DNA of 61,610 bases, the filler included, from Candidatus Tectimicrobiota bacterium (GTDB taxonomy: Bacteria; JACPSX01), in the NCBI GenBank assembly GCA_016193065.1. It is 5 parts of 5 records of this genome, joined end to end, with 100 filler letters (N's around TTAATTAATTAA, not from the genome) between each part and the next. Parts side by side here need not be neighbours in the genome. Positions count along the whole stretch, not along the records: positions 1 to 22,276 come from JACPSX010000050.1; 4 more parts are not named here. One strand, written 5' to 3'. Below the pieces are notes generated by a model, which was not told the origin of the DNA, ran no database searches, and worked only from the letters and a program-made list of their open reading frames with translations. Positions within the stretch are counted from its first letter, which is position 1; the number at the start of each line of letters is the position of its first letter. This document shows, in pieces, positions 1-61,610 of this stretch. A program made the position numbers and the translations under genes.

Positions 1-254
1 ATTTCCGGGGTTTCCCCGTTGACAATCAGCACGTGAGCTCCTTCGTCCAGCAGTGTTCCCAGGATGGCTCTTCCGGGAACCCATTCGACGGCATTGAGGC
101 ACCCCATTCCTTGAAGACATCCCAGAAGGAACTTCCGGATATTCTGGTTTTCGTGGGCGATGAGAAAGCGAATCCCTTCCGGTATCGGAGCCGTGGGACT
201 TTTTCGAGGCTTAGCTTTATTTGCCATGGGTGAATCCGAACGATTTTGGCTCAT
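1..254 (-). CDS. CheY-like receiver-domain protein, atypical, truncated by window edge
   Basis: Not in the ORF track; translated by hand from ATG at 254 (AAGGAG RBS): MSQNRSDSPMANKAKPRKSPTAPIPEGIRFLIAHENQNIRKFLLGCLQGMGCLNAVEWVPGRAILGTLLDEGAHVLIVNGETPE. Pattern fits receiver beta1-alpha1-beta2-alpha2-beta3. Confidence 0.6.
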   Translation of the reverse strand, partial: MSQNRSDSPMANKAKPRKSPTAPIPEGIRFLIAHENQNIRKFLLGCLQGMGCLNAVEWVPGRAILGTLLDEGAHVLIVNGETPE

Positions 255-413
255 CTGACTCCTTCGAAGCCCGTTTGCCTGGCCTCCAGATGATCTCCGG
301 AATTGGCCTTCTGTTCCCCTGTTTCATATCGTCACAGCCGAGCGGATCTAAAGAGCGAGATGGGAACTGTCAGGGCGGGCCAATCGCTCATGATAAACAG
401 GGGGTGGGTGAAT

Positions 414-734
414 TTAAGGCTCGATTGCAGGATCTGGGGAGGAACCCTGGGAGTGCTGGCTGGCGTTTATCGAATAAAGGAAAGCCAGGATCTCGGCTAC
501 AACTTGGTAAACTTCCGGAGGGATCTCCCGTTCCAGTTCCACCTGGAAGAGAACTTCCAGAAGGTCGGGGTCCTGGCGCATGGGAATTCCGTGGGCGCGG
601 GCCAAGTCCAGGATCTTGCGGGCCATTTCTCCTCTCCCCTTGGCAGTAACCCGGGGAGCCCGATCACGAGGAGGAGAATACTCCAGGGCTACAGCCCGCT
701 CTTCGTTTTGTGGCCATTTTTTGGGCACGCTCAT
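414..734 (-). CDS. EscU/YscU/FlhB C-terminal-like export switch protein (stand-alone FlhB-C homolog)
   Basis: AVALEY...APRVTAKGRGEMARKILDLARAHGIPM...EIPPEVYQVVAEILAFLY matches the FlhB cytoplasmic C-terminal subdomain. Confidence 0.88.
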   Translation of the reverse strand: MSVPKKWPQNEERAVALEYSPPRDRAPRVTAKGRGEMARKILDLARAHGIPMRQDPDLLEVLFQVELEREIPPEVYQVVAEILAFLYSINASQHSQGSSPDPAIEP

Positions 735-756
735 CTCCTCTGGTCCAGTGATCCCC

Positions 757-1944
757 TTAGATCCTTACATCCAGGAGCCCCTGTCCCCCTAGCCAGTGCA
801 AAGGGCTAACTTCTTTGCTGGCTTCTTCCACCTTCCGGGGGCTGACCCTGCACAGGAATTCCTCCAACCGGAAACCAAAGGCGGCCAGGCGCTCGCGCAG
901 CGCCCCGCGACCCCGGCGCAGAGCGGCAGCAGCTTCTTCGGATTCCACCGCCAGCGAAAGGCTTACTCGGCGATCGGAAATGAGACCGTCGACGCGCAGG
1001 CTGCCCAGAGAGCTTAGTGTCAGGTATAAGAGGAGTGTGACGGGTCTGGGATCTGCCTGCCGTCCCTTCCGGTGCGGGACCTCTAGGCGCAAATAGGCCG
1101 GCGCCAGTCCTCCGGGGGAAGCGAAGGCCAGAGGAAAAGTAAAAGAGTCAGTCCCGTTCTCCCGGGCTGCATTGGAAACCTGGTAGAGTTCGATGAGATT
1201 CAGGAGTTGGCGCGCCGCGTGACCTGCAGGGTGAAATTCCTTCCCGCCCGTGAGGGTCTCGCCCCACGGACCGCCTGCCTCCGGGTACCCGCGAAGTGGG
1301 TACCCGGCTTCGCGGGTATCCGCGAAGTGGGTGGCCGTGTATCTCAGCAGAGCACCCTTCAGGTCCTGCGCGCCGGTCTGAGGCCTCAGGGTTCCATCCC
1401 GGGCCGCCTTGAAAATCGTGGATTCATAAAATAGTCCGGAAGAGGCCAGGGCCAACCGCAAGGGCATGGAGCCGGGCTCTTTTAGAGGGAGGCTGGTCAA
1501 AAGATCCTGCAAGTTTCGGACGGCGGGCGCCGGGTACCCGCCTTGCGGGTGCCCTTTTGCCGTGGAGAGGTTCCGCAGCAAGGCTTCCCAAAGGGAGGAG
1601 TATTCGTTCCAGCGCCGGATACCATCCCGGAGGCCGGCGAACTTCTCCCATTGTGTGCTTGCTGATCCTTCCGGAAAAAGCGAGAAGACAATCTGGGGGG
1701 AGAGCGCTTCCACTTTCAGGGAAATCTCGGCGCCGACAGGAAGGGGGGATGTGCTTTGCGCCTGTACAATTTCCCCCTGGATCTGCACCAGAAATTGTTG
1801 AGGAGAAAAGTTGGACAGGACTTCCCCGCGGACGAGCTGGCCGGGGGCCAGCAGGGGGAGGAGGCTTTGCGAGACGCCTGAGACCGGGATCAGGGAAGGT
1901 CGATCCGTGAACAGTTGGCTCAACAGAGATTCAAGGTAGGCCAT
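757..1944 (-). CDS. FliK-like hook-length-control domain protein
   Basis: C-terminal LLLYLTLSSLGSLRVDGLISDRRVSLSL...LRERLAAFGF and terminal LLDVRI; adjacent to the FlhB-C homolog. Confidence 0.7.
   Translation of the reverse strand: MAYLESLLSQLFTDRPSLIPVSGVSQSLLPLLAPGQLVRGEVLSNFSPQQFLVQIQGEIVQAQSTSPLPVGAEISLKVEALSPQIVFSLFPEGSASTQWEKFAGLRDGIRRWNEYSSLWEALLRNLSTAKGHPQGGYPAPAVRNLQDLLTSLPLKEPGSMPLRLALASSGLFYESTIFKAARDGTLRPQTGAQDLKGALLRYTATHFADTREAGYPLRGYPEAGGPWGETLTGGKEFHPAGHAARQLLNLIELYQVSNAARENGTDSFTFPLAFASPGGLAPAYLRLEVPHRKGRQADPRPVTLLLYLTLSSLGSLRVDGLISDRRVSLSLAVESEEAAAALRRGRGALRERLAAFGFRLEEFLCRVSPRKVEEASKEVSPLHWLGGQGLLDVRI
1282..1551. repeat. 21-nt palindromic element copies in the FliK-like gene
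   Basis: Exact copy at 1531-1551 (HPQGGYP) and a tandem triple variant at 1282-1333. Confidence 0.88.
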
Positions 1945-1956
1945 GGCAGAGGAGTT

Positions 1957-2277
1957 TCAGGCTACCACGTCGATCCACTGACCTTCCGACTTTTCCGGAG
2001 GCTGCTTGGTCTCCTCCGGCTCCAAGCCGGGTTCCAGTCTCTCGCTCCGTTTTTTCTTCTTCTGCTGCCTTTTATCGGCGGGCTTATCCCGCGTGCGGAT
2101 CTCCTCCTGGAGGTGCCCCGCGGATTGCGCCTTTTTTTCTTTTTGGCGGGCTTCTTCCTGGAACTGCAGGACAAAATGGCGCTTGTTCACGTCCTCTTGC
2201 TGCTGTTGGACATGCTGTAGTTTTTCGGAGATCGGCGTGTTCAGGAAAATCTGCTTAAGATCTACCGCGCGTACCAT
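1957..2277 (-). CDS. Hypothetical flagellar-associated protein
   Basis: 106 aa with GGAGG RBS, charged/Gln-rich, C-terminal G-x-x-IDVVA motif seen in small flagellar regulon proteins; lies behind a sigma28-like promoter. Confidence 0.7.
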   Translation of the reverse strand: MVRAVDLKQIFLNTPISEKLQHVQQQQEDVNKRHFVLQFQEEARQKEKKAQSAGHLQEEIRTRDKPADKRQQKKKKRSERLEPGLEPEETKQPPEKSEGQWIDVVA

Positions 2278-2321
2278 GGGACCTCCCCCCTTCGAGAGGG
2301 CTTTGAGGACTCCCCAGGCTT

Positions 2322-2349
2322 CTATCGGCTGGATCTGGCGGCAACTTTA
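2322..2349 (-). promoter_or_regulatory. Putative sigma28 (FliA) promoter
   Basis: Minus strand reads TAAAGTTG-N12-GCCGATAG, close to consensus TAAAGTTT-N11-GCCGATAA; just downstream of fliA. Confidence 0.7.
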
Positions 2350-2378
2350 ACGCCACCGGAGCAATCAGCCATGAGCGT

Positions 2379-3152
2379 TCACAAAATCTTCCTCAGTTTC
2401 CCCCGCAACCGCAGGATCGCCTTGGTATGGATCTGGGAGACACGGGATTCCGTGATTTCCAGGACACGGCCGATCTCCTTCATGGTCAACTCGTCGTAAT
2501 AGTAAAGAGAGATGACGAGACGCTCCTTTTCCGGCAAGTGCTCGATGCATTGTGCTGTAGCCGCCTTGATCTCATCGAGATTCAGGAGGGTGGTGGGATC
2601 AATCTCTTTCGGATCCGCCAGGAAACTCAAGAGGCTCTTGCGATCCCCGTCCCCAAAAGAGACCCCCAGCTCGTCGAGGCTGATGAGGGCGATGCCCCGG
2701 GCCTGGTCGATCATCTCGTAGAGTTGCGGGACGCTGATGTTCAGGGCAGCCGCAGCCTCTTCGTCCGTGGCGGCCCGGCCCAGCCGCTGCTCCAGCTCCG
2801 CGTACGTGTTTTCCAGCAAGGCCGCCTTTTGCCGCACCGAGCGCGGAACCCAATCCATGGCCCGCAGCTCGTCCAGAATGGCTCCCCGGATGCGGAACTC
2901 CGCGTAGGTCTTGAACTGGATGTCCAGAGAGGGGTCGAACTTTTCAATGGCATCCATGAGACCGATGACCCCCGAGCTGATCAGGTCATCAATCTCTACG
3001 TGGGGGGGCAGGCGCATGGCGATCCGGTGCGCGATATACTTGATCAGGGGCGTGTACTCGAGAATGAGCTCATCCCGCATCCGGGCATCGATCTTGGTTT
3101 TCTTCCCCTTGAGCCTGGACTTGAAGATCTGCTTGACCCGGGTCTCTTCCAT
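2379..3152 (-). CDS. fliA: Flagellar sigma factor sigma28 FliA/WhiG
   Basis: DDLISSGVIGLMDAIEKFDP, FKTYAEFRIRGAILDELR, LTMKEIGRVLEITESRVSQIH; likely ATG at 3152. Confidence 0.97.
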   Translation of the reverse strand: MEETRVKQIFKSRLKGKKTKIDARMRDELILEYTPLIKYIAHRIAMRLPPHVEIDDLISSGVIGLMDAIEKFDPSLDIQFKTYAEFRIRGAILDELRAMDWVPRSVRQKAALLENTYAELEQRLGRAATDEEAAAALNISVPQLYEMIDQARGIALISLDELGVSFGDGDRKSLLSFLADPKEIDPTTLLNLDEIKAATAQCIEHLPEKERLVISLYYYDELTMKEIGRVLEITESRVSQIHTKAILRLRGKLRKIL

Positions 3153-3156
3153 GGCG

Positions 3157-4050
3157 CTACCTCGGAAGCCCAATCAGGCGTTTCCAGAAGAATTGGATGT
3201 TCCCCTTGGGATGGAGCGGTTGGGGAAGATTCAAAATCCTGCGGGCCAGCGTCTTAAAGGCCCTGCTGGCCGGGCATCCGGGAAAGGCCTGCAGGACCGC
3301 TTTCTGCTGGCGGACGGCTTTCAGCAAAGCTTCGTCGTAGGGGATGAATCCCAGAAAGTCGATGGATGCTTCCAGATACTTATCCGCCACTGCGCTGATT
3401 TTCCGGTAGACCTCTTTCGCCTCGGCGGCAGTGGAGGCGTTGTTGACCAGAAGGCGGAAATGGCGCTCGCAGTATTCCAGGGCCAGGACCTTCATGAGGG
3501 CGTAGGCGTCCGTGATGGAGGTGGGCTCCGGGGTTACCACGACGATGACTTCCTGAGCGGCCACGTTGAAATACATCACGTTGGATGCAATTCCGGCCCC
3601 CGTGTCGATCAGGAGGACATCGTACTGCTCCTCCAGGAGTTCCAGCTCGGTCAGGAGCCCGAGCTTTTCCGCTTCGCTGAGTTCGGCCAGGCTCTGGACG
3701 CCGGAGCTGGCCGGCAGAATCATCATGCCCCCGACGCCCGGGATCATGATCTCCGCCAGGGTGCGGTCTCCCCGCAGGACATGCTGAATCGTGTACTTGG
3801 GGGAAAGTCCCAGGAGGACGTCGAGATTGGCCAGCCCCAGGTCCGCGTCCAGTACGAGCACCCGCAACCCGAGCTGGGTAAGCGCGTAGGCCAGGTTGGC
3901 CACGACGTTGGTTTTCCCCACCCCGCCCTTCCCGCTGGTCACTGCGATGACCCGGACGAGTTCGGGTTTTCCGGAGACGAGGTCTCCATCGGTCGCCGGG
4001 AGGATCTTGCGATCAGTGGTGAGAGAACGCAGGCTTCCGGCTTGATCCAT
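3157..4050 (-). CDS. flhG: MinD/ParA-family flagellar number regulator FlhG/FleN
   Basis: VTSGKGGVGKT deviant Walker A, DADLGLAN, DTGAG, PEPTSITDAY; located between flhF and fliA. Confidence 0.95.
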   Translation of the reverse strand: MDQAGSLRSLTTDRKILPATDGDLVSGKPELVRVIAVTSGKGGVGKTNVVANLAYALTQLGLRVLVLDADLGLANLDVLLGLSPKYTIQHVLRGDRTLAEIMIPGVGGMMILPASSGVQSLAELSEAEKLGLLTELELLEEQYDVLLIDTGAGIASNVMYFNVAAQEVIVVVTPEPTSITDAYALMKVLALEYCERHFRLLVNNASTAAEAKEVYRKISAVADKYLEASIDFLGFIPYDEALLKAVRQQKAVLQAFPGCPASRAFKTLARRILNLPQPLHPKGNIQFFWKRLIGLPR

Positions 4051-5163
4051 AGCCTCTGCCCTCCCTTGGCAGATCCTGCGGGCCGCTGAAGCGCAGGATC
4101 AAATCGATCAGTCTTTCCGCGCTGGCCACCTCGATATCCTCAGGAACCTTTTGACCCGTGGTGAAGTAGGACAGAGGTTTCTTGGCGCAAACCGCCTGGT
4201 TGAACAGGTTTCCGAAACTCAGGGCTTCATCCAGCTTGGTGAGCAGGAGCCGCCGGATGGGGATGCAGCCAAAGCTCTCGATCGTCTCTTCCATCTCCCC
4301 GTCCTTGGTGGTGGCGGCTACCAGGAGATGGGTTTCAATGGCGTGGCGCCCCTGGAAAAACGACGCCAGTTCCCGCAGATGCTCCTGATTTCTCTGGCTG
4401 CGGCCCGCCGTGTCGATTAGGACCAGATCTTTGTCCCGGTGCTTTTCCAACAGTTTCCCCAGAGCCGCGGGTCCAAGGACCACATCGAGGGGGATGCCGA
4501 TGAGGCGCGCGTAGGTCTGCAACTGCTCCGCCGAGGCGACCCGGTAGGTGTCAATGGTTACCAGAGCCACCCGTTTTTTCTCTACCAGAGCGAAGTGGGA
4601 GGCTAGCTTGGCCACCGTGGTTGTCTTGCCCACACCGGTGGGTCCTACGAAGGCCACCGCCTTCGTCCTGCCATCTCCAAGTTGCAGCCCCTCTCCGATC
4701 GGAACCAGCTTGAGCATCAGCCCCGCCAGGCAGTTGCGCGCGTATCCGGGAACCTGCAACTGCGCCTCCGAGAGAACGGAGCAGAGGCCAGCAGAGTGGC
4801 GCCTTGGAAGAGGTTTCCCCTGCGCAAGTTTCCTGCCCCGTCTTCCCGGACGGCGCGGCGCAGGTGCTCCAGGGAAGTTCTTAGTTCTTCGACCTCCTTC
4901 CGCAGGGGATTTTCCTCCTCTGATGGCGCCGTGGCTCCCAGGGGAGCCGCATGTCTTCTGCTTTTTCCGGGGAGATCCCCTCCTCCGTCACGGTCCTCAA
5001 GAGCCGCCGTGACTTCGATGAAGGGCCGCCCGAACAGTCCAAATGCCCCTCCTTTGCGGACCATTCTTCGTGTGCTCAGGATGAGAGCGTTTGGGCCCAT
5101 CTGCTCCTTTACGAGTCGAATTGCCTGCTGCCAGTTGTCTGCTTCGATTTTCTGGATTCTCAT
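4013..5163 (-). pseudogene. flhF: Flagellar SRP-type GTPase FlhF, frameshifted
   Basis: N-terminus (MRIQKIEADNWQQAIRLVKEQMGPNALILSTR) is in ORF 4717..5163 and the GTPase (GPTGVGKTTTVAKLA, DTAGR, TKLDE, GQKVPEDI) is in ORF 4013..4759; the frame changes near 4770-4860. Confidence 0.85.
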
Positions 5164-7250
5164 GATTGTAAGCTCACAGTTCCCAGGGTGACGATGCGTA
5201 CCGCGGGCGAAACCTCATTGGGGGAGAGCACTGCCATATTAGGGAAGAACCTCTCCGTGAGCCGGCGCAAATGGCGGCGGATCGTGGGGGAAGCCAGGAC
5301 CACGGGCTGATAATCCGTGGCCGCGAGCCGCTCCGCGGCGCTTTTGAGCCGGCTCAGCAGGCGCTCGGCATGAGCCGGTTCCAGGGCCAGGAACGAACCC
5401 TGGTCGGTGTGCCTTACGGCTTTGCTGAGGACTTCCTCGGTTTCCGGGACCAGGGAAATGATCGGCAGGGTACCCTCCCGGGTCTGATACTGCTTGGTGA
5501 TCGGACGCGCCAGAGCCTGGCGCACGTATTCCGTCAACAGGTCGGTGTCTTTGATCGTGGTGCCGTAATCGGCCAGGGTCTCCAGGATCGTCAGCAGGTC
5601 CCGAATCGAAACTCTCTCCCGCAGGAGGTTTTGCAGAACCTTCTGCACCTTGCCCAGGGGCAGGATGTTGGGGATCAGTTCTTCGACCAGTTTGGGGTGA
5701 TTTTGTTTGAAGGTATCCAGGAGATTTTGGACTTCCTGTCGCCCCAGCAGCTCGTGGGCGTGGGTCTTAACGATCTCGCTCAGGTGAGTGGCAACCACGG
5801 TGGAGAGGTCGACCACGGTGTAGCCGGCAAACTGGGCCTTTTCCCTCTCCCGCTCGGGAACCCAGAGGGCCGGCAGGCCGAAGGAAGGCTCCCGGGTCGG
5901 AATCCCCTGGATTTTTTCTTCCACATGACCGGGGGCCATGCACAGCACATGGTCCATCCGCAGTTCTCCCCGGGCGACCTCCACCCCTTTAATCAGCACG
6001 GAGTACTCTTCCGGCCGGAGCTGGAGGTTGTCCCGGATGTGCAAGGGGGGAATGATGATCCCCCACTCCAGGGCGAACTGCCGGCGAATTGACTTGATTC
6101 GTTCCAGAAGCTCGCCGCCCTGCTCCATGTCGACCAGCGGGATGAGCCCGTAGCCGACCTCCATTTCGATGAGATCCAGGGAGAGAAGAGATTCGACCCG
6201 CTCCGGTGCGGGCTGACGGGACTCGGCCTCTTCCGCTTCCTGGCGTTCCCGGGTGCGGACTTTTTCCCGTTCCAGGCTCAAGTAGCCGACGGCTCCGGTG
6301 AACAGCGCCAGGATGAAGAACGGGATGTGGGGAAGACCCGGGATCAGCCCGAAGAACAGGATGATCATGGCCGCAATCCCGATGGCGCGGGGATGGTAGA
6401 GGGCCTGTTCGGTGATTTCCTTTCCCAGGTTGGCTTCGGCGGCTGATCGGGAGACCATGATTCCGGCCGCCGTGGCAATGATCAGGGCCGGAATGCTGGA
6501 CACCAGCCCGTCGCCGATGGTCAGCAGGGTGTAAGTCTTCAAGGCATTGAGGAAGGACATCTGGGCCTGCCACACCCCGATGGCCAGCCCTCCCAGGATG
6601 TTGATCAGGGTGATCAGGATGGTGGCCTTGGCATCGTTCTTGGTGAACCGGCTGGCTCCGTCCATGGCGCCGTAAAAATCGGCTTCGCGCTCGATATTGG
6701 CGCGCCGGGCCCGGGCCTCCTTCTCGTTGATGAGACCCGCGTTCAGATCGGCGTCGATGCTCATCTGCTTGCCGGGAATTGCATCGAGCGTGAAGCGGGC
6801 TCCCACCTCGGCAATGCGCACCGAGCCGTTCGTGATCACCATGAAGTTGATGATGATCAAGACCAGGAAGACGACTGTCCCGACGATGTAGTTTCCGCCC
6901 ACGACGAAGTTGCCGAAGGACTGGATCACCTTCCCTGCGGCTTCCGTCCCCTCGCTTCCATGCAGGAGGATCAAGCGGGTGGAAGCCACGTTCAGGGCCA
7001 GGCGGTACAGCGTGGTCACCAGCAGGAGAGACGGAAAGACGGAGAACTCCAGAGGACGCTTTACGTACATGCTGATCAGGAGAATGATGATCGACAAAGT
7101 GATGTTCAAGGATAGGAGCACGTCCAGGAGCGGGGGCGGCATGGGGATGATCATGACCATGAGGATCCCCACGACTCCGACGGCCAGAAATGCATCGTTT
7201 TGTCGGGTGAACGCATCAAACGCGCGCAGAACGGCGGATTTATCGGCCAT
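5160..7250 (-). CDS. flhA: Flagellar export gate protein FlhA
   Basis: RIAEVGARFTLDAIPGKQMSIDADLNAG, FYGAMDGA, TIGDGLV; 696 aa, full length. Confidence 0.98.
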   Translation of the reverse strand: MADKSAVLRAFDAFTRQNDAFLAVGVVGILMVMIIPMPPPLLDVLLSLNITLSIIILLISMYVKRPLEFSVFPSLLLVTTLYRLALNVASTRLILLHGSEGTEAAGKVIQSFGNFVVGGNYIVGTVVFLVLIIINFMVITNGSVRIAEVGARFTLDAIPGKQMSIDADLNAGLINEKEARARRANIEREADFYGAMDGASRFTKNDAKATILITLINILGGLAIGVWQAQMSFLNALKTYTLLTIGDGLVSSIPALIIATAAGIMVSRSAAEANLGKEITEQALYHPRAIGIAAMIILFFGLIPGLPHIPFFILALFTGAVGYLSLEREKVRTRERQEAEEAESRQPAPERVESLLSLDLIEMEVGYGLIPLVDMEQGGELLERIKSIRRQFALEWGIIIPPLHIRDNLQLRPEEYSVLIKGVEVARGELRMDHVLCMAPGHVEEKIQGIPTREPSFGLPALWVPEREREKAQFAGYTVVDLSTVVATHLSEIVKTHAHELLGRQEVQNLLDTFKQNHPKLVEELIPNILPLGKVQKVLQNLLRERVSIRDLLTILETLADYGTTIKDTDLLTEYVRQALARPITKQYQTREGTLPIISLVPETEEVLSKAVRHTDQGSFLALEPAHAERLLSRLKSAAERLAATDYQPVVLASPTIRRHLRRLTERFFPNMAVLSPNEVSPAVRIVTLGTVSLQS

Positions 7251-8325
7251 AGGCGGCTGCCTTTCCTGTCAGCGTGTACACGTAGGCCAGAATCTCGGCC
7301 ACGGCTCTGTAGAGGGAGGAGGGAATCGTTTTTCCCACTTCCACCCCCCGGAACAGCGCCTGGGCCAGAGGTTTGTCCTCCACGATGGGGATGCCGTATT
7401 CCCGGGCGATCTCCTTGATTTTCTCGGCCACGGCCCCCGCGCCTTTGGCCACGAGCGTAGGGGCGTCCATGACGGCGCCGTCATAGCGGATGGCCACGGC
7501 CAGATGTTGGGGGTTTGTGATGACCACATCCGCCTTGGGCACCTGGGACATCATGCGGCGCCGCGCTCTTTCCATCTGGATGCTGCGAATCCGGGATTTA
7601 ATCAGCGGGTTCCCCTCGGTGTCTTTCATCTCTTCCTTGATTTCCTGTTTGCTCATGCGCAGATCCTGGAGATAATTCCAGCGCTGAAAGAGGTAGTCCA
7701 GCCCCGCCAGAGCCACCAGGACCGCGCCCGTGATAAAGCAGATCTTCAAAGAGACCCGCACGAGGTACTGGCCGATGGGGTAGACGTCCATCTCCATGAG
7801 GGGTGTCAGGTTCAGGAATTCTTTCTTCACCACCAGGTAAGCGATGGCTCCGACGATGGCGATCTTGGCCAGAGACTTGAAGAGTTCCACCATCGAACTG
7901 CGGGAGCAGATCCGGCTGAAGCCCTTGGCCGGGCTCAGGCGCGAGAAATCCAGTTTGAAGGGCTCTTCTTTCATCGCCAGCCCTCGCGTTTGCCAGACGT
8001 TCACTCCCAGAGAGATGGCCAGGATGACGAACATGATGGGGAGCACGGGGAAGAACGCTTGCAGCAGGATCCGGACCATGAACCCCTGGCTAGTGGCCGA
8101 AGTAAGCTTGAGGGTTGCGGACTCGCGCAGGACCTGGGCAGTGGTGTTCATGATCTGGGTGGAAATGGAAGCTCCCAGGACAAGCAGCAGGAAAAATCCC
8201 CCGAGCAGGATCGCCACCATGCTGACCTCCTGGCTGCGGATCACCTGCCCTTTTTTGCGGGCTTCCCGGAGCCTGCGTTCGGTCGGCTCTTCGGTCCTCT
8301 GTTCTTTATCCCCGCGTTCCGCCAT
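7240..8325 (-). CDS. flhB: Flagellar export protein FlhB
   Basis: TEEPTERRLREARKKGQV; VVITNPQH at the NPTH autocleavage position. Confidence 0.97.
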   Translation of the reverse strand: MAERGDKEQRTEEPTERRLREARKKGQVIRSQEVSMVAILLGGFFLLLVLGASISTQIMNTTAQVLRESATLKLTSATSQGFMVRILLQAFFPVLPIMFVILAISLGVNVWQTRGLAMKEEPFKLDFSRLSPAKGFSRICSRSSMVELFKSLAKIAIVGAIAYLVVKKEFLNLTPLMEMDVYPIGQYLVRVSLKICFITGAVLVALAGLDYLFQRWNYLQDLRMSKQEIKEEMKDTEGNPLIKSRIRSIQMERARRRMMSQVPKADVVITNPQHLAVAIRYDGAVMDAPTLVAKGAGAVAEKIKEIAREYGIPIVEDKPLAQALFRGVEVGKTIPSSLYRAVAEILAYVYTLTGKAAAYGR

Positions 8326-8334
8326 GGTTTGATC

Positions 8335-9114
8335 TCATCCCATTAAGCGCAGCAAGGCCACCAGGTCTTCTCCCAGATGACCGAAGAGCCGCTCCGTGAA
8401 GGTCGTAAACAGGGGCAGAGTCATTCCGAGAAACATGAGCCCCACGGTGATGCTGAGGGGAAATCCGACGATGAGCACGTTCATTTGGGGGACCATGCGG
8501 GCCACCAGGGCCAGGACCACGTTCACGAACAAGAGGGCGGCCAGAAGGGGGGCGCCTATTTTAATCGCCACAACGAACATGGATGAAGACATGAGGAGCA
8601 GGGCTTCCACCAAGCGGCCGCTCACGGCCCCTCCCAGGGGAGGAACGGCCTCAAAGCTCCCGGCCACCGCGCGCAGGTAAATATGATGAGCACCCGTCCC
8701 CAGGAACACCAGGGTGAGGATCACGTCCTGGAGCTGGGAGACAATAGACACCTCTTCGTTCTCCTGGAGATCGAGCACGTTGGCGATGCTGAACCCCATC
8801 TGGTAGCTGATGAACTGCCCGGAGAGCTGCACGGCGGCAAAGATGTAGCGGGCTGCCAGGCCCAGAGCGGCTCCCATAAGAACCTCCCGGATCAGAACGG
8901 GAGCCAGGGCCAGGGGATGGGCGGGCAGAGCCGGCAGGTTCACAGACACCACGGGGGTCAGCAGGAAGGCCGTCAGCAAAGCGAGACCGATCTTGAACCG
9001 GAGAGGCACCGTGCTGCTGCCGATCACCGGGGCCGCGAATAGGATCGCCCCGACCCTCAGGAAGATCACCAGGAGCTTTTCAAATTCATACAAGGGGATC
9101 CGGATGGAGATCAT
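8335..9114 (-). CDS. fliR: Flagellar export protein FliR
   Basis: Hydrophobic 259 aa with QMGFSIA and ARMVPQMNVLIVGFP. Confidence 0.95.
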   Translation of the reverse strand: MISIRIPLYEFEKLLVIFLRVGAILFAAPVIGSSTVPLRFKIGLALLTAFLLTPVVSVNLPALPAHPLALAPVLIREVLMGAALGLAARYIFAAVQLSGQFISYQMGFSIANVLDLQENEEVSIVSQLQDVILTLVFLGTGAHHIYLRAVAGSFEAVPPLGGAVSGRLVEALLLMSSSMFVVAIKIGAPLLAALLFVNVVLALVARMVPQMNVLIVGFPLSITVGLMFLGMTLPLFTTFTERLFGHLGEDLVALLRLMG

Positions 9115-9117
9115 AGG

Positions 9118-9393
9118 TCACCGGATGTAGCTCGGGATGTTCATAAAAACGTTCTCCGTGTAGCGCAGGATGAGCTGCAGCATCCAGGGAAAAGAGAGCA
9201 CCAGGGCCGCCATCACGGCCAGGATCTTCGGAATGAAGGTCAGGGTCATTTCCTGAATCGAGGTCACTGCCTGGAAGATGCTGATCAGGACTCCAACGAC
9301 CAGACCGGCCAGGAGCATGGGGGCTGCCATCAGCAGGGTGATCTCCATTGCTTGTTTGCCAAATCCGATGATGAATTCCGGCGTCATGACCAT
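9118..9393 (-). CDS. fliQ: Flagellar export protein FliQ
   Basis: GLVVGVLISIFQAVTSIQEMTLTFIPKI. Confidence 0.96.
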   Translation of the reverse strand: MVMTPEFIIGFGKQAMEITLLMAAPMLLAGLVVGVLISIFQAVTSIQEMTLTFIPKILAVMAALVLSFPWMLQLILRYTENVFMNIPSYIR

Positions 9394-9398
9394 CCCCC

Positions 9399-10163
9399 CT
9401 AGGCGAAGCTCTTCACCAACGAGCCCACCACCAAGTACCAGCCGTCCACCAGGACGAAAAGCAGCAGCTTAAACGGGAGCGAGATGACGATCGGGGGCAG
9501 CATCAACATCCCCATGGACATCAACACGGAGGCGATCACCATGTCCAGGATGAGGAAGGGAACATAGATGAGAAAGCCGATTTCGAAGGAGGTCCTGAGC
9601 TCGCTGATGGCGAAAGCCGGGATCAGCACATGGGTGGGGACATCCTCCGCGTTGCGGGGACGCTCGATTTTGGCCATTTCCACGAAAAGCGAGAGGTCCT
9701 TCTCCCGGGTCTGAGCCAACATGAAGGAGCGCAGGGGAACTATCGCCCTGCGGAAGGCTTCCCCCTGCCCGATCTGTTGGGCCATGTAGGGCTGCAGGGC
9801 GTTGCGGTTCATCGCTTGCCAAACGGGAGACATGATAAAGACCGTGAGGAACAGGGACAGAGCGATGAGCACCTGGTTCGGGGGGGTGGTTTGGGTGCCG
9901 ATGGCGCGGCGGACGAAGGATAGGACCACGACGACCCGAGTAAAGGAAGTCACCATCATCAGCAAGGCCGGAGCCGTGGCCAGTACCGTGAGCAGCAGGA
10001 GGATCTGGATCCCGCTCACGAGCTGGGAGGGGTCTCCCGAGGATCCCAGGCTGATGGTGAGATTGGGAATCTTCACGGTTTCCTGGGCGGCTGCCGCAGG
10101 CTCCGTGGAGAAGAGAAAGGTTCCCGTCAAAACCGGAATAGTTAAGGTTCGGTCCATGATCAT
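9399..10163 (-). CDS. fliP: Flagellar export protein FliP
   Basis: TSFTRVVVVLS, PPNQVL, PAFAISEL, SLPFKLLLFVLVDGW; ATG at 10163 overlaps the fliO stop (ATGA). Confidence 0.96.
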   Translation of the reverse strand: MIMDRTLTIPVLTGTFLFSTEPAAAAQETVKIPNLTISLGSSGDPSQLVSGIQILLLLTVLATAPALLMMVTSFTRVVVVLSFVRRAIGTQTTPPNQVLIALSLFLTVFIMSPVWQAMNRNALQPYMAQQIGQGEAFRRAIVPLRSFMLAQTREKDLSLFVEMAKIERPRNAEDVPTHVLIPAFAISELRTSFEIGFLIYVPFLILDMVIASVLMSMGMLMLPPIVISLPFKLLLFVLVDGWYLVVGSLVKSFA

Positions 10164-11467
10164 CGATTCGGGATCGGCTTGAGCCGGCTCACGCGGTCCT
10201 GAACTGCCTGGGCCATACGGGCCAGGGAGTTTTCGTCCACGGCATCGGATCGGGATGACGATTCCCGGGTACCCGCTTGGCGGGTGTGATGAGGATCGGC
10301 CAGGGGACTGCCCTCGGCGCCGAGCGGGCGCTCCGGAAGACGGGCCAGCATGGCAATCTGGTTCTGCGAGACCCCGAGAACCAGGCGTTCCCCGGCGACC
10401 TCGACCAGCGAAAGGCTCTTCTTGGGCCCCAGGTAGCTGGAAGAAAGAACCCGGATCAGCCGTTCCTTTCCCTTCCACGCTCCTCTCTTGTGCAGCAATT
10501 GGCGCATGGCCAGCGCGACAATCGCAAGAATTCCCAGAACGGCTCCGAGGGATGCCGCCATCCGTAGGGCGACGCGGTTCAGACTGCCGTCATCTGCCGG
10601 GTACCCGGCTTCCGGGTGCGCCTGCTGGCGACCCTGCGGAGACACCAGCGGGTACCCGCCTTGCGGGTGCACGGGTTTCTCGGGCGGCGCGGGGCTTTGG
10701 GCAACCGGGTACCCGCCTGGCGGGTGACCGCCTTGCGGGTGCAGCAAAGGCGACTCGTGACCGGGCAGTTCACGGCCGCCTGCCATCAGGGGCCCTTCGA
10801 CTTTGCTCAGGACAGGCCCTTCGACCGGGTACCCGCTTTGCGGGTGTACCTGCGAAGCGGGTGCGGCTTCCGGGTGCAGGACAGGCCCTTCGACCGGGTA
10901 CCCGCCTTGCGGGTGCAGGACAGGCCTGGGGATCGGCTGGGCGGCGAGCACCGACCGGATCGTGGCGTCTTCGGCTACCGCAGGGTCAGGGGCCTCGGCA
11001 GTGCCGGCCGGCCGGCCTTTTCCTCTTTCGCCCGGGGAGCTTAAGCCGGAGGGCTGACGGCGAAAACGAAACATCAGCTCTTCTCCTTGCCGGGAGATTT
11101 CCAGGCCGTTTGGGGGAACCGCCTCCTCTGCCGGAAGAAGGAAGCGTAACTCTACCGCCGTGGGGGTAATCTGCCTAGCTTCCAGCCGGTCCACCTGCCC
11201 GTCTCCGAAGTAAAAAACCCTTCTTTCCGGGAACAGGGTCATCTGGGGGACAACCAGCGTGACCGAGCGGTCCTTAAACACGGCCTCCGCCGCGGATAGG
11301 GAGACTGCCGGGGAAAGATCACGGAAGCGGGCCATGATCCGCAACTCATCCGTATTGGAGAATGCTTTAATTCCCTCCAGGAAGCCCAGGGAGGGCTGTT
11401 TCGCAGCGAGCCTTGGAGGAAACAGTAGAAGTGCCACTATCCCCACGATCCACAGCCTGCGCATCAT
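10160..11467 (-). CDS. fliO: FliO with long N-terminal extension and repeat-laden Pro-rich linker
   Basis: Signal peptide, then TM helix plus IRVLSSSYLGPKKSLSLVEVAGERLVLGVS (FliO domain); between fliN and fliP. Confidence 0.85.
   Translation of the reverse strand: MMRRLWIVGIVALLLFPPRLAAKQPSLGFLEGIKAFSNTDELRIMARFRDLSPAVSLSAAEAVFKDRSVTLVVPQMTLFPERRVFYFGDGQVDRLEARQITPTAVELRFLLPAEEAVPPNGLEISRQGEELMFRFRRQPSGLSSPGERGKGRPAGTAEAPDPAVAEDATIRSVLAAQPIPRPVLHPQGGYPVEGPVLHPEAAPASQVHPQSGYPVEGPVLSKVEGPLMAGGRELPGHESPLLHPQGGHPPGGYPVAQSPAPPEKPVHPQGGYPLVSPQGRQQAHPEAGYPADDGSLNRVALRMAASLGAVLGILAIVALAMRQLLHKRGAWKGKERLIRVLSSSYLGPKKSLSLVEVAGERLVLGVSQNQIAMLARLPERPLGAEGSPLADPHHTRQAGTRESSSRSDAVDENSLARMAQAVQDRVSRLKPIPNR
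10266..10915. repeat. Cluster of 21-nt palindromic elements CGGGTACCCG-N5-CGGGTG inside fliO
   Basis: Copies at 10266, 10598, 10649, 10706 (with a 15-nt tandem extension to 10741), 10826 and 10895, plus a partial copy at about 10858. Confidence 0.92.
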
Positions 11468-11482
11468 CTTGATTCTCCTGGG

Positions 11483-11559
11483 TCAGCATTCGGCGATCAG
11501 CAGTCAGCTTTCAGCTTTTGAATTTCTTCCGGTTGACCGCCTGATGGCTGAGCGCTGAC
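11483..11559. repeat. Heptamer tandem repeats in inverted arrangement
   Basis: tcagcat tcggcga tcagcag tcagctt tcagctt ... cctgatg gctgagc gctgac in the fliN-fliO intergenic region. Confidence 0.7.
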
Positions 11560-11570
11560 TCCTTGGCTTC

Positions 11571-11978
11571 CTAACGGAGGTGTTCGATTCGCTCCATGGG
11601 ACTAATCACATCGGTCAGCCGAATGCCGAACTTCTCGTTCACCACGACAACCTCCCCCCGGGCCACCAGCTTTTCGTTGACCAGCAACTCGAGAGGCTCC
11701 CCGACCAGCTTGGTGAGCTCGATGACGGAGCCCTGCCCCAAAGACAGGAGATCATGGATCCGCATCTTTGTGCGCCCCAGTTCCACGGTGACCTGTAAAG
11801 GGATGTCCAGAATAAAATCCAGATTGAGGGATGAAACGCTCTGGGCGGGCTCCTCCTGGGGAGCGCCGGCTTCCTCGGGTGGTCTGCTGGCTGCCAGATC
11901 GTCCTGGACGTCGTCCCAGGTCAAATCACCCTGTTCCGTGGACCCTTCGGGAAGGGCGCCGGGATCGGTTTCAGGCAT
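11571..11978 (-). CDS. fliN: Flagellar motor switch protein FliN
   Basis: [20 protein letters not shown]...[20 protein letters not shown]. Confidence 0.97.
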
Positions 11979-12969
11979 GGGAAGAACCTCCTAGATGTCT
12001 TTCGATTCGGGATGACACTTTGAGGGCCTTGTTCCCCCGAAAAACCCCCGGGCGGCCCCGAAACTTGGGGATTCCCTCCACTTTGACGAGGAGATCTTCA
12101 CTGGCGTCACTGTCCAGCGGGATCACATCACCGACCCGGAGTTTCAGCACTTCCTGGGCCTTGATGGAGGTGCGGCCCAGCTCGACCACCAGGTTCACCT
12201 GAGCCTCTTCGAGTTGTTCCTTCACACGGGCAATCCAGGTGCGGTCAATCTCCAAACGGTCGCTTTGGAAGCCCGCCTGCAGCTTGGCGCGAATGGGCTC
12301 GATGGTCGAATAGGGGATGCAAATGATCATGGCCGCCGTGGACTGATCCGTTTCCATCTCAAAGGAAATGACCACGACCACGTCGGTAGGAGGGACGATC
12401 CCGACGAACTGTGGGTTGATCTCGGTGCGCACGTAGGCGATCTTGATGGGGTGAACCGGGACCCATGAGTTCTCCATGTCTTGCAGGGCCATGGTAACTA
12501 CATTTTTGATGATGCGATGCTCGATGGGCGTGAAGTCCCGTCCCTCGATCTTCATGGAAGGCCTCCCCGAGCCGCCGAAAAAGATATCAATGAGAGAAAA
12601 AACCAGCTTGGTCTCCAGCACCATGAGCCCGAACCCGCGCAGGGGATCCAGACGAAACACGTTCAGGCTGGTGGGGACCGGGAGAGTCTTCAGGAATTCT
12701 CCGAATTTCACCATGTCGGTCGAAATGGGGCTCACGTCCACGACCCGCCGCAGCGCTGCGGAGATCGAGGTGCGAAACAGCCTGGCAAATCGCTGGTTGA
12801 TGATCTCCAGGGTCGGCATTCGGCCCCGGATAATGCGTTCTTGGCTGGTGAGGTCGTAGGGGATGACCCCAGAGGGGTCTACGACTTCCTCGCTCTCGGT
12901 TTCGATCTCCCCGTCGGAGACCCCGCGCAGTAATGCGTCAACTTCTTCCTGGGAGAGGACTTGTCCCAT
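11971..12969 (-). CDS. fliM: Flagellar motor switch protein FliM
   Basis: N-terminal CheY-binding motif [27 protein letters not shown]. Confidence 0.97.
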
Positions 12970-12995
12970 AAGAGTTCGGCCTCAAAGGATCAGGT

Positions 12996-13538
12996 TCACT
13001 GCACGACAAATTCGGTGAAGTAGATCTTTTTGACCTTCCCCGACTGCAGGTAGGAATTGACCCGGCCCGTGATCTCCTCCCGCAGCTTGAACTTCCCCTG
13101 GACGCTTTCGATGTCCTCGTAGGTCTTGCTGCTCAGGAGGACCAGGATCGTATCCCGCACCTGGGGGAGTCGACGATCGAGTTCCTCCTTGAGCTTTACC
13201 TCGCCGAGCTCCAGATCCATTGTTATCTTGAGAAAACGGCGGCCGTTGTCACCGGCAAGGTTCACAATGAAGGGGTCCAGAACAAAGATGGGTCCCAGCA
13301 AGGCGGCCTCGGCCGAATCGGTGCCGGCCTTCGTCTCTCCCCCGGCGGTCTCCAGCTTCCCTTTGGCGGAGAGCATGGGAGCAACGACTTTTTTCCAGGC
13401 CAGGAAGCCCCCGCCGCCAAGAACCGCCATAATGACAACCAGAATCAGGATGAGCTTCAAAGGGGACTTCTTGGGAGCAGCAGGATGTTCCTCGAGATCG
13501 GCTCCCGGCTTTTCTTCAATCTCTGCAGGTTGAGCCAT
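12996..13538 (-). CDS. fliL: Flagellar basal-body protein FliL
   Basis: Single TM, then LDPFIVNL, PQVRDTILVLLSSK, KIYFTEFVVQ. Confidence 0.95.
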   Translation of the reverse strand: MAQPAEIEEKPGADLEEHPAAPKKSPLKLILILVVIMAVLGGGGFLAWKKVVAPMLSAKGKLETAGGETKAGTDSAEAALLGPIFVLDPFIVNLAGDNGRRFLKITMDLELGEVKLKEELDRRLPQVRDTILVLLSSKTYEDIESVQGKFKLREEITGRVNSYLQSGKVKKIYFTEFVVQ

Positions 13539-13600
13539 GCTAGCTTCTCCTTCTTGATCTCCCGAGCCCCTGGGAATCTGTCAACGTACGCTTGGGGAAA

Positions 13601-13617
13601 TGCAAGGCGTATGCCAA
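13601..13617 (-). promoter_or_regulatory. Sigma54 (-24/-12) promoter upstream of fliL
   Basis: Minus strand reads TTGGCATACGCCTTGCA (GG-N10-GC). Confidence 0.8.
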
Positions 13618-13785
13618 CAACGGTGTCTTACTCTCCCGGGGAATTTTTCCGGGGACGGACCTGCTACTGGAACAAAACCCAGGGATTTTTTGACCTCCCG
13701 GTACGGAAGAGAATCTGATCCTCTCGCCGCTTGCCAGACAGATCCCGTTAGGAAGATTTTTCTGTCAACTTTTCTAGGAAATGCT

Positions 13786-13799
13786 GTCAACCGTTTGAC
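13786..13799. promoter_or_regulatory. Palindromic enhancer-like site GTCAA-N4-TTGAC
   Basis: Perfect inverted repeat about 170 bp upstream of the sigma54 promoter; resembles the FleQ box; extra half-sites near 13690 and 13765. Confidence 0.55.
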
Positions 13800-13866
13800 G
13801 TGTGAGAGAGCAGAAGGTGTTGCTAGCTCCTAAAGAATCACATCAGGAATTGCGTCGGAATACTAA

Positions 13867-13894
13867 CGGGGGCAAGAAGTCCTTCTTGCCCCCG
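13867..13894 (-). terminator. Hairpin terminator after flgE
   Basis: cgggggcaagaag-tc-cttcttgcccccg inverted repeat just past the flgE stop. Confidence 0.7.
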
Positions 13895-13908
13895 CCTTGT
13901 ATTTTTAG

Positions 13909-16302
13909 TTATCGCTTCAGATTGACCAGTTCGGTTAGCAGGCTATCTGTTGTGGAAATGACCCGGGCGTTTGCCTGGAAAGCCTGCTGCGTTTTAATCA
14001 GGGTTACAAATTCCGACGCCAGATCTACGTTTGAGAGTTCCAGCGCGTTTGAGGCTATCGTCCCACGGCCTCCAGTGTCAGGGACACCGACGATGGGCTG
14101 GCCGGAGGCCTGGGTCTCCGAAAACCGGTTACCGCCGGCGGCATTCAACCCCTCGACGCTGGCGAAACGGGCCAGAGCCACCTGAGCCAGACTCTGGGTC
14201 TGGCCGTTGGTGAACAGGCCGGTGATGATCCCGTCGTCGTCGATCCCCACGCTCTGGAGCTGGCCGGCCGAAAAACCGTCCTGGCTCTGGGAAATGGTTG
14301 AAGAAACCCCCGCAAACTGGGTCGTGCCGTCGAGACCCGTCGTGCCGGCGTCGGTCACCAGGCTCGTGCCGAAGTCAAGGGCGATCACCTGGCCCTGGGT
14401 GGCACCGCCCGAGAAGTTGAAAATGGAGGAAGTCGTCGATTCCGTGTTGAGGGCCCCGTCCGAGGTAAAGGTGAGTTGCCCCTTGGCTTCTTCTTCATTG
14501 ATTCCCGTTGTCCCTCCCGTGATGTCACCCCCGTCCACCAGGGCACTCCAGGACCAGGTGTTATTGGAATCCTTGCGGAAATAGACGGATAGGGTGTGGG
14601 GGTTCCCCAGGGAGTCGTACCCGGTGATTGAAGTTGAGAAGTTCGAGGACGTGATGGGGTTGAAGCGGTCAATCGTATTGCCCTGGTACAGGATCGCCGT
14701 GGAGGTCCCCCCGGAACCCATGTTGATGGATTGCAGGAAATCCTGCGTGGCATCCGGGGTGACGGTGAGGGTGGAAGAAGTCCCGGTGGTATCGGACTTG
14801 ATTGTGAAACGCTTGGGGACCGTGACTCCGTAGTTCACTTCGATGGTCTTGCCGCTGAAGGCCGCGTCGGCCCGGATCTTGTTCTGCATCTCCGTGGCCA
14901 GAGAAGTTGTCGTGTAGGTCCCGGCGGCGATGGTAATGTCCGCAGCGCTCGATGTCCCATCTACGGTCAGGGCAAACTGATCGTTGACGCCCGAGATGAC
15001 GTTGAACGCCACCGTGTTATCGCTCGTATCGGAGGAGTTGACGGCCAGGGCGGTGTCGCTGGCGTTGAATCCCAGGGTTGTTCTGGCCCCGGACCCGTTA
15101 TTGGACCACTTCAGTGTAATCGGGTTTGTGTTGCCGTTGTTGTTGGTTATGGTAAATTTCTGTGTGTTCTCATCGTAGCTGACCGTGTACAGGTCGCCGC
15201 CCCCGTTGGTGGCCTCGATGGCCGTCTTGATCGCCGTGGCCACCTGATCTCCCGTATAGACCGTGTTGGCCGTAAGTCCCCCGTTGACCAGCAGGTTGGC
15301 CCGCCGGTCGGACCCGTCATTGAAGATGATGAGAGCGTTGGCGTCGTTCACTACCGAGTCGCTCACGTCGCTGCTTCCCGGAGCGATATTCCCCGAGCTT
15401 ACCGAGTTGAACGCCAGGGCGGATTCGGCTGTGGTGGCCGCATCTTCCCAGTGCAGGACAATGGTTCCGACATTCCCCGCATCATTCGCGATGGTGAACT
15501 TCCCCGTCGTGGGACTGTAGCTGACCGTGTAGGTATCTGCAGCTTGAGCCCCGTCATTCGTTGCTTCCAGAGCGGCCTTAATTGCTGCCGCCACTTCGGC
15601 TCCCGTGGAGATTTGGGCCGAAGTGAGACCGCCAGCGGTGGTGATGCTGGCTGCGCGAGTGGCGCCGTCCCCGTCGTCCCAGCGGATCACGTCGTTCGTA
15701 CCCGTGGTGATCGTGAACCCTGAGGTGAAAATAAAACCGTCCGTGACCGCTGCCGACGAAGTGGCGTAGCCGGCCGTGTTCTTCACCGTGGAGGTGGAGT
15801 CCAGGTTCGAGGCGATATTTACTTCGGTCGTCGCCTGGGGGGAGGCAGAGGCGGAACCGATGTTAATGTCCTGCAGGGCGCTGGAAATGATCCCGGTGGT
15901 CGGGTCCAGGGCATATCCCCGCAGAAAGAACCCCTCCGGGTTGGCGAGCTTGCCGTCCTTATCGAGGATGAAGCGCCCGGCCCGGGCATAATAATTTCCC
16001 GTCCCTTTGTTGACAATGAAGAAGCCGTCTCCGTCGATGGCCAGGTCGGTGGCGCTGCTGGTGGTCTCGAAGGACCCCTGGGTGAACACGTTGGTGACTT
16101 CCGAGAGGAACACCCCGCGCCCGATCTGGGAGCTTCCCGAGGCTCCGGAAAGACTCTGGCTTAGAATGTCGGCAAACTCGGCCCGGCTGGACTTAAATCC
16201 GGTGGTGTTCACGTTGGCGATGTTGTTGCTCAGGACCGACAGGGCGTTGGCGTAGGAGTCAAGCCCGCTGACCCCGGCAAAGAGTGCGCTTAAAATCGTC
16301 AT
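13909..16302 (-). CDS. flgE: Flagellar hook protein FlgE, 797 aa with large central insertion
   Basis: LSVLSNNIANVNTTGFK, DLAIDGDGFF, LELSNVDLASEFVTLIKTQQAFQANARVI. Confidence 0.96.
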   Translation of the reverse strand: MTILSALFAGVSGLDSYANALSVLSNNIANVNTTGFKSSRAEFADILSQSLSGASGSSQIGRGVFLSEVTNVFTQGSFETTSSATDLAIDGDGFFIVNKGTGNYYARAGRFILDKDGKLANPEGFFLRGYALDPTTGIISSALQDINIGSASASPQATTEVNIASNLDSTSTVKNTAGYATSSAAVTDGFIFTSGFTITTGTNDVIRWDDGDGATRAASITTAGGLTSAQISTGAEVAAAIKAALEATNDGAQAADTYTVSYSPTTGKFTIANDAGNVGTIVLHWEDAATTAESALAFNSVSSGNIAPGSSDVSDSVVNDANALIIFNDGSDRRANLLVNGGLTANTVYTGDQVATAIKTAIEATNGGGDLYTVSYDENTQKFTITNNNGNTNPITLKWSNNGSGARTTLGFNASDTALAVNSSDTSDNTVAFNVISGVNDQFALTVDGTSSAADITIAAGTYTTTSLATEMQNKIRADAAFSGKTIEVNYGVTVPKRFTIKSDTTGTSSTLTVTPDATQDFLQSINMGSGGTSTAILYQGNTIDRFNPITSSNFSTSITGYDSLGNPHTLSVYFRKDSNNTWSWSALVDGGDITGGTTGINEEEAKGQLTFTSDGALNTESTTSSIFNFSGGATQGQVIALDFGTSLVTDAGTTGLDGTTQFAGVSSTISQSQDGFSAGQLQSVGIDDDGIITGLFTNGQTQSLAQVALARFASVEGLNAAGGNRFSETQASGQPIVGVPDTGGRGTIASNALELSNVDLASEFVTLIKTQQAFQANARVISTTDSLLTELVNLKR

Positions 16303-16332
16303 GATGAGCCTCCTTAGTAAACGGCTGTGATC

Positions 16333-16955
16333 TTAGGGCTGCCCTGGGACTACTTCCATCACTTCCAGGACGCTGGCCAGCGGGATCCTGCTTCCTGCCA
16401 CATGGAGGATGGGGAGCCCTTCCTGGAAGGAGACTCCATCCACCTTTCCCACCACCCACTGTTTGACCGCGACGGGCTTACCGATCTTGTTCAAGGCCTG
16501 GACTTCCAGTCGGTATGTTCCGTCCGGCAAGGAGGTTCCCTGGGAGCTGCGGCCGTCCCACTGGTAATCGTGCTCTCCTTTCCCCTGCGGACCGGGTTCC
16601 ACCCGGCGCACCTGGCGCCCGGAGGAATCGTAGATGTTCAAGACGACGGCCGCGGCATCCTCGCTCAGATGGTAGCGCAGAGGGCCGGCGCTCCCCCCCT
16701 GGAGGCTCACCGTGTTCCCGTCCGCTTTGATCTGCTTGCCCAGGAAATTGACCCCCTGAGCGCCGTTGACGAGGTTCTGGGAGGCCGTGAGAGCTTCGAG
16801 CTGCTTGTTCATGTTCAAGAGTTGCTCCAGACTGCTGAACTGGGCCATCTGGGAGGCAAACTGCGCATTGTCCATGGGGTTTAGCGGATCCTGGTACTGG
16901 AGCTGCTTGACGTGTCCGGAACGGGGCTACGGGCGGTTTTGGCGACTTCAATCAT
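16333..16955 (-). pseudogene. flgD: Hook-capping protein FlgD, N-terminal deletion and frameshift
   Basis: ATG at 16955 (GAGGAGG RBS) hits TAA after 24 codons; QLQYQDPLNPMDNAQFASQMAQFSSLEQ is in another frame, and the usual preceding FLKLL helix is absent. Confidence 0.8.
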
Positions 16956-16974
16956 GATTCCTCCTCATCTCTCC

Positions 16975-18618
16975 TTACGCGAAAAGGTCCACGGTCCCGC
17001 GCTGCGAGTAAGCATCCTTGTGCCGAGATCTCAGATCCTCTGCTTCGATCCGGGGCATTTCACTGCCGTCTTCTCCGAGGCCCGCGGCGCTTTCCTGGTC
17101 GTGAGGGGCGGGCATCCCGTTGCGAGAGTGCCGCCACGGGTTTTCCCCCACCTGGACAAAGAGACGGTCTACTCTTAAGCCCTGTTCTTCCAGGGCTCCC
17201 CGCAGGCGGTCCATGTGGGTCTCAATGACTTCACGAACCGCGGCGGTCTCTGCGATGAACTTGGCCTGAATGCCGCGCTGGTCGCTGGTGATCTGCACGT
17301 GCAGTCGGCCCAGAGAATCGGGCTTGAGATCCAGCTCCATCCGCCCCTCACCCCGGCTCAAATGATAGGAGATGCGCTCCACAATCTGTCCCAACACCGG
17401 CGGGGCGGGAGTTTGGGGTCGCGCTGAGAGTTCCGGGGGATTGAAGGGCGGGTTCTGTAGCCGGTGGGGTGGCGTTTCTCCGAGGGGATTAGGCGTCTCC
17501 TGAAGCAAGGTAGTCGATGCCGGCGCCTGTACCCTTTCCGGTTCACGGTAAGACGTGCGCTGGGTTCCTTTCAGGGGATCTTCGATCAGGAGGGAGGTGG
17601 GACTTGGGCGAGATGGTTGATCTTCCGATTCCGACCAGGCTCCCTGCTCGAAAAGACCCGAGTAAGGCAGTTGCCTGGCGCCGCTCTGATTGTCCTGTCC
17701 TTCGAGACCTTTTATGGCAGGGGCCGGAGGTTCTCCCATGGACCGGCTCAGGGCCCGAGCTTCCTGCATCCATCCCGGCCGGGGGAGTCGTAGATCCTGC
17801 GCATTGGTTGCAGGAACCCGGCCAGAGCCAAGCAATGTCCCTGTTCCTTCAGGGTGGTCTTGGGGATCCTGTGCACCAGTTACAGCAACGGGCCACGGGG
17901 ATTCTGGGGACCCACTCATTGACTGTGGGCTTCCCGGGCTAGGAAGGGATGATGGATGGGTGCCCTGCTTTCCCTCCGGTGCCGGCAAGATGACCCCTTC
18001 GACATTTACGGCACGATGTCGCGCTCCTTCTGCCGATGGATCGCGACCGGCATCCGGAAAGAGGCGTTCAACGCCTTTGGTCAGTGCAACGAGCTTTTCC
18101 TCGGTCAACGCACCGGCGCCGGTCTGACTGTCCGCTTCCCCCGTGGTGAATAACGCCGCAATATCGGCGGCTCCCGAGTTTGCGGAACCTGGAGGCGGGA
18201 ACGACGGGAGTCCCATTTCCTTCCCGGCTTCCGGTCGGGAAGCGTCGGGCTCCAGAAGAATCACGGGTGTAGGCGTTCCGGTCGCAAGAGTCGGGATTGC
18301 ACACCCGCAAGGCGGGTACCCGATCGGGCCATCCGCCGGTGGGACTTGGGTATCGGGAAGGTCCGGAAAACTTTCTCCTACCCACCACAGCCACAACCCG
18401 GTGGGCGCCGGCGTAGCGTTTCCCCCGCTGTCGTCAACGGGGATCGTTTGAGTCGACTGTGCGTCTGCAGAGGGGAGAATCGGCCCTGCTGCCAGACCGA
18501 GAAGATCCTCAAAATCCGTGGAGGTTCCTTCTCCGGAAGAGCCAGGCGATGTCTTTGTCGGCTGTAACGGCGCTGCAGCACAGGTGCCCGGCAAGGGTAA
18601 GAGATTTGTTGCGCTCAC
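16975..18618 (-). CDS. fliK: Flagellar hook-length control protein FliK
   Basis: Long Pro/Ser-rich region, then MELDLKPDSLGRLHVQI...LRGALEEQGLRVD; directly upstream of flgD/flgE; likely GTG start at 18618 (GGAG RBS). Confidence 0.88.
   Translation of the reverse strand: MSATNLLPLPGTCAAAPLQPTKTSPGSSGEGTSTDFEDLLGLAAGPILPSADAQSTQTIPVDDSGGNATPAPTGLWLWWVGESFPDLPDTQVPPADGPIGYPPCGCAIPTLATGTPTPVILLEPDASRPEAGKEMGLPSFPPPGSANSGAADIAALFTTGEADSQTGAGALTEEKLVALTKGVERLFPDAGRDPSAEGARHRAVNVEGVILPAPEGKQGTHPSSLPSPGSPQSMSGSPESPWPVAVTGAQDPQDHPEGTGTLLGSGRVPATNAQDLRLPRPGWMQEARALSRSMGEPPAPAIKGLEGQDNQSGARQLPYSGLFEQGAWSESEDQPSRPSPTSLLIEDPLKGTQRTSYREPERVQAPASTTLLQETPNPLGETPPHRLQNPPFNPPELSARPQTPAPPVLGQIVERISYHLSRGEGRMELDLKPDSLGRLHVQITSDQRGIQAKFIAETAAVREVIETHMDRLRGALEEQGLRVDRLFVQVGENPWRHSRNGMPAPHDQESAAGLGEDGSEMPRIEAEDLRSRHKDAYSQRGTVDLFA
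18302..18322. repeat. 21-nt palindromic element, opposite orientation, inside fliK
   Basis: cacccgcaaggcgggtacccg; read as GYPPCG in FliK. Confidence 0.9.
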
Positions 18619-18667
18619 AGAGTTTTCTCCGGCCTCTCGGGAACTTGAAAGCTCCGTGGAGGCGGAG

Positions 18668-18684
18668 AGCAATCCCCATGCCAA
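18668..18684 (-). promoter_or_regulatory. Sigma54 promoter for fliK-flgD-flgE
   Basis: Minus strand reads TTGGCATGGGGATTGCT (GG-N10-GC), 50 nt upstream of the GTG. Confidence 0.75.
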
Positions 18685-18835
18685 CCGCTATCTAGGCCTA
18701 ATTCCTGGAGTTGGCGTGCAGGGACGGTCTGAAGTGAGGGAAGTTTTTACCGCCCGGGGAAAAAGGTGCTAGGCAAGCGACACTGCGGAGGTGGCGGGTA
18801 GGAGACCGGGGTGCCCACACCCAGGAGGGGTACCC

Positions 18836-18931
18836 GGCTCACGAAGCGCTTGCGACGTGAGTTGTGTCGGCCGGATTGCGAGGTCTCTTCCTCGCAACCG
18901 CTTAGATCGCCTACGGGGGCTAACCCCTCGG
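18836..18931. repeat. ~115-nt MITE-like element, copy A (left end missing)
   Basis: Near-identical to the reverse complement of 24212-24306. Confidence 0.85.
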
Positions 18932-18969
18932 GTGATGAGGTTCCAGGAAGGGCGGCGCCTACAAAACTT

Positions 18970-18997
18970 TGTAGGGGCACCCCTGCGTGGGTGCCCT
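18970..18997 (+). repeat. GTAG-type REP-like hairpin
   Basis: tGTAGgggcaccc-ctgcgt-gggtgccc, preceded by an inverted cctaca half. Confidence 0.6.
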
Positions 18998-19085
18998 CCG
19001 TCGCCTGTGGGGGGCTGCCCCGAGGACTTTGCCACCGGGGCACTGCGTGCAAGCGACCTGAGCAGGTGCGGGCGAGAGAATGGCC

Positions 19086-19835
19086 CTATCGGCCCGGCGG
19101 TTTGGCCAATTGTTCGCTGAGGCGGGCGGCTTTCTCGGGATTCATGAAGGCCAGGATCCGGGAAGCTTGTCGGTCCTTCATGCGCTGAAAGACTTTCAAG
19201 GTGGTCTCTTCCTGCATGCGCTCCAGGAGGGGAGCCGCTTCTTCGGGCCTCATGCCGCTGTACAGCTTGGCCAGCCGGCTGATCTTTTCTTCCTCCATTT
19301 GGCCGATCATGCCGAGACGCTCCTGGATCCGCTTTTCGGTCTGCAGGATCTCGGCCAGCTTCTTCTCCACTTCTTGCTTAAGGCTTTGGAGGCGCTCCTC
19401 GTAACGCTTCAGGGCTTCTTCGCGGCGGTCCAGATCTTCCTTGCGTTTCTCCAGGGATTGCAGGATCTGAAGATCCTTCAGGGAAAGGGGAGCACCTTGC
19501 GCGGAGGCGGAGCGAGCCCCTTCCGTGGAGTCGGCCGCAAATCCCAGCAAAGGAACAACCAGGATCCAGCCCAGACACAGGATCACCCCCGCCCCACGAC
19601 GCAGGTAGTCCCCGCAAAAGTTAGCCGTAATCCGAAATTCGAACGTCTTGCCGGGGAGTGCGGGCCCGCGGGTGGTGCCGGGGATGCCTCCGGAGAGACG
19701 CGCGAAAGTGGGACCCTCGTCAGGGTGACGTAGCGCGGCTCGGAGGAGGCGCCCCGGCGACAGGACCTGCGGGCCGATGGCACGCTTAGAAGGCGACAGT
19801 TTTTTCGGATCAGGGTTAGCTCCGCCGTTGTTCAT
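19086..19835 (-). CDS. MotE/MgtE-N-like flagellar coiled-coil protein
   Basis: Coiled coil, then KISRLAKLYSGMRPEEAAPLLERM...ASRILAFMNPEKAARLS; ATG at 19835 with GGAGG RBS overlapping the end of fliJ (start uncertain). Confidence 0.8.
   Translation of the reverse strand: MNNGGANPDPKKLSPSKRAIGPQVLSPGRLLRAALRHPDEGPTFARLSGGIPGTTRGPALPGKTFEFRITANFCGDYLRRGAGVILCLGWILVVPLLGFAADSTEGARSASAQGAPLSLKDLQILQSLEKRKEDLDRREEALKRYEERLQSLKQEVEKKLAEILQTEKRIQERLGMIGQMEEEKISRLAKLYSGMRPEEAAPLLERMQEETTLKVFQRMKDRQASRILAFMNPEKAARLSEQLAKPPGR
19663..19785. repeat. ~120-nt stem-loop repeat, copy 1
   Basis: Aligns with 53126-53263; terminal inverted repeat ggcccgcggg...cctgcgggcc. Confidence 0.85.
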
Positions 19836-20277
19836 TGCCTTCCTCCCTGAGACGGTTTTGTCCGGCAATCTCATCGAGTATGCGGGTTTCCTGACGCGTT
19901 TCCTCGTAGACATAGGCTTGCTGCTTCTTCTCTTTCAGGCGTTCGAGAACTTTTTTCTTTTTGGAAGCCTCCACAAGCTCAACCCGTTTGGCTTCTGCGG
20001 CCAATTCCAGCTCGCGAACCGTGTCCTGCTGGTGGAGGATCTCAGTGCCCAGCCTCTCCAGATACGCGCGGTAAAGGTCCATCTCGGCCGCCGTGATCCC
20101 CCGGCCCTGCCGGTCTTGCAGTTCGGCCCTGTACCGGGATTTTTGGTTCTCCAGGGCTGCCAGGCAAGCCAGAGCCGCTTTCCATGCAATCTGGCATTGT
20201 GCCAGTTCCTGTTGCAGCTTTTCTTCGGTCCATTTCCTGACTCGGAGCGCGGGCTCCAGACGGAACTTAAACATCAT
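19816..20277 (-). CDS. fliJ: Flagellar export chaperone FliJ
   Basis: FKFRLEPALRVR...KKKKVLERLKEK...ILDE; follows fliI. Confidence 0.9.
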   Translation of the reverse strand: MMFKFRLEPALRVRKWTEEKLQQELAQCQIAWKAALACLAALENQKSRYRAELQDRQGRGITAAEMDLYRAYLERLGTEILHQQDTVRELELAAEAKRVELVEASKKKKVLERLKEKKQQAYVYEETRQETRILDEIAGQNRLREEGNEQRRS

Positions 20278-21554
20278 GCTTTGAAGAGTTCTTCCAGTTG
20301 GGTTTGGCTCGTTTTGAAATCCACTCGTTCGTCAATCCCCTGGCACAGATAGCGGTTGATGGGGTCAATCATCTTGAGGGCGTAGTCGATGCGCTCGTTG
20401 CTCCCCTGCACGTAGGCTCCGATATTGATGAGGTCCACGGCTTCCTGATAGGTAGCCAAAACTCCACGCAGCCGGTTGGCGAGGTCCCGGTGCGTCGGGC
20501 CCACGATATCGATCATGAGCCGGCTCACGCTTCCCAAAATGTCAATGGCGGGATAGTGGTTCTGATTGGCCTGTTGGCGGGACAGGACAATATGTCCGTC
20601 CAGGATGGAGCGCACCGTATCGGAGATCGGTTCATTGAGGTCGTCTCCTTCCACAAGCACGGTGTAGAGGCCGGTAATGGGAAGCATGGCGAAAACCGAG
20701 GGGGTATACCCTTTGGTAGTCGGCGGCTCTCCGATCGCCAGACCGATCTCCCTCAAAGCCATCGCGAAACGGGTGACGGAGTCCATCATCAGGAGCACGT
20801 GCTTTCCCCGGGAGCGAAAATATTCCGCTATGGCCGTTGCGATAAACGCCCCTCTCATCCGGATCAACGGGGGCTGGTCCGAAGTAGCGGCCACCACGAC
20901 GGAGCGCTGCAGCCCCTCGGGACCCAGATTTTTCTCGATGAAATCACGGACCTCTCGCCCCCGCTCTCCAATCAGGGCAATGACGTTGACATCGGCGTTG
21001 GTGTAGCGCGCGATCATCCCGAGAACGATACTTTTCCCTACGCCGGATCCGGCCAGGATCCCGATCCGTTGCCCCTTCCCGCAGGTCAGCAGGCCATTGA
21101 TGGCGCGAATTCCCAGATCGAGAGGCTCCTCGATCCGTCTGCGCTGCAAGGGATTGATGGGCGGAGCATAGATCGGGTATTCCTCCCGGGGGCGCAGGAG
21201 TTCCCCCTCGTCGATGGGATTGCCCAGGCCGTCAATGACCCGTCCCAAGAGAGTTTCTCCAACCCGAATCGTAGCCCTCTGGTGGCGGGCCACGATGCGG
21301 CTGCCGGGACGGATCCCCCGCACATCCCCCAAAGGCATGAGCAGGATGCGATGGTCGCGGAACCCGACCACCTCGGCCACGACCCGTGACTGCCTCCCCT
21401 GGGGAAAGATATCGCAAAGGGCCCCCACGGAGGAGCCCGGGCCGTGCCCCTGGATGACCGTTCCCACGACCTGGATCACCTTGCCGTTGACCCGGGTCGA
21501 GTGGATTTCCTTAAGGGCGTTGTGAAACTTTTGGAAATCAACGGGTGCGTCCAT
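20274..21554 (-). CDS. fliI: Flagellar export ATPase FliI with in-frame internal deletion
   Basis: GQRIGILAGSGVGKS, LIGERGREV, MDSVTRFAMA; the segment between SVFAMLP and ITGLYTVL lacks the conserved ERAG helix/loop. Confidence 0.93.
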   Translation of the reverse strand: MDAPVDFQKFHNALKEIHSTRVNGKVIQVVGTVIQGHGPGSSVGALCDIFPQGRQSRVVAEVVGFRDHRILLMPLGDVRGIRPGSRIVARHQRATIRVGETLLGRVIDGLGNPIDEGELLRPREEYPIYAPPINPLQRRRIEEPLDLGIRAINGLLTCGKGQRIGILAGSGVGKSIVLGMIARYTNADVNVIALIGERGREVRDFIEKNLGPEGLQRSVVVAATSDQPPLIRMRGAFIATAIAEYFRSRGKHVLLMMDSVTRFAMALREIGLAIGEPPTTKGYTPSVFAMLPITGLYTVLVEGDDLNEPISDTVRSILDGHIVLSRQQANQNHYPAIDILGSVSRLMIDIVGPTHRDLANRLRGVLATYQEAVDLINIGAYVQGSNERIDYALKMIDPINRYLCQGIDERVDFKTSQTQLEELFKA

Positions 21555-22276
21555 CAGTCCGTCCGGCGGCGCCGATAAAACTGGGTTCTCAGCCCCTGCT
21601 CGATTTCATCGAGTTGCCGCTCGACGCGCCCGTCGATTTCGCCCAGGTGGGTCTCCACCACCACACCCCCCCGGGAGATATTGGGATCGCGCTCCAGAGA
21701 GAGACTCTTAATGCCCTCCACGGAGGCAAGAAGCGAGTCCCGGCACTCCATCCCGACGTCAAAATCCTCCGGGTTGAGGTGTACTTTCAGCTCTTCCCGA
21801 TCCACCGTCTCCTGCAGAATGGCTTTTAGGATTCCCACGATGGTCTGCGGGTTCTGGGTGACTTCCTGATGAATCACTTTGCGGGCGATCGCCAGGGCGA
21901 GTTCGATCACTTCTTTTTCTTGCCGCTCGATAAGCTGGCGGCGAAGCTGTCCCAGTTCCTCTCCGGCTTTCAGGAAGGCGGCGATGGCCGGGGCAAGGCG
22001 CTCCTCCACCTGCTGGCGAGCCTCTGCCAGTCCCTGAGCCAGTCCTTCCGACCGGGCCTGTTCCTTGAGGCGGGCTGCTTCCTCCGTGGCCTGCCGCAGG
22101 ATGGCCTCCGTTTCAGAGAGGGCCTCCTGTGCGGACGCCGATACCGGTTGAGCTCCGGCAGCGCGGGATGCTGGGGTCTCCTCGCAGAGATCCTCAAACA
22201 GATAGACCTCGGTCTTGATCTCCGGTTTGGCGGCCTTCTCCTGTTCCACGTCCGGCAGTTCCAGGGTCCGGCAATC
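21554..22276 (-). CDS. fliH: Flagellar assembly protein FliH, N-terminus probably truncated at contig end
   Basis: ARSEGLAQGLAEA, VHLNPEDF, ISRGGVVVETHLGEIDGR; the frame stays open to the contig edge. Confidence 0.9.
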   Translation of the reverse strand, partial: DCRTLELPDVEQEKAAKPEIKTEVYLFEDLCEETPASRAAGAQPVSASAQEALSETEAILRQATEEAARLKEQARSEGLAQGLAEARQQVEERLAPAIAAFLKAGEELGQLRRQLIERQEKEVIELALAIARKVIHQEVTQNPQTIVGILKAILQETVDREELKVHLNPEDFDVGMECRDSLLASVEGIKSLSLERDPNISRGGVVVETHLGEIDGRVERQLDEIEQGLRTQFYRRRRTD

Positions 22277-22376
22277 NNNNNNNNNNNNNNNNNNNNNNNN
22301 NNNNNNNNNNNNNNNNNNNNTTAATTAATTAANNNNNNNNNNNNNNNNNNNNNNNNNNNNNNNNNNNNNNNNNNNN
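22277..22376. other. Artificial contig spacer
   Basis: 44 N + TTAATTAATTAA + 44 N. Confidence 0.98.
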
Positions 22377-22736
22377 TCCGACGTGAAGCTCGTAGAAGAT
22401 GAAGTCCCGCAGCGGCGGACAGAACCAGCCGGAATCCTCCCAGGCAAAGTGCGGGTCCACGACACATGAGGGGCCGTGGACCCCCTGGGGCTGGAATCGG
22501 GAAGCAGGATCGGGCCGTTCTTTTTTTCCGTCGAGCCTGTACACGTACAGGTCCCCGGGTCGGATCCTCTCCACCACGGCCTGGTAGTACCCCCGGTCCT
22601 CGCAGGTGAGGGGGATCAGCCTCTCCCGGGGTGCGCAGATGTGCACCTCGACCCTTTCCGCCTGGGGAGCCCAGACCCGGAACCGGCAGCGGCCCTCCCC
22701 GAGGTAAACGGCTCCGATGCTGTGTTCGGATCTCAC
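22377..22736 (-). CDS. treZ: Malto-oligosyltrehalose trehalohydrolase, N-terminal part
   Basis: FRVWAPQA, RPDPASRFQPQGVHGPS, FYELHVG. Confidence 0.9.
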
Positions 22737-22990
22737 GTCCGTCTCTCCTCTCGCTTGAAGAACACAGCCGCCAGCGGCGGCAGGGCAGCGTTCAGATCCC
22801 CCCGGTACTCGCTGGCGTTGCTGTCGAGTGCCTCCTTCCGGAACCCCCCGGTGGGAATCCCCACCCGATCATTCGGCCTGAGCACCGGAGTAACGTTGCA
22901 GACGATCAGCATTCAATTCTCCGAGGAGGGCCTGGCGGAGGAAGAGGACGGCGCTCTGCTCCGCGGCGTAGAGCCTGCTGAAGGAGCATA
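22733..22990 (-). pseudogene. glgB: Degraded C-terminal remnant of glucan branching enzyme
   Basis: Hand translation gives MLIVCNVTPVLRPNDRVGIPTGGFRKEALDSNASEY* and then LPPLAAVFFK, resembling the GlgB C-terminal domain. Confidence 0.65.
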
Positions 22991-23134
22991 GGGAATCGGG
23001 GAGCGTTCTCAACTGGCAGGACCGGCGCGCGGACCTCTACCAGATTCGCTACCGGGAGGATGAACATGACAGCGAGGTCTGAACCGGAAATGGAGCTCGC
23101 AATGCGAGGCTACCCGACTCTCCCCGGCCAGCGC

Positions 23135-24139
23135 TCAGCCGGAAGACTCATCCCGTTTCTCAACTAAGTCAATCTTCTGGAAACCCAAGTTGAGCAGACG
23201 AATTGCCGACCGTCGCCGGCTCTCCGGATTTGGAGCGCCCATCACCACCGCGATGACCCGCATATCCCCCCTGCGAGCCGTGGCCGTGAGGTTGAACCCC
23301 GAGCGGCGCGTGAAGCCCGTCTTGAGCCCGTCGGCTCCCGGGTAGGTTCGAACCAGAGGATTCACGTTTGCGATGGTCCGTTTGCTCTTTCCTATGTGAA
23401 CGGTGGCCGCTGGTTGTGAAGCCCATTTCAAAACCCGATCATGGCGCGCGAGTTGCCGTCCCAGGCGCGCCATATCGTAAGCCGTGCTGAGATCGTAGAT
23501 CCGGCCGCGCTGGCGGGGCAGACCGCTAACCGTCCGAAAGACGGTTTCTTTCATTTTGAGCTGCGCAGCCCGCCGGTTCATAATACGGGTGAAATTTTGA
23601 GTCGTATCGCCTATATACTCGGCCACGGCCACCGCGGCGTCGTTAGCCGAGGTGACGATCATGGCCTTGAGCAGGTCCTGCAAAGAAATCATCTGGCGCG
23701 GCTGCAAGTGAAGCGCACGACCCCCTGTTTGGCTGGCATTTGGGGAAATCCTCACGCGGTCCTGGAGGGAGATCCCTCCTTCCTTGATCCTCTCCAGGGC
23801 AATGAGCATGACCATCATCTTGGTCATAGAAGCCGGGGGCCAGCGCTTGTGGGAATTCCTCTCATAGAGAATTTCCCCGCTGTTGGCGTCCAGAACCACG
23901 GCGGCTTTGTAAGCCGAGGGGACCGCCACTATGGAGCGGGAGGGTTTGTTCTGTTTCTTCGGAGGATGGGCGAAAGCTGTCGAAACGGAAAGGAAAACCA
24001 TCAGGAACAAAAGCAGAGTTTTCAACAACCACCTCCCTTTTCCACTCGAAATTTCTTCACGAGAACCAACGCCGTGAGTAGCAGACGCAATGGGGGCAAT
24101 ATTAACTACCGCTCTTTTCCATGTCAACCATAGGATCAT
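23135..24139 (-). CDS. D-alanyl-D-alanine carboxypeptidase (peptidase S11), start uncertain
   Basis: PPASMTK (SxxK), SANDAA (SxN), GLKTGFT (KTG). Confidence 0.92.
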   Translation of the reverse strand: MILWLTWKRAVVNIAPIASATHGVGSREEISSGKGRWLLKTLLLFLMVFLSVSTAFAHPPKKQNKPSRSIVAVPSAYKAAVVLDANSGEILYERNSHKRWPPASMTKMMVMLIALERIKEGGISLQDRVRISPNASQTGGRALHLQPRQMISLQDLLKAMIVTSANDAAVAVAEYIGDTTQNFTRIMNRRAAQLKMKETVFRTVSGLPRQRGRIYDLSTAYDMARLGRQLARHDRVLKWASQPAATVHIGKSKRTIANVNPLVRTYPGADGLKTGFTRRSGFNLTATARRGDMRVIAVVMGAPNPESRRRSAIRLLNLGFQKIDLVEKRDESSG

Positions 24140-24210
24140 CCTTGCCCACCCCCAGTTTCTGCATGTACTATTGCCATCGGGCCTGCCTTCCTGCCCCTCG
24201 GTGCTCTTTC

Positions 24211-24326
24211 TCCGAGGGGTTGCCCCCGCAGGCGATCTAAGCGGTTGCGAGGAAGAGAACTCTCAATCCGGCCGACACAACTCACATCGCAAGCGCTTCG
24301 TGAGCCCAAGGGGGCTCCCCCGAGGA
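24211..24326. repeat. ~115-nt MITE-like element, copy B
   Basis: Imperfect terminal inverted repeats; matches 18836-18931 and the ends of 38531-38645. Confidence 0.8.
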
Positions 24327-24382
24327 GTGGATGAGAGAGGGTAATAATTTCTCAGTGACAAACTGGGAGTGGGCAAGGAGAT

Positions 24383-25624
24383 TCATCTCCTTTTCTCGCC
24401 GCGCAGCTCCAGCACCCCGCGTGTCTGACGCTGTACGACGGAGAGGATCAAGACCATCCAGCTCTTCAGGTATTGAGTGAGCAGGAAGTTGGTGCGTACG
24501 TATTCTCTGCCCGCCTCTCCAAACCTTTGGGCCAGATCTGGATTAGCCACGAGCTCCTTTATACGGAAGGCTGTGCCTTCCACGGTGTTGACCAGAAAGC
24601 CCGTGACTCCCTGGATGATCTGGTTGCGGATTCCCCCGACGGCGCCTCCGATGACCGATTTCCCCTTCCACATGGCCTCCGTAACGACCAGGCCAAATCC
24701 CTCGCGCAGGGATTTTTGCACCACCACCGATGCGGCTCTCTGTAGAGCGTTGATCTCCACGTGGCTGTCCGGCGACAGGTTCAGGACGTGGATGTCCTGG
24801 TCTCCTTGGGCTCGTTCCAAGACGAGCTGCAAGACTTTTTCTCCCTCGGGGTCATCGGCAGCGGAACCTCCGGCCAGGACGAGCTGGCAGTCCACGCTTT
24901 TCTTGGCGATCTTGTACGCGTCAATGACCCCAAGGGGGTCTTTGAGAAAATCAAAGCGGGATACCTGAAGGACGATGGGCCTGGACGGATCGATGGAAAA
25001 TCGGCCCAGCACCTTTCGGATCTCCTCGGAACTCAAGTCCCGGTTCTTGTCGCTCAGGGGATCGATGGCAGGGGGGATAATGAACTGAGGAATCAGAAGT
25101 TCCTTGGCATAGTCCACCAGGTGGAACACGGCCGCGTCACACCTCTCGACCATGGGCCGCAGGAGGCCCCAGACTCCGATCTGCGCCAGGGAAAGATCAA
25201 TGTGGCAGCGCCAGATGGTGCGCCTCCTGCCTCGTCTTTGGGTCCTGATCAAAGGGAGAGGTTGAGGGTCATGGAGCACTACGAGGTCGGCCTCCTTGTC
25301 CACGAGGTCGCGGTTGGCCATGGCCTCGGCACTATACAGGCGGAACATGCTGTCTGTGACCAGATCGGTGGCGCCGTGAAGGGCGTTATGGATCGCCTTG
25401 GTTACTTCAAAGAAAGCGGGCTTTGCGGTCATCACGCTCCACTGGGCCTCGATTCCCAACTCGTTCATCATGGGGGTCAGGCGGGCAAGGATCTCGGCAA
25501 CGCCGCCTCCGACCCGAGTGGAGTTGATGTGCTGCACTTTGAGTCCACGCAGGTGGCGGGCCAGGGCGCGAATCTCGGCGATTTCCTCGGAGCCCACCAC
25601 GGACTCGTAGGCTTCAAGATGCAT
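24383..25624 (-). CDS. treT: GT4 glycosyltransferase, TreT-type trehalose synthase
   Basis: HINSTRVGGGVAEIL, HDPQP, WRCHIDLS, VSRFDFLKDPLG, EGFGLVVTEAMWKG. Confidence 0.85.
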   Translation of the reverse strand: MHLEAYESVVGSEEIAEIRALARHLRGLKVQHINSTRVGGGVAEILARLTPMMNELGIEAQWSVMTAKPAFFEVTKAIHNALHGATDLVTDSMFRLYSAEAMANRDLVDKEADLVVLHDPQPLPLIRTQRRGRRRTIWRCHIDLSLAQIGVWGLLRPMVERCDAAVFHLVDYAKELLIPQFIIPPAIDPLSDKNRDLSSEEIRKVLGRFSIDPSRPIVLQVSRFDFLKDPLGVIDAYKIAKKSVDCQLVLAGGSAADDPEGEKVLQLVLERAQGDQDIHVLNLSPDSHVEINALQRAASVVVQKSLREGFGLVVTEAMWKGKSVIGGAVGGIRNQIIQGVTGFLVNTVEGTAFRIKELVANPDLAQRFGEAGREYVRTNFLLTQYLKSWMVLILSVVQRQTRGVLELRGEKRR

Positions 25625-26267
25625 CGGCCAGCCTTTCCCCCACCAGGGAGAGGATCTTTTCTTTGATCCCCCAGAGGTTGTACTGGTACGGGCTTATGGA
25701 GGCAATCCGCCGCGCCAGCTCGGATTCTCCCAGGGAGTCGCCGAGCCATTCCGAGAAGTCATTGGACTTCCTTCCCAGGCGGATGCGGGCCTCGACCAGG
25801 TGGAAGAAAAGGGAGTTGCGGCTGGCGTATTTCAGGCAGGAAAGGAATTCCTTCAGGTTGGCAGCCACGAGCCCCGTGGGGAAAAGAGCGCTGCGCTGCT
25901 CCAGGAAGAAGAATTCCGAGCCCGCCGGGATGCGGTCGAACCGTTCCCCTTCCCCGATGTGTCGTCCCAGGTAATCGACCAGGACCTCCCGGACCTCGCG
26001 CACCGTGTTGTATTCCCATGGGTCGATGCTGGCCAACTTTTCCGCCAGGACCTCCTGGTTCTGGGTGAGGAAGACCCAGCGGGCAAAATCGTTCATATAG
26101 TCCGAGGTCGTGAAGTGGCGGCGAAATAAGGAGTGGTGCATGTGATAAAAGATGGCCGAGCCGCTGACGGTGCGGACGGCTTCCAGGAGGGATTTCAGGT
26201 TATCCGCTTTGATTCCCGTCCAAATTCGAATTCCCGTCTCGCTGTAAAACTCAAAGGGTGGTCCCAT
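25614..26267 (-). CDS. DUF5752-like TreT-associated protein
   Basis: MGPPFEFY...SAIFYHMH...YMNDFARW and a second repeat SLFFHLVEARIRL...NDFSEW; typical TreT neighbour. Confidence 0.75.
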   Translation of the reverse strand: MGPPFEFYSETGIRIWTGIKADNLKSLLEAVRTVSGSAIFYHMHHSLFRRHFTTSDYMNDFARWVFLTQNQEVLAEKLASIDPWEYNTVREVREVLVDYLGRHIGEGERFDRIPAGSEFFFLEQRSALFPTGLVAANLKEFLSCLKYASRNSLFFHLVEARIRLGRKSNDFSEWLGDSLGESELARRIASISPYQYNLWGIKEKILSLVGERLADAS

Positions 26268-27911
26268 ATTGTTCTTCGATCCTTTCGAGAAGCTCGATGA
26301 CCTGAGCGGAGTCTGCAAGTTGGAAAGTTGCGCTGGTAGGTTGTGTTCCAGTACCCACCCGCACAGTAAGCCCTCTTCCTCGGAGGGCGCGAAAGCCGTC
26401 CTCGTCCGTCTCGTCGTCTCCGATGTATATCGGCATCGCGTCGGCGGGGCTAAATTGTTCGAGAAGGAATAGAACGGCCTTCCCCTTGTCAATTCCGGGA
26501 GGCTTGATCTCGAGAACCATACGGCCCGGAGGATGGAGAGTTGTCCCTTTGAAATACCATCCGAGGCCCAGACAGCGACTTGTTCCAGAAGGCGCCGGGC
26601 CTCCCGTAGGTCGGCGTTCCGGTAGTGGATCGCCAGGCTGACCCCCTTATGTTCCAGGAGAAATCCCTTCTTGCCGGAAGCGGCGAGTTCCACCTTCCGG
26701 AGGATCTCGTCGAGATGGTGGCCGGACCATCCCGGCGGGAGGAGGGAATAGGTTGAGCCGGAAGGGGAAAGGATAAAGGCTCCGTGACAGGCAACGCGAC
26801 AGATTCCAGGAACCGGCAGGAGAGACTTCAATTCGTCCATCGTCCTCCCCGAAATGACGCCGATCCGGAGGGACTTCCCGGCCGACAGGGACTCCAGGAC
26901 CTTAAGGAGCCGGTCCGCAGGCCGGGCCTGGTCGGGGGTTGAGGCAATGGGGACAAGCGTCCCGTCATAGTCCAGCAGGACGAAGCGGCGGCGGAATTCA
27001 GGGAAAAGATCGAGAAATCGCTCTACGGCCAGAAGGCGCTCCAGGATCCCCTTTGTGTAGTCCAGGCGCTCCACCCCCAAGGCCATAATTTCGCAATGGA
27101 GATCGCGGCGGATTTTTTCCACCCGCTGCGTGGTCTGAGGTTGCCCGATAATCCGGTCGTGACAACCGACGTCGATACCGACGGGGAAGGCGCGGACCGC
27201 AGTGGTATTCCCGTTCCGGAATACCAGGCGGTTCTCTCTGTCCACCTGGGCCTTGAGGATCTGAGCCGTGCATTCAAGGAAGTTATCCGCGTAAGAATCC
27301 AGGTGGAAACCGAGGATCGTGCTCCCCAGGAGGCCTTGAAGAATCTCGGAGCGCCAGGGCAAGGTCTCGAAGACATCGGGGTGGGGGAATGGAATGTGCC
27401 AGAAAAAGGCGATGAGCGCCTGCGGCCTCTGGTCCCGGATCAGGCGAGGGACGAGGGCCAGGTGATAATCGTGGATCCAGGTGAAATCCTCTTCGCCCAG
27501 TTCGCTGATCACGGCATCTGCAAACTTGCCATTGACGCGTTCGTAGGCCTTCCACTGATCCAGGGAAAAACGACAACGCCCCAGGAAATAGTGACACAGG
27601 GGCCAGAGAACCGTATTGGAAAACCCGTAGTAGAAGTTGGTGACATCTTTCTGGCTCAGGCCGATGAACTTGACCTGGTACCGGGGATCTTCTTCGGGGA
27701 TGTTGAGGGATCCGATCTCGCGCTCGACTTCCCCTTCCCCCCATCCCATCCACACTCCTCCCTGGGTCAGAAGAACGGGTTCCAGAGCGGAGACCATGCC
27801 GCCGATGGTCTTCTCGATCCGCCGCCCATCTTTTCCCATCCGGAAGACATAGGGCGTCCGGTTGGAGACGATGAGCAGCCGGCTCCCCGTGGGCAATCCT
27901 TGGCTGGTCAT
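26251..27911 (-). pseudogene. Trehalose-6-phosphate synthase/phosphatase, deleted and frameshifted
   Basis: OtsA motifs (VSNRTP, WIHDYHL, FFWHIPFP, ERLDYTKG) join directly to the HAD motif LDYDGTL. A 1-nt frameshift near 26522 separates the OtsB end (VLEIKP, DKGKA, IGDDETDEDGF). Confidence 0.85.
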
Positions 27912-28990
27912 GATTGGGGCCCTCCTCTTCGTTGACCCGATTCCGCGTCAAACAGGTGAAACTTCTGGGCGCGGAATCGGAATGGAACTTCGGCGCCGGG
28001 CGCGTTCCGGTAATCCGGCGGCGCCTTCGCGCACAGGACGTTTCCCCGCCAGGAAAATTTCACCCAGACTTCGGGGCCCACGGGCTCTGTGAGAATCAGG
28101 GTCCCCACCAGGGTCCCGCTGCGCCGGTCGGGCTCCAGGGTGATGTCCTCGGGTCGAATCCCGGCCTTGACCGCCGCCCGCATGCCGGCCCCGGAAGAAG
28201 CTCGCTCGGGAAGGGGCAGCCGCTCGGAGCCGATCGCAAGGCAGCCCTCTGCCAGCTCGGCAGCGAGGATGTTCATGGGAGGAGTTCCGATGAACTGGGC
28301 GACGAACAGATCGGCGGGCCCGGCGTATATTTCCTGGGGAGTGCCGCACTGGGCGATTATTCCCCGGGAGATGACGGCCATGCGGTCGGACAGGGTCAGG
28401 GCTTCGGATTGATCATGGGTCACGTAGATCGTGGTGATAGGGAACTCCAGGTGCAGACGCTTGATCTCGGTGCGCATTTCCAGACGCAGGCGGGCGTCCA
28501 GGTTGGAGAGGGGCTCGTCCATCAGGAACACCTTGGGCTTGCGCACGAGGGCCCGGCCCAGGGCCACGCGCTGCCTCTGCCCGCCGCTGAGCTCCCGGGG
28601 CTTCCTGCCCAGCAGCTCCTCGATCCCGAGCAGGCCGGCCACCTCCTGCACCCTGGCGGCGATCTCGGAGGCGGGGGTTTTGCGCATCCGCAAGGGGAAA
28701 GCGATGTTTTCCCGCACGGACAGGTGAGGATAGAGAGCGTAACTCTGGAACACCATGGCGACATCCCGCTCTCTGGGCGGGAGAGGATTCACCACCTGTT
28801 CATCAAAGAAGATCTTTCCCGCCGAGGCTTCGTCAAGGCCCGCGATGAGGTTGAGCAAGGTGGATTTTCCGCAACCGCTGGGCCCCACGAAAGTGAAGAA
28901 CTCCCCTTCCCGGATGGTCAGATTCAGGTCCGAGAGCACGGTGGCGGCGCCGAATTTCTTCTCCAGGTTTTCGAGCCTGACGGTGGCCAT
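27908..28990 (-). CDS. Sugar ABC transporter ATPase (MalK-like)
   Basis: GPSGCGKST, LSGGQRQR, DEPLSNLDA. Confidence 0.95.
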   Translation of the reverse strand: MATVRLENLEKKFGAATVLSDLNLTIREGEFFTFVGPSGCGKSTLLNLIAGLDEASAGKIFFDEQVVNPLPPRERDVAMVFQSYALYPHLSVRENIAFPLRMRKTPASEIAARVQEVAGLLGIEELLGRKPRELSGGQRQRVALGRALVRKPKVFLMDEPLSNLDARLRLEMRTEIKRLHLEFPITTIYVTHDQSEALTLSDRMAVISRGIIAQCGTPQEIYAGPADLFVAQFIGTPPMNILAAELAEGCLAIGSERLPLPERASSGAGMRAAVKAGIRPEDITLEPDRRSGTLVGTLILTEPVGPEVWVKFSWRGNVLCAKAPPDYRNAPGAEVPFRFRAQKFHLFDAESGQRRGGPQS

Positions 28991-28994
28991 GTTT

Positions 28995-29846
28995 CTACCC
29001 CTTGACGGCGCCCGCCGTCAGCCCCTCCACGATCCGGCGCTGGCAAAGGGCGGCCAGAACCAGGAGAGGGACAATAGCGACGATGGTGGCAGCGGCGATG
29101 TCTCCCCAGGGAACCTCCTGGACTCCCGGGAACAGGGCGATGCCCACGGGAACGGTCCGGGAGCGGGCCGTGGCGGAAAACGTGAGCGCGAAGAGAAACT
29201 CGTTCCAGGAGTAAATGAAGACAAAGATGGCGGCGGTGAATACGCCCGGAGCCGCCAGGGGCAAAACCGCGTGGATCAGGGCCTGGAGGGGGGAACAACC
29301 ATCCACTTGAGCCGCCGCGTAGATCTCGCGCGGAATCTTGTCGAAGAAATTGGTGAGGATCCAGATCGCCAGGGGGAGGGAGAACGTGGTGTGCAGGAGG
29401 ATCAGCGCCCACGGCGTATCCCTGAGACCCAGGGCGCGGATCAGGATGTAGAGGGGACTGACGATGGCGATGGGAGGAAACATGGAGACGGAGAGGACCA
29501 GCGCGAGGATCGGCTTCCTGGCCGGGATTCGGACCTGAGAAAGGGCCATTCCGGCGGTCGCCCCGACGAGCAGCGTGAGAATCGTGGAGAGGGACGCCAC
29601 CAGGGCGCTGTTCAGGACGAGCCGGGGAAAGGGCGACTGGGCGAAGACGATTCTGTAGTGCTCCCACGTCCAGCGCGCGGGGAGAAGCGGGGGGAGGGTC
29701 GTCAGTTCCGCTTCCGGCTTGAGGGAAGTAAGAAGTTGCCAGAGGAGAGGCCAGAGGGAGTAGAGTGTCACGACGCCCAGGGACAGACCGAAGAATGCCT
29801 TTCCCGGGCTGAGCTTGCGATGGAGGTCGGTGTTCCGGGCGCTCAA
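28995..29846 (-). CDS. Carbohydrate ABC permease (MalG-like)
   Basis: TM helices, IPREIYAAAQVDG loop, FIYSWNEFLFAL. Confidence 0.93.
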   Translation of the reverse strand: MSARNTDLHRKLSPGKAFFGLSLGVVTLYSLWPLLWQLLTSLKPEAELTTLPPLLPARWTWEHYRIVFAQSPFPRLVLNSALVASLSTILTLLVGATAGMALSQVRIPARKPILALVLSVSMFPPIAIVSPLYILIRALGLRDTPWALILLHTTFSLPLAIWILTNFFDKIPREIYAAAQVDGCSPLQALIHAVLPLAAPGVFTAAIFVFIYSWNEFLFALTFSATARSRTVPVGIALFPGVQEVPWGDIAAATIVAIVPLLVLAALCQRRIVEGLTAGAVKG

Positions 29847-30745
29847 TAGGCTATCTCCCTCCGCAGAAACCTCAGGTAGGCTAGGCTTGTGAGCAGCACG
29901 CAAAGGAACGTGAGGACCGCCAGGGTGGACCCGTAGCCGAACTGCAGAGTCTGGAAGAGGGTCTTGTACGTGTACACGGAGAGCGTCTCGGTGGTGTTGG
30001 CGGGACCTCCTCCCGTCAGGACGTAGATGGCGTCGAAAACGCGAAAGGCGTCCAGGGTTCGAAACAGCAGGACCACCAGCAGGGCCGGTCGCAGCAGAGG
30101 CAGAGTGAGGCGGCGGAAGACCGCCCAGGCTCCCGCCCCGTCGACCTGGGCGGCCTGGTAGAGATCGCGGGGAATGGTCATCAGAGCCGCGCTGAGAAGA
30201 AAGGCGGCAAAGGGGGTGGTCTTCCAGACGTCCATGAGGATCGCGGCATGCAGGGCCAGGGTCCGGTCACCGAGCCAGTTCAGCGGGGAACTGACGAGAC
30301 CCGAGCGGAGGAGCAGGAAGTTGATGAAGCCGAAATCCGCGTTGTACATCCATTCCCACATTCTGGCCGAAACCACCGTGGGGATAGCCCAGGGGACCAG
30401 GAGCGCGGCCCGGACCCAGCCGCGGCCCCGGAAGGAGTGGCGGATGAGCAGGGCAATCGCCATCCCGAGGATAATCTCTGCGGTCACGGAGACGGCGGTG
30501 AAATAGGCGGTATTCAGCAGGCTCTGCCAGAAGCGGGGATCGTGGAGGGCGATCCAGTAATTCTCCAGACCCACGAAGCGCGAAATGTCGAAGATCAGAA
30601 GGCGGCGCTGGAAGCTCAGCCACAGTGCCCAGAGGATCGGGCCCAGGGCCAGCAGTCCCAGGATTCCCAGAGCCGGCAACACCAGGAGATGGCCGGCATA
30701 CCGGGAAGACATCCCTTGCCTCATCCGGTCAGCTTTCCCGTTCAA
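29843..30745 (-). CDS. Carbohydrate ABC permease (MalF-like)
   Basis: FVGLENY, DVWKTTPF, TGGGPANTTET. Confidence 0.93.
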   Translation of the reverse strand: MNGKADRMRQGMSSRYAGHLLVLPALGILGLLALGPILWALWLSFQRRLLIFDISRFVGLENYWIALHDPRFWQSLLNTAYFTAVSVTAEIILGMAIALLIRHSFRGRGWVRAALLVPWAIPTVVSARMWEWMYNADFGFINFLLLRSGLVSSPLNWLGDRTLALHAAILMDVWKTTPFAAFLLSAALMTIPRDLYQAAQVDGAGAWAVFRRLTLPLLRPALLVVLLFRTLDAFRVFDAIYVLTGGGPANTTETLSVYTYKTLFQTLQFGYGSTLAVLTFLCVLLTSLAYLRFLRREIAY

Positions 30746-32033
30746 TGCTCAGGATCCTTCTGATCTGGGTCTCCGCGCCGGCCATGGCCCGGGCAGGGTC
30801 TCGGATACCGGCCAGGACGGCGCTGAACTCGGGCTGCAGGACCTGGGAGATCATCATGTAATAGGGGGTCACGGGCCTGGGCCGGGCCCTTTGGAAGACC
30901 TCGTAGAGCTCCGCGATGAACGGCTGTGCCCGGCGCAAGTCCGGGTCCCGGTAGAGGGGGACGCGGGTGGGTTTATAGCCTAGCTCGATGGCCATCACCT
31001 TCTGCACGGGCTCCGAGGTGAGATACCGGACCAGCTCGGCGGCCAACTGGGGGTGTCTTGAGGAGGCATTGACCCCCAGGTGCCACCCGCCCAGCGTGGC
31101 GGCGCTGTGCCCGCCGGGGAACGCGGGTAGAGGAGACACTCCGATTTTTCCTCGCACCGGGGAGGAGGGTCTCTGGAAAATGTTCCAGGCATAGGGCCAG
31201 TTTCGCATGAAGACGGCGTTGCCGTCTCCGAAGATGCGGCGGGTCGGCTCCTCGATGGCGGAGGTAACCAGGGGGGGAGTAACGCCGTGGACCCGGATCA
31301 GGTCGCGCATGAAGGCCAGCGCCCCGCGGACCGCCGGCGAGTTCAGAAGAAGCCGGCCATCGGGACCTATCACCTCTCCGTTATTACTCCATATGTATTC
31401 CAGGACATTGCACACGAGCCCTTCGTATTGCTTCCCTTGCCAAATGAATCCGTACAGCTTGGGATTCCCTTCGCGGCGCAGGATGGCGCGGGCCGTCCGG
31501 ACAAGCTCCGGCCAAGTCTTGGGCGGTGCATAGTCATACTTGGCCAGAAGATCTTTTCGAAAGTAAAGAAGCCCCGCGTCAATGTACCAGGGAGCCGCGT
31601 AGATCTTCCCCTCTGAGAGGTCCGGCCCCAGGGCCACCGGCAGGAATTGTTCTCTGTCAGCCGGAGGAAAAAACGGGGTCAGGTCGCGGATCCAGCCGGC
31701 GCGAATGAACTCCGGCACCCAAATGATATCCATGGAAAGAACGTCGATGTCGGCGGAACGCCCTTCCAGATTGATCACGTAGAACTGGTGCTGCTCGTCC
31801 GTGGAGGCGGGGAGAACCTCATCCTTCACTCTGACTCCGGGGTGAGCCTCTTCGAAATCCCGCAAGATCCGCCGCAATACCTCGGGATCTCCCGTGAGCT
31901 TCCCGTGCTTGAACACGAGAGTGATGGTCTTTTCCCCGCGCGCTGGAGCTTCCCCTCGTACAGTGCAGGAGGTCAGAACTCCCGGGAGAAGCATGACGAA
32001 CAGGAGGCAGATCACCCGTTGCAAGATCGGCAT
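30729..32033 (-). CDS. Sugar ABC substrate-binding lipoprotein (trehalose/maltose-like)
   Basis: Lipobox LTSC, DIIWVPEF, QGKQYEGLVCN, FMRNWPYAW, ATLGGW. Confidence 0.9.
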   Translation of the reverse strand: MPILQRVICLLFVMLLPGVLTSCTVRGEAPARGEKTITLVFKHGKLTGDPEVLRRILRDFEEAHPGVRVKDEVLPASTDEQHQFYVINLEGRSADIDVLSMDIIWVPEFIRAGWIRDLTPFFPPADREQFLPVALGPDLSEGKIYAAPWYIDAGLLYFRKDLLAKYDYAPPKTWPELVRTARAILRREGNPKLYGFIWQGKQYEGLVCNVLEYIWSNNGEVIGPDGRLLLNSPAVRGALAFMRDLIRVHGVTPPLVTSAIEEPTRRIFGDGNAVFMRNWPYAWNIFQRPSSPVRGKIGVSPLPAFPGGHSAATLGGWHLGVNASSRHPQLAAELVRYLTSEPVQKVMAIELGYKPTRVPLYRDPDLRRAQPFIAELYEVFQRARPRPVTPYYMMISQVLQPEFSAVLAGIRDPARAMAGAETQIRRILSIERES

Positions 32034-32146
32034 CTCGGGTCCCTTCTCCGGCAGAGGCAGGACAGAGCGAGGATTCGCAAAGCTAAGAATACCAAACCAA
32101 GAGGGAAATAGGAAGGGCGGCCGCCGTTCGCGGCAGCCTTGACCCG

Positions 32147-32860
32147 TTAGAGATGAGAGATTCCGCTCTTCTTTTCCCCGTGCGGGGTCTCACCTCTCCC
32201 AAAGTGCTCCTCCAGAAACGCGCGGGCTTTGTCCTGTGCACCCAGACCGAAGGCCAGAGCCAGGGCGAGAATGACTCCGCCGAAGGTAATCGCGAAGGCG
32301 ACCACGATGAGGTTTCGGGCCAGGCCCAGTTGCTCCAGGGCCATGGCGACGGTGAAGGCCAGTATGGTGACTCGCACTCCTTGGGCGATCCATCGGGAGT
32401 GGCGCAGGTTGGCATTGACGGCGGCAATCAGAGTGGCCCGGCCGATGAAGTTACCGAGCAAGAACCCGATGAACAGGATGACCACAGCCACCAAAAGGTC
32501 GGGGAGAAATGCGAAAAAACCTGAGGTGAGCCGATCCGTTGCCTTCATTCCCAGGGCCTCCAGGGCGGCCACCAGGAAAATGATCAGGACAGTCCAGTAG
32601 ACCAGCCGGCTGAGAAAGAGCGAAGGTGCCTCCCCAATCGCTCCCCCGAGCAGGCTGTCCGAGAACCCCAGGCGTTGACTGGCCTGGTCGATCTTGCCTG
32701 CCCTGAGAAGACGAATCATCAGATAGCGGATCAGCAGCGCGACCAAAAAACCGACGACCGCAATCATGAGGGCTACCAGCAGGTTGGGAAGGAACAGAGC
32801 AAGCTTTTCTCCAAAGAGGCGAAGGGAATTACTCGCTGCCTGGCTCAAATAATCGATCAT
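32147..32860 (-). CDS. TM-helix-repeat membrane protein (MscS-associated/CmpX-like)
   Basis: Repeated FLPNLLVAL / FLPDLLVAV; C-terminal LALALAFGLGAQD. Confidence 0.75.
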   Translation of the reverse strand: MIDYLSQAASNSLRLFGEKLALFLPNLLVALMIAVVGFLVALLIRYLMIRLLRAGKIDQASQRLGFSDSLLGGAIGEAPSLFLSRLVYWTVLIIFLVAALEALGMKATDRLTSGFFAFLPDLLVAVVILFIGFLLGNFIGRATLIAAVNANLRHSRWIAQGVRVTILAFTVAMALEQLGLARNLIVVAFAITFGGVILALALAFGLGAQDKARAFLEEHFGRGETPHGEKKSGISHL

Positions 32861-32862
32861 GG

Positions 32863-34158
32863 TTATTTCCTCCTGGCCTCGGAGTCGCCTTCTTTCCAAC
32901 GATCCCTAAGGTAATCTTTGTGACTTTGGAAAGTCAAGGCGAGCTTCTCGATCACATCCTCGGCCTCTTCGGAGCTGCTGGCGCGGGTGGAGAGGACGAG
33001 GGAGGCGATTTTAGCAAGATAGAGAGGGACGAGACTCCTGAGGAGGTGATCCCGGTTCATGACCCGGAAGTGATGGGCAAGGGCAAATTCGTAGATGATT
33101 TGGGTCCAGAGTTCGTCATCGATGGAAAACTTCTCGGGGGGGGCCTGTCCTTCCTGGGTGAGACGCTGGAGAATTTCCGGGGTGAGGATGGTTTGCCACA
33201 GAGGGGACAGCTCCCGGAGACCCAGGCGAAAGTTGTCGATCATCCGCTCGATGTTGACGTCTACGGGTTCGGACCCTACGGCGTGCGGGAAACCGAAGAG
33301 CGGAACCTCCTCGGAGTGATTGACTCGCTCCCAATAAGGGAAAAATTCATCCATCAGGCTGAACACGGAGCCCACCACCTGGGTCATCATCGAGGCCAGG
33401 TGAACGCCGGGATCTTTGGCATCGTGGATCTTGGCGCCGAGGAACGACTGGCAGACCCTGGCGTTCGTGGCCAGCGCGATGGTAGTCATCCAGATGTCGA
33501 TCCCGAAACGGGCCACGTCGGTCTCCCAAACATTCCGGCTCAGGAACTCGTCCACAAGCTTTTGGGAAAAACCGAAGTCGCCTCCTATGGGCTGGCGCAC
33601 CCGCTTTCCGTAGAGGGCGCGGGTCAAAGGATAGACGATCGTATTCGTGATGGTGCCGTCGTACTTGTGGCGCATGTAAAGGGGCGATACATAGTCGAAG
33701 CCTTCGGACAGCACAGGTCTCAGGAGCAGCTCCATCCACTCGGGAGTGATACTCCGCAAGTCGGAATCCACGACGGCGCAGGCCCTGACCTGAAGAGCTC
33801 TGGCGATTTCGAAAATGGTCCGAAAGGAACTTCCCTTGCCTGGAATCCCGTGATAGGGGGTGATGATTTTCTCCAGGGGATTCACGGAGGATTGGAGCAG
33901 AAGAGCCCGGGGATCTCCCAAGGTAGCGCTGCGCACGACGTCCGTCGTCCCGTCGCTGGAGCCGCCGTCGGAGTTCACCAGGACGGCCCGGAAAGAGGGG
34001 AAATGCCTTGCCAGCCCGGCACTCACTGCCCTGACTACATGGGCAATTGTCTTGGAGTTGTTGTAGCTGGGAATGCCGATCAGGATGTCGGCCGCGCCTA
34101 TCCGGGCTATTGCTTCTTCTTTGCTCTCAGCAGACTGTTCGGAGCTGTGTGGATCCAT
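32863..34158 (-). CDS. Glucosylglycerate/mannosylglycerate synthase-like glycosyltransferase
   Basis: IGIPSYNN, DGGSSDGT, GIPGKGS, DSDLRSI, RHKYDGTITN, RQPIGGDF. Confidence 0.8.
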   Translation of the reverse strand: MDPHSSEQSAESKEEAIARIGAADILIGIPSYNNSKTIAHVVRAVSAGLARHFPSFRAVLVNSDGGSSDGTTDVVRSATLGDPRALLLQSSVNPLEKIITPYHGIPGKGSSFRTIFEIARALQVRACAVVDSDLRSITPEWMELLLRPVLSEGFDYVSPLYMRHKYDGTITNTIVYPLTRALYGKRVRQPIGGDFGFSQKLVDEFLSRNVWETDVARFGIDIWMTTIALATNARVCQSFLGAKIHDAKDPGVHLASMMTQVVGSVFSLMDEFFPYWERVNHSEEVPLFGFPHAVGSEPVDVNIERMIDNFRLGLRELSPLWQTILTPEILQRLTQEGQAPPEKFSIDDELWTQIIYEFALAHHFRVMNRDHLLRSLVPLYLAKIASLVLSTRASSSEEAEDVIEKLALTFQSHKDYLRDRWKEGDSEARRK

Positions 34159-34337
34159 GCGCGATTTACTTGGTCATTTATCTCCGACCGTTGAGATTTC
34201 AGGGTCTACCTGCCGGCTGTTGAGCTACCGTTTTTTAAATTAACACTTCGACGGGGAATGCACAAGGGAGTCCTCTGAGGCATCGACGAACATCGAAGGG
34301 CGCAATACGACCCGGCGGGGGAAAGAGGGCAGGTGCT

Positions 34338-35519
34338 TCACCGGGAGGGGATTCCACCATTCAAGTAAGAGAAGGTCGTGGCCACGGCAATTTGGATCCC
34401 AGGAGCCAGGGCCTGATCGTTAAAGTCAAAGTAAGGACTATGCAGGGGGACGCTCTCGGCTCCTGCCGGCGTGGTCCCCAGGAGGCAGATCGCACCGGGA
34501 ACACTTTCCAGAAATGGGGAAAGCTCTTCCGTGCCCGGAGCCGGATGGCCCAGGTTCTGGAGGTGATCCGGCCCCCACAGTGCTTCGGCTCCCTTGCAAA
34601 TCTGGCCGGCAAAAGCGGCATCTTGGCGGGGCATGGGAGTCCCTGCCTCGTAGTCAACCTGGCAGCGTCCTCCGTAAGCTCCGCAGACCCCGGCGACGAG
34701 GGATTCCATGGCGCCTCGCAAGGCGTCCCTCTGGCCGGCGCTTTCGATCTGGATCATACCCTTGATCTGCACGGAATCCGGGATCACATTGGGGGCACTT
34801 CCTCCCTGGATGGTTGAGAGGGTCACTGCGGAGCTTGCGAAACGGCCCGTCAGAGATTGCAGGCCGTTAATCACCTGGGCGGAGAGAAAAATCGGATCAA
34901 TGACCGTCTGCGGGAAAGCCGGATGACCGCCTCTTCCCTGGATCTGGATCTGGAAGGAGTCTGTTAGAACCGCTGCACCGTCCGTCAGCGCCACCTTGCC
35001 CAGAGGGACCTCCGGCGAACTGTGGATGCCCAAAATGGCCTCAATCCGAGGAGAGTCCTGCAAAACCCCGGCCTCGATCATGGCCTTGGCTCCCCCTCTG
35101 CCCTCGTCAGCGGGTTGGAGAATGAATTTCACATTCCCGCGCAACCGGTCTTTCATCAAGCTCAAAATCTTGGCAGTCCCGAGGGAGATGGCCAGATGGC
35201 CGTCATGGCCGCAGGCGTGCATGATGTCTGCTTTCTTGGAAGCATGGGAGAAATTGCTGCGCTCTTGAATGGGGACCGCATCGAGCTCCGCCCGGATGGC
35301 GAGCGTCCGGCCCGGCAGGGAGCCCCGCAAGAGGCCCACCACGCCGGTCTTGGCCACCCCCCGGTTAACGTCCAACCCCAGGGTCTTGAAGTAACGGGAT
35401 GCAACCTCGGCGGTGCGGACTTCCTCGAAGGCGAGCTCCGGGTGGGCGTGAATATCGCGCCGCATCTTCACCAATTTGGGAAGTACCCGATCGATTTCCG
35501 AATACAGGGTCTTTTTCAT
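34338..35519 (-). CDS. M20 family amidohydrolase
   Basis: RRDIHAHPEL, MHACGHDGH, QPADEG, LHSPYFDF. Confidence 0.93.
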   Translation of the reverse strand: MKKTLYSEIDRVLPKLVKMRRDIHAHPELAFEEVRTAEVASRYFKTLGLDVNRGVAKTGVVGLLRGSLPGRTLAIRAELDAVPIQERSNFSHASKKADIMHACGHDGHLAISLGTAKILSLMKDRLRGNVKFILQPADEGRGGAKAMIEAGVLQDSPRIEAILGIHSSPEVPLGKVALTDGAAVLTDSFQIQIQGRGGHPAFPQTVIDPIFLSAQVINGLQSLTGRFASSAVTLSTIQGGSAPNVIPDSVQIKGMIQIESAGQRDALRGAMESLVAGVCGAYGGRCQVDYEAGTPMPRQDAAFAGQICKGAEALWGPDHLQNLGHPAPGTEELSPFLESVPGAICLLGTTPAGAESVPLHSPYFDFNDQALAPGIQIAVATTFSYLNGGIPSR

Positions 35520-35798
35520 AGTTCCTCCATGAGCCGGCCTTTATTTTCTTTCTATCTTTCTGTTTTCTCCGGCCGTCGCGGCCCTTGTTGACGTTTTCTG
35601 ATGGGGCCTGGTTCAGCTATGTATCGGCACCTGGGGCGCTGGAATTCACTGCAGAAAATCGAGGGGAGGCCGGGGCAGAGGACCGGGCCCGGCCCACCGG
35701 CCCCGGACAGAAATTGTCTTTACTCGGGTTTGACCTGAGATACAATAAAAAAATTGGCAAGGTTTTCCCGCTCGCGAGCCGGGAAGGAGTCCAGTTCC

Positions 35799-37169
35799 AT
35801 GGCGCCCCCCAGCAAATCCATCATTATAAAGGGAGCCAGGCAGCACAACTTAAAGAACCTGGATCTGGAAATCCCCCGGGACCGTCTCGTGGTCATCACG
35901 GGGCTCAGCGGTTCCGGGAAATCCTCCCTGGCCTTCGACACCCTGTACGCGGAAGGACAGCGACGCTATGTGGAATCCCTCTCCACGTATGCCCGCCAGT
36001 TTCTGGAGCAAATGGACAAGCCCGATGTGGAATTCATCACGGGGCTTTCTCCTGCCATTGCCATCGAACAGCGCACGACAAGCCACAACCCGCGCTCCAC
36101 GGTCGGAACCGTCACCGAGGTCTACGACTATCTGCGCCTTCTTTACGGCCGCACCGGCCGCCCTCACTGCTGCCGGTGCGGCAAGCCAATCAGCGCTCAA
36201 ACGGTGCAGAACATCGTGGACCGGCTCCTGGCTCTGCCCGCGGGCACCGCAGTCCACCTCCTGGCCCCTGTGGTCCGGGACCGCAAGGGGGAATTCCGGC
36301 GGGAAATCGAGGAGATGGTGCGCCGGGGATTCGTCCGGGCTCGAATTGACGGCACCGTGCGCGACCTTTCAGCAGCCATTGTCTTGCCCAAGAACAGGAA
36401 ACATTCCATCGAGGTCGTGGTTGACCGGATCTTTCTCAAAGAGGGGGTTGCCGGCCGCCTGGCGGATTCCGTGGAGCTGGCACTCAAGGTGGGGGATGGA
36501 CTGCTCCTCGTATCGACTCTGGGAGCCGGGGGGGAGGAAGAGGAGTTCTTGTGCAGCGAGAAGATGGCCTGCCTGGATTGCGGGATCAGCGTCCCGGAAC
36601 TGTCCCCCCGCATGTTTTCTTTCAACAGCCCCCACGGCGCCTGCCCCCAGTGCGGGGGTCTCGGCAGCCGGCGGGTGATTGACCCGGACTCCGTGATCTC
36701 CGATCCGCGCCTCACCTTACGGCAGGGCGCCATCGCGCCCTGGGCAAAGAAGAGTTCGCTGGCGTTTCATCAGAGTCTGGCCGCAGTGGCCGATCACTAT
36801 GGGTTTGACTTAAACGTTCCGTTTGGTGAACTGGACGAGCGTGCTCGCAGACTCCTGCTCTACGGTTCCGGAGGAGAGAAAGTCCGCTTCTGGTACGAGC
36901 GGGGTGGAAGGCGCCACACGTACGAGAAGGAGTTCGAAGGGGTGATACCGGCCCTGGAGAGGCGCTACCGCGAGGCGGAGTCGACCGAGGATCGGGGAGA
37001 AATCGAGCGCTTCATGGGAGTGCGTCCTTGCGAGGCGTGCGGGGGGATGCGCCTGAGGCCCGAGAGCCTGGCCGTTACCGTGGGAGGTCTCTCCATCGGG
37101 CAGATTTGCCGGCTTTCCCTGGCCGGGGCGCTGGAATTTTTCCAGGATGTTCCCATGACGGCCTTGGAA
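35799..37169 (+). CDS. uvrA: Excinuclease ABC subunit A, partial
   Basis: GARQHNLKN, GLSGSGKSSLAFDTLYAEGQRRYVESLS, FSFNSPHGACP. Confidence 0.98.
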
Positions 37170-37269
37170 NNNNNNNNNNNNNNNNNNNNNNNNNNNNNNN
37201 NNNNNNNNNNNNNTTAATTAATTAANNNNNNNNNNNNNNNNNNNNNNNNNNNNNNNNNNNNNNNNNNNN
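37170..37269. other. Artificial contig spacer
   Basis: N-run + TTAATTAATTAA + N-run. Confidence 0.98.
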
Positions 37270-37591
37270 AAGAGACTACATCCAGCGTGGTGACGATCTT
37301 GGCCAGCAGCGCGGGGTTCCGGTAAGTGACTCCGGTGACCAGTGTACCCAGACGGATCCGGGACGTGCGGGCGGCGATCCCGGCCAGCAAAGTGTAGGCC
37401 TCCAGCATCGGATCCGTGCGGAGGCCGACATTGGAAATTTGATAGAAATGGTCCATGACCCAGAGGGAGTCAAAGCCGGATTTCTCCGCGGCGCCGGCGA
37501 TATCGGTCAGCCGCTCGAACAACCGGTCCGCGGGAACGCCGGGATAGGTAAAGTTCGGAATCTGCAAACCGAAGTGCGGCATCTCTTTCAT
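37270..37591 (-). CDS. LLM-class (F420/flavin-dependent) oxidoreductase, partial
   Basis: AEKSGFDSLWVMDHFYQI, LGTLVTGVTYRNPALLAK. Confidence 0.9.
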
Positions 37592-37766
37592 CCTCTTGTC
37601 AGGGGCAATACCACGATTACCAGGGGCGGGCGGTCTTCGTCAAGGCAAAAATGCGGGGGGAGCCGGGAAGCGGTAACTTGACGATCACAGCGCGAGGATC
37701 TACCCTATGTCAGCAAAAGCATCTTTCGGGGTCCTTCCGCCGCTCTTGGCACGCGAGGGTGCTGCT

Positions 37767-38468
37767 ATGATCGAAATCGTCCGCGCCCACGAGCACTACC
37801 ACTTTCAGAACGACTGGCTTTCCAGTTTCTGGCATTTCTCCTTCGATGAATTTTATGATCCGAACAAAGTCGCTTTCGGCGCTCTGCGGGTCTTCAACGA
37901 TGACACGGTGCAACCCAACCGAGGATTCGGCACCCACTCCCACCGCGAGATGGAGATCGTCACCTATGTGATCAGCGGTCGAGTGGCCCACCGGGACAGC
38001 ACGGGATCCCAATTCCTGATCCAGCCCGGTGAGGCCCAGCGCATGAGCGCGGGGACCGGGATCAGCCACTCCGAGATGAATCCCGACCCCGATGAGCCCG
38101 TCCACTTTTTGCAGATCTGGATTATCCCGGCCGAAAAAGGGATCGAGCCGAGCTACGAACAGAAAGGGTTCCCCCGGGATCAGCGTCAAGGGGTCCTCTT
38201 GCCCATCGTTTCGGGGCAGGGGATTCCCGGAGGTCTCCGGATCCACCAAGACACCACATTCTATGTATCCTGCCTGAACAGCGGGGACAGCGTGACCCAC
38301 CACCTGGCTTCTGCGGCCCGCAAAAGTTATCTCTTTGTCATAGAAGGGAAAATACAGCTCAACGGGGAGGTGCTTCAGGCACGTGACGTCGCAAGACTAA
38401 CCGCGCACGATGATCTTCAAATAAAAGCTAGCGAGTCCTCAGAGTTGATTCTTCTGGACCTCCCCTGA
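37767..38468 (+). CDS. Pirin family protein (YhhW-like)
   Basis: HFSFDEFYDP, LRVFNDD, GFGTHSHREMEIVTYV, HSEMNP. Confidence 0.95.
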   Translation: MIEIVRAHEHYHFQNDWLSSFWHFSFDEFYDPNKVAFGALRVFNDDTVQPNRGFGTHSHREMEIVTYVISGRVAHRDSTGSQFLIQPGEAQRMSAGTGISHSEMNPDPDEPVHFLQIWIIPAEKGIEPSYEQKGFPRDQRQGVLLPIVSGQGIPGGLRIHQDTTFYVSCLNSGDSVTHHLASAARKSYLFVIEGKIQLNGEVLQARDVARLTAHDDLQIKASESSELILLDLP

Positions 38469-38530
38469 GGCCAGCTTGAAACAATCGTTGCCCCCCAGTT
38501 TATCATCAAGGAATTATTACGCCCCTCAGA

Positions 38531-38645
38531 TCCTCGGGGGCGCCCCCTTGGGCTCCCGAACGGCTTGCGGCGAGACTCTTCCGAGCCAAATCAAGGGGTA
38601 TCGAGCGCAACCCGTGAGGTTGCCTGCGGGGGCTACCCCGTCGGA
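38531..38645. repeat. ~115-nt MITE-like element, divergent copy C
   Basis: Shares both ends with copy B (tcctcggggg-gcccccttgggctc...; ...gcctgcgggggc-acccc-tcgga); middle differs. Confidence 0.65.
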
Positions 38646-38721
38646 CCCAAAAGACCGAAGAGGCTGCCCCGTTCGCCATTCCGTATGGGGAAACTGGGGT
38701 TGGGTAAGCGAAATAATCTTC

Positions 38722-38750
38722 TTGACACTCCTGGATTGTGCCGATAATAT
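38722..38750 (+). promoter_or_regulatory. Sigma70-type promoter of the RRM gene
   Basis: TTGACA-N17-TAATAT, about 190 nt upstream of the start. Confidence 0.6.
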
Positions 38751-38945
38751 AACTGCACACTCATCAGGGAGGGTCTCATGGTGGGTGGCATTGTGAACGG
38801 AGAGACCCTAGACCGATATTGGCTTGCGACAGGAAAATGACCGGAATGCGTGCCTTGAGAGTTCCTCGGTTTGGATGCCTTCAAGACTCCCCTTCCTCTC
38901 GGTCCCTGATCCCCAAGACAATGTCAATGATTGAAGGAGGTACCT

Positions 38946-39254
38946 GTGGGTACTAAGTTGTACGTAGGGAATTTGCCCTATACAACGACCGAGGAGCAGC
39001 TCAGTGAGCTCTTCTCAAAGCATGGAAACGTCCTGTCGGCCCGCGTGGTCACGGACAAATACACGGGCCGCTCCCGAGGCTTCGGCTTCATCGAGATGTC
39101 GAGCCCCGACGAGGCCCAGCAGGCGATCAACAGCCTGGACGGCGCTCAGATGGGTGGCCGGGCCCTCAAGGTCAACGAGGCCAAGCCCCAGGAAAGGCGC
39201 GAAGGCAGCTACGGCGGCGGCGGTGGCAGGGGCCGGCGCGAGGAGCGCTGGTAA
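38946..39254 (+). CDS. RRM RNA-binding protein
   Basis: KLYVGNL (RNP2), RGFGFIEM (RNP1), Gly-rich tail; GTG start after AAGGAGG. Confidence 0.96.
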   Translation: MGTKLYVGNLPYTTTEEQLSELFSKHGNVLSARVVTDKYTGRSRGFGFIEMSSPDEAQQAINSLDGAQMGGRALKVNEAKPQERREGSYGGGGGRGRREERW

Positions 39255-39294
39255 AGTAATTTAGACTGATACCATAGCTTCACACATCAGTCCG

Positions 39295-39332
39295 GAAGGG
39301 GTCACTCTGGAGGAGTGACCCCTTCTTTTTTT
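39295..39332 (+). terminator. Rho-independent terminator
   Basis: gaaggggtcactc-tggag-gagtgaccccttc followed by T7. Confidence 0.9.
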
Positions 39333-39440
39333 CTCCGGCCTTCCCGGAGAGCAAACGAGCGAGACCGCTAACAAGTCCTACCCGGAGCCTGTGCCCCAGT
39401 GTATACTTTCCACAATCACTTCCCAAAAGAGGAGAATCCT

Positions 39441-39950
39441 ATGTCCACCCAGCCAGTGCCGGAGGCTCTCAACCCCGATATCCGCAAGCGGGACATCGTC
39501 GTGGAAGCGGACGGCGAAACTCTGGAGAAGATGCTCAAAATGGGTCACGTGCGCGGGTTCACCGTGATGTGCGATGAAGGAGAACGTGTCGGCGGGAACG
39601 ACACGGCACCCTCTCCTCTGGCCTACTTCACCATCGGAATCGGATTTTGACTGCTCACCCAGGTTGCCCGGTACGGGCACATGATGAAGGTCCAGATCGA
39701 CAAGGCGCGGGTGCGGGTTGTGGGGAAGTACCACTCCGAGGGCTCTGTCCTCGCCCAGACGATTCAGGCGCACTGCCAGGGAGTGGAGACCCACCTGGAG
39801 GTCGAGTCGCCGGAACTCCCGGAGAAGGTGGCTGGCGTGATTCGCAACGCGGAAAACGGTTGCTACACGATCCAGGCCATCAAGAATCCGGCCCCCGTGC
39901 AGACCACGGTCTCCCTGAACGGCAAACCCTTCGACTGGGAATCCTACTAG
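39441..39950 (+). CDS. OsmC-like protein, probable selenoprotein (UGA at codon 70)
   Basis: CDEGERVGGNDTAPSPLAYFTIGIGF-TGA-LLTQVARY...AENGCY is one continuous frame; a hairpin follows the UGA. Confidence 0.8.
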
Positions 39951-39951
39951 A

Positions 39952-39997
39952 AAATCCCCCTGCTCCCCCCTTTAAAAAGGGGGGCAAGGGGGGATTT
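39952..39997. repeat. CCCCCTTT/AAAGGGGG palindromic repeat between convergent genes
   Basis: aaatccccctgctccccccttt-aa-aaaggggggcaaggggggattt. Confidence 0.7.
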
Positions 39998-40044
39998 CGC
40001 AAGGGAGGGAGTGAACAGGACATTTTCGGATCAGGGTTAGAGGA

Positions 40045-40755
40045 TCACACTCCCAGGAGGGTCTTACGGAGCGCCCCCTCGCTCTGCAGTTGTTCCGCGC
40101 CCCCCTCGAAGACCATGAGTCCGTTCTGCATGCCGTAGATCCGGTCGGCGCAATCGAGAACCCGGACCACGTTTTGTTCCACGAGGAGAATCGAGGTCCG
40201 GTAACGATCCCGGATCGAGCGGATGACCTCGAAGAGCCTCTGCACCAGGAGGGGAGCCAGGCCCCCCGAGGGCTCGTCCAGCATGAGCAGCTTGGGGCCG
40301 GCCGCAAGGCCCATGCCGATGGCCAGCATTTGCCGCTCCCCGCCGCTGAGGACTCCGGCTTTGCCGTTGCGGCGCTCCTTCAAGACCGGAAACAGGCTGT
40401 AGATCCGGGAGAGGTTTTCCTCGAGACGGGGGGGGTCGGACAGCGTGCACCCACCCATCTCCAGATTCTCCGCCACGGTCAGCTCCGTGAACACGATCCC
40501 CCCCTGGGGCACGTAAACCATCCCCTCGCGGATGTTGACGAACGGCTTGCGGCCGCTCACCGTCTCCCCCTGAAAAACCACTTCGCCCCGATCCAGAGGA
40601 AGCACCCCGACAATGGCTTTGAGGAGTGTCGTTTTGCCGGCGCCGTTGTGGCCAATGAGTCCCACGATCTCTCCCGGTTCGACGCGCAGGGAAACGCCCT
40701 TGACGACCGTTTTCCCCGAGTAGGAGACTTCAACTCCAGCGACGTTCAGCAGCAT
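40045..40755 (-). CDS. Branched-chain amino acid-type ABC ATPase (LivF-like)
   Basis: GHNGAGKTT, LSGGERQMLA, LDEPSGGLAP. Confidence 0.93.
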   Translation of the reverse strand: MLLNVAGVEVSYSGKTVVKGVSLRVEPGEIVGLIGHNGAGKTTLLKAIVGVLPLDRGEVVFQGETVSGRKPFVNIREGMVYVPQGGIVFTELTVAENLEMGGCTLSDPPRLEENLSRIYSLFPVLKERRNGKAGVLSGGERQMLAIGMGLAAGPKLLMLDEPSGGLAPLLVQRLFEVIRSIRDRYRTSILLVEQNVVRVLDCADRIYGMQNGLMVFEGGAEQLQSEGALRKTLLGV

Positions 40756-41521
40756 GAGCAGTCCCCAGATAGGCTTTGAGAAGTTCCGGGTGATTTCGGA
40801 CCGCTTCCGGCGGCCCCTCGAGTATCACCCCGCCCTCCACGAGAACGACGAGATAATCGGAAATCCCCATGACCACTTCCATATTGTGCTCGATGAGAAG
40901 GATCGTCTTCCCCCCCTGGGCGACGGTCTTCTGAAAAAGATCCGAGAGGCGGTTCACCATGGACCCGTCCAGCCCCACGGTGGGCTCGTCGAGCAGCAGG
41001 AGCTCCGCCCCCGTGGCCAATACCCGGCCGAAGCTCAGGAGCCGCTGCTCCCCGAAGGAGAGGTCGTGGGCCAGGACCTCGGCCCGCTTCTCCAGCTCGA
41101 TGAAGCGCAGAATCTCCTGCGCCCGCTCCACAGCGGGCCCGTCCCGATGCGAACCACGGGGGGCGAAAATGGCGTGCAGCGGATTCTCACCACGCTGGCC
41201 GGGGACCGCCACCAGGATATTTTCCAGCACCGTGAGGTGGCGGAACACGCGGGGGTCCTGGAGCATGCGCCCGATCCCCAGGGTGGGGATCCGGTGCGGG
41301 GGCATCCCGTTGAGCTTCCTGCCGCGGTAGAGGATCTCCCCGGAATCCAGCGGGAGAAGGCCCGAGATCAGGTTGAAGATCGTCGTCTTGCCGGCGCCGT
41401 TGGGGCCGATGAGGCTGGTGATCTTCCCCTCTTCCACGGAAAAACTGACGTGGTTTACCGCCCGCAGGCCTTCGAAATCTTTCACTCCGTCCCGGACTTC
41501 GAGCAGAGCCATGGCCGTCAC
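40730..41521 (-). CDS. Branched-chain amino acid-type ABC ATPase (LivG-like)
   Basis: GPNGAGKTT, LSFGEQR, IEHNM. Confidence 0.93.
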   Translation of the reverse strand: MTAMALLEVRDGVKDFEGLRAVNHVSFSVEEGKITSLIGPNGAGKTTIFNLISGLLPLDSGEILYRGRKLNGMPPHRIPTLGIGRMLQDPRVFRHLTVLENILVAVPGQRGENPLHAIFAPRGSHRDGPAVERAQEILRFIELEKRAEVLAHDLSFGEQRLLSFGRVLATGAELLLLDEPTVGLDGSMVNRLSDLFQKTVAQGGKTILLIEHNMEVVMGISDYLVVLVEGGVILEGPPEAVRNHPELLKAYLGTAHAAERRWS

Positions 41522-42387
41522 TCAAAGCGATAGCGGCCCACAAAGCCCTGGGGCCGGTACAACATGAGGCCCATGAGCAGGAGGCCGAAGATCATCTGCT
41601 GCACGGGTCCCGCCACGGCGCTGGGCAGTCCCACGAAGCGCAAGCCCTCGGGGAGCAGGATCAGAATGGCGGCGCCCAGGATCGATCCCCACCAGTTCCC
41701 GCTCCCCCCGATGATGACGATCGTGAAGATGAAGATGGACTCTCCCAGGGCAAAGCTGTCGGGCCCGATGTAGCGGATGTAGTGAGCATAGAGCCCGCCG
41801 ATGAGGGCCGCCATGCCCCCGGCCGCCGCGGACGCCAGAACTTTGTAGAGCCCCACGTTCTTGCCCAGGATCAGCGCCGGCACCTCGTCGTCGCGGATGG
41901 CTCTCAGCGTGCGCCCGAACGGGGACTCCACGAGGCGATGCAGAGCCCACAGGATCACAACCGCGGCGAGAAGGGTCAAGCCAAAATAGCTCCAGTTGGA
42001 AGTGAAGGGGAGCCCCGCCAGCGTGGGCCGCGGAATTCCGTAAATCCCGAAGGGGCCGTTGGTCAGCGACACCCAGTTGTGAAAGATGCCGTGGGTGATG
42101 ATCTGCAACCCCATGGTGGCCAGGATGAAGTAGTCGTCCCGGAACCGCAGGAAGAGGGCAGCAGCGAGAGCGGCGACCAGGGCGGCAACCGTAACGGCGG
42201 CTCCCAGCCCGAGGAAAGGGTTCACCCCCAACTTGGTGACCAGGAGCGCCGAGGTGTAGGCCCCGATGCCGTAGAAGACCGCATGGGCGAGCGACAGAAG
42301 CCCCGCGTAACCCACCATCAGGTTCAGGGAGGCGCCGAGCACGCTGTAAATGACGATGAGCGTGAGGAGATGCAGTAGATACGCCAT
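41518..42387 (-). CDS. ABC permease (LivM-like)
   Basis: GYAGLLSLAHAVFYGIGAY, SPFGRTLRAIRDDE. Confidence 0.92.
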   Translation of the reverse strand: MAYLLHLLTLIVIYSVLGASLNLMVGYAGLLSLAHAVFYGIGAYTSALLVTKLGVNPFLGLGAAVTVAALVAALAAALFLRFRDDYFILATMGLQIITHGIFHNWVSLTNGPFGIYGIPRPTLAGLPFTSNWSYFGLTLLAAVVILWALHRLVESPFGRTLRAIRDDEVPALILGKNVGLYKVLASAAAGGMAALIGGLYAHYIRYIGPDSFALGESIFIFTIVIIGGSGNWWGSILGAAILILLPEGLRFVGLPSAVAGPVQQMIFGLLLMGLMLYRPQGFVGRYRFE

Positions 42388-42388
42388 G

Positions 42389-43267
42389 CTAGGCCCCTCT
42401 CACCGCGAGCTTCTTGCCGAAGATCCCCTGGGGCCGGAACAGGAGAAAGAGGACCAGGATCGCGAAGGCGATCGTGTTTTGCCAAGCCGCCGAGATCTCG
42501 ATGACGGCCAGGTTCTGCACCAGGCCCAGGATGAAGGCGCCGATGGCCGCCCCGGGCAGGTACCCCACTCCCCCCACAATCACGGACACCGCCGCCACCA
42601 GCACGATGGCGAATCCCGTGTCGGGACGGACCCCCACGTCAAGGCTCACGAAGACGGAGGCCAGGGCCGCCAGCCCCGATCCCAGGGCGAGGATGTAGAG
42701 ATAGAGCCGGTCCACGTGGATCCCCACGGTCACGGCCAGCTCCGTATTGTTGGCCAGAGCCCTCATCTCCTTGCCCAAGCGGCTGCGTCTGAAAAAGAGC
42801 TGCAGCCCGGCAAACACCGCCAGGGAGACGGCCAGCGCCACGACGTGCAGGGAGGTGAGGGTCACCACGCCCAGGTCGTACGCCTCCAGGGGGCCCTGGC
42901 GGATCACCAGGGTCTCCGTCCCGAAGACGGCCGCCACCAGGTTTTGCAGGAAGATAAAGAGGCCCAGGGAGCTGATCATGTACGTGGCCAGGCCCGCCCC
43001 CCGCCGGCGCAGGGGCCGGTACACCACGAGTTCGATCAGCCCGCCAAAGAACGCGACCAAAACAACCGTAACCAACGCAGCGGGGATGAACGGCAGTCCC
43101 AGCTTGGCGCCGATCAGAAAGAGCACGTAGCCGGCCAGGGTGTACACCGCCCCGTGGGCCACGTGAAAGATCTTGCTCGTGTTGTAGACAATAGCAAAGC
43201 CCAGGGCCATCAAAGCGTAGATGGTCCCGCCCACGATGCCATTGACCAGGAACTGGAGAATAACCAC
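42389..43267 (-). CDS. ABC permease (LivH-like)
   Basis: QFLVNGIVGGTIYALMALGF, IFHVAHG, FRPQGIFG; likely GTG at 43267. Confidence 0.92.
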   Translation of the reverse strand: MVILQFLVNGIVGGTIYALMALGFAIVYNTSKIFHVAHGAVYTLAGYVLFLIGAKLGLPFIPAALVTVVLVAFFGGLIELVVYRPLRRRGAGLATYMISSLGLFIFLQNLVAAVFGTETLVIRQGPLEAYDLGVVTLTSLHVVALAVSLAVFAGLQLFFRRSRLGKEMRALANNTELAVTVGIHVDRLYLYILALGSGLAALASVFVSLDVGVRPDTGFAIVLVAAVSVIVGGVGYLPGAAIGAFILGLVQNLAVIEISAAWQNTIAFAILVLFLLFRPQGIFGKKLAVRGA

Positions 43268-43436
43268 GGTCAGCTCCGATCCGAAAATAGGGGCTCTGCA
43301 CCAGTTCGGGACAAACGACCCCACGCCTTTCTCCGTTCGGCCCTGTCAAAGGTTGAACGGAGTGGACAGTGATTTGCGCCGCGCCGTCAAAGGGGTTCTT
43401 CACCGCATGTCCGGCCGATCGGAACCACACTGCGAC

Positions 43437-44807
43437 TTAAAGCTTGGCTACGTCGATCCGCCGTTTGTCCTCCTTAAACGGCACCTTGGTAACAGTAGCG
43501 CGGATCTCTCTCTGAGGACCACCTCGATCCCCCCAAACGACTGTAACGTCCATCCCCGGCTCGGCAAAGTCCTTGTCGATCACGCAAAGGGAGATCATTT
43601 GGCGGAAATAAGGACTATAAACGCGAGATGTGGAGCACCCGACAACGTTTCCATCCTTCAGGACTTTATCGGGATCCAACGAGTGTTTATGATTGACCCG
43701 GGGCAGTTCCATCGGGGTGGGTATCGGCCCTGCGCGGAACAAGGCAGCATAGACATCAATAACGTCTTCACTATTCCATTTGAGTCCAACGATCCGCCGG
43801 GCGGGTCCGCCGGCGTTCTTCTCAACAATGAGTGCTTCTCGTCCCATGAAGTCGTGGGTGTCGAGAGAGACTTCTTTATCCCAGCCAAGCTCAAAGGGCG
43901 AACGCATTAGTTCGCTGGGATCGGACCATTCATAGCTTCCGCCTTTGGTGTCCAGTTTGTGGGCCTTCGAGCTCCCTCCCGTTGTCGATGCTGCGGGCCA
44001 GAAGTCTCTGCCGATGGTGGGGAAGCAGCCTTCAACGTGGCTGATCAGTTGCGACCTTCCGCCAAGTAATCTGAGCCCGAATTCTTTGCCTGCTTCGTGG
44101 ATAGCCACCCAAATGTCATTACCGATCTCTGAGGGGCCATGAACTTCGTATCCCAGTTCTCCGGTCACGCCCGTCCTGAGAATGCGGACATCGTGTTGCC
44201 CGATCTTCGTCATCCTGGTGTAACTAAACTTAATATCCCGCAGGTTTTCCCGGGTCGTCTTCTCCATTACGTATAAGGACTTCGGCCCTTGTATGACGAA
44301 CACGAATTCGTCAGGGCTGTCGATCCTTGCTTCAGCGTTTCGTTTGGCCTGCTGGAACCAATAGCTGAGCCAGTAAGCCCCGCCGCCGCTGTATCTATAC
44401 TCTTCCTCGGAAATCTTGTAGAGGATGCCCTCGCCAGCCACTTTTCCCTGCTCGTTCGTTTGTATCGCATGTTTGATTTGGCCGAGATTGAATTTGTGCA
44501 GGTTATTTACACAGTAGTAGCTAAGGAACTCCAGCGCATCGGGACCCTTAATACGGAACTTGGTGAGTGCGCTCCAGTCACCCAGATAGGCCGTTTCGTG
44601 AAAGGACAAGCCTTCCTCGATGAAGTTAGTGTATTGCCAGGGAATCCATTCGGAGATGAACTTCCACATGATGTTGCAGGCGCCATGGTTCTCCTGGGCT
44701 GCCGCGGCCGGACTGAATACGGCTGGTCGCTCAAAATAGAAGGGCCGATCCCACTCAAGCGACCTCCTGTATTCCTCGCGAAACTTTTGGATGTCCAGTT
44801 GTGACAT
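43437..44807 (-). CDS. GcvT-family aminomethyltransferase (aryl O-demethylase LigM/DesA-like)
   Basis: KGPDALEFL, IQGPKS, GVTGELGYEVHGP, SPFELGW, VTVVWGD; visibly more AT-rich than its flanks. Confidence 0.82.
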   Translation of the reverse strand: MSQLDIQKFREEYRRSLEWDRPFYFERPAVFSPAAAAQENHGACNIMWKFISEWIPWQYTNFIEEGLSFHETAYLGDWSALTKFRIKGPDALEFLSYYCVNNLHKFNLGQIKHAIQTNEQGKVAGEGILYKISEEEYRYSGGGAYWLSYWFQQAKRNAEARIDSPDEFVFVIQGPKSLYVMEKTTRENLRDIKFSYTRMTKIGQHDVRILRTGVTGELGYEVHGPSEIGNDIWVAIHEAGKEFGLRLLGGRSQLISHVEGCFPTIGRDFWPAASTTGGSSKAHKLDTKGGSYEWSDPSELMRSPFELGWDKEVSLDTHDFMGREALIVEKNAGGPARRIVGLKWNSEDVIDVYAALFRAGPIPTPMELPRVNHKHSLDPDKVLKDGNVVGCSTSRVYSPYFRQMISLCVIDKDFAEPGMDVTVVWGDRGGPQREIRATVTKVPFKEDKRRIDVAKL

Positions 44808-44846
44808 GAATAAGCTCCCTGCACTCTAAGCTTGGATGAGTAAATT

Positions 44847-44966
44847 AAGGTGTGCGGATCTCCAACTGGGGTAGCCGAGCCGCCGGTTGACCGAATTATA
44901 ACCCCGGATCCGGCCGAGGTTTACGATGTGGCGGAAGTTCCAACTGACCAGCATATCCACCCGCGC
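44847..44966 (-). pseudogene. PIN-domain protein C-terminal remnant
   Basis: Hand translation: ARVDMLVSWNFRHIVNLGRIRGYNSVNRRLGYP, a frameshift, then LEIRTP*. Confidence 0.7.
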
Positions 44967-45100
44967 TCGTATTGGGCACGCTCGGGCCGGGTTGCTTTGC
45001 GTGCCGAGACAATCCAGATCGATTCATCCTCACCTCGGAAACAATGGACCACTACGAGAATTCTCAGAGAAGCGCTCAACCCAAGCAAGATGAACCGATC
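44960..45100 (-). pseudogene. BrnT-family toxin C-terminal remnant
   Basis: Hand translation: DRFILLGLSASLRILVVVHCFRGEDESIWIVSARKATRPERAQYE; no start codon. Confidence 0.75.
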
Positions 45101-45118
45101 GCCAGCCGCTGTACACTG

Positions 45119-45499
45119 TTACCGTAGCTTCCACCAATCGTCGGCCGTAAAAGTCTTCAGCCTGTCGAAGTACGGCTTGTGTCTCTCGATGTCACTACCG
45201 GTGACTTTTCCACCCAGAAGGTGCTGCAGGTGTTCGCTCAAGACGGACGCAATGGCATGAACCGCGTCGTGCCGGCTTAACCCCTCCTCTTGGAGTCGAG
45301 CGAGCGTATCGACCACAACTGTCTCGACGAGCGCAAGCTGATTCTCGACGATCACGTGCATGCCCGCATGCAGCCGCGCATTCGGGAGGCGAATCCGCTT
45401 GCGTCGATGATAGGACTCCACGAGCTCGATTCGCTCACCTTCGCCCACACCCAACCAGTCGTCAGCGTCTGGCCCTCTCTCGGGATCGTATCTCTTCAA
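45119..45499 (-). CDS. Conserved hypothetical protein
   Basis: RLHAGMHVIVENQLA, EGLSRHDAVHAI; GGGAGG RBS with TTG start. Confidence 0.7.
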   Translation of the reverse strand: MKRYDPERGPDADDWLGVGEGERIELVESYHRRKRIRLPNARLHAGMHVIVENQLALVETVVVDTLARLQEEGLSRHDAVHAIASVLSEHLQHLLGGKVTGSDIERHKPYFDRLKTFTADDWWKLR

Positions 45500-45588
45500 G
45501 GATCCCTCCCGTTCGTCCTTCCGGGTCCCTCTAAGAGCTTGGCGATAATCTCGATGACGAGCAAGTACCTGTCCGTATCATCGCACGG

Positions 45589-46155
45589 TTAGACAGCGAC
45601 GCCAGCCGTGCGGCAGGCTGCTTCCCACTGCGATTGAAGATCGAGATCCCGGACCCAGCGCTCGATGTATGCGCGGTCGAGTTCACCCCATCGGATTCTG
45701 AGGATTCCGGAAACGTCCTCGATCTGCCGCTCGGACTGCCCGAGCTTCGCCCATTCCAGCTTGGACACAATCACGTCCTCCGCACTCGCGATGAACAAGC
45801 GAAGGCCCTGAAAGTCGATGGCGGTACGACGATCAAACTCTGCGCTGCTGAACGGCCTGGACTTCCGGATGATGAGATCCACCTTCCAGCCCGTCGCAAG
45901 GTCGACTAGGTTGAACTGTGTTTGCCGCCGTTGTGCATCCAGCACGGCCTCCAAGTCCACATAGTACTCGGAATCCGGCAACAGCCGAACGAGCGAGCGC
46001 AACTGGTCAGGCGTGGCCGAGATGACAATGTCAATGTCTTGGGTCGCGCGCGGGACGCCATGATACGAACTGGCGAACGACCCAGTCAGCATGTACGGGA
46101 TGCCTGCCTGGTCGAGTACCTCGGCGATGCGACGAAAGATTTCCTGTGCGGTCAC
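45589..46155 (-). CDS. Nucleotidyltransferase-fold protein
   Basis: YMLTGSFASSYHGVPRATQDIDIV (GS...DxD), SAEDVIVSKLEW. Confidence 0.8.
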   Translation of the reverse strand: MTAQEIFRRIAEVLDQAGIPYMLTGSFASSYHGVPRATQDIDIVISATPDQLRSLVRLLPDSEYYVDLEAVLDAQRRQTQFNLVDLATGWKVDLIIRKSRPFSSAEFDRRTAIDFQGLRLFIASAEDVIVSKLEWAKLGQSERQIEDVSGILRIRWGELDRAYIERWVRDLDLQSQWEAACRTAGVAV

Positions 46156-46376
46156 CGCAGCACCGGGGGCAGCGTGCCGGATGCGAACGAGTATCGCAAC
46201 AGCTCGCGTCTGAGCTCAGAGTCGGACCACTCCGGGTGTTGGCGGCGAAGGCGAACCAGAGACATCTCACGGGCAACCAGGCTCATTTCCACAGCGATCC
46301 GCAGACGTGCGCTTCCGGTCAAGCCTCCGTGGATCCTGGTCTGGAGCGCGGCCGCTGCCGGGCTGGTGTCTGTCAT
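46152..46376 (-). CDS. Small protein coupled to the NTase (putative antitoxin)
   Basis: MTDTSPAAAALQ...RLRRQHPEWSDSELRRELLR; 4-nt GTGA overlap with the NTase start. Confidence 0.7.
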   Translation of the reverse strand: MTDTSPAAAALQTRIHGGLTGSARLRIAVEMSLVAREMSLVRLRRQHPEWSDSELRRELLRYSFASGTLPPVLR

Positions 46377-46499
46377 GGTTATTCCTCACGCGGCACGTTT
46401 TCGTGCGTCCGCTCCACAGCAATATTAGCCCGCAGTATATCCAGGCGAACCCAAAAACTCCATCGGAAACGTGATTTTGATGCTTCGGCAAGCCTGGGT

Positions 46500-46676
46500 G
46501 ACCGTTCGCCTGGTTTTGACAAACTCTCCACAGGCTTCGACGCGCTTAGGATGAGCAGGAGAATTCCCTTCGCCCTTCGACAGGCTCAGGACGAGCGGCG
46601 GAGATGAGACCGACTCAACGCTCCCCTCACCTTTCTCCTCTCCCCCAAATCGGGGGAGAGGATAGGGAGAGGAGGA
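46500..46676. repeat. Cluster of REP-like palindromes
   Basis: cttcgacgcgcttaggatgagc, cccttcgacaggctcaggacgagcgg and cccctcacc...tcctctccccc-aaatc-gggggagagga... Confidence 0.7.
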
Positions 46677-46701
46677 AGCACACGATAGGATGCGGTTCCC
46701 G

Positions 46702-47336
46702 TCAGCCCTTGTAGGGGACGAATTTGCCGCCCTTGATCGTGCGGACGGTCATGGGCTTGATGGAATCCCCGTTGGGCAGGAAGGTGGTCTTCCCGGTCAC
46801 GCCCGGAAAATCCTTGATCGTCAGGAGCACGCTGCGCATCTTCTCGGCGTCGTAGCCCCCCTTCTCGATGGCCAGGGCCAGAATCTTCACCGCATCGTGG
46901 AAGCTCCCCGCGAAGTTATCCGGGATCTTGCCGGCCTTTTCCTTGTACTTCTTTACGAAGTTCGCCACCAGAGGGTCCTTGCTGTCCGGATCGAAGGCCG
47001 GAATTGCGTAGATGATCCCTTCGGCAGCCTTGCCTGCCACATCGATGAGCTCGGCCGCTTCCGTGGCCGAATTACTCAGGATCTGGGCTTTGATCCCCAG
47101 TTCGGCCGATTGCTTGACGACCTGGGCCAGAGCCTTAGTCCCGGTCCCCAGGATCGCCAGGATCTCGGGTCTGGCCGCCCTCACCTTGGTGAGCTGGGAG
47201 CGAAAATCGGTCCCCGCATTCTCGTAGGCGTCAACTACTATAATCTCTCCCCCGAGCTCTTTGGTCTTCCTCTCCATGGTCTCCTTGTAGTACCGCCCCA
47301 CCTCATCGTTCACATGGAGAACTGCGATCTTCTTCT
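46702..47336 (-). CDS. LivK-type ABC substrate-binding protein, C-terminal part
   Basis: TDFRSQLTKVRAARPE, AGKAAEGIIY, FPGVTGKTTF. Confidence 0.9.
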
Positions 47337-47436
47337 NNNNNNNNNNNNNNNNNNNNNNNNNNNNNNNNNNNNNNNNNNNNTTAATTAATTAANNNNNNNN
47401 NNNNNNNNNNNNNNNNNNNNNNNNNNNNNNNNNNNN
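47337..47436. other. Artificial contig spacer
   Basis: N-run + TTAATTAATTAA + N-run. Confidence 0.98.
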
Positions 47437-47640
47437 GTGGCCGTCGAGCTGGCGGGAGCCAAGAGAGGCCTCGGCGCGTCCCTGTGGCACTCGTGGCAGA
47501 TCCTGCGGATCGAGGACATGTACGTCGGGTTGGTACTCATCGCAATCCTCGGGGTCTTGGTGACCTACGGTCTGGAAGCGCTCGCCGGCCGGCTGATGCC
47601 GTGGCAGGTGGATCTGTTGCGGTTGAAGGGGCAGCGCTGA
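47437..47640 (+). CDS. TauC/SsuC-type ABC permease, C-terminal part
   Basis: VELAGAKRGLG...MYVGLVLIAILG...RLMPWQ. Confidence 0.85.
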   Translation: MAVELAGAKRGLGASLWHSWQILRIEDMYVGLVLIAILGVLVTYGLEALAGRLMPWQVDLLRLKGQR

Positions 47641-48416
47641 TGGACAAGCGCGCAGTTCCCCTGGGTAGCGTCGTTTCCCCCGTGGTGGTGGCCTTTCTCT
47701 GGGAGGGAGCCGTGGCGGCGGGACTTCTTCGGCCTGCTTATCTCCCGCCCCCCAGTCGCCTGGTGCCCCACCTGGTGAGGCTCCTGGCGGGCGGGGATCT
47801 GTGGAGCCACATGGCGGTGACGATGGAAAGGCTGGGCATGAGCTTTGCGCTTGCCGTCCTACCGGCCGTGGCCCTCGGGCTGTGTCTGGGCATGTGGCGC
47901 GGCCTGCGCCTGGCCCTGGAGCCGATCCTCACGTCCCTTTACGCCATCCCGAAAATCGCCCTGTTGCCGCTGATCATGCTGGTGCTGGGCGTGGGCGAGC
48001 GCGCGCTGATCTTCACCGCCACCCTCACCGGATTCCTGCAGATGACCGTGAGCACCATGGGCGGGGTGCTGGGGGTGGAGCGCACGGTGCTCGAGGCGGG
48101 GCGGAACTACGGCGCCACAGGGTGGCGTTTGTTCCGCTACGTCCTGTTGCCCTCCGCCCTGCCGGAAATCTTCACGGGGATGAGGATCGGCCTGGGGCTC
48201 ACCCTTGTGCTCGTGATTGCCGTGGAGCTCACCGCGGCTCAGGTGGGGCTGGGGGCCTTCCTGTGGACCGCGGGGCAGACCCTTTCGGTGCAAAATCTCT
48301 TCGCCGGATTTGTGGTCATCGGGGCTCTGGGGCTGATCTTGACCTACGGTCTCGAGCGCCTGGGGGACCGGCTGATGCCGTGGCGAGAGAGGGGAAGGGA
48401 CGGTTTCTTTGTATGA
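47640..48416 (+). CDS. TauC/SsuC-type ABC permease
   Basis: YLPPPS, YAIPKIALLP, LPSALPEIFTGMRIG. Confidence 0.92.
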   Translation: MDKRAVPLGSVVSPVVVAFLWEGAVAAGLLRPAYLPPPSRLVPHLVRLLAGGDLWSHMAVTMERLGMSFALAVLPAVALGLCLGMWRGLRLALEPILTSLYAIPKIALLPLIMLVLGVGERALIFTATLTGFLQMTVSTMGGVLGVERTVLEAGRNYGATGWRLFRYVLLPSALPEIFTGMRIGLGLTLVLVIAVELTAAQVGLGAFLWTAGQTLSVQNLFAGFVVIGALGLILTYGLERLGDRLMPWRERGRDGFFV

Positions 48417-48440
48417 CCTTTGCTTGAAGGAGGGAGAGCG

Positions 48441-49448
48441 ATGAGACGTTCTGCGGAGTGGCGAAGCATGACGATGTTTCTGTCGGCGGCACTGGTGCTG
48501 GCGCTGGTGATCCCGGCGTCGGCTCAAACGGCAAAGATCGGGGCCATCCGATCGGACTCCTTCGCGCCGCTCTTTGTGGGCCACGAACGCGGATACTTCC
48601 GGGCCCAGGGGATTGCGACCGAAGTGGTGCTCCTGCCGAGCGGAGCGGCCATCCTCACTCAGGTTTCCACCAACGACCTGCAGGTGGGCGGCGGGGCCCT
48701 GGGCGCCGCGGGGTTCAACGCGGCTCACGGCAAGCTCCCCGTGGCCTTCGTGGCTCCGATGCACTTTACCCACCTGGAGGACTATTTCGTGGTGCGCAAG
48801 GCGGAGATCGACTCCGGCCGCTTCAAGACCCTGGCGGACTTGAAAGGGAAACCCTGCGCCGTAAACGCCAAGGGAGTGGCCACCGAATGGATGCTGGACG
48901 AGATGCTGCGCCGGGGAGGCCTCGGGATCGGCAACGTGGACGTGAAGACCCTCCCGTTCCCCGAAATGACCGCCGCCCTGGAGAACGGCGCCATCCATTG
49001 CGGCATCGTCAGCGAGCCGTTCACGATTCTGGCTGAAGAGAAAGGCGTGGGGATACGGCCGTTCCAGGCCAAGGCGGGGGCCAGGCCGGTGCCCATCACC
49101 GTCCTGTTCTGGAACAGTGACTGGGCAAAGAAGAACGACCCAGCCGCCAGAGGGTTCATGACCGGCTATTTGCGGGCGGTGCGGGACTTGAGCGAGCCGG
49201 GCGCCTGGCGCGCGCCAGCTCACCTGGATATTTTGAACAAATACACCCGCGTTGCGCAAAACGTCCTGATGAAAGCCCGACCTCCCTTCTTCAGCCCGAA
49301 CCTGGAGCTGGAGGAAAAAACCATGATGGCGCAACAGGAGTTCAACCTGCGCCTGGGCTACCTGAAGTACACGGAGTTGAAACCGATCAAAGAATTGGTC
49401 GATCTCTCGTACGCCGAATGGGCCGTCAAGCAGATGGGCCGGAAATGA
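48441..49448 (+). CDS. TauA/NMT1-type ABC substrate-binding protein
   Basis: Signal peptide, FVGHERGYF, LADLKGK, EPF. Confidence 0.88.
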   Translation: MRRSAEWRSMTMFLSAALVLALVIPASAQTAKIGAIRSDSFAPLFVGHERGYFRAQGIATEVVLLPSGAAILTQVSTNDLQVGGGALGAAGFNAAHGKLPVAFVAPMHFTHLEDYFVVRKAEIDSGRFKTLADLKGKPCAVNAKGVATEWMLDEMLRRGGLGIGNVDVKTLPFPEMTAALENGAIHCGIVSEPFTILAEEKGVGIRPFQAKAGARPVPITVLFWNSDWAKKNDPAARGFMTGYLRAVRDLSEPGAWRAPAHLDILNKYTRVAQNVLMKARPPFFSPNLELEEKTMMAQQEFNLRLGYLKYTELKPIKELVDLSYAEWAVKQMGRK

Positions 49449-49516
49449 ACAGCGGCGCGAGAGTCTTTTGGACTTCGCGCCTCATGAAGGGAGAGGAGAG
49501 CAGTCAGGGGAAGGCG

Positions 49517-52500
49517 ATGAGCGGGCAGGAAACAAAGAACATCTCCCTAGAGGATCGGTACCTGCGCGAAGACGGGACCGTCTACCTCAGTGGATTACAG
49601 GCCCTGGTGCGGCTGCCGATGGATCAGAACCGCCGGGACCGCCGGGCGGGCCTGCGCATCGGAACCTTTATCAGCGGTTACCCGGGGTCGCCGCTGGGGG
49701 GCTACGACCTGGCCTTAAGACAGGCCCGTCCGCTGCTCGAGCGATACAGCATCGTCCATGTGCCCGGCGCGAACGAGGAGCTTGCCGCCTCCGCTATCAG
49801 TGGCACCCAGATGCTGGACAATTACCCCCACTCGCGCTTCGACGGCGTGGTCGCGCTCTGGTATGGCAAGGGGCCCGGCGTGGACCGCAGCGGCGACGCG
49901 TTAAAGCATGGCAACTTCGCGGGTACCAGCCGGCATGGCGCCGTCGTCCTGCTGAGCGGCGAAGATCACGAAGCCAAGAGCTCGACCATGCCTTACCAGG
50001 ACGACTACGCCTTTCTGAGCGCCGGCGTCCCCATCGTGTACCCGGCTTCCCCGGCTGAGTTCCTCGAGCTGGGGCTGCATGCCATCGCGCTGTCCCGCTA
50101 CAGCGGATGCTGGGTGGCTCTCAAGCTGGTCGGGCCGCTGGCAGACGGCGGAGAGACCGTGAACGTCAGCCCCGATCGGCCGCCGGTCGTCATTCCCGAG
50201 CTGCAGTTCGGCAACCGACCTTTTCAGAAGACGACCGATTTCACCTTCTTCCCCGGCACGAACATCGAAACGGAGCGGCGGATCTACTACGAGCGCCATC
50301 AAGCGGCGCTCGCGTATGCGCGCGCCAACGGGCTCAACCGGGTGTTCCTGCAGTCCTCCCGGGACCGTCTGGGCATCATCATGTCCGGCAAGAGCTTCGC
50401 GGATACGCGCCAGGCGCTCCTCGACATGGGAGTCGACGACGAAACCTTGCAGCGCTTCGGCGTGCGGCTGCTCCGGGTGGGTCTGATCTATCCCCTCGAC
50501 GCCGACGCCATTCGTGACTTCGCCCTCGACCTCGCGGAGATCATCGTCATCGAGGAAAAACGGGGTTTTCTGGAAGCCCAGGTGAAAGAAGCGCTGTGCG
50601 GCTTCCCGCACCCGGTCCGGGTGGTCGGGAAGTTTGACGAGACGGGCGCCCCCTTCTTCCCCATCCAGGGCGGCTTGGACAGCGATCTCATCGCTGAACG
50701 CTTGGGGCCTCGGCTCCTCCAATACCCCGGCTCCCACCCCGGGATCCTTGGGCGCTTGTCCGAGCTGCGCAACGTCCGCTCCCGCCAGTACGACGCACTC
50801 CCCACGCGCACGCCGAACTACTGCTCGGGCTGCCCGCACAACCTTTCCACCCGCCTGCTGGCGGGACAGGTGGCCTGGGGCAGCCCCGGCTGCCACTCTT
50901 TCGCCTCCATCATCGAGCAACCGCACCGGCATATCGTCTCGATGACCCAGCTCGGGGGAGAGGGGCTCCCCTGGATCGGGCTGGCTCCGTTCACCGATCG
51001 TCCTCACATCGTGCAGAACGTGGGAGACGGTTCCCTCTTCCACTCCAGTTACCTGAACCTCCGCTTCTGCGTGGCGGCCGGAGTGAACATCACGTTCAAG
51101 GTTCTCTACAACGGCTACGTGGCCAACACCGGAGCGCAAGATCCCGTGGGCGGAAAGCCACTCCCCGAACTGACCCGCCTTCTGGAATTGGAGGGGGTGC
51201 GACGGATCGCCGTAGTGACCAAGAGCCCCAAAGCGTATCGAAACGCCGGCCTTGCCTCCTGCGCTCGCGTCTATCCCCTGGAGCAACACGAACAGGCTCT
51301 GAAAGACCTGGAGCGGGAGCCCGGCGTCACCGTCTACATCTACGACGGCATGTGCGCCAACGAGCGGCGCCGGCGCCAGAAACGGGGCACGCTGCCGGTC
51401 GCCAACAAGTTCGTGGTGATCCACCCGGAGGTCTGCGAGAACTGCGGGGACTGCGGGGCCCTCACGAACTGCATGTCCCTCCAGAAGGTGGAGACGGAGT
51501 TTGGCGAGAAAACTCAGGTACACGCCTCCTCCTGTAACCAGGATTACTCCTGCGTGGCCGGAGACTGCCCGTCTTTCGTCACCGTTCTGACCAAGGAAGG
51601 GACCGGGTACCGCAGGCCCGCGCCACCGGTCCTGGAGGGGGGAGTCGTTCCCGAGCCCGAGCGTAAGGTGAATCCGCACAGGCCCTATCACGTTTACAGC
51701 CCCGGAGCCGGCGGGACCGGGGTCATTACCATCAATGCGCTGCTCTGTTATGCCGCGCTGATCGAAGGCAAGCGCGTTCTCAGCTACGATCAGACCGGGG
51801 CGGCCCAGAAATGGGGGCCTGTCCTCTCCAGCCTGATCATTGCCGGCGACGGCCAGCCCCTGGCCGCCAATAAGGTCGGCATCGGCAAGGCGGACCTCTA
51901 CCTGGTCTTCGATCCCGTCGCGGCCACGAATCGGGCCAACCTCGACCGTTGCGATCCGGACCGAACGACCGCCGTCATCAACACCACGCTCCTGCTCACG
52001 GGTGAGATGATTCGCAACGTCTTCCTGACGCCGCCCACGGGCGCCATACTGGAGACCCTCGCCCGGTATACACGATCCGGGCAAAACGTCTGCGCTGAAG
52101 CCCGCCGTCTGGCCGAAGCCCTTTTCGGCGACTACCTGATGACGAACATCTTCCTGGTCGGGGTGGCCTACCAGAGCGGGCTGCTCCCGCTGGCAGCCGG
52201 GAGCATTGAGGCTGCCATCCACCTCAACGGCGTCCAGGTGGAGCAAAACGTCCAGGCGTTCCGCTACGGCCGCCTCCAGGTTGCGGATCCGGGCCGCTTG
52301 CGGGAGCTGGTGGAGTCCCCCCGGCCGGGTTTCGAGGAAGAAAAAGCCGGCGCACTCTCCCGTTTGTCGGCCGCGGATGCTCGAGCCTACGGGTCGATGC
52401 TGGAGCCTAGCTCTCACCTGGACGGAGAAGCGCGCCGTATGCTGGCGATCCGCATTGCCGAGCTCATCGACTACCAGGACGCAAAGTACGCCGGGGATTA

Positions 52501-53077
52501 TCTGGACTTCGTCTTGCAGGTAGCGAAAGCCGAGCGGACCTGGAATCCGAGCAGCTCCAAGATCACTCACCTGGTGATTCGCCATCTCTATAAACTCATG
52601 GCCTATAAAGACGAATACGAGGTGGCGCGCCTCCACCTCAAGCCCGCTTTCCGGAACCAAACGCGGAGCCTTTTTGTCGAGCCGCGCCGCCTGATTTACA
52701 ACTTCCATCCGCCGCTGCTCCGTGCCCTGGGACTGAAGCGCAAGCTGGCTCTCGGACCCTGGTTCACCCCTGCCCTCCGCGTGCTGCGCGCCCTGCGCCG
52801 GCTGCGGGGAACACGCTGGGACCTCTTCGGCTACGCGGCCGTACGTCGGGAGGAACGACGTCTGATCCCATGGTACCGGGAGACGATGGAAGCCGCCCTG
52901 GCCCACCTCCGGGAGGACACGTACCCCCTGGTCGTCGAGATTGCCCGCCTGCCCGACGGGATCCGCGGCTACGAGACGATCAAGAGGACGAACGCGGCGG
53001 CCGCCCGGAGCCGGGCCGCAAGCCTGATGGAGCAACTGGTCGAATCCCGGGTTCCCGCCGGGGCCGGATCCCGGTGA
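49517..53077 (+). CDS. Fused indolepyruvate:ferredoxin oxidoreductase-family protein
   Basis: ISGYPGSPLGG, WYGKGPGVDRSGD, YCSGCPHN, VCENCGDC, LYKLMAYKDEYEVARL. Confidence 0.93.
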   Translation: MSGQETKNISLEDRYLREDGTVYLSGLQALVRLPMDQNRRDRRAGLRIGTFISGYPGSPLGGYDLALRQARPLLERYSIVHVPGANEELAASAISGTQMLDNYPHSRFDGVVALWYGKGPGVDRSGDALKHGNFAGTSRHGAVVLLSGEDHEAKSSTMPYQDDYAFLSAGVPIVYPASPAEFLELGLHAIALSRYSGCWVALKLVGPLADGGETVNVSPDRPPVVIPELQFGNRPFQKTTDFTFFPGTNIETERRIYYERHQAALAYARANGLNRVFLQSSRDRLGIIMSGKSFADTRQALLDMGVDDETLQRFGVRLLRVGLIYPLDADAIRDFALDLAEIIVIEEKRGFLEAQVKEALCGFPHPVRVVGKFDETGAPFFPIQGGLDSDLIAERLGPRLLQYPGSHPGILGRLSELRNVRSRQYDALPTRTPNYCSGCPHNLSTRLLAGQVAWGSPGCHSFASIIEQPHRHIVSMTQLGGEGLPWIGLAPFTDRPHIVQNVGDGSLFHSSYLNLRFCVAAGVNITFKVLYNGYVANTGAQDPVGGKPLPELTRLLELEGVRRIAVVTKSPKAYRNAGLASCARVYPLEQHEQALKDLEREPGVTVYIYDGMCANERRRRQKRGTLPVANKFVVIHPEVCENCGDCGALTNCMSLQKVETEFGEKTQVHASSCNQDYSCVAGDCPSFVTVLTKEGTGYRRPAPPVLEGGVVPEPERKVNPHRPYHVYSPGAGGTGVITINALLCYAALIEGKRVLSYDQTGAAQKWGPVLSSLIIAGDGQPLAANKVGIGKADLYLVFDPVAATNRANLDRCDPDRTTAVINTTLLLTGEMIRNVFLTPPTGAILETLARYTRSGQNVCAEARRLAEALFGDYLMTNIFLVGVAYQSGLLPLAAGSIEAAIHLNGVQVEQNVQAFRYGRLQVADPGRLRELVESPRPGFEEEKAGALSRLSAADARAYGSMLEPSSHLDGEARRMLAIRIAELIDYQDAKYAGDYLDFVLQVAKAERTWNPSSSKITHLVIRHLYKLMAYKDEYEVARLHLKPAFRNQTRSLFVEPRRLIYNFHPPLLRALGLKRKLALGPWFTPALRVLRALRRLRGTRWDLFGYAAVRREERRLIPWYRETMEAALAHLREDTYPLVVEIARLPDGIRGYETIKRTNAAAARSRAASLMEQLVESRVPAGAGSR

Positions 53078-53125
53078 CACCGTGTGGGTCCCAATGCCAC
53101 ATCTCCGCCGGGGTCATTCGGCGAA

Positions 53126-53263
53126 GGCCCGGGGGTGGCGCCGGGGAAGCCTCCGCAGAGCCGCGCGAAAGTGGGATCCTCGTCAGGGTGACGGAGCGCG
53201 GATCGAGGAGGCGACCCGGGTACCCGCCTGGCGGGTGTCAGGACCCGCGGGCCAACGGCGCGC
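53126..53263. repeat. ~120-nt stem-loop repeat, copy 2, carrying a 21-nt element at 53217-53237
   Basis: Aligns to 19663-19785 apart from the extra cgggtacccgcctggcgggtg segment. Confidence 0.85.
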
Positions 53264-53323
53264 ATCAACCCGGTCTGTTTTCTTCGGATTCGTGTGGGTT
53301 TTCCTCTGGAGAAGGAGCGCTGC

Positions 53324-53785
53324 ATGCCTCTGCACGTAAAGAGCAAAGATGTTCCCGAGAAGAAAGTCGTGTTGAAGAACGACGAGGGCCAGGGGTTCAT
53401 GATCACCCGGCAGGCGTACGGGAACGAATCCAGCCTCATGGTGGCCGTCAGGCCCCCCGGTTACCACACCAAGCCTCACGTCCACATCTCGGAGCAGATC
53501 AACCACGTTCTCGAAGGGGAAATCTGGTTCTTCGTCGAGGACAAGGGGTTCCATTGCAAGAAGGGGGATTTCCACCGGATCCCCGCTAACAAGGTCCACT
53601 GGGCCTGGAACCGTTCGAATGCGGAGGCGGTTGTGGTCGAATCCCACGCGCCGCCCTTGCTCGGCACGGAAGCCCTGGAAGCAGCGGCAGCTCTCTTTGC
53701 TGAGGGCGAGTCCCCTCAACTCAGGGGCCCTGGAGAAAATAAGTTTGTACCCTACGATTCTGAAGAGGTGGAGAAGAAGTACTAA
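53324..53785 (+). CDS. Cupin-domain protein
   Basis: PHVHISEQINHVLEG, GDFHRIPANKVHWA. Confidence 0.9.
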   Translation: MPLHVKSKDVPEKKVVLKNDEGQGFMITRQAYGNESSLMVAVRPPGYHTKPHVHISEQINHVLEGEIWFFVEDKGFHCKKGDFHRIPANKVHWAWNRSNAEAVVVESHAPPLLGTEALEAAAALFAEGESPQLRGPGENKFVPYDSEEVEKKY

Positions 53786-53811
53786 CCGGCTGCGCGAGCC
53801 AGGAAGAGGAA

Positions 53812-54813
53812 ATGACAATGAGGATAAAATTACTGGCCATCGTGTCTCTGATTTTGACCTTGGCCCCGGCACTCGCAGCCGGGCCGGCCTTCCCTCAGGA
53901 AACGAAACCCCTGCGCTACGGCACGACGATCAGCGTCCTCAACATGCCGATCTGGGTAGCTCGGGAAAGCAAGCTGTTCACCAAATTCGGTCAGGACATG
54001 GAAGTGGTCCTGATCCAGGGCGGCGCCCTGATCACCATGGGGATTTTGAGCGGGGAGCTGCAGTTCTCCGGAGCCGGAGCCGAGTCGGTCGTGGCCGCCC
54101 GGATCAAGGGGGGAGATATCGAACTTCTGGCCTGTCCGGCAGACTCCGATGTCGTCTATCTAATCACACGGCCCGAGATCAAGACCCCCGCCGAGTTGAA
54201 AGGGAAGACGAGTGCAGTAACCCGTCTGGGTTCGTCGACCCATTTCTACTTGCGATCAGCGCTGAGATATATCGGGCTTAACCCGGATAAAGACGTGACG
54301 ATCCTGCAACTGGGGACGGAGTTCGGGGCGGGATTGGCGAGCGGGAGAGTCGCATCCGCCGCCCTGTCGTTCGACCAGGCCCTGCCCTACCTGCAGAAGG
54401 GGTACCCGGTGCTGCTCGACTTGACCAAGACGGATTTTATCTATCCCGCCTCCTGCGTGGTCAGCAGCAGCGCCTTTGTCAAGGCAAACCCCGACCGGGT
54501 GGAGAATTTTCTCAAGGCCTATGTCTCTGCAATCAATCTCATCAAGAAGGACCACTCCGCCGCCGAGAGGGCCATGACCAAGATGCTCCGGGTAAAGGAT
54601 CCGGAAGTGGCCCGAAAGACCGTGGACACCTATGCGAGTCTCTTCAAGTCCGTTCCCCTGGTTCCGGACAAAGGGCTCGAGGCGGTCCTGGCGGAGCTTG
54701 CGGAGAGAAGCCCCGTGCCCAAAGAGTTCATGGGTCGGTTCGACTATTTCCGGGACAACGGGCCGTTGGAAAAGCTGGTCAAAGAAGGGTGGATCGACCG
54801 ATTGTACAAGTGA
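53812..54813 (+). CDS. TauA/NMT1-type ABC substrate-binding protein
   Basis: Signal peptide, PIWVARE, ELKGK, TRLGSSTH. Confidence 0.87.
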   Translation: MTMRIKLLAIVSLILTLAPALAAGPAFPQETKPLRYGTTISVLNMPIWVARESKLFTKFGQDMEVVLIQGGALITMGILSGELQFSGAGAESVVAARIKGGDIELLACPADSDVVYLITRPEIKTPAELKGKTSAVTRLGSSTHFYLRSALRYIGLNPDKDVTILQLGTEFGAGLASGRVASAALSFDQALPYLQKGYPVLLDLTKTDFIYPASCVVSSSAFVKANPDRVENFLKAYVSAINLIKKDHSAAERAMTKMLRVKDPEVARKTVDTYASLFKSVPLVPDKGLEAVLAELAERSPVPKEFMGRFDYFRDNGPLEKLVKEGWIDRLYK

Positions 54814-55542
54814 GGCGATCGTGCTGGCTCATGAAATGGATTACGAGATGACCCAGACCTCGCCGTCGGTCGTCGCCGCCAGCACAACGGGCTTCGGCTC
54901 CTCCATGATGGCCTACAGCGCCGGGCTGCTGGCGCACTTCATCCGCGGGCTGGGCTACAAGGCCGTCCCATGCGGCAACGACACAGCGCTCAGCATCCCC
55001 CTGGCGGTCGATGCCGGTCTCGGGGAGCTGGGGCCCTTCCGCTGGCCCACGACAAGCCCGTCGATCTGGGCGTGCAAGCCTTCTGTGAGACATGCAAGAA
55101 GTGCGCGGTGACTTGTTCCGCTCAAGCCATCCTCCCAGGCAACCGCACCAGCCAGCGTGTGGGCATCTCGAACAATGCCGGCCTGGCCAAGTGGCCGATC
55201 GACGCCGAGAAGTGCTTTCGCTTCTGGGCCCAAAACGGCGCCTCCTGCATGACCTGCATCCGCACTTGCCCTTTCAACAAGGGGCCCGGTACCATTCACG
55301 ACATGACGGGCTGGATCATTCGCAGGACCCCGCGGTTCAACAAGGTTTTCCTGTGGATGGATGATCTGTTCGGCTTCGGAAAGAGGACCAGCGCCGCAAG
55401 ATACTGGCTGGAGAACTCATCGAGGAATGGGCCCGGCAGGATCCGGACCCCGTCCCACGAGCACCCGCAAAGTCTCCCACCCGACAAAAAGCCTCCCTCC
55501 CCCAAACCCAGGATGAACACCGGCCGGCGGCAAACGCCGTAG
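54814..55542 (+). pseudogene. Reductive dehalogenase/QueG-like 2x[4Fe-4S] protein remnant
   Basis: FIRGLGYKAVPCGNDTALSIPLAVDAGLGELG, a frame change, then LPLAHDKPVDLGVQAFCETCKKCAVTC and CFRFW...CMTCIRTCPF; no N-terminus. Confidence 0.8.
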
Positions 55543-56015
55543 AGGAGGTAAGGCGCCCTTTCCTGCTCCAGCTCCCGGGGACGATCCGGCGAAGAGACTG
55601 CCCTGCAGCATCTCTGCTCTTTTCGCGCCCGGGAAATACCCCTCAGCAGTCCGTCTCCCGGCTCGGAAAGCAAGGTCCCCGGCGCCAGGAAGAATCCCGG
55701 CAGGAAAGGGTAAAAAGTCCAATTTTGCAGCATAGGAGCACTCCCTAAGGCGCGAAAATTCCTTAATAGCAACGACGGAATGCACGATGAATATCTGTGG
55801 CGATTGTTTCTAGCCTCTATGAAAGAAAGGGAGTTAAGCTGCCGATGGAACCAGCTAAGGCACAGGGTCTCGCTTTTCCAGTCGGTGGACTCAATTCAGG
55901 AGGACAGACTCCCGTAACATTTCAACCACTTCCGGAGACCGGGCGATGGTCGATTGTAGCCCAAGATCATGAGCAATAAAGGGCCTTCCTCATCGACAGA
56001 AAGTGACGGGCACTT

Positions 56016-57332
56016 ATGACATCCATTCTGATCGCGAGCAACGCGACGGATGCCGAGGCCATAAAAAAGGCGATCGGTGAGACGTTCACCGTCCAGGCGA
56101 TCAAATCCCCGTCGGAATTCGCCGGCCTGGTAGAAAAGCCCGACCTGATTCTCCTGGACCATACATTCACAGAACATTCCGGAATCGATTTCCTTAGGGA
56201 TTTATCCAGCAAACACAACCTCCCCGTTCTGATGCTGGCTCCCGCGGACGATTACAAGTGCGCTTTTGAGGCTCTCCAAGTGGGAGCGGATAACTACCTG
56301 GTCAAGACGAGCAATTATCACCAGTTGCTCAACTTCTCCATTGAAGAGACCCTGAAGAGATTTAAACAACAAAAACAGATGATAGAAACCATCAACGCCT
56401 TGCGAAAACGAGTGGCCGAATTGGAGAAGCGTCTGGGAATCCCCGACAAAAAACCTGCTCTCGCAACGACCCAGAAAAAAGAGAGAAATACGTACGAAGA
56501 AATCGCCTTCCGCCTGACAACCGGGGAGATCAGCATTCCTTCCCTTCCCCAGATCAGCATCAAGTTCCGAGAGATGGTGAATCGGGGCGCCAGCGCGCAG
56601 GAGATCACGAACCTGCTGAAACACGACGCCGCCATTTCTTCCGCGATCATCAAGATTTCCAACTCCGCATACTATCGAGGGATGTCAAAGAATACGACCC
56701 TGGAGCAGGCCATCTCCCGCCTGGGAATTAATGTGACAAAGGCGCAAGTCGAGTTAGTGGCCAGCAAGGCCCTTTACGTCACCGATAACGCGGAATATAC
56801 GCAGGTGGTGCGGAACCTGTGGGAGCATTCGCTATCCTGCGCATATGCCTCCCAGGTTTTGGCGGAGATCGTCCGCCTGAAAAATCCGGAAGAGGCTTTC
56901 ACCATGGGCCTGCTCCATGATATCGGCAAACTGGGTCTTCTAAAGATCATTTCCGAATTGGAATCCAACCGCAAGCTGGAGAACAAAGTTCAGAGTAAGG
57001 AATTGGTCGAAATGCTGGACACATATCATTGCGAGTTCGGCACCACCCTCCTGAAGAGCTGGAGATTCCCAGACGAATACCTTCAGGTCACCAAGTACCA
57101 CGGCAACCTGGAAGAAGCTGATCCTGCCTCCAAGGGACTCATAATCGTTCATTTCGCCAATCTGTTGGTCAAATCCATGGGATACGGCCAGGCAAAGCAA
57201 GCAGCAACGGACCTGGAGAACACAGCCTCCAACCGGTTCCTGAAGCTGAATTCCGAGTCGATCGAGACCGCCAAAAAAAAGGTGGGCGAGTTGATGGCGG
57301 AGTGGAGCAATTCCTTGGGCGGTCTGTCGTAG
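56016..57332 (+). CDS. Response regulator receiver + HDOD domain protein
   Basis: PDLILLD...GADNYLVK; IPSLPQI, IIKISNSAYY, LWEHSL, GLLHDIGK. Confidence 0.92.
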   Translation: MTSILIASNATDAEAIKKAIGETFTVQAIKSPSEFAGLVEKPDLILLDHTFTEHSGIDFLRDLSSKHNLPVLMLAPADDYKCAFEALQVGADNYLVKTSNYHQLLNFSIEETLKRFKQQKQMIETINALRKRVAELEKRLGIPDKKPALATTQKKERNTYEEIAFRLTTGEISIPSLPQISIKFREMVNRGASAQEITNLLKHDAAISSAIIKISNSAYYRGMSKNTTLEQAISRLGINVTKAQVELVASKALYVTDNAEYTQVVRNLWEHSLSCAYASQVLAEIVRLKNPEEAFTMGLLHDIGKLGLLKIISELESNRKLENKVQSKELVEMLDTYHCEFGTTLLKSWRFPDEYLQVTKYHGNLEEADPASKGLIIVHFANLLVKSMGYGQAKQAATDLENTASNRFLKLNSESIETAKKKVGELMAEWSNSLGGLS

Positions 57333-57863
57333 GACCCTGGATGCCCCCACTCGGCGTACCTCAGGCCATCCGGAAACTCTGAGCTTTGCCACCGAGGGCT
57401 GAGCGGACGCCCTCTGGGGAGCGGGTTTTCAAGTTGTCTCCGCCCGGCTGTCTTCCAGTCCGATCCGCGCTCTTCCTAATTCGCACTGCATCTCAGGCAA
57501 TGCCGAAACTTCGACTTCCAACCACTCTTTGGGTTACCCCGCTCTCTGAAAAAGCCAAGCCGCCTTCTCAGCCCCGATCCGACATAAAAATCAAGCCCTA
57601 TGCGATCTTGGGCCGCTTGCGGCAAGGACTGTCGGGATATGGGTGGGGGGTCCATAAACTCACTGAAGGTGAGTGGTCGATTCATGGCAGAACCGACTTT
57701 TTCTCGTGATCGAGCGCGGATCAGCAACGATTCCCGGATCTGATGAATGTCGGATCGGGGTTAGAGCAGGGGACCTGGCACATTGAAAGCCGAATCCCGG
57801 CGGAAATCCTCTGAGAGATCCGCAGCCTTCATGGGGACCCTGAGAGTTTGAGGAGGAGACGCC

Positions 57864-57976
57864 TCAGTCGTCAAAGGGGAGGCGCAGTTGCCTGTCGTCT
57901 GCGCTAGTGAAAAGCGACCGTCGGGGGAGCTGTTTGATCTGAGATTCCAGCCAGCGGATGTAGAGCCGGTACGTCT
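57864..57976 (-). CDS. C-terminal fragment of an unknown gene
   Basis: Open frame TYRLYIRWLESQIKQLPRRSLFTSADDRQLRLPFDD* running in from the contig edge. Confidence 0.4.
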
Positions 57977-58076
57977 NNNNNNNNNNNNNNNNNNNNNNNN
58001 NNNNNNNNNNNNNNNNNNNNTTAATTAATTAANNNNNNNNNNNNNNNNNNNNNNNNNNNNNNNNNNNNNNNNNNNN
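57977..58076. other. Artificial contig spacer
   Basis: N-run + TTAATTAATTAA + N-run. Confidence 0.98.
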
Positions 58077-58576
58077 AACAGAGTGTCCAGCGGAATCTCC
58101 TGGCAGATGAAATACAGGTCCACGAAGTCTCGGGCCAGTCCCCTGCCGATGATGGCCGCGATCTTCATCAGGCCGATGTCCTCGTTTGCAGCCACCAGAA
58201 CTCCTTTCCAACGATTGCCGGGTCTAACCAGGGGGTAGGGATAATGAAAGAAGCTCAGGTGGATCTTGAAGAGGATCACATGCAGGGTACCTTCCTTCTC
58301 TTCTTGAATAGAAACTTGGGACAGCCGGGAAAGCTCGCTGAGGACTCGGCCCCTTTCGCCCACGTCCAGCGTGTTGCTCTGCGAAAATAAGTCAAGATCT
58401 CTGGAGATTCGATGACCATGGCGAAGGCCGAGGGCCGTGCCTCCCGCCAGATAGAACTGGCTGGTAATCGTCTTGTGCGAGGAGAGAACCTTCAGGACCT
58501 TTTGAGTTTCGGGAGTAACGGCTTCCCAGTGCCAACGAACCCGATTCCCCAAAGCTTTGTACCCTTCTGCCTCCAC
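58077..58576 (-). CDS. AbiEii/AbiGii-family nucleotidyltransferase toxin, partial
   Basis: FYLAGGTALGLRHGHRISRDLDLF, DIGLMKIAAIIGRGLARDFVDLY. Confidence 0.9.
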
Positions 58577-59079
58577 GCGGGGGCTTTCGCAGCAACCTTC
58601 TCTCTAAAAATCCAGCTCCAGAACGCCAGAGACCTGGGGGAAAGCCGGTGGGGCCCTGCGCTCCGCAAAAAGCGGGTGACCGCTCTGGTACCATAACGGC
58701 GGAGACCCCAACGCACCTCCTCCCGACTGCCGTTCTCAAGGAGCCTTGCCAGGATGAGGTCCGCTTCCTTGTCCGGGTCGATGCTCCGGATATCCCTCTC
58801 CGGAAAAAGAGGAGAAAAACTCTTGGGCAATCTTCTGGAAGGCGGCAGAGGCAGGCCAGAGGAAGAGAAAAGCCACAGGCCGGCAAACTTCCCCAAGGGC
58901 TGCAGTTTCCCTTCCCTCAAGTCCCGGTAGATTTGGCGGCGCGACTTCCCCAGCCGTCTACAAAGCTCGGACAGGGTCAGCACATCCGTTATGGTGGCAA
59001 GCGTTTGACCCTCGGGGTCCAGTCGCTCCGCCTTCTGAGGGGAGCCATCCTGGAACGTGATCCGCCACAGATTATTCAT
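58492..59079 (-). CDS. Excisionase-type HTH fused to a DUF6922-like domain (putative antitoxin)
   Basis: VLTLSELCRRLGKSRRQIYRDLREGKL; IDPDKEADLILARLLENGSREEVRW...LSPRSLAFW. Confidence 0.72.
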   Translation of the reverse strand: MNNLWRITFQDGSPQKAERLDPEGQTLATITDVLTLSELCRRLGKSRRQIYRDLREGKLQPLGKFAGLWLFSSSGLPLPPSRRLPKSFSPLFPERDIRSIDPDKEADLILARLLENGSREEVRWGLRRYGTRAVTRFLRSAGPHRLSPRSLAFWSWIFREKVAAKAPAWRQKGTKLWGIGFVGTGKPLLPKLKRS

Positions 59080-59159
59080 GTCTTATATTATGACATAATT
59101 TTCGAAATGTTTCACTTTCCTCTTTGCCAGCTCTCCACCCCACAACCGTTTGGGGTCCC

Positions 59160-60359
59160 TCATAGACTTGAAACTCGCCCGGTCGCATCAACCAGACTTT
59201 TCTCCGTGAGCAACTCCATGTAGAGTCGATCCATATCATGGAGAAGCCGCTCGGCGCTAAAAGCGGGATGCACGCGCCTTCGACCCCTTTGCCCCAGGGT
59301 TTTCCGGCGCTCCGGATCAACCAGGAGGCTCCCGATGGTCTCAGCCAGAACCTGAGGATCCTGGGGTGTCACAAGCAAGCCTGTGACCCCATCCTCCACC
59401 AGATCGGGCACCCCCCCGACCCGGGTCGCCACTACGGGCCGACCTGCTGCCATGGCCTCAATCAGTGAGACCGGAAAGCCCTCATTCCGCGAAGTCAGCG
59501 CCACCACGTCGAGGTCAGCGTAGACACGGTTGAGGTCCTGCCTCCAGCCAAGGAAATGGACCCGACTATCGAGACCAAGCTGGTGAGCCAGTTGCTCCAT
59601 CTCTCCACGCCGCTCTCCATCCCCGACCAGGAGGAATTCGGTCTGTGGCATCCGACGGGCTATCCCGACGGCAGCTTCGAGAAAGACCTCGTGGGCTTTG
59701 ATGGGGACCAGACGGGCCACAATCCCCACCAGCGGCGCCTCCGGATCAATCTTCAGATCGGCCCGAAGCTGGCCCCGAAAGCTTTCGCAGGCAAGGAATT
59801 GGTCTAGCTCCAGCCCCAAGGGAATCACGGTGAGGCGCTTCGGAGCACCGATCCCCAGGCTCAGTAACTCGTTCCGTACCGTCTCGCTTACCGTGAGGAT
59901 GCGGTCCGTGCGCCGGGCCAACCACCGCTCCATGGCCAGGAAGAGCCTTGTTTTGGTCGGGGAAAAGTAGCCCTGGAAGATGTGTCCATGAAAGGTGTGA
60001 ATGACCACGGGCACCCCGGCCAGCCGTGCGGCCAGCCGGCCCAGGGTTCCGGCCTTCGCTGTGTGGGTGTGGACAATGTGGGGGCGATACTCCCGCATCA
60101 ATTGGAACAGGCGCCTCAAGGCCTGGAAATCGGCCCTCCCGCGGACCTCCCGCCCAAGCTCTGGGAGCACAGTAAGCCTGGAAACAGATCGGCGGTAGAG
60201 CGCCAAGTAGTTTCCTTCGCGGGGATCTTCCGTGCCGGCCACCAGGAAGGAGTCATAGCGGGCCGGATCCAGCTTTTCCGTAAGTAGCGTGGCATGGAGA
60301 GCCGGCCCTCCGACGTTAAGTCTGGCAATCACCCGTAGCACTCGGATCCTGTCGCTCAT
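59160..60359 (-). CDS. Glycosyltransferase family 4
   Basis: IARLNVGGPA, HTHTAKAGTLGR, EGFPVSLIEAMAAG. Confidence 0.95.
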   Translation of the reverse strand: MSDRIRVLRVIARLNVGGPALHATLLTEKLDPARYDSFLVAGTEDPREGNYLALYRRSVSRLTVLPELGREVRGRADFQALRRLFQLMREYRPHIVHTHTAKAGTLGRLAARLAGVPVVIHTFHGHIFQGYFSPTKTRLFLAMERWLARRTDRILTVSETVRNELLSLGIGAPKRLTVIPLGLELDQFLACESFRGQLRADLKIDPEAPLVGIVARLVPIKAHEVFLEAAVGIARRMPQTEFLLVGDGERRGEMEQLAHQLGLDSRVHFLGWRQDLNRVYADLDVVALTSRNEGFPVSLIEAMAAGRPVVATRVGGVPDLVEDGVTGLLVTPQDPQVLAETIGSLLVDPERRKTLGQRGRRRVHPAFSAERLLHDMDRLYMELLTEKSLVDATGRVSSL

Positions 60360-60374
60360 TGCTGGCACAGCAGA

Positions 60375-61610
60375 TCAACCGGGCAAGGCTGGTCCACAGC
60401 CTCCGATGTCGCGACGATTAACACTTCGGAAAGTTTGGAAAGGTTCTAAGGCCACCTTATTAAGTAAGACGCGGCTTCCAGTAACGTCTTTGCTCTGCTC
60501 TTCCCAAACCCTCAGAACCAGGAGGGCCCAAAGCTGGGGGCTGTAGTCTACTTTCCCTCTCTGGTGATCATCAAGCATTCTACCGACTCCCCTCTGCCTC
60601 AAATAGCCGCTATTCTTGGAGAGCAGCAAATCATAGGCCATCTCTTTTAGCCCATTTCGAAACCATTCGGCTAGAGGGACGGCAAAGCCATGTTTTGTGC
60701 GGTGCACGATTTCTCGGGGCAGAACTCTTTCCGCTGCCTTTTTGAGAATGTACTTGGTTGCCCAACCCTTTACCTTTAGATTCCCCGGCAACTTCCAGGC
60801 AAACTCCACTACATCTCGATCCAGGAAGGGAACCCTGGATTCCAAGCCATGGGCCATCGTCATGCGGTCTTCCTTGACCAGCAGGTCATCAGACAAATAG
60901 CCGTGAAAATCCCTATAAAGAAGGCAATTGACCCTGTCCCCGGGAAAAGGAGCCGCGCTGAAAATATCTTCCCCAAGGTCCGGTTTTGATTGAGCCCATG
61001 GGTCTTGCAGAACTTCAGCCATCAGCGCGGGATGAACGATTGTCACTAAATTGAGGTAATCATGGGCAATCCCCCCGCTATCACAGCCGGTGAGTTTCTG
61101 GAGAAAAAGGACATACTCTCCCACCTTGCTTCGGCGCGAGGCCGGGAGTTGCCGGGCAACTGCGGCCAGATTCTTCCGCACGAAATTGGGCATAACAGCA
61201 TAGAGCCTCTGAAAATAATGGGCGGCATATCTTCTATAGCCGCCGAATAGATCATCACCCCCGGTACCGGAAAGAACTACCGTTACATATTGTCGCGCCG
61301 CCCGGGCCAGATGGTATAGAGGAATCGCGGAGGAATCCGCAAAGGGCTCGTCAAAATGGTAGACAAGCTTTTCGAGGTCTTCAACAGCCTTAGGCTCGGC
61401 TTCGAACTCGTGATGATCCGTGCCAAAGTCCTTCGCGACTCGTCGAGCATGGGCCGTTTCATCGTAATAGCCGCTCCCCCGAAAACCCATTGAAAAAGTC
61501 TTGACTGATTTACCTGCAACCTCGCTCATCAGGGCCACAATTAAGCTCGAATCCAATCCACCGCTTAAAAATGCGCCCAAAGGAACGTCACTGATCAATT
61601 GCCGTCGAAC
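60375..61610 (-). CDS. asnB: Asparagine synthase (glutamine-hydrolysing) family, partial
   Basis: SDVPLGAFLSGGLDSS, DEPFADSS, KEDRMTMAHGLESRVPFLD; probably polysaccharide-associated. Confidence 0.93.
   Translation of the reverse strand, partial: VRRQLISDVPLGAFLSGGLDSSLIVALMSEVAGKSVKTFSMGFRGSGYYDETAHARRVAKDFGTDHHEFEAEPKAVEDLEKLVYHFDEPFADSSAIPLYHLARAARQYVTVVLSGTGGDDLFGGYRRYAAHYFQRLYAVMPNFVRKNLAAVARQLPASRRSKVGEYVLFLQKLTGCDSGGIAHDYLNLVTIVHPALMAEVLQDPWAQSKPDLGEDIFSAAPFPGDRVNCLLYRDFHGYLSDDLLVKEDRMTMAHGLESRVPFLDRDVVEFAWKLPGNLKVKGWATKYILKKAAERVLPREIVHRTKHGFAVPLAEWFRNGLKEMAYDLLLSKNSGYLRQRGVGRMLDDHQRGKVDYSPQLWALLVLRVWEEQSKDVTGSRVLLNKVALEPFQTFRSVNRRDIGGCGPALPG

Follow-up and report, generated by a model that had tools for sequence, protein, structure and literature searches.

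The window, by which we mean the whole 61,610-nt stretch of Candidatus Tectimicrobiota bacterium DNA that we analysed (filler included), contains a fliO gene whose linker is built from repeats; fliO, fliP, fliN and fliM genes are present in this genome. We read the minus-strand ORF at 10160-11467 directly, and its translation (which includes ...PRPVLHPQGGYPVEGPVLHPEAAPASQVHPQSGYPVEGPVLSKVEGPLMAGG...) agrees with the peptides given in an initial annotation of this DNA. The Pfam FliO domain occupies aa 327-385 (E 1.9e-12), and a one-ORF architecture is common to fliO and 3/3 homologs (365-374 aa). The gene carries several copies of a 21-bp sequence (hereafter the 21-mer), some of them inside ‘host units’ of another repeat:

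10160..11467, minus strand: fliO ORF, 435 aa, with an N-terminal domain, repeat-built linker, TM segment and FliO domain
10266..10286, plus strand: 21-mer within the C-terminal tail of fliO, translated as HTRQAGTR
10598..10618, plus strand: GGCTTCC variant of the 21-mer, within the fliO linker, HPEAGYP
10649..10669, plus strand: 21-mer in the fliO linker, HPQGGYP
10706..10741, plus strand: 36-nt array of two overlapping units, period 15 (Tandem Repeats Finder), read as HPQGGHPPGGYP
10793..10816, plus strand: host unit U1, empty (CCCTTCGAC 10793-10801, TTTGCT 10802-10807, CAGGACAGG 10808-10816)
10817..10885, plus strand: host unit U2, with a 51-nt fill at 10826-10876 in three nested levels (21-mer 10826-10846, TACCTGCGAAGCGGGTG 10847-10863, CGGCTTCCGGGTG 10864-10876)
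10886..10924, plus strand: host unit U3, filled (CCCTTCGAC 10886-10894, 21-mer CGGGTACCCGCCTTGCGGGTG 10895-10915, CAGGACAGG 10916-10924), PVLHPQGGYPVEG

The repeat region thus comprises three tandem 24-nt units derived from a REP-like repeat, with fills of TTTGCT, 51 nt and 21 nt that hold 0, 3 and 1 copies of the 21-mer, respectively; four more fliO sites hold further copies. The flanks of U1, U2 and U3 are identical, and U2, to which the initial annotation does not refer, stands between the other two. Comparison of U1 (minus-strand translation PVLSKVEG) with U3 bears out the initial proposal that filled and empty sites occur here together with no target-site duplication: 11 nt are identical on each side (GGCCCTTCGAC / CAGGACAGGCC), 6 nt are set against 21 (net +15), and no flank bases are duplicated. 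On the other hand, this pair does not depict one site before and after insertion: the units are paralogs, and the comparison is not a clean one, the 51-nt fill being matched by a REP form that was already built. Specifically, the last 30 nt of the U2 fill agree at 29/30 positions with a 36-nt form found in seven REP copies, and the first 21 nt stand in place of the CGCGGG of that form; because of this match, U2 at least either was already filled on arrival or repeated the same steps. Furthermore, a 27-nt stretch over U1, given as 10790-10816 with three extra bases on both sides, recurs unchanged in a REP-context copy elsewhere in the genome (G000:C98 ~100-126).

Relative to the same-genus genome (the congener, G001), the repeats together lengthen by 61 aa the fliO linker that joins the N-terminal domain to the membrane/FliO part. 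A 44-aa block (132 nt, or 3x24 + 4x15) and the other HPxGGYP units are absent from all three homologs, which bears out the initial proposal that two nested repeat families have built new FliO linker sequence. The copy at 10266 is an exception: it shows no net gain over the congener, which is 3 nt longer there.

Could the block be an assembly artefact of a fragmented metagenome bin? The genome comprises 294 contigs at 86% completeness; assemblies break up in this stretch, short contigs and loose ends being numerous at 10790-10930, and there are two low-support joints (10619->10894 and 10726->10817), which we left out of the metagenome comparison (the shorter side is 22 nt and lies within repeats). 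We nevertheless find an artefact hardly credible. Metagenome contigs from four runs of one study cover the fliO layout with no differences; U1-U3 are spanned by one contig with 0 differences, and U1-U2 in three further runs (spans include 10796-11150 in X3 record 23, 10736-10881 in X4 record 26 and 10711-10820 in X2 record 10). The source sample may be among these four runs, which therefore do not count as independent evidence. The reading frame is open, and the flanking domains align with homologs. The contigs also reveal a strain variant within the 10649 copy (C>A at 10649, 6 nt absent at 10659; one contig each in X1, X2 and X3); apart from this 6-nt length variant, the metagenome contigs showed no site at which a whole copy is present in some and absent from others.

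The 21-mer and its copies

The 21-mer can be written CGGGTACCCG-N5-CGGGTG. It starts with CGGGTA, ends with CGGGTG, and consists of a 10-bp palindrome and a hairpin with a 6-bp stem and a 3-nt loop (ACCCGC-CTT-GCGGGT); none of its six frames has a stop codon. Compensatory changes keep the hairpin: among 153 copies, pair 10-16 is GC in 103, AT in 25, GT in 14 and unpaired in 11, and pair 11-15 is CG in 98, GC in 29, TA in 7 and unpaired in 19. The motif GGGTACCC was observed 259 times, where base composition would give 83. The centre of the 21-mer differs between host families, each of which holds a variant of its own. The 21-mer also enters itself, either at its own GGTACC core or at its terminal hexamer, to give 36- and 51-nt nested or tandem forms. 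In Rfam, no family reached the gathering score in the window, and at E<=1 the large host repeats returned only a chance-level Ysr35 fragment. Among the papers whose text was searched, none contains the 21-mer or the GGCTTCC variant, whichever strand is taken, and a search by keyword for dispersed hairpin repeats inserted in frame brought up organelle papers only. Beyond fliO, the following lie in the window:

1531..1551, plus strand: 21-mer in a FliK-like gene (757-1944, minus strand; Pfam Flg_hook aa 296-367), read as HPQGGYP, repeat at aa 131
18302..18322, minus strand: exact 21-mer copy, intergenic by crude gene calls
19650..19790, plus strand: copy of a MITE-like repeat, ~140 nt, with variable sites GAAAG and CCGGCG, where other copies have 21-mers
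46573..46594, plus strand: empty copy of the REP-like host family, CCCTTCGAC-AGGCT-CAGGACGA (sequence CCCTTCGACAGGCTCAGGACGA)
53217..53237, plus strand: 21-mer copy with 1 mismatch, on another contig of the window

With up to three mismatches allowed, the window holds 10 copies, against 0 in 100 shuffles, and the genome 119 dispersed matches; a genome search with the pattern CGGGTACCCGNNNNNCGGGTG gives 99 hits, and one with the reversed-pattern control 0. By genome, the copies number 99 in G000, 8 in the congener and 0 in 29 others, which marks a burst specific to this lineage. Most are single and dispersed, arrays with a 15-nt period being found at window 10706-10741 and C120:7137-7187; an empty-plus-filled tandem also occurs at C291 ~9374-9484. 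GGGTAC is present in 131 hairpin cores, and some 20 singletons are left besides reverse-strand readings. As assigned by a crude codon-usage gene caller, 74/129 strict copies are intergenic and 55/129 are inside predicted ORFs; 12 genic cases were checked against Pfam, GlmU (C105) being left out for an apparent frameshift. The genic copies lie in both orientations and all six frames, with readings that include HPQGGYP, PGTRLAG, DTRKAGTR, RVPALRV and GYPPCG. We also found the exact 21-mer at 26 loci in 21 assemblies (computed chance expectation ~0.3) that are labelled with six other phylum-level names; by record title, none of the 26 loci is cyanobacterial.

The exchange of target bases for the 21-mer

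The REP-like match of the fliO host unit at 46573-46594, noted in the initial annotation, is confirmed. In the REP host family, the gap from CTTCGAC to (C)AGGRC comes in five sizes, namely 5 nt (24 copies), 6 nt (14), 21 nt (19), 36 nt (8) and 51 nt (1 repeat-related copy): a 6+15n series with precise junctions and no target-site duplication. Tabulated as cccttcgac...cagga, these amount to 38 short copies (the 24 whose 5-nt gap is followed by the C of CAGG, and the 14 with 6 nt), 19 with 21 nt, 8 with 36 and 1 with 51. Filled copies occur in 5 host subfamilies, each of which also contains empties.

That replacement of ~6 nt by 21 is the rule, which the initial annotation had put forward for testing, is borne out in 24/24 other flank-defined groups, in single-copy genes compared with the congener, and in two other phyla. 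In every group with both states found by a flank-pair search, the short state is 5-8 nt and never 0 (for example TGGAGC x16, GAAAG x18, CCGACG-like x13, CCAGGG x9 and GGTACC x16); all 24 show this target loss and 0/24 show duplicated flanks. Net gain is +16 in 6 groups with 5-nt empties, GGTACC gives way to the 21-mer in 6 groups (self-nesting), and fills of 17, 19, 20, 22 and 23 nt also occur. At filled sites, 5-6 bp of unrelated target, occasionally 7-8, are lost and 21 bp gained, the usual net change being +15, with no target bases duplicated. A Saccharibacteria gene has 21 nt in 2 filled species and 6 nt in 5 empties, and a Nitrospirota repeat 22 nt in 3 filled copies and 7 nt in 5 empties (net +15).

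The view that insertion occurs at hairpin loops applies to the REP host only. Minimum-free-energy DNA folds (+-35 nt) place the replaced segment in a predicted loop in 21/25 REP empties but in 0/45 empties of six other host groups (three further groups gave no copies by regex), and we reject loop targeting as a general rule. We also reject a Tn916-like ‘coupling sequence’ model, under which half forms with the target hexamer retained at one of the junctions should be numerous; they are in fact rare. The hexamer replaced is not significantly linked to the central variant of the fill (permutation P = 0.12). The replaced hexamers do resemble the element slightly (mean longest shared stretch 3.42 nt, versus 2.83 for random k-mers; P ~0.001), which could be a pointer to a homology-guided process.

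Another key set of copies lies in housekeeping genes, for which orthologs in G001 (79-92% aa identity) served as reference, with the G001 state assumed ancestral. Single 21-mers in unique genes add 5 aa in 4/4 cases (RNase R, where GCCCCG is replaced; GlnE, AGTCCG; DUF2232, CGGTGG; and Tmk); 36-nt forms add 10 aa in 2/2 (AtpG and GlnE-775), and Mfd-224 is longer by 15 aa. TrmD (+12 aa) and Mfd-272 (+8 aa) are exceptions, and an ortholog of Ham1/RdgB was not found in G001 with the query used. By Pfam, the copies in these unique genes fall within domain envelopes, at positions where the orthologs hold 2 aa. Frames are open in RNase R, AtpG, GlnE, Tmk, TrmD, DUF2232, Mfd and FliO, which suggests that the copies in these genes are translated. 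Each insertion step in genes adds 5 codons; 15 is a multiple of 3 and all six frames of the element are free of stop codons, which lets copies persist there.

These genes bear directly on an alternative in which the 21-mer is merely a module of one REP-like subfamily with no insertion of its own, its states differing by gene conversion or recombination, and the fliO array having arisen from imported REP DNA and local duplication. The REP family itself is in line with this: outside fliO, 18/18 REP-hosted 21-nt fills are the GGYTTCC variant or a one-base derivative, seven 36-nt fills share an identical inner GCGAAGC copy, and the variant tracks the host family. The correspondence of U1 and the end of the U2 fill with REP copies, and the second empty-plus-filled tandem on C291, point the same way. 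However, REP flanks are missing around the copies in RNase R, GlnE, Tmk, DUF2232, AtpG and Mfd, which leaves conversion without homology to act on in those six genes; of the conversion or template switch originally put forward as a possible mechanism, conversion cannot explain insertions in unique genes. Nor does a REP module account for equal exchange in 24 groups with unrelated flanks and in Saccharibacteria and Nitrospirota, or for fliO copies that have other variants (GCCTTGC, GCTTTGC) at an unchanged junction. We judge the module explanation unlikely.

Local replication slippage or hairpin-templated strand switching, with the 15-nt period representing a minisatellite, is in our opinion still harder to sustain. 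It would accommodate the two 15-nt-period arrays, the 6+15n fill sizes, the 6-nt strain variant within one copy and the perfect tandem of the three fliO host units. It does not readily generate an identical 21-mer at unlinked sites that number >100, with further occurrences in 21 assemblies from other phyla; moreover, replaced hexamers such as AAGCTC, TGGAGC and GAAAG share no templating sequence with the fill, and the GGTACC-nested form is not writable as a pure 15-nt tandem addition.

Finally, the sequence might be maintained by selection for function, as a protein-binding or terminator hairpin or as an HPxGGYP peptide, rather than by mobility. The compensated hairpin, the excess of GGGTACCC and the exact conservation across phyla are what such selection would leave. 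Yet no single peptide can be the selected object, because genic copies are read in all six frames and both orientations; copies also sit inside conserved domains, and a terminator would be harmful in the 55/129 strict copies that the crude gene calls place in ORFs. We accord this explanation very little weight.

A candidate cut-and-replace element

Bearing these comparisons in mind, we hypothesize that the 21-mer is a very small non-autonomous mobile hairpin element with cut-and-replace integration, a reading that we regard as probable. Integration would be enzyme-catalysed with a fixed 5-6-bp geometry: staggered cuts would be made in the target, and the overhangs would be discarded instead of filled in. 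The candidate catalyst is a host or RAYT-like single-strand DNA enzyme that would recognise the hairpin. Later spread inside a host repeat family would proceed by amplification or conversion of copies that were already filled. Since the central variant is specific to each host family, there were perhaps 20-30 independent insertions rather than ~100, and much of the spread may have come about via host-repeat amplification or conversion.

As to the catalyst, the genome has an intact Y1_Tnp gene (C67:394-717), which in G001 is broken and would be the first candidate; no GGGTACCC, CTTCGAC or CGAACGG was found around this ORF within C67:1-2217, and a Saccharibacteria genome with 3 copies of the 21-mer gave no Y1_Tnp match. 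We rejected a retron or RT origin: the sole RVT_1 locus (C278) is without the GGGTACCC motif. The Y1_Tnp and RVT_1 locus checks tie no enzyme to the 21-mer.

A bolder reading, which we offer tentatively and rather doubt, is that of a pan-bacterial micro-transposon, whose putative enzyme, either widespread or supplied by the host, recognises the CGGGTACCCG hairpin, removes exactly 5-6 bp and installs 21 bp. Were this true, any gene in any phylum could receive five-codon increments that stack as 21, 36 and 51 nt; this lineage, Saccharibacteria and Nitrospirota would share one conserved, undescribed recombination reaction; and the element would rank with the smallest mobile DNAs for which an integration geometry is defined.

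Relation to known repeats and significance

Dispersed repeats of very small size have been on record since 2008; to our knowledge, nobody knows how they move. The small dispersed repeats SDR1-SDR8 of Nostoc punctiforme and relatives, described by Elhai et al. in Genome Res in 2008, are reportedly 21-27 nt long, share a hairpin with compensatory changes, lie in other repeats and mini-transposons, and are self-nested; we know of no enzyme for them. The 21-mer is similar by description: it is 21 nt, dispersed, a compensated hairpin, embedded in other repeats and self-nested. SDRs are reported as confined to Nostocaceae (PMC5861425), and are also mentioned in PMC3116915. In contrast, the host of the 21-mer is a flagellated groundwater bacterium of an isolated lineage that carries no cyanobacterial label, with exact copies under six other phylum-level names. 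What is documented here is a fixed 5-6-base target loss, a 6+15n series and many copies inside housekeeping-gene domains.

REP and REPIN elements are mobilised by RAYT (Y1) transposases, according to Bertels & Rainey 2011 (PMC3116915), and Di Nocera et al. 2013 (PMC3733652) describe the REP palindrome as having a conserved GTAG or CGTC tag at one end. The family that hosts the fliO 21-mers is itself a typical REP-like hairpin family with doublets. The 21-mer resembles REPs in being a short, GC-rich imperfect palindrome in a genome with an intact Y1_Tnp, and by the crude gene calls it may be mostly intergenic (74/129 copies), with other copies in genes. It differs in lacking a GTAG or CGTC tag, in not flanking the Y1 gene and in its size, roughly half that of a REP; moreover, it inserts into REPs and replaces target bases. 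Rickettsia palindromic elements are selfish palindromic DNA, in frame and translated in essential genes, where they are tolerated in loops; Ogata et al. in 2000 reportedly found them to be ~100-150 bp and confined to Rickettsia. The 21-mer likewise lies in frame within housekeeping genes (+5n aa), but is 21 bp, nests, has a measured target loss and occurs outside Rickettsia. Like a MITE, it is non-autonomous, repeated and has inverted symmetry; unlike a MITE, it shows no target-site duplication (0/24 groups), loses 5-6 bp and is far below MITE size.

A reproducible signature (5-6 bp lost, 21 gained, no duplication, self-nesting, unrelated hosts, unique genes, three phyla) constrains mechanism far more than the bare presence of a repeat, and it provides a simple assay read-out. 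For the biology of these bacteria, it means that selfish DNA can extend the linkers and surface loops of conserved proteins (FliO, FliK, RNase R, ATP synthase gamma, GlnE, Mfd) in quanta of 5 residues, which is relevant to annotation, to protein-length comparison of close relatives and to the assembly fragmentation of such genomes.

A repeat-built block in fliO

The three units from which the fliO repeat block is built stand head to tail on the plus strand, with identical flanks, in a gene that has fliN (11571-11978) on one side and fliP on the other.

Features of fliO (window positions)
10160-11467, minus strand: fliO ORF, 435 aa, Pfam FliO at aa 327-385
10793-10816, plus strand: U1, CCCTTCGAC-TTTGCT-CAGGACAGG
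10817-10885, plus strand: U2, CCCTTCGAC-(51 nt)-CAGGACAGG
10886-10924, plus strand: U3, CCCTTCGAC-(21-mer, CGGGTACCCGCCTTGCGGGTG)-CAGGACAGG

The initial annotation described U1 and U3 correctly, including their translations (PVLSKVEG and PVLHPQGGYPVEG), but missed U2. The units are paralogs, each with its own history, and do not represent a single site in its states before and after insertion. The same gene holds five additional 21-mer matches at four sites (10266, 10598, 10649 and 10706/10721), the last being an overlapping pair with a 15-nt period, and the 27 nt spanning U1 are identical to a copy in REP context on contig C98.

In the only genome of the same genus (G001, the congener), FliO is a single ORF of 374 aa. 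When 5.8 billion protein clusters were searched, with scoring confined to the 8000 candidates that had most words in common with the query, three homologs came to light, 365-374 aa long. Neither the 44-aa block LHPQGGYPVEGPVL...SKVEGPL nor the remaining HPxGGYP units occur in any of them, which bears out the proposal that two nested repeat families built new FliO linker sequence. The 132 nt of this block are accounted for by three host units (3x24 nt) and a further 4x15 nt.

In four metagenome runs from a single groundwater study, which may include the source sample, contigs show the U1-U2-U3 layout without differences. Contigs of three runs contain a close strain variant that has four substitutions (A>G 10583, C>T 10594, G>A 10620, C>A 10649) and lacks 6 nt at 10659, a difference that makes the 21-mer at 10649 a 15-nt form (HPQGGYP to about HPGYP); no allele in which a whole 21-mer is present or absent was seen in the metagenome contigs. 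In one groundwater run, summed contig depth is as high as 5916 over 10786-10833 but ~13-25 in the flanks, so the 24-nt host unit must be common to many other organisms of this water that are much more abundant.

A hairpin element that replaces 5-6 bp

The 21-mer has 119 matches with at most 3 mismatches, 20 of them exact, in the source genome (G000; 2.90 Mb, 294 contigs). The pattern CGGGTACCCGNNNNNCGGGTG occurs 99 times there, 8 times in the congener and 0 times in 29 other genomes, and its reversed control 0 times in both G000 and G001. Besides the congener, all 29 nearest genomes are related at domain level only, which places the organism in a very sparsely sampled lineage. The element forms a hairpin, ACCCGC-CTT-GCGGGT, preceded by a CGGGT arm. 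Among 153 copies defined by GGGTACCC and four outer pairs alone, pair 10-16 is GC in 103, AT in 25, GT in 14 and unpaired in 11, and pair 11-15 is CG in 98, GC in 29, TA in 7 and unpaired in 19; these changes are compensatory. GGGTACCC itself is observed 259 times, with 83 expected from base composition. Relatives of 15, 17, 19, 22 and 23 nt are also present. A crude gene caller based on codon usage assigns 74 of the 129 strict copies to intergenic DNA; of the others, 35 are well within ORFs, 13 close to 5' ends and 7 close to 3' ends. A DUF3352-family gene (C120:7085-7187) contains a 15-nt-period array, CGGGTGTCCGCCTTG x3, read as DTRKADTRKADTRKAGTR, and two further copies in other frames.

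When all genomic copies of CTTCGAC...(C)AGGRC are tabulated, the gap is 5 nt in 24, 6 nt in 14, 21 nt in 19 and 36 nt in 8; the single repeat-related copy with a 51-nt gap is U2. These gaps form the series 6+15n, and no flank base is duplicated in any copy collected. Filled hairpin-type REP copies also lack the C of CAGG, so that 6 nt are replaced, and five host subfamilies contain both filled and empty copies. The longer fills are nested: the 36-nt fill is the 21-nt fill with its GGTACC replaced by another 21-mer, and the 51-nt fill is the 36-nt form with CGCGGG replaced by a third (3' part identical at 29/30 nt). Hairpin loops had been proposed as the target. In DNA minimum-free-energy folds of +-35 nt, this stands for the REP host, where 21/25 empty sites lie in loops, but fails in the six other host groups that returned copies (0/45).

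Two further loci carry host units within reading frames. At C291:9340-9520 an arrangement like that of fliO, an empty unit (TCTGCT) and then a filled one in tandem, lies within an ORF of ~200 aa of unknown family, with both strands open. A GlmU-like gene (C105:4071-4330; L028 1-260) has AAAGGAGG before its ATG start, from which the frame runs through two host units plus two fills of 21-mer type (MSGPLRPGTRLPGAGQALRPGTRTQGGTRGAGQAL) to the conserved AIVLAAGQGTRM; it reads the repeats on the strand opposite to fliO, and near nt 250 it is split by what looks like a frameshift, the mark of either a misassembly or a pseudogene.

The exchange extends to other host repeats. Taking the 14-nt flanks of every 21-mer copy and seeking the same flanks at 0-75 nt spacing, we obtained 24 groups with both states; in 24/24 the short state is 5-8 nt of unrelated sequence, never 0 (5 nt in 6 groups, 6 nt in 17, 6 or 8 nt in one). 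Empty and filled copies number 16 and 5 in the TGGAGC/CGGAGC group, 18 and 2 in the GAAAG group, 13 and 2 in the CCGACG-like group, and 10 and 5 in the ACGCC group. Two larger hosts are involved:

Larger host repeats
Window 19650-19790: ~140-nt MITE-like repeat, at least 18 copies, inverted ends GGCCCGCGGGT...ACCTGCGGGCC
G000 C142:11230-11700 (L009 about 130-600): ~450-nt repeat, ~15 copies genome-wide

The former has two variable sites (GAAAG and CCGGCG) occupied by 21-mers in other copies. The latter is intergenic, upstream of genes; a promoter-like TTGCC...17 nt...ATAGCA opens it, and at least 4 of its sites occur in a short or a 21-mer-filled state. Neither matched Rfam (for the ~450-nt repeat, nothing at E<=1); the ~450-nt repeat may represent a large MITE or else a family of unknown structured RNA genes. 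The 21-mer comes in a different central variant in each host, which indicates that much of the copy number reflects the spread of already filled hosts.

Copies in unique genes and the mechanism

Pfam places 21-mer copies inside RNase R (RNB domain), ATP synthase gamma, Ham1, GlnE, TrmD, thymidylate kinase, DUF2232 and an amidohydrolase, and adjoining domains in Mfd, DnaX, TamB and FliK. Seven such genes were compared with G001 orthologs (79-92% identical).

Gain in length relative to G001
RNase R: single 21-mer, +5 aa (GCCCCG to 21 nt)
GlnE-505: single 21-mer, +5 aa (AGTCCG to 21 nt)
DUF2232: single 21-mer, +5 aa (CGGTGG to 21 nt)
Tmk: single 21-mer, +5 aa
AtpG: 36-nt form, +10 aa
GlnE-775: 36-nt form, +10 aa
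Mfd-224: triple form, +15 aa
TrmD: 21-mer plus inverted 15-nt unit, +12 aa (exception)
Mfd-272: includes a 17-nt short form, +8 aa (exception)

The 21-mer at window 10266 departs from the rule too: there G001 is longer by 3 nt. Frame selection alone does not explain the +15, because the frame would survive +21, +18 or +12 just as well and the loss is the same in non-coding hosts. Genic copies occur in either orientation and in each of the six frames, which speaks against selection for a peptide and against a role at the RNA level.

The event is a precise exchange in which 5-6 bp are lost and 21 bp gained without duplication, by an element that nests in itself, conserves its hairpin and has undergone a lineage-specific burst. 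Homologous conversion could not make the copies in unique genes, nor could slippage account for one and the same 21-mer at unlinked loci and in other phyla. Under a Tn916-like coupling model, half forms should be plentiful; they are rare. The replaced hexamers are slightly more element-like than random genome k-mers, a lenient null for GC-rich repeats (mean longest shared stretch 3.42 vs 2.83 nt; 11/24 share at least 4 nt, vs 4.4 expected, P about 0.001-0.002). We infer that an enzyme would cut and replace the target with a 5-6-bp stagger.

A RAYT-like Y1 transposase is a weak candidate for this enzyme. G000 has an intact ORF of this type (C67:394-717, minus strand; 215-aa open frame; HVHLI and YIEMNP motifs), flanked by neither 21-mer nor REP repeats; in G001 the Y1 match is broken (C132:4196-4390, 25.9 bits, internal TGA), and no Y1 gene was found in a Saccharibacteria genome that carries the 21-mer. 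The G000 gene has an odd cluster of GGAATTC/GGGATTCCC-type repeats upstream (about 820-870).

The same exchange in other phyla

The exact 21-mer occurs at 26 loci in 21 assemblies with other phylum labels (L044-L069); chance would give ~0.3 matches (computed for 21 fixed bases, 596 Gb, both strands). Record titles name Chloroflexota, Saccharibacteria, Nitrospirota-type, Nitrospinae, Vulcanimicrobiota and delta/Syntropho-type bacteria, including the isolate Syntrophorhabdus aromaticivorans UI. Three of these genomes have just 2-4 pattern copies apiece. The element often sits within the REP-like repeats of its own bearer, as in ...GTACGCC[21-mer]GGGCTCCTCGC of delta/Syntropho-type genomes.

Small dispersed repeats of Nostoc, reportedly described by Elhai in 2008, form the closest described class, and Rickettsia palindromic elements are known. 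The Nostoc repeats are given elsewhere as short mobile elements restricted to Nostocaceae (PMC5861425), and REPs inside genes are already on record (PMC3733652). The 21-mer sequence had no match in the literature text searched. What is new is the quantified replacement signature, the self-nesting series and the recurrence of an identical element across phyla.

One Saccharibacteria gene carries the 21-mer in two species and 6 nt in five relatives (ACCCTT, AGCGTT, ACCTAA, GCCACC, ACCATT), a net +15 that turns KG into HPQGGYP. Across three genomes, a Nitrospirota host repeat is either empty, GTGCGCAAAC-GTGACGC-TCGTTATTC (n=5, one with GTAACGC), or filled, GTGCGCAAAC-[21-mer]A-TCGTTATTC (n=3), again a net +15. 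Since the same exchange is made in both groups, the rule is a property of the element and not of the Tectimicrobiota genome.
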